DNA of 51,131 bases, filler included, from Bipalium vagum (taxonomy: Eukaryota): NCBI GenBank assembly GCA_037834085.1. It is 3 parts of 3 records of this genome, joined end to end, with 100 filler letters (N's around TTAATTAATTAA, not from the genome) between each part and the next. Parts side by side here need not be neighbours in the genome. Positions count along the whole stretch, not along the records: positions 15,780 to 34,597 come from JBBMKC010017983.1; 2 more parts are not named here. One strand, given 5' to 3'. Both the position numbers and the translations under genes were made by a program. Shown one piece after another: positions 1-51,131 of the stretch. The first letter of the stretch is position 1, and every line of letters starts with the position of its first letter. Under the pieces are notes generated by a model. The model was not told the DNA's origin. It saw nothing but the letters and a program-made list of their open reading frames with translations, and did no database searches.

Positions 1-88
1 TTTTTAATTATTAATATTATTATCATTAGTATTTATGCATTATTTATCATTTTTATTATTTATTTTTCCCCGGGGGGTGTCTTGGTAA
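1..88 (-). repeat. Short copy of a retroposon-like 3' end (TTACCAAGACA-Cn-Gn-AAAAATAAATAAT... AT-rich tail)
   Basis: The reverse complement aligns with 15552-15679, including TTACCAAGACA, the C-run/G-run and ATAAATAA..ATAAATACTAAT.ATAATAATATTA. Confidence 0.75.
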
Positions 89-162
89 GCAAAACAATTT
101 GAAAGTTTCAAACATCATTTTTTAGTCCGAATTTAAATTTAGCGAGTTATTGCAGTATTTCT

Positions 163-900
163 TTAAAAATAGGTGCAATTTTTTTCTCTATGTCCACCTC
201 TTTAGTATCTAGAACATCTGTTGTTTGGACAAAATCTGTGTTTGTGACTGAGTATACCACATTTGAAGCATTTCCTTCGTGACAATTTCGACTTATGTGG
301 CCCGGTTTATTGCATGACCAGCGTATTACACGTGAATTCGAAATTGAGGGTCTTTATTTTGTCTGTATTTACCCCTGAGGTCTTGATTTCCTTGAAATGC
401 AGTGTTCAACAGATCTCTGTGTCAATATACAGCATTTCCTACTTAACGCCTTTTCAAGATCCGTCATTACTCGTATAGGTTCTTTAATTCCGCAAGGCTT
501 GACTAATTTTCTTAATATTATCTCTTTGATCACCGTCATGGTCTTCTCTTCGTTGCCTAAAAGCTCTCCTTTTAGTTATTCCCGTTCCGATTTGTGAACT
601 AATATATTGCCTACAGTTTCTTCAGTTCTTCAAAATTATATTTCTACATCCTCTTCTCATTGTCTATGCTTAAGCATTTCTTCTAAATCTGATATCGTTT
701 TTGGTCTACCAAATATTAGTCTCAACCTCTCCATAATTTTTCGCTTTCCCTACTGTTTCAATATATTTTACTTCCAGGTCTTCATGAACCATTTTTTCAA
801 TCCAGAACTTTTTTCTTAGTCTGAATTAAATTGAAATATCATTTGCACTATTTGATAGTTTTTTTCGAATCATCTTTTCATCTATAAATTTCAGGGGAAA
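163..900 (-). mobile_element. Decayed retroelement gag/ORF1-like sequence with three tandem CCHC zinc knuckles
   Basis: Minus-strand translation gives (R)WSCNKPGHISRNC (282-323), CFKCGILSHKHRFC (229-270) and CSR(Y)*RGGHREKNC (175-216). It has a frameshift and an in-frame stop. The upstream boundary is approximate. Confidence 0.65.
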
Positions 901-1559
901 TCTTTTTAAGATCTTTGCAGATGATGTGGTGGATAAGGAGCTTCAATAAAACTAAATTCTGTGATAAGATAAGTCCTCTTCGTCTAACATTTATGTAATT
1001 AAAAATCTGATAAACTTCTCAAAAATTTAAACAACTTCAATAATGATGTAAAAAATATACCTTTTTATTTGTTAATTTTTAATTATCTCAATCATTACTA
1101 AAGATTTTCACATGTATGCGAGACTTTAATATTTTGTAGTGAATATGAGAGACATTTATTGATTTATCGAATTTGAAACATTTGGTGATTCATCGTAGAT
1201 GTCATATTGTGATATCGGTTTAATAAAGGCTTTAGATTTTCGAATTTTTAAATTTTATTGCATAAATAGAATTATTTAACACCAAACTGAAATATTAAAT
1301 TTTGACGTAATATTGTTGAGATTTATAGTAAAACTGAACCAAGACAAATCTCCAAGAAAAAGCTTTCAGAAATCACCGATGACTTCAATGAACCTCAGGA
1401 ATCGATGGAGAGCGGGGACAGGTCTCCGAAATTACTAAATTACATTCCAAATGCACTTAAAAACTTAGAATACGATTTGATATCTATTTAAAAGCCCTTA
1501 AGACGTCGGTAATAATAATAGGTAAGGAATTTGTATTAATTCCAAGTGTTTAACTGATA

Positions 1560-2260
1560 GTGTTAAATAAATAATTAATTAGCATAATAATCTTTCTCGC
1601 AATTCTTTTGGATTCTTCGCTTGGTTATTTGAATAAATAATATCAAATAATATTTTCGATTAAAGTAATATTCGGAGATTTTGATGACTACTAAATTATT
1701 TCAAAATCCTGTGCTTTGAAGAATTCCTTACTTTGCTTGACTACGTGAATGCTACAATTATCTTGTACAAGATAAATCTTTGACTGAACATTTAAATTCA
1801 TTATATTGATAAATAAATATATTGTTATAAACAATTTATTTACCAATTATCTGGACCATATAGAAAAAAGCGTTTTTCATCTGTGAATATTGAACTTTCC
1901 GATGGAATATTTTTATGAATCGATGATGATGTTCAATTCTTAATTTCATATGGGAAGGAGTAAGTTGCAATTTCTGCTATACCTTTTTATATTTATATTC
2001 ATTCTTCCTTAACCAATTGTTTAGAGTTCTTCTTGAAACATCTAAATTGGTTCCTTTTAAAATTGAATTTGAAGTAATTTTGACACCTGATGAATTTTCA
2101 TTGCTTATAAATCTTTTTAGCATTATCGATTGTTGTTTTTTATAAGCATTTTAGACCCTCTTCTTTGTTTTTTTAATTTTGTAATTATTAATACTTTGTA
2201 TTGCTGGCCTGGTCACTTTACATTTCTTTAAATTTCTATTCCCATCCTAACCCAGAATGT
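1560..2260 (-). mobile_element. Degenerate Tc1/Tc3-like DD34E transposase
   Basis: Minus strand: IFTDEKRFFLYGPDNW (~1845-1890) and QDNCSIHVVK...SKSPNITLIEN with 34 codons between D and E. Contains stops; boundaries approximate. Confidence 0.8.
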
Positions 2261-3789
2261 CAACACTTATGTGGAGATTAGTAGCTTACCTGGCGGTTTA
2301 TTCAAGATACCACTAGTTGATAAGATATCTGTTCTTCTATTAACAACCTTATAATATCAGTGGGTTTGGAAGATATATATAAAGTTAAATTTATTTTAAT
2401 TGAAATTACAAATAAGCAGTTTTCTTAGTTAATTTAATTATTAATTGGAGTCCTTTTGTTGAACTAACCAAACTCATATTTGTTGTGTTCACCAAAAGCA
2501 CATCAATGATATAGTTTGAAATTTAATGTTTAAAGATGACAAGACATGCTCTTTAGACATTGACTTTTATTAATAGAGAAGCAGTGGAATAAACGTATTA
2601 CATTGCCATGAAATTATTCTGATCAATATCTGTTGGAGTTTTAAAGACTCTTCATATAACCTATATTTATAAAATCTATAACCATGATGAAAAATATTTA
2701 ATTAACCTATTCTACATCGTGCCTCAATATCCAGAAAAGACTAAAAATAAAGTAGCCTATCCTATTCTTATAGCAATAAAATAAGGAACACTAATCAATA
2801 AAAACCCAAGGGAATTATTCACAATGATTTCATCTTAGAAAGATAATTGAATAGAAATATTACATAAGAGTTTTGTTATTTCAAAAATCAATTGATTACA
2901 TTTTTCTGCCTTCTTATATAAGAAAAAATCAACCAACCTCACTTTTTGTAACGTTTTCCTAATAAAATATATAATTTAAATCTGAGAACAAAGGAATTAA
3001 GATAAAGCAAAAATTTAATTTAATAACAAATACATTTATGAGATGATATTTACAGAAAATAAAATAAGTAGGAAACCTTGTTAAAACATTTAAAATTAAC
3101 AAAATGGGTATTTCAAAAGTAATTTTCATAAGGCTGATCATTGATGAAAATTTTTATCGGGGATTTCACTTCGACGGAATCAGCTAAGCTGACATTGAAG
3201 CACGGATTCTTAAAATTGTAAATATTCGATAAATAATTTTAAAATACTTTCATTTCATCACACAGATTAACATAGATACAAATATAGAAGAGAAATCAGT
3301 GTCACCATTTTTGTACACAGAATGAGTTTTCAATGTAATATTTTTTCAAAGCACAATGTCGTAAAAGTATCATTTGAATAAGTAAGCATAATAATGTAAT
3401 TTAATACTTTATGAAATAAATAAAATAATAATGCTCCGAAATAAATTTATTTTAAGTTAACGAAAAAGAGTTTATCTTTTCAAAATTTGGGTAAAAGACA
3501 TTTTGGGAAACTTCTAATTGTTAATATGGTACCAAATAAACTTTTCAAAGTCTGAATGTAAATAAAAAACTATTGATTTTTAAAATATTAATGACACGTG
3601 GTAATATTATTTTTACAAGTTGAAAATGACGATCTAATAAACGATATTTCCAAAATAAATTGCTTTAATATTCAAGTATATTTGTTTATATAATATTTTT
3701 CACGCGCTTTAATTCGAAAAATATCCAATGTCATAATAGGCAGTGTAATATATAATATTCCTTAATTTCAAATAATTAAATATAATTTG

Positions 3790-4560
3790 CGGCAAATAAT
3801 TTGATTTTCTTGTATTAACAAAAGAAAAAGCTCCTGACAGTTACCGCATCATTTTGGAAACATAGTGAGCAAAAATTATCTGAAAAAACAAGTGAACGTT
3901 GGATCGCTAGATTTAAAAAATGAAACGTTCAATGTGTAAGACATTGAAAATCCAGGTCAATCGAAAAATTTTGAACATGTATATATTTGTAAGCACTGAT
4001 AAGCGAAGACCCACAAACTCAAATACAACTTACATGTTATCCAAAAAGCAATTTCTGATTGATTACAAGAAATGTGGAAGATTATAAAGGAAGAAAAAAC
4101 AATTTGTAAAATGCTGACGGGAAAACAAAAAAATCGTTTTTGAATTGTATCGTTATTAGAGACAAAATGAATGTATTTCTATAATCCAAAACAGAAAGTC
4201 TTAGTGCGACCAAGGTCAACCATTTTCATCGATTGTGAAGCACAATACTCATGAGAAGAAATTACTGTGAATTTAGTGACATCATAATGTTTTTGTACCA
4301 GGAGCTCTTGCAACCTGGTCAAACGATTACTGGTAACCGTTATCAACAACAGTTACATAATTGTTGCAAAGAAAACCGACCAGAACGAGATAAAAGACAC
4401 AGGAACGTCATTTTCTTGGCTGATAACACTAGACCTAATTTATATTCAAAACATGTAACAGAAACGCTGGATGTACTTGATTTGGACGTTATACTTCACC
4501 AACCGTATTCGCTATACATTGTTTCACATGATTATTACTTGTTTAGATTGAGATTTATAA
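3790..4560 (+). mobile_element. Degenerate mariner transposase, Mos1/mauritiana-like
   Basis: LSEKTSERWIARFK...ENPGQSKNFE at the N-terminus; YQELLQPGQTITGNRYQQQL, VIFLADN and LHQPYS...DYYLFR in ORF 4251-4574. Confidence 0.85.
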
Positions 4561-4579
4561 GGATATTTTGTTAAAGATA

Positions 4580-5080
4580 GCTATTTGGGAGATGATTATT
4601 TGAAGAAAAATATATATTTATGCATGATAATGATTACAAACCTACCAGCAAGATATACAAAGCTAACTTGGAGGAGTTAGAACAGCAGAATATTATCTAA
4701 GTAACGGAATGGCCTCCTCAATGGCCCTATTGAATTACTGTGGGATAATATGCACAAAAAATTCGGCAACAACACTCATATTCAAAAAGTCTTTTGAAAA
4801 CCCTACAAGTACGATGGTTTGCAATAACACCAGAAATTCAATGGAAATTGTGCAATTATATGCTGAGGATTTGTGTAGATGTTATTAAAAATCACGGAGA
4901 CTACTCTGATGAATGTTTTATATAATATAAAACAAATACTTTTTCTTCTTAGTTCGAAGAAATATGAAAAGGATTCTTAAATTTTACAAATAAATTAAAA
5001 GTAAAGCATTTGTCATTAAAGTGTTCTATTTATGTTATATTTCAAAATGCAAGTACCATCCCAATACTTTGATCGGTACT
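4580..5080 (+). mobile_element. 3' part of a Tc1-family element, probably DD38E spacing, with a right TIR remnant
   Basis: FMHDNDYKPTSK...VTEWPPQ/PIELLWD...ICVDVIKNHGDYSDE. 5058-5080 reverse-complements to AGTACCGATCAAAGTATTGGGAT, which is Tc1 TIR-like. Confidence 0.75.
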
Positions 5081-5669
5081 CGCATTTAAATCTGTTTTTC
5101 ATAATTTCTGTTAAAACTTTTTAAACACTATTATCAATGTAAAGTTATTTCATACTGATAAAAACTGAAATTGCTCATCTATTTTTTTGGTATCGGAACT
5201 CTGAATTAAACTATCCTTTGAAACAACAAATAACGGTACATCACATCACTGTTACGAAAAATAATTGCAATAATAATTAAAAACTCAATTATACAAGTTG
5301 AATGCTTTCATGTTTTTAAATGAGCATGAAACGTTTTGTGGGAGAAATTTAAACCGCTATTGAAATATTCCAATGTAAAACGTTTTTATTTTAATATTAT
5401 AAATAACAAAATTTAAAATTGACAGTTCAATTATCTCTTATTACTCGAACGAAATTGATTTATAAGATATACTAAATTTTAACTAATAATTTTCATTGGA
5501 CTTTTATGACCTTTTTTATTAATATGAATTTCCTTCTCCAGAACACGTTTCGTCATATCACAATGAAAAATAATTTAATATAATATAAATAAATGAGAAA
5601 TTGTGAAAAAAATTTTCAAATTCAATTTGATACACGTTTGGGTAAGAATTAATTATGTTATTCGTATTT

Positions 5670-5770
5670 ATCTTTTTGGGCCATCACCTTCTATCTCACG
5701 TTTCTACATTCATGATCCACATTTCATCTCCGGTGATTTTATATATAAGAAATGGTTCAAACTCATTTCT
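5670..5770 (-). mobile_element. Small mariner transposase fragment
   Basis: Minus strand NEFEPFLYKITGDEMWI resembles the FLxRIVTGDEKW motif. Confidence 0.55.
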
Positions 5771-5939
5771 TTTCAAAAAAGATTCACAAATAAAAATTCG
5801 TTTCAGATAAATTAAATATTAACACAAACCTTTTCCAGATAATTTAAAACAATTTTTTGAGAAATGCATAGATCCTTAGAAATGTTTATGTGACGGTTTT
5901 GTTAGATTATTTCACGATTCTATCGTCTTTTTCCGCAAT

Positions 5940-6590
5940 TTGTCGGCCAGGACGAGGCGCATCATTTTTCAACTTATTTTGGAAAGATGAGGCATCAAAT
6001 TGGCTGAGAGCACTGAACCGGTTGTTCATTCAGCAGGGGAGGGGCTGAAGCTGGGTAAAGAGGGTGCAATGTGGAATGTGTCGTTAGTATTTGGTTCTGA
6101 CACAGCGAGATCTGTGAACGACTACTATCGTATTGCTGCCCATCAACGTTGGATGGAAAATGGTTACATGAAATGAATCGTGTTCCTGGGGTACATTCGT
6201 GGATTAATGATTACACCAAGCTAATGGCCAGTAGGTTTATATTTATAGAATTAGAATACGGGTTAACTTAATATGGACTGCAGCAAGAGCGAGTTGGGTT
6301 AGGTATAACTCTGACGCAGGAGTCCATATTATGATAAGGGCTGTGTGCAGATGTTCAAGAGCCTTAACCATATACTTCAAAAATGTTGTGCTGTAAAAGG
6401 CTGTCTCTGGATTTTGTGGGGACTCGGTTGAAACTCCTAGGCTATCGGGTTGAGGTTAAACCAAAGATCCACTATAAGATCAGTTGTCTAAAGTTGGACA
6501 TCATAACCTTTAAGGACGTTGTTACCCCTCTGGTTTTGGATGCCAAAATTGTCAGCGACTCTAGTCTGGTAAGCAGCCGCTAATGATATT
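5940..6590 (+). mobile_element. Degenerate R2-like non-LTR retrotransposon C-terminus (zinc knuckle and restriction-enzyme-like endonuclease)
   Basis: Local GC rise. VPGVHSWIND...RVNL...RGCVQMFKSLNHILQKC, then LKLLGYRVEVKPKI...LKLDII...VLDAKIVSD, matching the decayed CCHC...EP..KPDI..D.Q.V pattern of REL elements. Confidence 0.7.
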
Positions 6591-7401
6591 AAGGGACTTA
6601 AAATATTAGGAAATAAACTTTCATGACGTATGAGATTTCTTTTAATTCGGATAAACAAATGATATTAATAATTTTTTTATAATTATTTATTCTAAGGATA
6701 TGATTTTTAGAATTCATTTATTTTAATTGAACTTCAAACTTATATGACATCTTTATTTCACATTAAAATAGTCTGACAAAAATGATGGAAACTTTTTATA
6801 TCACCTAATACATAAATTAAACTGTTACAGTAAACTAATCAATAAAATGTGATATTTTTATATATAATAATAAATATATAAGCATAATTTTAAATTTAGT
6901 CTCTTTCAATAAGGAAATAATAGGCACTTTAGAATATTAATAAAAAAAATAATATTGAAAAATATAAAAGTCATTATACATAAATAAACTTAATATATTG
7001 ATTTATTATTAAAAATTATTATTATTATCATAATTAACTTCGTGTGTATTTTAAATGAAAATTATTATTATAAAACTTTCGAAACATCTAGCAATCAGTT
7101 CCACTTGCTGGAAATTCATATAATAAAAAATTTAAACTTATCTAATATTAAAAGAAACTAAAAAATTATGAACCAGTTTAAAGAAATCGTTTTTATTAAT
7201 AGAAATTTCTTAATAATATTATCGAATTTATTTACTCTATGTTGCATTTCATTACAGCGATACATTAAAAAATTAAATTACGTTTTAAAATTCATCTTTC
7301 AATTAATGAAAATTATATTCATTTTCTTGATAAAACGTTTTATTGAGGCCTGCCATTCATTGACTAAAACCCAAAATTATTATTTTTTTGAAAATATAAT
7401 A

Positions 7402-7407
<6 letters not shown>

Positions 7408-7432
<25 letters not shown>
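7408..7432. repeat. (TAA)n microsatellite
   Basis: About 8 perfect TAA units, seen directly. Confidence 0.9.
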
Positions 7433-10400
7433 GGATTTCATGTTTTTTCTGCAACTGGTACGTCAATGAAATGTTCGAACAATAGTACGCGAAAGACTTG
7501 TCACAGTGCCTAACCGCTACGTAAATTGTAAACAAAACAGAAAAGGTTAAATATAAAATAATCCTACTATTAATTACTAGTGATTATTGGAAAAATTTTA
7601 TGTAAGAAAATTTTTACAATTTTTAATCAAATTGTCATGTTTTAATTGTAATAATATGCAAATACAATAAATGTTACCGCTTTTCCTCGTCAAATTAGGA
7701 TATCAAGCTTTTTAGTCACTTTGGTCTAATTTTCTCTTCGTGAATTTGCCTTTTATATCCAATTGATTTCAATGAAATTCATGTTTTTTATATTAATACT
7801 AATAATATTTTTAATAAAAAAATAATAATACAATAATGGCAAGGATTCTGTGAATCTCTTTATAGATTTTTATTTTACATAAAATCAATTTAAAAGCAAA
7901 TCAGAATTCATATAATGAAACATTGAATTATCAACCAAAGTTCTTCTAAACAAACATCGAATTATGAAAAATGTTTTCGAAGTCTCCATAGAATTTTTAT
8001 TCTTTAATTTTAAAATTAATCGTTAATAATAAATTACCGATTAATTACTCGTTAACCCCATAGCCTTAGATAATATTTTTAAAAACTTAATTTTTTTTTA
8101 TTGAGATTTCATATTATTTTGTCACATTCTTTATAAATTACGTAACAGTTTTTAAACCACCACTATATTAAATTGATTTTTTTATTTTGTACCTTTAACG
8201 GGTCTTAAAAGCCACATGGAGTGCCTTCAACAATAACAGATAAGAAGCACAATAATCAATATCACGGCACTTCTCATGAGAATTAAAGAATATTCAGATT
8301 TTAAATTTTGTGAAGAAGTAATTTTTTACTTTGACTTTGTGAGAAGAAATTACTTCGTCTTGTTTTTGAATAATTGCTTTCCTATATCGTCAGTTCCATA
8401 GAGGAGTACTCATATGACAGAATTGTGTGTCACTAACAAGCTTACAAAATAAATGGAATTCTTTTATTTAATTACTTAAAAATTATTAGCGTGATCTACA
8501 TTGTTTAAGTTATTAATAACAGTAATATACATAAAAAGTAAAACGAGTAATAAAAAAAGAATGGTCGTCATATAAAAATGAATATGAAAAAAACAATCAA
8601 TCAATAATTCACATTTAACCTAATGGCAATCAATTAATTAATTAGTGACGGCTTTACTAGTTTTAGACAGTACCTATATCGCTGGGTGTGCTTTTTGTAA
8701 CAATTACCGGTAATATTTTGTCTGATTCTTTTTTGGTTAAGACCTATTTAGTAGCAAGATGCTTATTGTAACTGTTATAGAGAATAATTTGTATTGTTTA
8801 TTCTTTTCGGTATTTCATAAAGCCGTTACTTTCTTAATAATAGAACAGTCTGAAAAAATGATTTTATTTTATAAATTTTAACTTTATAATACCAAGTATA
8901 GGAAGGTTAAGGAAATCTGAAAAAATTGGAAATGAATATTCTCGTTTAAAATTTCCATATTTCGTTACATCACAAGATCTCTTAAATTTTTGTTGAATAA
9001 TAACAATTGTGATTATATAGTAACAGTTTGCTGTTGAGTAAGTCATTTCTCAATTGATAATTAATGTTAATGTTGTTATTACGTACCATAACAAGTCAAT
9101 AAGAATTTGTATAATTTTCAATTAAGTTATTTTATACTTAAATGAAGCGAAAAGGTAAAGCATTGAGTGCTGAATTATCAACTTTAAATCAATATCTGAT
9201 TTTTAATGAAGCGTGGCATTGAAATGGTAGATTTTTCAGAAATACATTCTTTGACACTTTAATTAGTACATTTTTAATATTACTTTATTATCAGAATTTT
9301 TATATTTTCTAATTTTGAAGACTTAACATTTTAAAGGAAATGCAAACTGAAATAAACCATTAAAGAAAAATCACATGTTTAAGGCCAATAAAATCCGACT
9401 GAACCAAAATTCAGAATAAAATATAATTTTGTGGTTAAAACGTTAATTTAATTAATTTTTTTAAAATATTTTTACATAAAACCAAACTTTTTCTTTGTCA
9501 GACTCTGATTCTTCGTCCACATCATCTATGACAGTTAAGTTTTTTATCCTAGGAGCTTTAAAATTCTGATGAATATGATGGACAAAAATTTCTTGTTTTT
9601 CCATACGTGGCTAAACGTTTAATCCAGCCTACAGCAAATATTCATATTAAAAATAATTTATAATTTAAAGCTAGAAAGGAAAGGTAACGTGGTGTTTTAC
9701 ATGTAAATATTTTATAATATTATAGAAACAACTTTTTTGATTCATTAAAAAAATTGTCATGGTAATCCATCTTTCAGATAGCACATTGATTCCCATGAAT
9801 AAAGATTTTTATTTTTAAATGGAAAAATTAATGTTGCGTTTGCCAAGGGCACGTCACTGGTTCAAAATTTAAGGAATAATTAAATGATGCAACAGTGTAT
9901 GAATAATAACAATAAATAATTTAAAAATAAATATTATTAAATCTCGACGTAGAGATAATTCGGTCTACAATTTAGGAACAGACAAATAAAAATAGTAATT
10001 CAAAGGGAACTAGACGTTCAGCAATTGGAAATTGGTCAATATAAAAAGGAATGGAGTCCCCTATGTACTGAAAGTAGAGAAATTGTTGCATTGATTATTA
10101 ATTTCATTTGCTAAAATTTGTAATTTGCCGAAGTTGGTCAGAAAACTCTTTTTGTCGGAACACTGGAACAACGTTTATTTTTAGGTTAATAGATTTTTAC
10201 TATGATGAGATAGGATTCAACGATGGATCCCGTCATGCTCAGTTATCTATAGACATACCAGTTCAGGCCTATCATACTAATCATGAAGTCATCGCCAAAG
10301 GGTGAGTGAGTCATTTCACTGTTAATTGTTTTTTTTCTTTTGTTTTAATTAAAAGTTTTCTTATCATTTTCGAGCGATTCAATTTCTATTAATTTGATTT

Positions 10401-10479
10401 TTCTTTGATATCAATTAGATCTTTGGAATAATTTCATTACGCATCTTATCAATATTTTGTGAGTCCATTATTAATCTTA

Positions 10480-11160
10480 CTAATTCATTAGGTACTGTAA
10501 CGATTCTTTTGGTGTAATTATTATAGCTTGATACACTTTGACGATCCGAATACTATTGATCATTTGCATATTGATTGATTTCTTATTGTGTTGTCACTTT
10601 GTTATAAAAAAATTAAGCTTTTGCGATTATTTTCTCATTCTAATAAGAGCACGCTAATAACATGTGTGAAGGATCAGATCAGGAACTCAGAGTTATATAC
10701 AGTTGCAACAATATATTTTTGATTTAAACGCGACAAATGACCATGGTTTAGAGTTATCAAAACAAGTCCATTTTTCACCATCCATTACAATTTGATGCAG
10801 AAAACTTTGTCGAGAAATAAAAATTTCACAAGTGCTTTGTCTTCCGAGGTCCATCTTCCTTTTTTGTCGATCTACTCCATTTTTGTAAAAGTCGACTAAC
10901 TGATGATCGACAAACACTTAATGATTTTTCAAGTTTATGTTGAGTTTAACTTAGATCTTGAGAAACACTAATGCTTTCCGATTTTTATCTTCAAACCGTT
11001 TTATTGTCCGGGACATTCTTTATGTTCCACAAGGTGCTAAAGATAAAGCATAGTCACTATAAGCCTCAACAAGTATTATGTTCCAGCAGGTAATTTTCTG
11101 ATATTGAAATGAAACAGCATCACTTCGCTCAACTAGAGATTATTTGATATATATTCCATC
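10480..11160 (-). mobile_element. Degenerate, internally deleted mariner (Mos1-like)
   Basis: Minus strand REVMLFHFN...ILVEAYSDYALS, and RQSTCEIFISRQSFLHQIVMDGEKWTCFDNSK in ORF 10693-10917. Confidence 0.8.
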
Positions 11161-11369
11161 ACCTATAAGTAAAAATAATGCTGTTAATATAAAAAAGTTT
11201 TTACTGTATAATTTCGAACAATATTCAAACTACGTAACATAAATTAATTCGTTTTAACAAATAGATCATTTTAATTAATTAAGTTATTATAATTAAGTTA
11301 TCTTTTAAAAGGTTCACTCTTAACACCCACACCTAATGTATTTATATTAACATAATATAAAAATATATA

Positions 11370-12096
11370 CGATATCGCTTAATACGATTTCCTGGATATT
11401 ACGATATAATAAACCGGACCCTTTTTAATGTATATTTTGATATATAAAAGCATTGTTTAATACGATATCGCATAGTACGATAAATCGTTTATTACGTTTG
11501 AAATTAAATCTTATTTAATTTATCAATATCTCTTAATACAATGTTTTATATTTAATTTGTTTAAATTTCCACAGAAATCTAAAATTTCTAAAAATAAATA
11601 ATAAAAATATAATTTTTCTCAATCTACTGTGGCAACCATCAAATGCAATGACATTAGGATTCACGAAATTTTTTCGCAATGAGAAAGATACAGTCATGCG
11701 ACGTCGAAATTGAACCTCTTTTGAACTGGATAGTGCTCAGCTTATGTGGTTTAAAGAGCGAGGTGATAAAAATTGCATGATAACTGGTCGGTGGAAAAAG
11801 CTGTGTTCAAATGAATTTTAGTTATAAGCCAGATGTATCATGGATTGAAAGATAGAAAAAATGTAAATATTAATTACAAGCGCATTAGACTTACATTACC
11901 ACCGCCTTACTGAAATTAGTTACCAGTAGAAACTAACAAACTATTGAAGTGAAACAGAATATCAGGGCTAAAGACGAGTTATCTTCTGTCATTTACATTC
12001 GCGAATACCTTCAGGAAAACAATCTTAGTGCTGAAATGGAATTATTACGATAATTTTTCGACGTCCCAATAATATCGTATTAAGCGAAGTCTACTG
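11370..12096 (+). mobile_element. Internally deleted pogo/Tigger-like element
   Basis: Inverted CGCTTAATACGAT (11376-11388) and ATCGTATTAAGCG-AAGTCTACTG|TA (12074-12098). Internal CENP-B-type HTH remnant ELDSAQLMWFKERGDKNCMITG...EKA. Confidence 0.75.
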
Positions 12097-15000
12097 TAAT
12101 TTTCTTTTGTCTATATATATATATATTCTGACTTATTTTAGTTATAATAATGAAAATAAGGTTTGATTAACATGAAATAATAAAACAATCTCTATGTTCA
12201 TCAGATAAAGAACAAAAAGAGAAATAAAATTACTTTGATAAATTTAAATTTAAGCGATATGATAAGTCATGAATGAATTTCATATCTGTAAGAAATAGGA
12301 TCAGATGGCACCTGAACATTCTTGAGAAGCATTTGGATACTAAAATGAATTTTTTGTTGTACCTGTACAACAGTAAATAGTCAAAAATCAAACTACTGTC
12401 TACTACTACTCCAATTTTTACGCGTAAGATACTTAAGACTCCATCTGGTGTCGAATTTTATAGCATACATTTACTGGGTCAGAAAATTTGATAAATATTT
12501 ACCTGCTATTTTCATAAACATTTTTGTGATTTTAAAGACCAATGAACAATAAAATATAAATTTATTTAATTGAATATTTTTTAACCGAACTTTAATGAAA
12601 TTGTGAAAAATTTCAGATATATTAGTTTATTTAAGAATTGCGAAAATTTATTGGTATACAATTATTATTTGTCCACAAATGTATCTACAGCAGATACAAA
12701 AATTAATAATTTCTCTAAAATTGTAGAAAATCCATTTATGAACATAAAATTGTGTAAAACCAATTTAAAATTTACTTAATTATATACTCAAAATGTAACA
12801 ATAGAAAAATATATAAAAGAAATTGATATTACACAAATCCATAATACTGACAACCTGTCCACTTCACTTCAGGTCTTGCTGGTAATCAATCTCAGTGTTT
12901 CACAGTTGCTTGTCAGATACTTTATAGGCTCAGGACCCCACTACAATCCAATTGTCAGGGCAGTCGTGATAAACGAGTGTTCGGTAAAATAGAAACACCA
13001 ATATATTTTTTGCAAACCTACTAGATATCGTAACAATTTTCCACAAAATCTTATTTCCAAGAAATTCCCAAATTACTGTAACAATGTTTCAAAAACAATA
13101 GGAAGAAACTCTTAATGTAGGACTACATGAATATTTTCGGTTTTTCTTATATGTTTCATTCCTGGTGGCCGAAATAATCCAGTCACTCAATCAGAAATAA
13201 TGTCAAAATTAATTATTAATAAATTTACCTTTATGTAACCCCTAAAGATGATTTATTACCTTTTATCAACCAACGTCCCATTTGCTTAATAACCATTTAT
13301 TTTAAATTTTGGTGTAAATTATATAAAAATATTTTAAATGACGTGATAATAAATACACAATTTAGTTGCATATTAACGTAATAATTATTTATTGTCATTA
13401 CAATATAAATATTTCATGAAAAACCCTCTCATTATACTCGTGTTTCATTTCAAGTCCATTGAAACGTAAATAAATATTTTCAAATTCAGAATGAATCAAA
13501 CAATCTTTTTGATAGAATGAATACTGTGTTCGAAAATGAAAATAATGAGGAAAAAATAAAAATAATTACATATTTAATTAAACATCTGTTTACTTATCCA
13601 CTAACTCCAAACTGTTAAGGCAATTATTAAAAATAACATCTTTAAATCAGTTTTACATTTTCAACAAGCTTCCTGAGATATGGAAATACATACCAGTGTA
13701 GACATTTTTATTTTATATTAAAGTGTTTTCGAATCTATTTTCGAAAAATGGTAAATATATAACTTTAAAAATTCATAAAAATGAACCGTGATTAAAAAAT
13801 GTCATTTTTACTGCGCCTTTCATGATAATAATTTATTATTTTTTAATTGACTTTATTAACCAAAAAACAAATTAATTGATTTTTCGAGAGGTCAATAATA
13901 AATGATTAAACATAGTTTGTTGTCAACTGATAAAAGGTGTATTCGAAAAACCGTTTAATTTATTTTTCACAAGTTTAAATATTTTTTACATTCCAAGGAT
14001 ATTAATTAATTTGTGAAATTTTCAACATTTTGTAGTAATTTCTAAGTGATTTAATAAATTATTCTTGTTAATCGGCCAGATTAGTTATCTTTAACAAAAG
14101 TTTCATTGGAAATTATTTATCCAAAAATAAAACATTAAATCAATTTCGAACCCATTATTCAATTAACATAAAAATTTTAAATTCTAATTTAAAACTGGGT
14201 AAATATTGAAATTTTAATTAAGAAAAAATAAAAGATGAAAAGATAAAAAAACAGTATGAGTATACAAAATGTACATATAAACTGGAAATAAAGCAAAAAT
14301 GCTTACCTGATTAATTTGTTTGACCAAAAATATAATCAATGACAATATTCGACAGTGACGAGGGGCTTTATAATTGGTAAATAAGCGCATTGGAAGATCA
14401 CTGTTAACAAATACATACACCCACGCTGACACACACAGACACAATAAGAATTACAATCAAATTTACATGATGAAATTTAAATGATAAAATGAACAGTGGT
14501 TCAATTTACGTATCATGACACACGTTATGCACATCGACACATGCACACCCGCTGGCATAACCACAGAAACACATCCATATTCATTGTCGTAAAAAGATTC
14601 CAATGTTAGTTGATATTGCAAAACAAAACTCAATTTGCATAAATGTTTGCATGATTAAGCATCGCGGACGACTCTGATATATTTTAAGAGGATTATCCGA
14701 ATAATTTTGTTTTTCTTATTTTATCAGACATCATATAATTAGCACGATGGAAATAATCGTAATAATGGTTACAATATATTTACGTTTGTCTTTGCAATGA
14801 TGTCTGCAATAGTGGATTATGTCTCTTAGTATGCTTCAGTATGCTTTGCTTCTATTTTGAGTCTTGTACTAACATTTATTAATATTTTTTATAGAGTAAT
14901 GTCTGTGGAATTTATTCTGTTGATATTTTACAGTGCTCGTTTTATGTCTTAAATTATGCTTTCGACTTTGAGACCAAACTTTAATTATTGACGTTAGCAT

Positions 15001-15339
15001 TAATAAATTTTGCTTAAAGGTAACAATGAGCAGGTTTTTTGAACCTATGTAGAGTATAGAGAAAAGATTTATGAATAAAAAATTCACGAAGAATATTGTG
15101 TAACATGCATAAATTTTGACATCTGGAATCTAAGATCAACGTAAAACGAGACTGAAGCGTTTTCAACTGTAGGATGACTAGGATGATCGAGTTGAATTTA
15201 TCACAAGTTTTTCTTATATTTTAACTTTTAAACATTATTTTCAGTTTTTTGGTCAAAAATAATTGATTTGTATTTAGATAGGTATATTTATTCCAATTTT
15301 TTCTTTTTCATTAGTTTTTTCTTCATTAAATAAAGAAGA

Positions 15340-15679
15340 ACTCTTGGTGAATTCTTCTATTATTTGCAATTTTGAGAACTGGTAGTAAAAGAAGAATTAA
15401 TTTTTTTGTTTTAATCTCATGTTGCAAATCGGATGAATGCTTTAAGTTTTTGTTGAAAAAATTAAAATTGAATTCATATTTTTCTCGAGAGTCTTTACGA
15501 GGGATGTCTTTTAAGTTTTGCATATGGGTACATACAAGCCTATTGTTGGGTTTACCAAGACAGCCCCCCCCCCCCGGGGGAAAAATAAATAATAAAAAAA
15601 CTATAAATAATAAAAAAAACTATAAATAAGGTATAAATACTAATAATAATAATATTATTATTAATATAATTAATAATTA
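15340..15679 (+). mobile_element. 5'-truncated LINE-like (CR1/L2-type) 3' end with AT-rich tail
   Basis: RRINFF...KSDECFKFLLKKLKL resembles the R.NFF...S..FK..L end of CR1/L2 ORF2. It is followed by a Cn-Gn motif and a TAA-rich tail also found at 1-88. The clade assignment is weak. Confidence 0.5.
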
Positions 15680-15779
15680 NNNNNNNNNNNNNNNNNNNNN
15701 NNNNNNNNNNNNNNNNNNNNNNNTTAATTAATTAANNNNNNNNNNNNNNNNNNNNNNNNNNNNNNNNNNNNNNNNNNNN
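15680..15779. other. Artificial contig-joining linker
   Basis: 44 N + TTAATTAATTAA (stops in all six frames) + 44 N. Confidence 0.97.
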
Positions 15780-17349
15780 AAAAGAGACACTTTATTTAAA
15801 TTAATTAATTGACGGAAATTTGTTTAAGTATTTTTATTTTTATTGGATTAATAAAAATTTTTGAAACTATGAGTGACTTCATTGAAATAGCTGCTAACAA
15901 AAGGATATTCCCCATATATTTGGGAAAAAAAGACTGTCTGCAGCACTTTATGACGAAATATTGACCCAACAAACCTTTCCACTAATGCTGCTGTCTTCAC
16001 CTATTTTCAAAATTTTGCATAGTAAATTAGACAACGCTAAATATTTAAACAAAATATTTTAAAGCTTAGAGGCTGATATTGAATCACATTTTAAAATAGT
16101 ATTTATCGCACCTATGTATCAGCACGCATAAATTTAAATTGTGGTAGCTTTTGTCGGAATCTGTAAAATAGTGCACACAATGGAAATATCATTCATTTTT
16201 CTTAAAATAATATCAAAATTAGCTTAATTCATTTACCTATTACTTACATTGGTCTAAGGTTATAGGTTGTTCACCTTTAAGATTTTACTCATTTTTAGGA
16301 TATTATAAAAAAAATATAACACACTTGATTTAAAACATAATTTATTTATAATATTAAATATTTATTATTTATATATTTATTTTAAAATAAATATTATAAT
16401 ATTCATATAATTTTTAAGCAAATTTTCTTCCGAATATTATTTTAAAAATCAATTATTAAATCTAAAAATTTACACATTCTCTTTATTCTGAAATATAATT
16501 GCGTTATTGTAATTTTTCTCGACAACCCAAAATGCGTTAAAATATATCCATTCATTTGTAATATTAAAAACATTAAATTTCAACTGTTTGCTGAAAATGA
16601 AATAAATTAATTAAATATATTAAATGAATTGATTTATCCTCCTTAAATATTTTTTTTATTTTTGATTAGCTATTTCCTAAACGAATATATTTTAGAGGAG
16701 AATTAATGAAACGAAAAATAAAATATTTTCAGACTCACTTTCATTAAATAATAATTTTTATAAGACTGGTAGGATGGTGTGATTTTACCAATTTAAGAAT
16801 ATTCTTGAAATATATATTTATACGAATGCGAATAAAATTTTGATTAAAGCCAAAGATTCAAAAAATTCAGTTTGATCTAATTTTCATTGCAAAATATTAT
16901 TATTACTGCGAATATTTTATTAGTTTTTTTAGGAATCTTAATTGGTTACATTTTTGGTAATTTAAAGTATTACTTTTATACTGATAGGGTTAATAAATAC
17001 ACCCGAGGTACCCTATGATAATAAAAAGTCCATTAATTTTAACTATCAAATTTTAATCAGAAATGAAAAATTTCTTTTGAATATGTAAAGGAAAATACTT
17101 AGGACAATTCAAAGCTTATTTGAACATGGTTATTTGATAATGGTTTTTCGTAGGTATTACATAAAAACCCAAAAACTATAGCTGTCTTTGTGGGCCCAAG
17201 AATTCCACTGATTTCACAATTTCCAATTAAATAAATACGTAGTTACTGTAGTTAAGTAAAATTCCCATGGTTTAACTGGGCGTCTTATAATAGCATTCTG
17301 AAAATTTAAAAGAAATACATTTCTAACAATTTTTCATGTGCTTTTTCTA

Positions 17350-18113
17350 TTTGATCTATTGATTTGATCTTTTCTGTTATAGTTATTGTTTGTTTCGATT
17401 TGAAAAATGTATGGTGAATAATTCATTCACAAGTCCACCATTTACATAATCAAATGTTTTTCTGAAATAGTCCAGTCTTTGGTAGTTGTTGCAGGGAATC
17501 CATAGAATATAACCAATGATGTGTCCTCTTTGATTTAGAATATATTGCACACTTTGCACAGGATGTTTGTATTATAAGTCCTTGGAATCTATTCTCTGAC
17601 GTTAATTCATGTAGAAGCCATTTGTTTGTTTTCTATCTCTTTCCGATCTGATACATATGCATAATATCAAACCAAGGTTCTTTCATATATGACTTGAACC
17701 TGGATTTTTTTTATTAAATTAACATTTATCATGTTAACGAGTCTCCCAGACCTCGATGCATCTTCTTTATTTTCATTACCAGAACGAGACTTCTCAAACC
17801 AAAAACGAACAGTTTTCCTTTATTTCATTTTCTCGAAATGCCCAACATATGTTTTTCCTGGTTTCTGAATTATTGAACTAATGCTTAAATTCACAAAGTA
17901 AGCAGAAACGAATGATTGAATTTCTGTTCGCCATTTTGACTCCTAAAACACTTAAAATATGAATTAATGATATTTTAAATATCAAATTACATTTTACAAT
18001 TGATTGAAAGTAATCTAATAAAACAAATTGATTTTTTGAAAAATTAAATAATAAACGATTTCATAAAATATCAATTAAATAAATCATCAAGAACTTATTT
18101 GGACAACTAATAT
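17350..18113 (-). mobile_element. Degenerate mariner with 5' TIR remnant
   Basis: From the ATG at 17934: MANRNSIIRFCLLCEFK...TVRFWFEKSRSGNENKEDASRSGR, later WLLHELT (WVPHEL motif). TIR-like TATTAGTTGTCCAAATAAG at ~18095-18113. Confidence 0.8.
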
Positions 18114-19820
18114 GTAAAGTCGAAATTTATTGTAAAAAAAAGAATTTCTTTTGTTCATTTTTGCAATATTAATTAAAAATTATCTCAAAATGTAAGCAAT
18201 ATATATTTGAAATAATAAAAATTATTTAGAAAAAGAATAAATATAAAATAAATGAGAAGAGTTTCTACTGATAAATGATCAAGCTTTACTTCCATTCAGA
18301 CGTTTTTAAAAAATTAAATCTATAACTACAGCAATGATTTTAATACTATTCTTTTCGATTAATGTGAACTACGTCGACTGAAAGTATGATCGCGACAATA
18401 ATGTCTCATGACATCATAAGAGGAGGTGCTCTGAAAAATAAAATAAAAATAATTGTCGAAATAGAATTGCAATATTTGAGACTGGCAATTGAGAATCACA
18501 ATCTGAAAGTATGCAAAGCGCAAGAGAGGAAGCATAAAAAGTGGGTAAGATTACAACTCTCAAGCTACAAAACAGATCGAGATAAATTGAAATAATACGG
18601 AACAATATTATTAATGATTAATTAATTAATAATTTCTCCATAAAAAATTGCTAAATAAACAAATTAATAGAAATACTCTATTCTATCTCAAATTGATTTT
18701 TTGTTGCGCATCGATGAAACTTCGACTTAGTCCAAGACACTACAAAAATATTCAGAAATCTTCAGAATTTCCTCTATTCTTCTTTGGAAATTTCTCTAAG
18801 CAATAAACTCTTTTTATTCTTGTCTGTCAATGAATTGGATATCTTTAATTTAGCTTTATATCAATTATCATCATTTTTTTCTTATTTTCACTGTTATTAA
18901 TTCCATAATACTTGAAAAATAATATTTTCTCTTTTTATGTTTATTAAATAAAAAAATTATTATTAAAAAATACTATTGAAAATCAATCAAAATACAGGGG
19001 TGTTAAAAAGCTCTTTCAGATTTTTAATGAAAAATATAATATCATCAGAAATTTATATTTACAATTGAATGAAAAATATTACATTGGTACATACAAATCG
19101 CAGTTCCATTTTTTTTCAAAAATGTCACCTTTATTGATGCAGATTTAAACAAAATTTAAGAAAATCAACGCAAAAAACAATTTTCTGTTGATATTACATT
19201 CTGTTACATATTATATAAGATTCGAAAGGATTTATTTAACTTACATCAAAAATCTGTCAAAATAATTGGACTGACCATCTATGATTTTATTCTTTTATTA
19301 TTTTGATAAATAAGAATCGGTGGAAATATTAACAAAAACTGTATGATAATAAATGACGTGAATGACGTAAGAAATGAATTTTCAAACATTAACTATAATA
19401 ATCTTTATCAATTTCATTCCCTTAAACAACTAATGCCTCCCATAATACTTCGTAGACAAACTCCAATTTTAAACGACCCACACTTTGTTGCAGACTCAAT
19501 ATTTATCAAAAATCTTTAAAATAATTAACTGATTTCCTATAACAATCACTTATTATATACTTTTTTATCAAGGCTTCAGTCATTTTGATTTAACGACCGT
19601 TTCAGATGGTACTTGTTTCTTTTTCTTTGTCAACCCATTTTTGGTATTGGGACCTTTTTTGATATTAGTGGATTTTGTGAAATTAATTAAAAAAGTATCC
19701 TTTAATTATGAATCAGTTATCTGTAATAATTTCAACTCAGTTAATGTTTATTTCTAATTTTTACATATTTTTTTAATAATATTATATATTAATTAAAACA
19801 ATCAACATTTACTTTTTAAG

Positions 19821-20007
19821 GCCGAGAAAGGATGGAATAGTGTATTAGACCTTTTGGTCAATAAGAAGGTGGACATGGCAGTCAGTGCATTCAAAATAAC
19901 CCCTAACCGGTCTGAGAAAGTTGACTTTACCGTTCCATTTCAAGAAACTGGAATTGCCATTTTAGTTGCTCTCCACGAAGGTTCCATTTCTCCAACAGCC
20001 TTTTTAA
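19821..20007 (+). CDS. GRIN2: NMDA receptor GluN2-type subunit, exon encoding end of S1 / pre-M1
   Basis: tttaag|AEKGWNSVLDLLVNKKVDMAVSAFKITPNRSEKVDFTVPFQETGIAILVALHEGSISPTAFL|gtaaat (phase 1). Confidence 0.93.
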
Positions 20008-20789
20008 GTAAATGTTTTTCAATTATTATTTTCAGGACTTAATCAAGAATTATTTGCGTATTTGGAAAAAAGAAAAAAAAAGAAAAACTGAACGTGTTTT
20101 GTTACAGTTTCATAAAATTTCTTATTTCTTTTACCCCTGCAAAATGATTGTGTAAATCTCTTTTTTATCATAATTGTATACATTCTACCAATAATTAAAC
20201 ACTAAAATAACAAATAATTAATTAAGATATTTTTCAAGGATTTTTTATTCATTATTAATATTTGTGTTGTTTTCTTAATTAACTAAAATTTCTGAATGTT
20301 TGATCATGTACATTGAGGTATATTCTTTAAAAAAATTATATATATCTAGAAGTCAACAAAGCGAGATAAAAAGAAAAGATTTAATAAAAATCTGCACAAA
20401 AATTGATTTTGCGATGGCCATATTAGTTCAGCTTTCGATACCTATGGAACGTTGATTAATAAGATAAAATCCTTTGTATGGTAGTACAAGATTAAAAAAT
20501 TTGTGTAAGGCGTACTTCGCAAGTTGTCAAAATGTATTTCATCAATCACTGATCTTAAGAAAAAAAATAAATATAGAGGTAAATATTAAAATATGCCTGC
20601 ATATTTCAAGTCTTTATTATTTATTAAGATATTTTATATGAAAGTGTGTTAACAAACACAATAAACTTTCATCAAATTATTGTTATTTACTGTCATTGTC
20701 GGTATTATTCAAAATCATTAAAGTCAAATTTAACGTTATATTTATTTCATCAAAAATTGTTTAATTTTTGTAAAAGTACTAAACATATA

Positions 20790-21933
20790 CAGGATGTCCC
20801 AAAAGTCATTAGGAATTTGAATATCATATAAATAATTCTATTACATTTTCATAAATTTTTTTTAATTGATTTTTTAATCGATCCTTAAAATTTTTTATAG
20901 TCATAAAAATTCAGGTTAAATGATTTTTTAAAATATTTTATTTATTTTCGTAGCCATGTTAATAAAAAACCAAATTTTAAATAGTGATATTAATGACATA
21001 ATTACAATCAAAATTCAAGATGATCGGATATCTGAAAAACACAATGTATCCGAAATGCCTTTAAATCTCGAAACTAACGTGAATGTGTACAACAAATTTT
21101 TGAAACACTAACTGTTTACGATTTTTCAATGAGTGATCTACCAAGCCTTGAGATGAGCAAGGAAATTGTCAGTGATCATGAAATACATTCTTGTCGTGAG
21201 ATTTTAAATAACCTGGATATATCAAAGAGAACAGTTCATAGATCGCTAAGGACAGAGCTTAATTAAAAATCTCATTATGTCCGATGAGTGTACCTTTTAT
21301 GTGAATGGTTCGGTCAATCGACTTAATAATCGCATATGGGGACTGAGAAACCTGATGTGATTCTCAACAAATATCAAAGTTTTGGCGATGTCACAAGATA
21401 GTATAATTGTTCTGTACTTCTTTCGGGAAAATGTCATTGGCAACAATAACAAAATGATACTGCAAAATCATTTGGTGCTACTTTTGAAGACCCATCACAA
21501 AGTATATTTTTCTTATTTTCAACAAGATAGTGAAGTACGACACTTCGCTCATTGTGTGCGAGATTTCATATTTCAAAACTACCGAAACATGGATTATCCC
21601 TGGCAGCACACAATCATGGCCAGCAAGATCTCTCCATTTAATTCCACTTTATTTTTTTCTATGAAGGTATTTAAAGAATAATGTTTATATACATCCGCCA
21701 AAGAATCTACAGGAATCGGAAACAATAATTATACAGAAATTTTCGAAAAATACCCATTATTGTGTCAAAATCCTATGACTACTTCTATTGATGGCCTTGT
21801 CACGTGATGGCAAACAAATTGAGTAAAATAAAACTACCATTGGTTAACCAGTTCCTCACCAAAAATATACCAAGATATTTTTTTCTAAATTATGAAATTT
21901 TTATCATGTATTGCTAATGATTTTGTGACACTG
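20790..21933 (+). mobile_element. Intronic rosa/DD41D-type Tc1-mariner element, both TIRs present, decayed
   Basis: TA|CAGGATGTCCCAAAAGTCATTAG ... CTAATGATTTTGTGACACTG|TA. Motifs MSDECTFYVNGSVNRLNNRIWG and FQQD...WPARSLHLIPLYFFL*RYLKNNVY; spacing is 41 after repairing one frameshift. Confidence 0.85.
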
Positions 21934-23342
21934 TACATATGCATGTTTAACATTTAAACAAATTAATAATTATTATTATAATGATAATAATAATAGTTCA
22001 ATTATAAAATTAATTTAATTCTTTATTTATTTAACATTTGAAAAGTCGACTAAAAAAGAGAACTTTAAAATTTTAATTTATTTTTCTCCAATTTAGGGTT
22101 ATAATTAATAAACTTTTCTAATTCCAAAACTTAGTTTTAATAATATTCTTAAAATTATGTTCTTTAGCAATTCCATATATCGCCGACAAATTGCACGATG
22201 TCCTTGTTCGTTAAATGTTAAGCTTTATACTCTTAATTAACGGTTATTAACAATATAAAATGTCTGGTCTGTTAACTGTGAAAACAGCTGTTCTTAGTTA
22301 GCCTACTTGATAAGAATTTAATTTCTTTTATCAAAAACCCTCAAAACATAATTATCTGACTGATTTATCGAAAACCATCAATAATCTTTTATTAAAATCG
22401 CAAGAATTCTTGTCTTAAAATATAAATACAAAATAAAACTTGGCTCGCCTAAAATGTAAATAAAAATTATTATTTATTATTTAATTATGGATTAAACATG
22501 AATTATTTATGCGAAAGATTTTATTAATAATATGTTATATTAACTCTTTTAAAAAAATAATAAAAACCTTTTTATATTAATATTTTTTATTTTATACATA
22601 AAATAAAATAAAATCCCTAATAGAAAATGAACACAATCCTTGTTTTACTTAAAAATAATTTCCAAAAGACGTTTTTATTTTAATAAAATTAAAAAATTTC
22701 TTATATATGTCATAATTGGTTGTAAATCTTCTAATATAAATAAATATATAAAATCAAATATAAGCTTATATAAAATAAATTATTATTATTATAGATATAT
22801 ATAGTTATAGTTATTCTTGTGTTGTCATTTTTAATACTTAAACAAACTTTTCAAACATGAACCTCACCTTTTTTTAAAATTAAATTATTTACTTTATAAA
22901 AATTTACCAACATTTATTGAAATATTTTAAAAACTGTAACTTAATAATTTTTAAAAATTAATTTAATAATTGTTAATTTAGGCTTGAGGTTCTTATTTAG
23001 AAAAAATTCAAGCAAGCTAATTGTTCGAACCACTCCTTATAATTATAATAACAATAATAATAATTATTATTATTAAATATGATAAATGTAAATGTCTTTT
23101 GGCTACCTGATAGAATATCTTAAAAATTTAATTCTCTTTAGAAACTCAACAGGTTAATTAACACGACTTTCATATAATATTAAAATCCTTTTATTAATCA
23201 TGCTTAATAAGATATGTTTAACAATAATAAAGAAAGAATTTCCTTTTTGTCTGTCTCGATTTATCATTATCAATTTACGAAATTAAAATTTGAATCTTGC
23301 ATAAAAGCAGTGCAACATGAAAAATTATTCTTATTTTTTAAG

Positions 23343-23468
23343 AACCTTATGACTGGGAATCTTGGATGGTTATTCTCATTTTTAGCGTCCACTGTTGTGG
23401 AACAGCAATGTTCATTTATGAATGGCTCAGCCCTAGAGGTCTCGACAGGGGAAATGTTCCACCGAGAG
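23343..23468 (+). CDS. GRIN2: NMDA receptor GluN2-type subunit, M1 exon
   Basis: ttaag|(K)PYDWESWMVILIFSVHCCGTAMFIYEWLSPRGLDRGNVPPR|gtaagg. Phase 1-1; this frame is absent from the ORF track. Confidence 0.92.
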
Positions 23469-23699
23469 GTAAGGGTTACAAATTTATATCCACTAAAATT
23501 AAAAAGTTCAGACAATAAAAAGTGATAGTTTGGTAATTATTAAATTTTCAAGGTCACGCAGTTTTTTTATCACTAGGTAAGATACTTTTAATAATACAAA
23601 ACCAATTTTAAATCTGATCTCACAAGGATTTAAAATTTGATAATTTTCTTAAGTTAAAGTCAAAATGAAGATCACATATCTCCAATTTTAAATATTCTA

Positions 23700-24670
23700 C
23701 AAAGCACGTTTTCAGAGCCTTTGAGAAACATAATTTAACGGAATACCTTTAAGAACATTATAAAGGACTTTGTACAAATTAAAATAGGATGCAGTCTTGA
23801 TAGAAGGAGAGAACGTGGAAGGCTCCGGAAATTAAGAAAAATAGATTGACCAAGACTCAGCCATCTTTCCATATCCTTTGATCTATCAAAAGAAAAGACA
23901 AATCATGAATTCATTAGCTTCCATCAAAATATGATATTAAATTAACTGTATCAATCTATTTTTTCAAAATTTGCTCCTAAGAAAATGTTAAATTTAATCT
24001 TGCAGTATAAAACCAATAGTCAAGTGGTGGGAGAAAAACAAGACAACAAGATGGTGAGACTCGATTTTAATAGATAAATGTCGATTTGAGCTGTAAGACA
24101 TGAAAGGAAGACGCTGGGCCTGTAGTAGACCTCAGGTTCCTGGTCCAAAATTTAAATCGTCAATAATTATATGGAGTGACAGCATGTGAATTCTAATTTT
24201 TCTAAAAGGCACAGTAAATAGCAAAATATATCAAATATTGACGAAAACTGAAGACTCACAATTTACTCTTCAACTGAAATCATTCATCTTTCATCATGAT
24301 TGTGCAACATCACATACCTCAAAATTCACCTATGATTGGTTACAGGAGAAGAAATGGACAGTATTTTCATGTCCAGAAAATTCCTCTACAGTTAATCCTA
24401 TTGAAAATCTTTCGGGACTAATGAAAAATAGAAAACCAAAACATGTGGATAATTTACAAATAATTATTCAAAAAAATTGGGATGACATCTCAATTACAAT
24501 TGTCAAGTCTTCAATTCAAAGTATTCCAACACGTTTTGAAAGCTGTATTGATAAAAATTGGAAACAAATTAAACAAATAATTAAAACATGAAATATTTAG
24601 AAAACTGTTTTTTCTTATTAATTAAAGTCTAACCATTTCACAAAACTTCCAAATTTTCTTGTGACAAATA
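23700..24670 (+). mobile_element. Intronic degenerate Tc1-like DD34E transposase
   Basis: ORF 24238-24591: FHHDCATSHTSK...NPIENL...KNWDDI...SIPTRFESCI, with 34 residues between D and E. Boundaries approximate. Confidence 0.85.
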
Positions 24671-24745
24671 TGATTTACTGATAGATAATCAATTTTAATG
24701 TTTATATAACAAAGACGTATATAACATAACGTTTTTATCATATAG

Positions 24746-24966
24746 AACACAGGTTTTCTCTTTTTCGTGCTCTCTGGCTGATTTGGGCCATGCTATTTGG
24801 AGCAGCTGTGAATGTGGATTCTCCAAGAGGCACAGCTAGCAGATTTCTTGGTTGTATTTGGGCTTTATTTGGCCTAGTTTTCCTTGCTAGTTATACTGCC
24901 AATCTTGCTGCATTTATGATAGCCAAAGAGGACCATCATGATTTGAAGGGTCTTAATGATTGGAGG
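24746..24966 (+). CDS. GRIN2: NMDA receptor GluN2-type subunit, M2 pore loop and M3 exon
   Basis: tatag|(E)[73 protein letters not shown]|gttatt; contains the SYTANLAAF gate motif. Confidence 0.96.
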
Positions 24967-25075
24967 GTTATTTTATACTTATTCACAAAGCATTTTCATT
25001 AATTTGAATTTTATTTTTTTTTTATAAAATATAATCTAAGACTATTTTTCCAATATAAAATCTGTTATCTTCCAG

Positions 25076-25236
25076 TTTCAAAGACCCTGGAATTATAAAC
25101 CAGAATTTCGATTTGCTACGGTTTTGAACAGCGCATCGGAGGAGAATATCGCATTAAATTATCCCGAAATAGCCCACTATATGAAAAGATATAATAAAAG
25201 TACCGTCGAAGAGGGAATCAGGGCATTAAAACAGAA
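25076..25236 (+). CDS. GRIN2: NMDA receptor GluN2-type subunit, first S2 exon
   Basis: tccag|FQRPWNYKPEFRFATVLNSASEENIALNYPEIAHYMKRYNKSTVEEGIRALKQ|gtttgg (phase 0-2). Confidence 0.92.
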
Positions 25237-25285
25237 GTTTGGCGATATTTTGCAAAAAGTAGGAAATGTTGATAATTCTTATTAG

Positions 25286-25467
25286 GGAAATAGACGCGTT
25301 TATATATGACTCTAACGTTCTCGAATTTCGAGCTGCAAAAGACGAAGGTTGTAAACTTCGAACTGTGGGCAACCTGTATGCTGTCACAGGATACGGAATT
25401 GCATTTCCCAAAGGTTCAAAGTGGTACAATAAAGTCAATGATCTCATAATGCAATATCAAAAATACG
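25286..25467 (+). CDS. GRIN2: NMDA receptor GluN2-type subunit, second S2 exon
   Basis: attag|(K)EIDAFIYDSNVLEFRAAKDEGCKLRTVGNLYAVTGYGIAFPKGSKWYNKVNDLIMQYQKY|gtaaat, after a 49-bp intron. Confidence 0.95.
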
Positions 25468-25633
25468 GTAAATTAAATCTGCATTAAATTTTTTCCAGTG
25501 TCCATTGAAACAAATTTTCACACAACTTGTTATTAATTTTGCTCCAATTTTTTTCAACCTATTAATTATATTTGGCAAAAAAATAATTAAAATATTTTTT
25601 TTTCGGAATATTTACGAATGTTTCAATTTTCAG

Positions 25634-25869
25634 ATTTATTACATAGATGGAAAACCTTTTGGTTGTCTGGAGCATGTAAAAAGACAGACAAATTAGCCAA
25701 CTCTAACCGAACGTTGGGGGTCAGGAACTTTATCAGCGCATTTATTTTATTATTAACTGGGCTTATCATGTCCGCAATTTTATTAATAATGGAACACCTT
25801 TTCTTTCGATATCTCAGACCCAAAATGAGCAACTTGGATCAATATGGATGCTGTGGACTTATCAGTTTA
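25634..25869 (+). CDS. GRIN2: NMDA receptor GluN2-type subunit, S2 end and M4 exon
   Basis: ttcag|(D)LLHRWKTFWLSGAC...LGVRNFISAFILLLTGLIMSAILLIMEHLFFRYLRPK...GCCGLISL|gtaagc. Confidence 0.94.
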
Positions 25870-27515
25870 GTAAGCACTCTATCATTGTTTTTATTTCCAT
25901 TAACCCTTGATAAATAAAACTGTTTTCATTGAATGATAACAATAATTTAATTACTTTATACTTTATTTTAAAATAGAACAATAGATTATTTTTATATAGG
26001 AAGTGCTTTGTCCAGAATTATATGAAATATCCTGCTCATCGTTAATTATAATATTTTAGTTAAACATCATGATAATGTTTAAATTTGAAATAAATATTGA
26101 TTATTTCTGTGTGTTTATTGGGTATTTATAATTTTAAAAATTCCTTAAGAATCATTTTTAAAATAAAACCCGAAGAGAAACTTTCAATACTTTTCATAAA
26201 CAAAAATAAAACAGTACTATTTTATATTATTTATTTATTTATTAATAAAAATATTATTGAGAAATTAACAAATCTTAATGTAAGACAGTATTTTTATGGA
26301 TCAATAAAATTTTATTTTAATATCAAATTTTCTATGTTACTAAAATGTAGACTTAGACTTTTTTATTTCACATTAAAACAACATTATTGAGAAAAGTGAA
26401 AAGAGATCATTTTTCAATAATCGTTTTCATTTTTTTCAAATAAAGTAAAAATATTTTGTGAATGTTCATTATTTGATTGGAGACTTTTATGGATGACTTT
26501 TTTTTATTATTTTATTTATTTACACCCGCACTTTACTCACTTTACTCACTTTATCAACTATTAATATTTCTCAAAATACGTTCAATGGTTTAACTGATAG
26601 TCCAAATGTGGATTAAATTCATTATACTCGTAAATATCTTTTACTACCCAATAGTTGAACACGGATATCCTAACTTCAGTCTTTAAGAAAGCGGTAAGAC
26701 TTTCCATCTTTGATCAAAACGTGTTTTCCAAAACTACTCTTTTCTAATTATCAGTAATAAGGGTAAGAAACACAAAAGATACGAGTTATATTTTCCCTTG
26801 ACTTTTCTTTTACTCTTATTTCTGAGAAAACTAATAACTTAGATAACCTTCGTTTCTAAATAGCATAAAAATCACAGAAAATATCTGACCTTAATCAAAA
26901 AAATGTAAAAATATAATAAATTTAGTAATAATGATAAATATAAAAAATTGTATTTTATTTTTAAAAATATAATATGTGAAGGTATTAAATTGTCAATTGA
27001 TACTTGCTAATTAATTTAGAAATTGCAATTATTATTTCTCTAAATGAAAATGACATTTAAATATACTCATTTTCAATAAGAACCCACCACTAATTTTGTT
27101 AATGATTTGCAACGAAATTATTGCATCTGTTATTAAATCAATCTAATTTAATCAGATATCGATATTTGTGTGTGTGTGTTGTGCATCATTTAAATAGTTA
27201 AGTAAATAATGCGTAGAGGATAAGAAATCAACGTATTACATTTAAAAATATGACTGGAATAAGAAAACTACATTTTATCCAACTATAAGACTCCGAAAGA
27301 AGTCGAATAGTAGGACATCTTGAAGGTGAAATAAATTTCAGAGAAATCACCAGACATTTATGAAGAAATCATTCCACTATTTTACAGTCATGGAATACTT
27401 AGTGAGAGGAAGGTTTGCATCATGGTCAAAGTGGTATTGGAAAAAATCTATGCACCAAAGAGCGTGAAAATAGAAACTTTCATCTTTTAGCTGTCAGAGA
27501 CAGATTTATGCCGAC

Positions 27516-27629
27516 TGTTAGTTGAAAAGTATTCGGAGATACCGGGATTCGAATCCGGGACCTTCACATGCGTATGAACTGCTATGACCGCTGAGCTACA
27601 TCCCCGACTACTTTTCAATTTATCTAACA
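27516..27629 (-). mobile_element. tRNA-Ala-derived miniature element with TGTTAG...CTAACA termini and 5-bp TSD (copy 1)
   Basis: CCGAC|TGTTAGTTGAAAAGTATTC...GACTACTTTTCAATTTATCTAACA|CCGAC with a tRNA-like core. Confidence 0.85.
27534..27605 (-). pseudogene. tRNA-Ala(CGC)-like sequence, probably not a functional tRNA
   Basis: GGGGATGTAGCTCAGCGG...TTCATACGCATGTGAAGGTCCCGGATTCGAATCCCGGTATCTCC: Ala-type acceptor stem, A-box and B-box-like motifs, irregular anticodon arm. Confidence 0.75.
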
Positions 27630-30292
27630 CCGACCACAAAGATTAAAAAAAATTGGAATCTGAATCTTTAAAAAAAATGTCTCTCAGCACAAAATTTCGA
27701 AGACTGATTAGTATTGATCTACTTTTATACTTTCCAAAGTGATGTCCACCATTCATATGACATCGTTAAACTGCAAAAGCTTAACTTTTTTTGAGAAAGG
27801 CATTGGAATGTCGAATTAATTTGCACCATATTTAGTGGTTAATCATAATTTTTGAACATATCATCTATTGTTAAATTGTCTAATTTATAATTAATAATAG
27901 TTAAGAAAGTAACTGCTTTGTGTTTTATTTTAAAATATCTGTCTTTTATTGTCATAAATTACGTTTTATGTTTATATATATTTATATTTTGTTTTAAAAA
28001 TTTGTTATCACAAATACCCGTTGCTTTAATTCTAAGTGATGACTACATGAGTCCTACTTATTTCACAAATATTGTGATTGTAGGTCGGATGTTTTGTCTG
28101 ATCCACTTTATCATCATTATATTATTATTTCCCATAAGAGGTTCTGTGATGAAGAAACCCTTTAAAATGACTATTCAGAATTGTAAGGCTGTATTTCAAT
28201 AAAAACTCAAATCGATCAATTATTACCTGCTTTGCAAAAATAATTATTTACAATGAATATTTTTTTGATTAATAACATTTTTAAAAATATTATTCCTTTT
28301 ATTTAAAGAAAACTTTTCTTACATAAATAAAACATGATAATAATAATATTTAATTTCTTACATCTAATAATATAAATATTTTCATTTATAATGACTTGGG
28401 ATTACATTTCATTTATCACTTTTCTTAGCTTATGAATATTAATTAATTTAATTTTTAACAGTTCAGCGCAGTTCTACCGTTTCTTATTTTTCTAAACATC
28501 ATTCATTTTGACAATGGGGTAAAAAATAATTGAAAATAATTATTAAAATATTTGTTATTTACATAAAATAGCATATTATTCAAAAATTTAGTTGTAATTT
28601 TACATAACTTAAGCCTATGGGTAATCTAACCTTTAAAAATGAGTAAAATGATTGGTTGAATGTTATTAAAATTTAAATATTTTCAAGAAATTTTGTAAAG
28701 TATTCTTTGAAGTTTTTAGTTTTGTTTAAGTGCAGTGAGATGAGGAAATGCATATTGAAAATCTTTTTTTGAAATAAAAAATATATATTGTACTTGATCT
28801 TCATCAAATTCAACTGATACCAATTGTTAAAGATAATTTACCAAAAACTAGCAAAAACTGGCTACTATTTTCGAGTATTCAAAAAATTGTGGAACTTTTC
28901 ATTTAAGTTGTAATAAATAAAGGTAAAAAAATCAGTTTTATTTTAGAAATTTGTGAAAAAATTACGATACATTTTTTAAAAAAAATATTTTTGATTTTTT
29001 AATTTTGTTAGATTAATGAAAATGATCATTAATTTCTATTAAAATAAAACGTTTATTTTCTCTATAAACTTCAGAAACAAAACCCATTGTCTGAACATGA
29101 GTAATTAATTATCTTAATATTTCGTAAAAATATTAACTAAGAAAACTCTTGAACTCAATTTGATCCGATCTGACAATACATTTTTGAAACAATATTAGTT
29201 GGATCGATATACGGTTAAAACTTAATGAATAAACAACTAACGAATCAATGAAAGAATAAGTTTACTGATCTATGAAAATCAAAAATCTCTTTTGAGTTCT
29301 TATTTTGTTAATTTTCACGGGAGTTCTCTCAGCGCAAACAACTGAGCTGAATAGTTAATGAATTCTCCTTCAAAATTCTCCCTTCATCTTTTGTCTTTCC
29401 ATTTTCCTCAGCCTCTCCTTTTCCATTAGTTACTGGTTATAAGAATGATGATAAAATATTTAATATTTTTATTCAATAATAATGATAGTGAAAGCAAAAT
29501 TTAAATATCATTCATCATTGAATTGTGAAAACAAAATTAATCAATGTTCAATAATAATAATTATATTAACAATAACCATAATAAATAAATAATAATAATA
29601 ATAATAATAAAGAAGTGATAAAAAAATAAAATTAAAAATTCTTAACTTTAAAATCAAAATAAAAAAAAATTTTTTCACAATACCTCATAATGAAATCCTC
29701 TAAAGAATGATCAAATCATTGAAAATAAAAATTCTATTCAATATTTTTTTCGTTGACCCAAACTCAAATAATAGTACAATTTGAATGACTGCAAAAATAA
29801 TATTATTATAATAAAAGAATCGGAGAAGGATAGATAAAAATCGACATATTGATAAACAAGCACATATATACATACAGAAATCTTGTTCAATAAATAATCG
29901 ACTTTCTTTGCTAAAATATGCAACGAATATTAAAATTACCTTTCTCACCACAAATACTAAAATAAGTAACAAAAATAAAAATTGTTAAATCTATAATTCT
30001 CATTTCCAATTTCTTTCGACACAAAAGTAAATGCATGAGATTATTATTATAAAAACATTCCATAAATTGTAATCATAGTAATAATTTTCTAAATGCACAG
30101 AAAATGTCTCACGTTTAGTAATAGGTCATGGCCCGCTTAAATCGTGACCAAGAAATACAATCACAATCATTAAACATGTCAACACACGCTACTATGAACT
30201 GCCGAGAATTTTCGTCATGCTAGGAAATTGTCTTATAGCTGTCTTCCTCTGATCAAATCCAAAGACCCACAAGAAATAAATTTTGACCAATA

Positions 30293-31888
30293 CAGTCAAA
30301 CCTGCAAATAGTGAACACTGTAATTAGTGAACTTAATGTTTATTGAACAAAACTTTTGAAATTAAAAAAACCCTTAGTAAACATAGATATCGTTCGTTAA
30401 ATACGAGAATTATGGACAATAAACGCATTTTTTATAAAAAAATGTTACATCTCTTAGCAATTTGTTTAAATATTACCATCATTAATGAAAAAAATCAATT
30501 TAAAAATGAATAAAAATATCCCTTTCCAACAAAAACCAAAATTGGCAGTCAAATTGAAAAATGAAAAAGACCCAGAGAATGTTGCCTTCGCAGTATGAAA
30601 TATCTGTTAACGTGGTAAACAAATTAATTAATTTTGGTGGAAATGCCTTTAATATAGGAAACATAAAAATAAAACTTGATGTATTTTTAACTAAAACTAT
30701 TGATCGTATTCTCATTAAATGGTTTGTTATTATGAAAAATTAAAAGAATATGCCGAAAACGATTTCTTCAATTGTGACAAGATTATTTTTAAGCAGACAT
30801 ACAAGTTCATATATTTGTTCTACTGGAAATAAGGCAAGTGGAAAATTTTCAAAAGAAAGATTTAAAGAAAAAATAAAACCACTACTTATTGGAAAGTCAG
30901 CAAATCCTAATTGCTTCAAAGGAATCAAAAAACAAAATATCCGTGTTTATTATAAAAATCAGAAAAGATGGATGACTTTAGGTATTTTCAATGAATGGTT
31001 TGCAAAATTTAATGCTGAGACGAAATCTAAACAAAGAAAAAATTTATTATTAAACAATGCAACTGTGCATCCTAAAGGTATTATGCTATTTAATGTTGAA
31101 ATTATTTTCTTACCACAAATTAAAGTTCTTTGATACAACCATTAGACAAAGGTATCATAAAGATATAAATTATATATAGATAGATATATATAAACAATAT
31201 TTATAAAAATTTGTATCATTTCAAGTGGATTGTAAACAGAAATTGATACAAGACGATTTGTTGAAAAATATCAATATTTACAGGGCTGTTATGTGGATCT
31301 CGAAATCTTGGGCGAACGTTTCTATTGATTGCATGAAAATTTTTTCAAGAAATCTTATTAAAATGCAATGATAACCTTAATTGGCGATATTAGAGTGAAG
31401 GTAGAAATCGAAGGAAAAATCATTTACTGGTTACAAAATATTATATTCAGTTTATAAATAGAATTCAATTATAATAATGACTGTTTCTGAAAACAGTAAT
31501 AGTGAAGAAAATAAGGAAATGTACATGAAATTATTAAGGTACTCATTATATTTGTATTAAACGTTTAGAGAAGTATTTTATACAAAATGTTAACCAGAGA
31601 AATTAATAGAATATGTGAAATAGAAAATATTATTTTAACAGAAAAGATAAAAAGACGGCCAGAAATAACAAATTCTCTGACAAAAAAATTGATATTTGAT
31701 TCGTTTATTGGTTTATTTTATGACGCACATCACATATACATCACATATATATTATTGTAAATAATAATATTGATTTGCATTTTTTTATTGGTTAAACATT
31801 AAACCAATAAATTTGTTTTATTCACTAAATGTCATTAATGAAAGAGGTTTTATAAAAATTCAAGTGTTCACTAATTACGAGTTTGAAA
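30293..31888 (+). mobile_element. Degenerate pogo/Tigger-like DNA transposon (DDE_1 transposase)
   Basis: TA|CAGTCAAACCTGCAAATAGTGAACAC ... GTGTTCACTAATTACGAGTTTGA inverted ends. ORF 30750-31133 has GKFSKER, KPLLIGKSANPNCFK, WMT..F.EW and FLP, followed by IQPLDKGII. Confidence 0.9.
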
Positions 31889-32661
31889 TATGAAGTTCAT
31901 TAGTTCAATCTAAAAAAATATTAAATGTTATTTGACATTTCATAATCATGCTTAGAAATAAAATCAATAATACCTCCAAAACATTGAGAATTCGGATTTG
32001 AAGTAGAATCTTAATATGACTAGTAATTATGTGCATCTTGTCATGATTCACTTGAAAGATGTCTTCAGAAACATTACATGCTGAAAATCTTTCAGTTAGT
32101 AATTATATTCTCAAAAATGTTTTAAAATTGTTATAAATATTTGGTATATTTAAGAATGTAGAGTTTCATGTTTGTTTCCATACAACGATAAATAGTCTGT
32201 TCTGAGGGCTCAGAGTCATAAAATTGAATTTACTTCAATTTTCAAGTGTAAGAAGACATTTCTCAGTATATTCTTCTCAAACATGATTGACATTAAGTCT
32301 TGATAGTATTTAATAAAAGCGATCCATAACATTAAATAACACTTGAGACTTGTTAAATAATTTCAATTAAAAATATGTTATAATTTGGATTAAGAATTAT
32401 TTGTGTATCAAATAAATTTTTTATTTATATGTAACGTTTTACCAAGAAAATTGGAAAAACTAGTCATGAACAAAAAGATTCATTAGTATTGACATTTTTA
32501 TGAATTCAAATGGCAAGCAGCCATAAATTATTACATGGAGGCCATCAAAATTTGAAGTCCTTTAGAGGGTTTCACCAATTATACTCATATACAGTTCAAT
32601 ATAAAAAGCATTTAAATGAACTTAAAAAAAAGATTTTGTTGATATCGCAGCTACTAATAAT

Positions 32662-32776
32662 TGTTAGTCCAAAATTAATCGGAGATACCGGGATTCGAAC
32701 CGGAGACTTTCACATGCGCATGGACTGCTCTGACTGCTGAGCTATATCCTCAGACTAATTTTCAATTTATCTCACA
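32662..32776 (-). mobile_element. tRNA-Ala-derived miniature element with TGTTAG...CTCACA termini and 5-bp TSD (copy 2)
   Basis: ATAAT|TGTTAGTCCAAAATTAATCGGAGATACCGGGATTCGAACC...GACTAATTTTCAATTTATCTCACA|ATAAT; colinear with copy 1. Confidence 0.85.
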
Positions 32777-34525
32777 ATAATAATAAATACAAACATACTT
32801 AACATTTTATAATTAATAAGTTAATCATTAACAATTACGGTTTTTAAATTTGTTCATTTTTATAATTGGTGTTAAAACAAGATTTAAAGACTCAGTTAAT
32901 AATCAGATGTTTATATAAACCGATTAAAATTAATTAAAATAATTAATTAATTTTATTTTGCAAATATAAATGAGAGATCTAACATAAAAATTCTAACATT
33001 GTCAGAATTAAAACAATTACGTGTAGAAATAATGGGGCTTTTTCAATTTGTAAAAATTTCGAAATAATTTTTAAATAAATATATTTATTTTAATAATTAA
33101 TTTAGTAAAAATAGTTTTATAAATTAAATTAATTGACTTGACCCAAAAAAAGACATTATCATGAATGCTGTTTCTTTGTAAGAAATGATTAGGAAAAAAT
33201 AATATAATAAAATTAAGATTACCTGAAGGAAAATCATTAGTAGTACTATAAAAATAATTTTATTTATATATATCTATTAATATAATAATTCAATATTATT
33301 AATATTTAATGATTTTATTTGCAAAGATTTTTGTATATGGATCTTTCAATTCTGATTTTGAATTACATGAATCTATGTTAGCAAAGTGTTGGAGTTTTAT
33401 TTATCAATGTCGTCCCTCTTGTTATGTATGGTTTATTACCTAGTCTTACTTTATTCAATGAAAAAGTAATAAGCTTTTTGAGGTCACTACCAAGCCCAAA
33501 ATTCAAATAATAGCCTGACACATTCTATTATCATGGGAACCAAACACAAATAGGTTTCGTGTTTTGGTTTTTATTCAAGTGTTTTCTACTTGCGTCAGGT
33601 GCTGCTACATTGCTTTCATCAATATATATGCTTAAGTACATAAAAATATCGCAGTGCGTCCTATTTGCTGACAAATAACGTAATTGAAAGTAAATAGACA
33701 AAATTTTAAATGGAATTTATTTACCAAATCATTTAATTACATAAACCCTTCTGTGTTTTTTTAAGATCATGTCCTAATAGCTTTCCTATGGACTTGTTCT
33801 GAACAGACTGAGATCTATGCCCAATTCTTGGAGTAAAATATGCTTACCTCCACAGGACTAAAATCAAAAATTATGCTTTAACTAAATAGAAGAAAGTAAA
33901 TAATACTTGAGCAAAAATGACAACGTAGTAAAAAGGTGTAACTGAAAAACTTTTCTTGTAAAATATCTCAAACAAATCTTGTGTTAAGTTTGATTAATTG
34001 ATTTTTGTTTGATTCTAAAACATTTAACCCCACAACGAAGTGTTAATGGAATGGGGGTAATTTTAAAGAATCTTGCTGGTATTAGTTTAATAATTTCGCA
34101 ATATTCTTCTTATAGTCGTTGGTATTATAATTTTATTTACCCATTATTAACATTATTCCAGGAAATAATTATTAAATCGAAATGAACCATTTTGGGTTTA
34201 TATACATTTTTAAATTATTAAGAAATAAAACTATCTAATGACAAAACATTTTATTAATTTGAACTTGTTACACTTATTATATTTTTATTATCTTTTTTAA
34301 TTAATTTTTTATAATTTCTCTTTATATTCAGTTTATAATCACGAGTCTGAATTATAATCGTTACAATAAATTCTAATATTCATCTAAGTGTCACTTTATT
34401 TTCACTTAAAACTATGACGAATTGAAATATTAAAAATAAAATACAAAAAAAATATTTTATATAATAAAGTAAAGTAGATTTAAATACACTTAGACAATAT
34501 GTAATTACTTATGTATTATGTATTA

Positions 34526-34527
<2 letters not shown>

Positions 34528-34597
<70 letters not shown>
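34528..34597. repeat. (ATT)n microsatellite at the contig end
   Basis: About 23 perfect ATT units running into the gap. Confidence 0.95.
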
Positions 34598-34697
34598 NNN
34601 NNNNNNNNNNNNNNNNNNNNNNNNNNNNNNNNNNNNNNNNNTTAATTAATTAANNNNNNNNNNNNNNNNNNNNNNNNNNNNNNNNNNNNNNNNNNNN
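34598..34697. other. Artificial contig-joining linker
   Basis: 44 N + TTAATTAATTAA + 44 N, identical to 15680-15779. Confidence 0.97.
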
Positions 34698-35240
34698 ATT
34701 AATTGTTTTTCGCACGCGGGCATGGATTATCATACCAAAATATATGACGAAAAATTAATTGAAAATGTGTCTATAGAGGATGAACTAATTAAATTTGAAA
34801 TATTTTCAAATAGAGATAAAGTTGATCAGTTTTTAGCATTGGATAAAGACGTCGCTGTAATGGATTCCGGGGAAGTTCCATGTGAAGAGGATGATGATGA
34901 AAATAAAGCTACAACATCAATGGACAGCTATTTAAAATATCCAGGTTACAAGTAAAGAAGCGATGACAAACTTGAGAGTTGTCTTAAGATTTTTGTTCAA
35001 CAAAGACTTTTACGGTTCTACCAATATAAAATCGACAATGTCACAGGTAGAAGAACTTTTGGAAAATGATATACTACAATCTCGGCCCATTCAGAAGACT
35101 TTACTCGACTATTTTCATAAATAAATAGTTTAAAATGTTAATTTTTTTTATTTTTTATTTTTTTTCGTTTACATCGAAGTATCGGTTACATCGAAGTATT
35201 TTGGAGTTCCCCACAACTTCGATGTCACCATTGTACACTG
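34698..35240 (+). mobile_element. 3' end of a pogo/Tigger-like element
   Basis: Acidic tail (ORF 34722-34955), terminal QKTLLDYFHK*, direct and inverted subterminal ACATCGAAGT repeats, and a CACTG|TA end. Confidence 0.7.
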
Positions 35241-35299
35241 TAATTATAATAATATTAAATATAATATAATTTCCATCTTCCAAACAAGATTTTCATACC

Positions 35300-35790
35300 G
35301 ACTATCCATTCGTGCACACTTCTTTTGTTTCATTCTGACTTAAATAATCACTCAGGTAGATCAAGAATTATTACTTACAAATTGCTCAAATAACTATTTT
35401 AAGGATCTAAAATAAATAGTTCAGAATTTATTATTTATTACATAGACTGAGTGATATCGAACTTCTTTTTGTATCCGAGCTTTTCCAAATGTTTAAATAC
35501 AGTTTGTTGAAAAATGCCTATTTATTCTGCTAATATATGACAATCTTTTTCGATTATTTTCTGAATTTTGACGTTCTTATATTCATTCTGCTATTCATCT
35601 TCCAGCATCTGTCACGTCGAAGTTGCCACCGCAAAAGCAACCAAACCAGTCACGGGCTGATCTCTCTGATTCAGTATTAGCTCCATTCACATCACATTTC
35701 TTTATGGCGACTTAGGTGGCATTTTTTTCTTTCAGGAAATAAAATTTAAGAATGTACCTAATTTCTTCTTTCAATTTTTTGCGACATTTA
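35300..35790 (-). mobile_element. Degenerate mariner, mellifera-like N-terminus
   Basis: KEEIRYILKFYFLKEKNAT*VAIKKCDVNGANTESERSARDWFGCFCGGNFDVTDAGR. Confidence 0.8.
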
Positions 35791-38115
35791 TTTAGTTTAT
35801 TTAAGCAATTTAAATTAATGAATGTTTTAGAATAATTAAAATTAGGTAATTGATTTTATATTAGAATTAATAATATTGTATTTGGAACTTAAAAATCGAT
35901 ATTAATTCAACTTAAAACAATCTATAACTATAAAACAATCTAACCATTTATATATAGTTAAAAATAAATGAAAAGAAACTAATTTCTTTTAATAAATACA
36001 TTCTGTAAGGGTGATGATAGTAAAAATTCATTTACGATATTTACTGTAAGATACAACCCAAAAAAGGAAGAAAGACTAGAATTTGTTGTCTACTAGAAAT
36101 GGATCTGGAATAAAAATATGACCCCAGTACAGAGGAATCAAGTAGTTTCGAAGAAAGTTTATGCAAGTCTCCTCTAAAAGAAAATATGGTAGAGGATTTA
36201 GAAAATTCTTTAATTATTTCAGAGATACGAATAATTTGAATACATGGTGTTTATGAAGTAAGTATCAGATTTATAGATTTAATACTGTAAAATATATTCA
36301 ACACAAGACTGCAAATTTTACTGACACAGTAACATTTGTCTACAAGTTGAAAGGTGCCTATTTATTTAGTACAGGGGCCCAAGGCCGCAATCTAACCGAA
36401 ATTTTTTTCTTAAATGAATAAATTTTGAATTAAAGATAATCGATAATTAATTTATGCATATATAAAAATATTTCTTCGTTTTAATATTTTTTTCTGTTAT
36501 CCTTCTATTTAGCAATGCCCAAAGTGAAATCCATTCGTTGCCTAAAGGGTGGTTTAATGTCATATCTGTAAATGGAAAATATTTTGTCTAAATGTTATTA
36601 AATAAAACTAAAACCTAAATAAAGAAATTTAAATTAACCGGAGTGTTTTTATTATTTTTTGATTTATTTAAACAATGATTTAAAAAATTATATAATACTT
36701 ATGCATACACCTAATATACACATCCTAAGCAGATTGGGAAAATTTTACTAATGCTGGATAATGTTGTCAAGAGAAAGTGTTGAAAAGGGCACGAACGTAA
36801 TAAGATTTTATCAACATAATATCAATTTTGTATTATCTTTTCATTCAAAATTGATTTTTTGCTATTTAAAACGAATTTTTTAATCACTTATTTCCTTTTT
36901 ATATAAATTATATATCTTTATTTGAATATATAATTATATTTCAGATCATCAAATAAGAGCAGGGAGAAAAAGGAGTTTCTTCATTTCAGTTAATTAAAAT
37001 ATTGGTCTGGTGTTTATTTAATTTTATGGTATGTACTAATTATGCAACCTATACTCAACCGAAGGATACAGATGAAATGATTAACATTATTATCATGGAA
37101 AAAATATCATTTTAATTTACATAAATTTATGTTTGTTTTAATAGTTAAAGACCTCGATATTATATTAATGAATAATTAAAATTAATATGACCCTGTTTTT
37201 TATAATTATTAGTACATTTTATTAATATATTTTGCCAAATGTTTCAGTGTGAAAATATCTCAGTTTAATATTTAATTAATGCTTTAAATTTTCCTCATTT
37301 TTTGTTTGACTAAGACTTTTTCCAACATTTTTCATTCTAAATTGATTTTTTCACTCATATACAGGAAAATAATGATCAGACATGATTATGCTGACAAATA
37401 AAAATATTAATCTCCTCAGTCTGTGTTATGGTTCTATAGTTCACTGTGTAAATAAAATGAAAGTATTATTTTTACACTTTCTAAATTTTTATATAACGAT
37501 ATCCAATATGAAAAGTATTTTATCCTTTTTCCTGACTTTTGGTTCCAAATAATAACTGAGACCCACTGTTCTCTAATCCTTCTTTTCTATGATGACCACT
37601 TACAGAAGAGTGAAAATATTCATAGAAACAACGGGATTCAAATAAACAACAAAATAAACAAAATAAAAATGTCAGAAATGTCAAAGACAGTTAAGGATTG
37701 TAAGGAACAATAGTTGAAGAATATCCGTTGAAGTGGAATCCGTTCATTATGCATTCTTTTACAATATTAAAGTTAATCCTAAAGATAAGTTTAAAATAAT
37801 CTGGAAATTGAGAGGTTGGTCAGAAAAGGATTAATATTTTACATGTGAAAACCGTTGGAATTGCTAAAGCGACAATATCATTTATTCTTGATTATATTTT
37901 GACAGCCCTAGCCCCTTCATGATTCATAAAATCAAGTGTTTCATGAAAATGTATGATCTATAATGATCTTTATCTTGATTTCACACTTTAATGAGAAAAT
38001 ATTAAAAGATCAAATTTCCAGTTAGATTGAATCTGAAGTTGATCTTAGAACAACTTACTCAATAAGAAGCATTAATAAAACCATTATGAAAATATCGATT
38101 GAATCAAAATAAATA

Positions 38116-39358
38116 TGGTAGGGTGTTGAGTGAAAAATTCTCGGACAAACAAAGGAAAAACATCAATTAAATGAAATCGATGTTACTTGTGAAAAATACA
38201 ATCGTCTGTGTAATTGCATTATGATTTTCAGCCAAATTCATTGCAAAAAATCTGTTGTAATAATTGTTTGAATTGAAAATTTACCGCACTATTTTCAAAA
38301 ATTGGAACATCACGTTATTTCATTTTGAAGGACTTAACTCCAACCGAGATTTAAAATGAAATTAATTCTACATTTGCTGAGTCTGCTTCATCATTTTCAA
38401 CAATCAAAAAATGAGCAATTGGATTTTAGTGTTGTCGCATATAAATTAATGAACGTTATGGAAGATCATGTACAACAACAACTGATGAAGTTATTGAAAA
38501 AGTTCACATTCAGTCTTAGATGATCGTCTCGTGAAGGTTCATTAACTTGCTGATTTTGCAAAGATTTCAGATTAACGCATGGGAAAGATTCTACATGACG
38601 ATATGTGAAAAAGATATCTGCAATGTGGGTACCGCTTTTGCTGACCATCGATCAAAAGCGTTAAAGAATGAATCTTTCAAACCAATGCTTGCACATATTT
38701 CAGCGTAATTCTTTTGAATTTCTATGGTGATTCGTTACCAGTGATGAAGGATCAGTACACCATAATACCGAAAGAAAACAGCTGGATAGAAGTACGTTCC
38801 AATTCACCAAAGACGGCAAAAGTTGTTCTGTCAGCAGAAAAAGTTATGGTAACAGTTTCTGGAATGCAATTGGTCTAATATTAATTGATCATCTGGGAAA
38901 ATGAAAAAACTATCACAGGAGTATATCATGCATTATTACTGTGCAAATTGAATGACGAGATCAAGAATAAACATCCATATTTAGAAAAGAGAAAGACTCC
39001 TTTTTATCATGGCAATACACCCGCTCATTCTTCAACAGTTGGACATTGAAAATTCCATGAACTACGATAAGAATTGCTTCCTTGAACCACCATACTTTAT
39101 GAAATTCACATCAAGTGATTTCTTCTTGTTTCTAATTTTATGGAAAACGATGCAGATCAAATCAGGAATTTTAATTGGAAAATAATCTATATTTTGAAGG
39201 TTTGGATAAATTATAATGTACTGATGGAATTAAAAGCCTTGTGTGTCGTTGGAATAAATGTATTGCATTGCAAAAATACTACTTTGAAAAATAAATATTA
39301 TTTTCAAATGGTTTTTTCTATTTTTGTTAGACAGAGAACTATTCACCCAATCCTCATA
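38116..39358 (+). mobile_element. Near full-length degenerate mariner, irritans/Himar1-like
   Basis: EGLTPTEI..., MKKISAMWVPLLLTIDQKR, RFVTSDE, SAEKVMVTV, GNTPAHSS and PPY...SSDFFLF; imperfect inverted ends about 1.24 kb apart. Confidence 0.88.
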
Positions 39359-42329
39359 TTTGAAAAATTCAAAAAATAATTTACCAAAATTATGAAGACT
39401 TAAATTTTTAAAAAGTTAAAAACCAGTAATAAATATTTATTTAAGAGGACAAACTAATGAAGATAATAAATTAATCAATTGATTAAACTCATTATTCATT
39501 TTACTTAACTCTAAAATAATTTAGTCTCAATCAATAATTTTGAGTAAAATCTTTTTTTTATTTTTCTTTTGTTCGTTTGTAATTTTTTGATACTTTAAGT
39601 TCATTAATCTTCAGCTTTTAACTTTGACAATGTTTGATGATTCGGACTCCGAAATGTTTCAAAATTTCTCCAAAAAAATCTTCTGCAAGATTCCATAATA
39701 AATGTTGAATATCAACAGATTTGGTTAAAATACTTTATTCATAAAATCAAAACAAAATGTTTGATTATTTGTTAATTTCACACAAATTCTAAAAATAGAT
39801 TTGAGAAAATACAACTAAATTCAGGAACTCAGGTATCCAAATTATTTTTAATCACTCACTAAACGAAGTCTATTCCAACAAAATCTATCCGTAAAAAAAT
39901 TTGCAGTAATTAAAGGTGCAGGTTTTAAAAATATTTTTTTTAATTGAAAGATTACATTCAATTGAAAATTTATTGATAAAATCGTAAAATTTAATTTTAT
40001 CAATAAAATGACAAAGATTTTATCGATAAAATTAATTAATTTTTTATGAGATCAATGATTTACTTTTTTGTATTAATCTTAAAGTGATGATAATTAAAAT
40101 AATTAATTTTATCCTCGGAAAAATATTTTGTTTAATTATTGATAATCTTTAAGGTTAAATGGCAGTATAAGATCGTTTCGATTAGTATTGTTTTAATTAT
40201 TTTCAATTTCGGTTTTATTTTACTAATTTCTATATGTATCAAGAGATTCGGAAATATATTTTAAAATAAAATAAATAACTAAATTAGAAAAAAGATTATT
40301 ATTATTTTTGGTTTATGTTTCGGTTTTTTATTTTAAAAATAAGATTTAAAATTATTTTTCTGTGGGAAAATTTATCTAAATGTATCTATTTAAAGTGTAC
40401 TTCTTTTTAGTCGTGTTTTTACGACTCAGAAACCTCAGTCTTTTCTGAAAATTGAAAACAGCCGTTTTATATAAAATCTTTTGAAGTTTCAAAAAAGTAT
40501 CTAAAATAATTTTATTCACTGGTTTCTTAATATTTTGGACATGGCTTCCTACCACTGATATTATGATCAACTCCATTAACCAATGGTCCATGTCTGTGGT
40601 TACTCTGTAATAAAAAAGAGATGATACATTTCTAAGTTGAATCTTTAGAAAATAATTCCGGTTTTATGAACGACAACTATGTTGATTAAAATTTAATGTA
40701 AATTTATTGTTATGATCCTCGAAGGATGGAGCTAATAAGATAATATTGAAGAAGTCTTAGGGCTTAAAGATTACTGATTAGAATGTGTTCGAATTATCAA
40801 AGGTAAACAAATTAAATGAGTAACTGAAATGAATAACTAAAATTATTATTATTATTATTATTATAGTAATCATTATCATTATCACTATTATTATTTTTTA
40901 GCACTTCTTAAATAAATATTTTCCTCTGGAACTTAGGCTTAGGGGTTTTCAATAGTAAGATATGACACACTCCCCTACTAAGTGTATTAAATGAGTTTTT
41001 AATAATGTAAAGCTAAAAACACCTAAAATTTCAACAACAAAAAAGCGGAAACAAAAAAATTATTGTTTGACCCTAGAGTATTTGTGGAAATGATAGATAA
41101 CTCAATTACAACACTGTTCAAAATAATAAGGTTATATAAAATCAGTTCTAATGAACTTTGTCTTGATTACAAAACGAATCCAAGTGAAATATTATTTATT
41201 TACTTTATTGAGACAATCAATAACGAATTCTAACAAAAATTTGAATATGTTTGATCTGTGATCGACCCACTAATAATTTATAAGATCCAGTCCAGTATTT
41301 ATTGAATAATTCTTTTTGTTTTCGTACCAAATGTAAACTGTGTTGAAGATAAAAAAATTCGCACATTGTTTAAAACGTTAATTTTTTGTAAATATTTTTG
41401 TTGTTTACACTTCAAATTATTTTTTTTGATATTTTAAAATATTTTATTTTTTTGTTAATTTAATCTTAATTCTATTTTATTTATAAAAATATAAAAAGAA
41501 ATGGAAAAAAAGAAAGAAAGAAAATAGCGTAAAGAAATGTTCTAAGACATTTTAATTGAAACTTTTTATTCAAAATACGAAAATAAATAAAATTTTCAAT
41601 TTTCAATAGGCAAGGAATATAAAAGAAGAAATCACAAATATTGTATTGACAAGGACTGAGACTGTGACGATGGGAGTCTCCACATTATTATAAGATAATG
41701 TTTCTTGGCTCTTCAATCGTGTGGTTTTAAGAAACAATCATAATTAAATTGACAATCTAGTAGAATTCTTTTTGTTTTAATTATTCAAAAGTTGATTAAT
41801 TAATTTTTCTAAAAATATTTTTTCAGTTATTTTATTTTATTTTTTTTCTTTCAATTATATATTTTATATTTACATTTGCTTATTACTTTATTATTTTAAA
41901 TGCCCACATATTTTTATAATGCACTCTTCTTAAATTATATAATGAAAACAATTATTTTTTTTAATTTTATATTTAATATGAAAATCTTGGATTTGGAATG
42001 ATTTGATGTTCGACTCCTCATTTTCTTTTTATTTATAAGTATGATGATCAAAAATCTCCAACTAAAGATAATGATTAATTTGAGTATATTTTTTAATATT
42101 ATTTATTTAATAAAATACAATAAAATTATTCACTATATTTTAATTTAAAATAATTATTTACCTCTAAAAAATAAAATAACAAATATTATTTTAGTAGCTA
42201 CTACTGATTGTAATAAGTAAACTGGTGTTTAAAAATATTATCTAATACCAAGAAATTTAAGAAAAATTTTGCTGTTTTTAATAGTTATAAAATAAATACG
42301 TCATAATTGACAGTCTGACTCTCCAACAA

Positions 42330-42840
42330 TAAACAGTAAATCATATTAGATTTTGGTATCCACACGAAAGCAAGATTGGCTTTTTTCATCCAAAATTAGC
42401 TCCGAAAAAAAAGGTTTCAGAATTTTGCATTCACTTACCAACCTAGGTTTATCCTGATATGATTTATTATCAGTTTGTCTGGTAATAGAATCATTAATAC
42501 TGTTGAATATGATCGTCAATTAGGTTAACTGTGAGATGCAGTGGATAAAATATTGAAAATATTTAATAAAAAAATCTTAGCATTTCCTCATCATAACGCT
42601 TGCCATGATGTACACCTGAGTGTATTTCGAAAATTTTCAGATTTTTTATAGCATTTCATATGTCATGATACATATATAATACTTTTTACCATCTTTTTCG
42701 TTGATTACAGAATAACAGTCTTTAAAAGATAACGAAAATCATCCTTAAAAATTTTCAGTTGGTTTCTTAAATAAATTATTTATTGATAGCATCATGAAAC
42801 TAGCTGATCAACAGAGACAGATATTATAACATAAGATATT
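42330..42840 (+). mobile_element. Highly decayed mariner fragment
   Basis: WYPHE-like motif near 42355, and FYHLFR*LQNN...DSIMKLADQQRQI at the C-terminus. Confidence 0.55.
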
Positions 42841-43079
42841 ATATATAACAGATATGTATAACATAATGATACATATTGCTGATACATATTAATGATACAT
42901 ATTTAAAATAATAATTATTATAACACAAATATATATTTTTTAAAAATTATAATTATTGCTTATTTGATGACTTGGGATGAGGTTTATTTCGTATACAGAG
43001 GCCAATCAAACCATGGGAATTTTTAATTTTAAAATCATTTATATTTTAATGTAGTGACTAAACAGTTTGTTCTCTATTC

Positions 43080-43790
43080 AGCTGCTTCTGAAATGAACAT
43101 CCAATTTTAATCTACTATATATGTTCTCATTTACATTTAGAACCATTGTGGATAAATTCAAAATGTGTTTCTAGTTATAAAATGACGTATAAAATTCGTT
43201 TTATTTTTATTAAAATGATCCAAATGATGTTTATAAATTTTCTTTTTTTGTTAAATCATTAAAAAATGCACCACTATTTTTTCAAATACTTTTTCCATGA
43301 GCAAATCTACTTAATGACGAATTTGTTCAGCTAATATTATCAAGGTTTCAACAATTTCATTCCTTTATATTTGGATCTTCATATACAATTTCATGAATTC
43401 GTATAATGTCTGGTGTTGAGTAACTTTTAGGACGTCAACTGTGTGTATCATCTTCGATTCTTGTTCGATCACGTTTAAACTCTAAACCCCATCAATGAAC
43501 AGTAGAATATGAAGTTTCAGATCCTTATAATACCTTTTTACTGTGAATTTTCAATGCAGTTAATCATTTCAGAACAAGAAATATGATAACAGTGCGATAC
43601 TCAATTTTTCCGTAAAAAAACAATAAATTGCAAATCAATTTCAAATATGTTCTAAACAATAATAAAGTAATTGATTCAAACAAAATTTTAAATGTGATGT
43701 TGAAATATGATATCCATATTAAAATAGCATGGAAATATGTAATTTTACACTGTTTCATAATTGTTCTTTCATAACTTTTCACACAAACTA
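43080..43790 (-). mobile_element. 5' half of an irritans-like mariner
   Basis: KIEYRTVIIFLVLK*LTALKIH...SYSTVH*WGLEFKRDRTRIEDDTHS*RPKS. Confidence 0.8.
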
Positions 43791-44513
43791 TACTTTTTTA
43801 TTAAACATTTAAATAATTGAATAAATTTTCAATCTAACAATTTGATGATATTTTATTTTTTCAACATTATTTTATTAATATTACATTTTTAAAATTTCCC
43901 TTTCCTAATCTTAGAGAATTGTTGATAACTTAATACTGAAAATGAGTTCATAAATAAAATATAATTAAAACTAAATTTATAAGTGATAATTCTAATAGAG
44001 AAACAACTAATTATTCAAACAAAATATTATTTAAACATTTTAATTTATCTTTTTCTGTATTGAATTTAATATTGATATTTCGTAATATTTCACAAATTAA
44101 TTTCTAGAAACAAGGCAACTCAGAGAAATAATTGTATATTTTTGTTATAATAATAATAATAATAATAATAATTGAAATGAATTTAGGGTAAATAAGAACA
44201 ATAATAATAAAATAAACAATAAATCTTTCTACATTAATTATATAACTGAAGAATAAAATTATTTTTTGTATTAAAAAATTCCAAAATATTTTTGGATTTT
44301 TTCAAAATATAAAATAAATAAATTTTAATTGAAAAAAAATATTCTTGAGAAAATTCGCAAAAGAAATTCAGAGAGAAATCATTCTTATAACATTCGAAAA
44401 ACAAGAAATCAAATTTGATATCATTATTTTATTTATTTATTTTCCTAACATTCAATTTTGTTGTGAAAGTCTCAAAATCAAGCTCAGGCAACATTTTGAA
44501 ATATCTAAAATAT

Positions 44514-44590
44514 TTATATAAATGGTAAAGCCTTTCGATTATTTATTGTATTTATTATGGGAATATCGATCAATATGTGTAGTAGGCCGT
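44514..44590 (-). CDS. USP40: Candidate terminal exon of the USP40-like gene
   Basis: tgttttttag acceptor in the required phase 1 after an 81-bp intron, giving (D)GLLHILIDIPIINTINNRKALPFI*. No recognisable homology. Confidence 0.35.
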
Positions 44591-44671
44591 CTAAAAAACA
44601 ATATTATCAACAAAGTAAAATGTAGTTCTCTGATCAAAAGCTCAATATCTAAAGGTCTACAATCGTATTAC

Positions 44672-45372
44672 CAGGACTATCTAGATTTCTATTTCGATAA
44701 AAGAGCATATAAGCGCATTCGTGGCCTTGGAAAACCTTTTGAAAGTCGGTCTCTTTGATTTCCGTTATGCTTTCATCATTGAAATCATACCATCGCCCGC
44801 TTTCCACGAAGGTTGTTTTCACTTTTCTCTGATGCTGCGTTTGCTCTGTGTTGGAATATCGAGCATTAAATTTTGAATCTTGATCGCTAAATTTCGAAGC
44901 TGATGTCGACTGGAACCTCAACTTGTTATTGGCACTTAATGGCAGTGAATGTATGACATTAGATTTTGTCTGTGAGCTGGAGTCAGAGGACAGATCACTT
45001 TTTTCCGGTTCCTGGCCGTTTGCATTAGAGTAGAGATTGGATATGTTCTGCGTCTCAAACAATTGTGCTTTCCAACCGTTGAAGGCTTCATTATTGTTGG
45101 TGTTCAAAGGTTGTGAAAATTCATCAATGACGGAGTCTGACAATTCGGATGAGTTCCTGTTCAATAAATGAGCTTGGTGCAGCAAATTTGCTTTATGGAG
45201 CTCCATTTCAGGAATTTGAGAATCAACGGAATCTGCTTCTGGCATGAAATTGGTCTCTGCAACAACTCCGGCTCCATTGGTGCCAGTCCAGAAGCTTTTA
45301 ATAGCGTCAAATAATGCTGAAAATTTGCTGTTGGACTTTTTTCCGCTTACGTTTGAAGATTCAGAAATATTC
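44672..45372 (-). CDS. USP40: USP40-like deubiquitinase, exon with low-complexity insert and final USP boxes
   Basis: tacag|(E)NISESS...MPEADS...GRWYDFNDESITEIKETDFQKVFQGHECAYMLFYRNRNLDSP|gtaata; phase matches the 47252 donor. Confidence 0.9.
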
Positions 45373-45549
45373 CTGTATAGAATGGATCATTTTTATGAGA
45401 ATTATGAAATTATTTTTATAAATTTGTATTGAGTGTTAAATGTTAAAATAAGATAATTAAAAATAAATTAAGTTAATATTAAATATAAATAATGTTGCGT
45501 CATAGATTGCATCATATTTGTCAGTTGAAAATTTATCTCACAATAATAT

Positions 45550-45897
45550 AATATATAATATTTGGATATCAAGAAATGATTGTGAAAATCACTTGTTTTG
45601 GTTTTTTATTTCATCCGCCATATTCAGAGATATCCGAGTGACTATCATTTGTTTCAATCGATGGTACACAAGCTTTCAAAGCAGAAATTCAACAATTATG
45701 AAGAAATAGAAAAATTGCTCAATTAATGAATCACTTCAAAAGAAGAGTCGTTTTTCCATCAACTATTTTAACTACTACCATTCAGGTGGGAAAAGGTAAT
45801 ATCAAAAGATACTTTGATTAGTAAACATGTACTTATTTTTTCATTAAAAAGTGTATTTGTATTTAAAAACGGATCGAATTAATTCACATATCTAATA
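45550..45897 (+). mobile_element. Intronic mariner 3' end (mauritiana-like) with TIR remnant
   Basis: FHPPYS..DYHLFQSMVHKLSKQKFNNYEEIEK...LPFRWEKVI..YFD*, ending AATTAATTCACATATCTAATA. Confidence 0.8.
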
Positions 45898-47251
45898 ATT
45901 CATGTATTCACCATTATCATTATCCATAAATTTCCTACTATCTGTCCCCCATTTCTCAGACGTTCTAGAAGAATATGATCTCAAGAGTCCCCAATGCAGT
46001 CAAATGGAATTCCTGTTTATCATTTGGGAAGAAATCTTCCTTTTTTGAATTTTTGAACCATCTTTGATATTTTCTAATACTTAATATCCAACAATATACC
46101 GTTGAAATGTTCCGAACTCATTGTCAGTTTGAAAATACGCATAAATTAATTTACATTAACAACCAATAAAAATTATTAACGTATACTGTCTTTTTGAAAA
46201 CAGCGCTGACAAATAAATAAAATTAACATATTAAAAAAAGAAAATAGTTTTCGAGAAATCAACATTAAATATAAAATGATAAAATTTCTTTAAACAATTT
46301 ATTTATTTTACAAAATATTTTCTAAAAATAAATCAATAATTATTTTTATTCAAAATATTAAAAATAAACATTAATCCAAATGTTCCTGTTAATTTTTCTA
46401 AGAAAAAAGTTTTTTGATATTAAAGACGCAAATAGATGTAAGAACAGAATATTTTTTTAGTGTTCTACAAGTTTAATAAAAGTTTTAAAGAGCTCCGGAA
46501 ACTCAGAGACAACCGTTCACAGTACTTGAAACTGTAGGAAGAGGACTTTATAATGTTGTTCATCGGTGTATGAGGAAATAAGATGAAATTTATTAAAATT
46601 TTGTGAAGACAAAAACTAAAACGAAAAAAAATAATTACCAATCAGATTAAATTATTTTACTAATTAAAATAAAATATTTTGTTATTTTTTTATCTAGAAA
46701 ATATGTAAATTATTCTTAATTATCGAATTTGAATTTTAAAGATAAATATTGAGCTAGAATTTTTTAAAAAATTATATAATTATCTTCAGATAACTAATAT
46801 TTGAATCGATTAATTATTTTAGTTAATTATTTGATTCAATTAAACAAAAATTCCAGCTTCTTCAAATTTGTCTTGTTACTTGTCAATGGTTGGCTAAAAT
46901 ATCACATAAAAAATAAAACGAAATAAATTAACCAATCACAAAAAAGTACAGATTTCAAATTTCAAAGTAATGTCAAATATTCCCCTTGAAAGGTTTGTGG
47001 TGATGAAACATTAAAACAACTTTAATGTATTAGAGAAAAGCTAATAATTTTTGATCCGACCATATATAATATATAAAATCAAGTATTCAAGTAGTGAAGA
47101 ACCTTTATATTCAACTGCAGTCTTATCAATTACCTTTAAACCCTATTATTATAGTATGAATATTTTATCTTATTTATGTTTGTCATATTTAATGTTAATT
47201 TACTCTTTTTTTCACTTTTAGGAAGTATTTTTTTAAAAATATGTAAATTAC

Positions 47252-47448
47252 TCTACTCCAATTTCGGAATTTAAGGTATCACAGTCTTTAGTATTTGCCA
47301 AAAGGTCCATTGATTCTCCTCGACCAGTGACTTTTGACAGAGACACGTTGTCATTGTTTGGCTTGGGTTTGTTCTGTTTATCAGAATAAATTTGTGAGAA
47401 ATCCTTCCTCTCACAATTGGAATTCAATTTCGTCTCTCTGGTATTGTT
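47252..47448 (-). CDS. USP40: USP40-like deubiquitinase, insert exon
   Basis: attag|NNTRETKLNSNCERKDFSQ...DTLNSEIGV|gtaatt; open for 197 bp, phase 0-2, linking both neighbours in frame. Confidence 0.8.
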
Positions 47449-47494
47449 CTAATATGAAAATCACTCTAAATTGAACTGATTTCAACCGAATAAC

Positions 47495-47614
47495 CTCATT
47501 CTCTTCCACTTCGTTTTCAAATCCATACGGATCTTTAATATATGCATGATAGTGACCTCCCAAAGTACTGTTTCCAACATGTATAACAACCGAAAATAAA
47601 TCATAAAGTATTTT
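47495..47614 (-). CDS. USP40: USP40-like deubiquitinase, His-box exon
   Basis: tttag|KILYDLFSVVIHVGNSTLGGHYHAYIKDPYGFENEVEENE|gttatt. Confidence 0.93.
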
Positions 47615-47767
47615 CTAAATAAAGGTTAATTATAACAAGTTTAATTAATGAGAAAAAAATCTTTCAAAATTATTCCTTTCGGAATAATATAACATAGAAT
47701 AGGAACAATAAAATGCTTATTTGCATATTGTTCCCGATCCTCTAATCCCAAATCCACAGGTACCTAC

Positions 47768-47923
47768 ATTTGTCTGTTTCGATTCCAGAAATTCGGAAAC
47801 ATCCAGAGTAACAGGAAAACTGCAACACTTGTCGACCTTGATGCTCTCCATAGTTCTGGGATCGAAATCAAATCGTGATAGGCAAAGTGTCAAAATTGGT
47901 GGAAACTCTTTAAAATGAGTTGT
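47768..47923 (-). CDS. USP40: USP40-like deubiquitinase, box 4 exon
   Basis: tgaag|TTHFKEFPPILTLCLSRFDFDPRTMESIKVDKCCSFPVTLDVSEFLESKQTN|gtaggt. Confidence 0.93.
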
Positions 47924-47967
47924 CTTCAAATAATAATCATATAATAATGATAATTGTAATATCACAC

Positions 47968-48111
47968 CTTGATTGCATCTACTTTTGCGTTACAATTTAC
48001 GCAAAAGTATTGATTATCCCCCATTAGGCGTTCATTAGCTGTATGAGCCATCAGACATAGTTCCACAGAGTCGTGTTGAATAACCGCTAAATTGACATCT
48101 AAATATTCGTC
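47968..48111 (-). CDS. USP40: USP40-like deubiquitinase, fingers exon with CxxC
   Basis: cacag|DEYLDVNLAV...NERLMGDNQYFCVNCNAKVDAIK|gtgtga. The upstream Cys-box exons were not found in the window. Confidence 0.92.
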
Positions 48112-51100
48112 CTGTGGTTTGTATTTTGATAAAATTAATACGTTGGAAAGATTTAATGTTAAGAATCACGAACATCGATCCATAATATATTTATCTTATT
48201 TGGTTGCAGTGAAATTCGGAGTTTGCTATATTTTATATTTCAGAATCATTTTATAATGTTTGTTTAGTTTGAATGGTCTTCTTTCTACTGAGTATTTAGA
48301 AATATATTTTTCTACTATTATTATTTTGTTATGAACCCTTCTAACGAAGAAATATTTTTGCTATTCCATTTTCAGTGGAAGCTAAATTTAAATGCTTCCA
48401 ATACTGGAAGACTTAAAACTTATAAGAAAATTTAATTGTTGGTGAATATACTTTTAAGCGTTTGTTCGTAAAGTTTAATGTCAGTAAGGCGGATCTTAAA
48501 GACAACTAAAAGTTTGGCTAACAGCAAAAGTAGATTATCATGCTCTCATTGGATGATAACTTCAATCAATAATAACTTCAAATTATCCAATGAGTAATAT
48601 AATTTACTGATGACTCACTTATATTTATTTACGGTAAAATTTGACTGAATTAAAATTTCTTTTTTTAATATCTACCTCAGATAAAATAAAAATTAAACAA
48701 TTCCTGAAAACTTTCCTGCTAATCTAATGTAATTTGAAGATATATTTTCATCTATACTTTTTCAAATGGGACTGGCATTGATAAAAAGACTAAGCTTTTT
48801 AACTAATTAAGCGAAATTTTTTAAAATATTTTTATTAATTAATGCATGATTCTAATTAATTTAATAATCAAAAATAAAATTTATGTTAATTTTCGAATAT
48901 AAATAAAAAAAATACTTAATTATCTTATTTATATTTATAAATTTTGTATAAAAATTCTGACGTTCGAAAGAGGAAATTTTCTAATTATCATATTTTAATA
49001 AAAAGAAAATCTTTGAATAAAAATTCACAAAAACATTCGAATTTAATATCAAAAATTATAAATATATTTTTTAAAATCATTCAGCGAGAATTTTGACAGA
49101 TTAAATTATCTCCCTGAAGCATAATTAAATATCTCTTAACGCTATAAAAGATGTTCTTAATAATAAATAAATGTAAACAGAAATAAAATATAAATAATAC
49201 TAATAACACAAACGAATAAAAATATAATCACAGATATATTTATATGTGGAAATTGAAAATGACTTCTTTTAATACTTATTATTTTATAATATAAATATAT
49301 AAAATGAAAAAATATAACGAAACTTCATTCGGCGCAGTTCTCAATTGCAAAACCGAAATAAAATAACACTTCAATATCCAAGATGATGAAACTGAGAAAA
49401 GTCTACCCACCACCAAAGGGTAAGGTATTCTTAATGTAAGGGAAGGCACCTTTCAAGTTTTAAGAAAGTTTGAAAAAAATTAAAGAGAAAAACTGAGAAA
49501 TTATATTCACAAAAACTGACGATGTAAAACACCAGTTATATCGATTGTGAAAATAATTAAAACAGAAAATTAAAAAAAATCACAAAGAAAAGAAGAATTA
49601 AAGAAAGACAAATTAAAGAAGAATTAATTCACTTCGTCAGATATTTCAATGTTTATAATTATGATAATTATTATGTATTACATTTTCCAGATTGTTACAG
49701 TGAAGCACCAAATAGCAAGAGAAAAGAGCTTAAGATAGCTAATTACAATACTTCAAATAGTTTTTAATTGTCATTGATGGTGAAAAAGGTTTTATTAATA
49801 ATAAAAGTAAAAATTCAGAAAATAAAAATAGACTTTCTATTTATCTCTTAGAGACAGCGTTGTTACGCTCTTTTAATTCTTGAGATGACATTAATTATTT
49901 TTTCTTGTGAAATTAAAAATAATTTTATTAATATTTTTCTTGAAGAACAAAAGAATATTTGATTTATTTAAGTGAATATCGATTAATTTACTTATTTTAT
50001 GATAGAATAATTTTTTTTATATTTTACGTTAACTAATAATTTAAGATATCTGTAATTTTTTTAAAAAATGAATAGAACTTTTTTTAATTATTTTTATTCA
50101 TTTTAAATATTAAAACTCATCATTAAAAATAGTAAAAAAAAACTTAAGTTCTTAACTTTGTGTAAAACATTTGAAAACCGATTTTATCATTGATATCATT
50201 TTTTCTGATGACTTAAGTTAATCTTCTAAATATAGCTTCGTTCAGTTGACCTATCGATCAAGAACATTTACCGCTGATCAAAGTTTGTGAATACTTTCGT
50301 AGTTAAGAATTATTATTGTGATGACTATTTATAGAAAAGATTTTTAGTATTTTTCTTAACTCTTGGTGAAAAAATTATATACCCATCAACTATTTTGGTC
50401 AGTTCGATGCTCAAGGATGTTGTGAAAGAATAATTATTGAATTAATATAATTGACTTAAATCAATTTTTTTAATTTAAAAATTTTACTTTCAAAAAGTTT
50501 TAATTGCAATATTTTTCCGAATGTTAAAACGAATTTATTTTTCTAATCGTTTTACACCTTCCTTTTTAGCACAAACTTAAAAACTACACCAATTATCTTA
50601 AATATCGTGTGAACTTTATATACATTCCATATATAAGAGCACAGAAAATTAACTTGTTTGTTTGGCGAAAATTCTTTGTTTTGTTGGTGTGTATAGCATG
50701 CAGAAAGAATTTTATGAATTAAACTTATGAAACTTTAATTACAATCTTAATTAAATATTCATTTGCTTAAGTTGATTATTTTTATCTAATTTTTCTTTTA
50801 GATGATTTGAATTCCAATTATTATTATTATTTTCTTTGCAACATTGATACATATTAATTGAAATACTTTTGGAATTACCCATGAAATAGAAAGATGGTTG
50901 TGGTTAAAGAAGATAGTGGTGTAACGATGATAAAAATTGGCTTAGAAAGAAAAGATTACTGATACCAACATTCAAAACATAAACAAGTTGATTAATGAAA
51001 ATCTTCATCTTTGTATCATAAGTCATTAATTATTTGACGTCTTTACAAGCAGTTTTCTGTGTTTACTCTCTTCTCTTTATAGATTGGCTTTAAAATAAAT

Positions 51101-51131
51101 TAAGTTTTTGAAAATTGAGGAAAACGAATAT

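Follow-up and report, generated by a model that had tools for sequence, protein, structure and literature searches.

A short Helenus-type retroelement with a tRNA-Ala-derived core, 5-bp target-site duplications and a candidate Gypsy helper in a Bipalium vagum genome assembly

Described tRNA- and 5S-containing TRIMs and the present element

The tRNA-containing TRIMs ('TRIMp3') have been described as Helenus, with sizes of 311-1263 bp and several proposed origins (Kojima 2024, PMC10886601). All 113 of the 113 animal Helenus families with a value for the target-site duplication (TSD) in Table S1 of that work give 4 bp; a Gypsy helper was proposed there for animal Helenus, and a 5-bp TSD was paired with Copia (PMC10886601). 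Ajax (PMC10886601) resembles the element described here in being an animal TRIM with a small-RNA promoter in its LTR and a 5-bp TSD; however, the core of Ajax and of Cassandra is 5S-derived (PMC10886601; PMC7215508), whereas here it is derived from tRNA-Ala. For Cassandra, which also has a small-RNA promoter in its LTR, a predicted RNA fold has the LTR halves close the internal part, as predicted here, and transcription in its tandem arrays runs through the LTRs (PMC7215508). Among flatworms, the ta-TRIM of taeniid tapeworms is likewise a TRIM with abundant solo LTRs, and its helper, lennie, was argued for via a common LTR start, primer-binding site (PBS) as well as TSD length, which is the logic used below (Koziol 2015, PMC4558846, accessible text). 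It differs in having 198-bp LTRs, a tRNA-Leu PBS and mostly 4-bp TSDs, and that accessible text mentions no tRNA core (PMC4558846).

The element analyzed here is a Helenus element by the definition of Kojima (2024, PMC10886601), the comparison being by description. Shared with Helenus are two short LTRs, a tRNA-like core with boxes A and B on the element strand, a PBS, a polypurine tract (PPT), the non-coding character, many TSD-flanked solo LTRs, pseudo-tRNA calls and a size within the range (here ~360 bp). The differences are the following. First, the TSD is 5 bp here (none of 67 pooled end pairs gives 4 bp), as opposed to the 4 bp of the animal families. Second, the host is likely a flatworm, a phylum absent from Tables 1 and S1 of PMC10886601. 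Third, the PBS matches tRNA-Arg(ACG), and a motif search of the whole supplement of PMC10886601 found its first 8 bases nowhere. Fourth, a likely Gypsy helper goes here with a 5-bp TSD, in contrast to the published pairing of 5 bp with Copia. A literature search returned no prior flatworm report of such a TRIM; Repbase, Dfam and the supplements of planarian genome papers may contain the family.

The window copies and their two-LTR relatives

The window is the whole stretch of 51,131 nucleotides that was analyzed, from an AT-rich genome of 441 Mb; it joins three parts, and the middle part contains both copies. The initial annotation had placed in it a second, independently inserted 115-bp copy of a tRNA-derived element between ATAAT repeats, and these limits proved correct to the base: the unit (TGTTAG...CTCACA) occupies 32662-32776 and is framed by ATAAT direct repeats. 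It lies on the same contig and in the same orientation as copy 1 at a start-to-start distance of 5146 bp, close to the 5.1 kb first given, and the scattered substitutions reported between the two leave 98 of 114 aligned bases identical (86%). Their flanks, said to be unrelated, yielded one weak match only in a local BLAST against the loci collected up to that point. We rejected a resemblance, seen by eye, of the left flank of copy 2 to the LTR end of another family, as BLAST did not recover it. The right arm is indeed longer by the 5 nt TTTAT in both copies. The features of the two copies, and a nearby exon that helps to place the host, are:

27511..27515, no strand: left TSD of copy 1, CCGAC, with its right partner CCGAC at 27630-27634
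27516..27629, minus: copy 1, almost certainly a solo LTR, 114 bp, TGTTAG...CTAACA, with the tRNA core at 27534-27605
32657..32661, no strand: left TSD of copy 2, ATAAT, from the sequence and the family-wide 5-bp TSD
32662..32776, minus (sense strand minus): copy 2, almost certainly a solo LTR, 115 bp, TG...CA, of TRIM family A; the same unit borders PBS, internal part and PPT in full elements, e.g., L029 and L042
32766..32770, plus: TTTAT, the 5-nt asymmetry, a spacer that at the U3 end separates the inner stem from the 6-bp terminal motif, from the sequence
32777..32781, no strand: right TSD of copy 2, ATAAT, from the sequence
24730..25002, plus: NMDA-receptor NR2-like exon (PF00060) in the neighborhood of the copies

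The best-scoring named matches of the NR2-like exon are flatworm proteins (79-84% identity), with molluscs and annelids at 66-77%, which makes a flatworm the likely host. Pfam matches of mariner, Tc1 and pogo type mark remnants of DNA transposases at window positions 4239-4574, 24190-24591 and 30744-31133, and the old dispersed repeat that hosts copy 1 is in the region 27150-27900.

Several of the top LTR matches in the genome lacked a TSD and were joined instead to one common sequence. These joints belong to full elements with the layout LTR, 18-nt tRNA-Arg(ACG) primer site, ~131 bp, PPT and LTR, ~360 bp in all; in L029 and L014 this entire series is enclosed by one 5-bp TSD. The 16 full elements with both outer ends called measure 267-362 bp, are non-coding, have TG..CA LTR ends and an internal part of 128-132 bp, and carry an exact 5-bp TSD in 13 cases and a 4-bp one in none. 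A genome query with the internal part returned 707 first-look candidates. Since the same unit brackets PBS, internal part and PPT in these full elements elsewhere in the genome, the window copies are almost certainly solo LTRs of a TRIM and not stand-alone elements. The tRNA derivation proposed at the outset thus stands for the core, which comes from tRNA-Ala, but what had been taken for the whole element is the solo LTR of a two-LTR TRIM. We regard this structure, with its PBS, PPT and 5-bp TSD, as very probable.

The PBS abuts the 5' LTR, with 210 exact junctions of LTR end and PBS genome-wide and none for the reversed control, and the PPT abuts the 3' LTR in the full elements. The G variant of the PBS is complementary to tRNA-Arg(ACG)+CCA at 18 of 18 bases, and the genomic tRNA-Arg(ACG) genes end in the PBS-complementary bases without CCA. 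Of the first 100 junctions listed, 74 carry A at PBS position 11 and the other 26 carry G. The A is also seen in several unrelated families, and the CCA-less tRNA-Arg genes that were found predict G; an unassembled isodecoder or CpG decay may account for the A. At five loci (L061, L062, L063, L067 and L068), a CCA-ended tRNA-Arg(ACG) is fused to an LTR end and extends past the 18 nt, with stretches that range from ~30 nt to almost the entire tRNA; these are right LTR ends and belong to other LTR families that share the primer, not to family A. Such fusions, as fossils of primer read-through, show that tRNA-Arg(ACG) has been copied by a reverse transcriptase (RT) in this genome. ARAGORN reads one of them, L063, as a tRNA-Arg gene.

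LTR identity within an element has a median of 96.6%, compared with 94.6% between elements (P=0.03), and the own partner is the best match in 5 of 10 elements, making this a weak discriminator; the modest excess agrees with a spread that lies some time back and started from few masters. A sister family, B, has a 118-bp LTR, an internal part of ~144 bp, the same primer and a tRNA-Ala core, with an exact 5-bp TSD in two of the three complete elements seen. It includes a ~195-bp element (L098/L157) in which both LTRs are cut to 27 bp, without the tRNA core, between exact 5-bp TSDs. An identical deletion at both ends is expected if both LTRs were rebuilt from one template, and this element is shorter than the 292-bp SMARTs cited in PMC10886601. 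We also observed that most full elements have an internal deletion in at least one LTR (L014, L035, L038, L047, L057, L193, L213), that in L046, L134 and L136 the PPT is fused straight to the tRNA head via a common short G-rich motif, and that the primer site recurs after the 3' LTR in L050, L133, L149 and L156, the last resembling a tandem array whose internal part has diverged.

The inference of a high copy number from two copies in 51 kb was borne out: a 21-mer of the family A LTR has 1026 exact matches genome-wide (reversed control 0), which is a lower bound for the number of LTRs, as neither window copy contains it; the LTR query itself gave 1896 first-look candidates. Read depth over the element is thousands of times that of the flanks in one sequencing run, a figure that is not a copy number. 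Among the joints listed from the same run (15 of 114), none skips copy 1 or copy 2 at window positions 26800-33600.

Boundaries and a 5-bp TSD had further been claimed as properties of the family, and they reproduce. Of 28 end pairs among the top LTR matches, 20 show an exact 5-bp TSD. To reduce bias, a sample was drawn from the first 60 LTR places in contig order, of which 31 dropped out because both ends were not callable; of the remaining 29 pairs, two of which (L160, L162) are not outer ends, 15 have an exact 5-bp TSD, 23 have at most one mismatch and none has a 4-bp TSD. Pooled, 44 of 67 end pairs are exact, a conservative count because a few spurious pairings (L024, L038, L217) are included. 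Swapped left and right flanks agree at 5 bp in only 0.74% of 812 pairs; hence matches of the ATAAT or CCGAC type are not due to chance, an option that had been named as a possible refutation. The duplicated sites of family A show the bias R-T-N-A-Y (first base purine in 32 of 44, last base pyrimidine in 34 of 44). Copy 1 offers a direct view of the insertion: it sits in the old dispersed repeat, other copies of which hold CCGAC once. The element is present in 0 of 29 paralogs of this repeat (paralogous empty sites), and 7 of the 29 align the right flank at the exact offset predicted by a 5-bp duplication.

A candidate Gypsy helper and the origin of the solo LTRs

The cis signals of the TRIM recur in a coding LTR family of the same genome, family C. 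Its 302-322-bp LTRs share their last 8 bases with family A and their first 8 with family B; its PPT is near-identical to that of the TRIM; at its primer junction TGGCGA abuts the LTR with zero gap; its TSD is an exact 5 bp in 13 of 20 cases and 4 bp in none; and its target bias is R-T-N-A-Y as in family A (first purine 9/13, last pyrimidine 11/13). Family C has gag, RT and RNase H frames, with RVT_1 and RT_RNaseH domains and a weak zf-CCHC in gag (E 0.003). The integrase stretch is broken in the copy read and has no Pfam match there, and in the relatives at 60-79% identity the RT, RNase H and integrase domains are of the families that characterize Gypsy. Those closest relatives of the RT (L256:153-770) are nearly all unnamed proteins on environmental contigs of 2-10 kb, and named animal proteins match it at 34-40%. 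The own PBS of family C fits the tRNA over only ~6 nt in four gag-linked copies. We consider a Gypsy family of the family C group the probable helper, and family C itself about an even bet. A directed search for helpers with the PPT pattern gave 27 new loci, all of them TRIM copies from family A or B except for one unrelated site, and no complete element was present on the contigs surrounding 12 other PBS carriers. A further Gypsy element, degenerate, lies directly downstream of an adaptin beta-like coding region recognized by eye (L221:740-2587).

The most durable alternative keeps the same TRIM and assigns its mobilization to BEL, Copia or another Gypsy family. BEL elements make 5-bp TSDs. 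A 5-bp TSD fits them as well as Copia, with which 5-bp Helenus has been linked (PMC10886601). The internal part of the TRIM shows no BLAST similarity to the tested internal ends of family C, and two other coding LTR families, D and E, use the same PBS as the TRIM. On the other hand, wherever a domain is readable in the coding families on this PBS or PPT, it is a Gypsy-type RT or RNase H, and family C agrees with the TRIM in five cis features. We therefore give this alternative perhaps one part in several of our belief, well behind a helper from the family C group.

A second alternative, which we find unlikely, also accepts the TRIM and makes many of its solo LTRs direct integrase products of LTR-only or otherwise aberrant cDNA instead of remnants of recombination. 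The genome contains many LTR ends with a partial PBS followed by unrelated DNA, and one copy of family C (L254) consists of LTR, PBS and a repeated LTR end inside a 5-bp TSD, a structure indicating that aberrant cDNA does get integrated. Nevertheless, TSD-flanked solo LTRs are the expected outcome of LTR-LTR recombination (Kojima 2024, PMC10886601, section 3.2). As an observation in its own right, L104-L122, L254, L073 and L050 show an LTR that continues into just 6-18 nt of the primer site, in some cases into a second LTR end as well, and then unrelated DNA; such ends look like integrated plus-strand strong-stop products, with the proviso that the query had selected for them.

The tRNA-Ala-derived core, its extended stem and the proposed replication

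On the minus strand, the LTR of copy 2 carries the following parts:

32668..32682, minus: trailer-side arm with a candidate Pol III terminator; the LTR has a single T4 run, at 32671-32674, and the trailer of the tRNA-Ala gene is similar
32680..32751, minus: tRNA-Ala-derived core, with acceptor, D and T arms recognizable and the anticodon stem broken, from Rfam RF00005 and alignment to tRNA-Ala(TGC) L101
32691..32701, minus: motif of Pol III box B, intact; putative function
32713..32722, no strand: perfect palindrome of 10 nt that replaces the anticodon arm, common to families A and B; candidate signal for RNA dimerization
32733..32744, minus: motif like Pol III box A, with one of two G changed; putative function
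32751..32765, minus: U3-side arm that lengthens the acceptor stem by ~14 bp, from pair counts on 75 LTRs and the fold

The core aligns to the genomic tRNA-Ala(TGC) gene L101, trailer and T4 included; L101 is the one gene among three matches of a looser search pattern, the first pattern having had 0 matches. With RF00005, the core of copy 2 scores 28.0 bits, below the gathering threshold of 29, and that of copy 1 (minus strand) 34.6 bits, above it. Box B of copy 1 has one change; thus, each window copy is altered in one promoter box. Across the family, the acceptor stem is preserved along with boxes A and B, and the anticodon stem is disrupted. Neither of the two window copies is a tRNA according to ARAGORN, whose 18 calls on 59 loci are 17 of undetermined type and one Ala(cgc). 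The suspicion that the family inflates tRNA-Ala predictions is accordingly weakly supported: it would be pseudo or undetermined calls that are inflated, more than Ala calls.

The ~14-bp U3/trailer stem and the 10-nt palindrome are common to families A and B and are not in the tRNA-Ala gene L101; in family B, a different sequence pairs in the stem. Over 75 LTRs, the non-standard pairs on the tRNA strand comprise 92 G-U against 18 A-C cells, mostly in two columns, a composition that fits an RNA stem, and the U3/trailer duplex gives -20.0 vs -12.7 kcal/mol. The internal part folds no better than its shuffles (z 0.42). By eye, the flanks of the LTR of the oyster element Helenus-3_CVi (supplement of PMC10886601) also pair around the tRNA, T run included, and a U3/trailer stem may be general in Helenus.

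These features bear on what the 115-bp unit is. Were it the whole of a tRNA-cored MITE, moved by a DNA transposase acting on inverted arms, one would expect the inverted arms and the TSD of fixed length that are indeed found, and stand-alone copies do prevail (44 of 60 contig-order loci lack the internal part). However, the unit brackets a cassette of PBS, internal part and PPT, as the 707 candidates and the 210 exact junctions attest, and one TSD encloses the whole two-LTR unit. Moreover, the long arms lie inside the unit with an offset of 5 nt, and their non-standard pairs are of the G-U type just described; the terminal repeat comprises only 6 imperfect bases. The arms first noted are thus real, yet they consist of short TG..CA ends plus the inner U3/trailer stem and are not transposon TIRs, and we hold a MITE to be highly improbable. 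Still less credit goes to a tRNA-derived SINE that integrated through target-primed reverse transcription: the tRNA head with A and B boxes would suit it, but there is no tail, the TG..CA ends and the 5-bp TSD are both fixed, and full elements contain PBS and PPT. Insertion of a SINE or a pre-tRNA into an ancestral LTR is a possible origin of the core. Equally far-fetched is the notion of functional tRNA-Ala genes that a mobile element has dispersed, since the Rfam pass of copy 1 and the kept acceptor stem (with a compensatory pair in family B, by eye) are outweighed by the broken anticodon stem, the 17 of 18 calls of undetermined type and folding z-scores of -0.10 and 0.31 against -1.96 for the real tRNA-Ala gene; the core is dead and unlikely to be a working tRNA.

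Taken together, the unit is, in our judgment very likely, a solo LTR of a ~360-bp non-coding Helenus-type TRIM that likely uses its tRNA-Ala-derived core as an internal promoter for Pol III and was likely mobilized by co-resident Ty3/Gypsy enzymes. We regard the promoter role of the core as probable. Reverse transcription from a tRNA primer and a PPT, followed by integration, is established chemistry of LTR elements. In the proposed cycle, Pol III would start at the tRNA 5' end within the 5' LTR, read partly through the T4 of that LTR, cross the T4-free internal part and stop in the 3' LTR. Gypsy Gag would package the TRIM RNA, tRNA-Arg would prime reverse transcription and the cDNA would then integrate. 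Later LTR-LTR recombination would leave a solo LTR with its TSD intact, as in both window copies. On the sense strand, none of the 16 internal parts contains TTTT, compared with 336 of the 384 window bins; the purine-rich make-up of the internal part (16% T) confounds this comparison.

A transcript starting at the tRNA has no U3 arm at its head, so that local formation of the long stem would be confined to the 3' LTR, the other option being a stem across the LTRs; predicted RNA folding favors the cross-LTR form. In human cells, Pol III termination increases when there is structure close to a short U tract (bioRxiv 10.1101/2020.09.11.294140), and on this ground 3'-biased stopping is plausible, with the difference from that assay that the T4 lies here inside the stem. 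We tentatively go one step further, to a view that we think could well be wrong: this may be the first Helenus lineage from animals to combine 5-bp duplications with a named Gypsy helper, and its LTR may have made the tRNA a replication device. The U3 arm would pair with the T4-bearing trailer such that stopping is favored in the 3' and not the 5' LTR; pairing across the LTRs would give a circle-like hairpin for strand transfer; and the palindrome of the anticodon arm would dimerize the RNA for packaging, both features being kept in two diverged families.

The Helenus-type TRIM as such was already known; new here are the likely phylum, the 5-bp TSD, the primer and the candidate helper. The element extends tRNA-promoter TRIMs to a likely new phylum and breaks the published rule of 4-bp duplications in animal Helenus. 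Animal TRIMp3 have so far been without a well-supported helper, and the candidate proposed here matches in five cis signals. In this genome, more than 1000 pseudo-tRNA loci need masking. With ~360 bp and two diverged families, the element offers a compact model of how a full-length RNA may arise when each LTR has the same terminator for Pol III.
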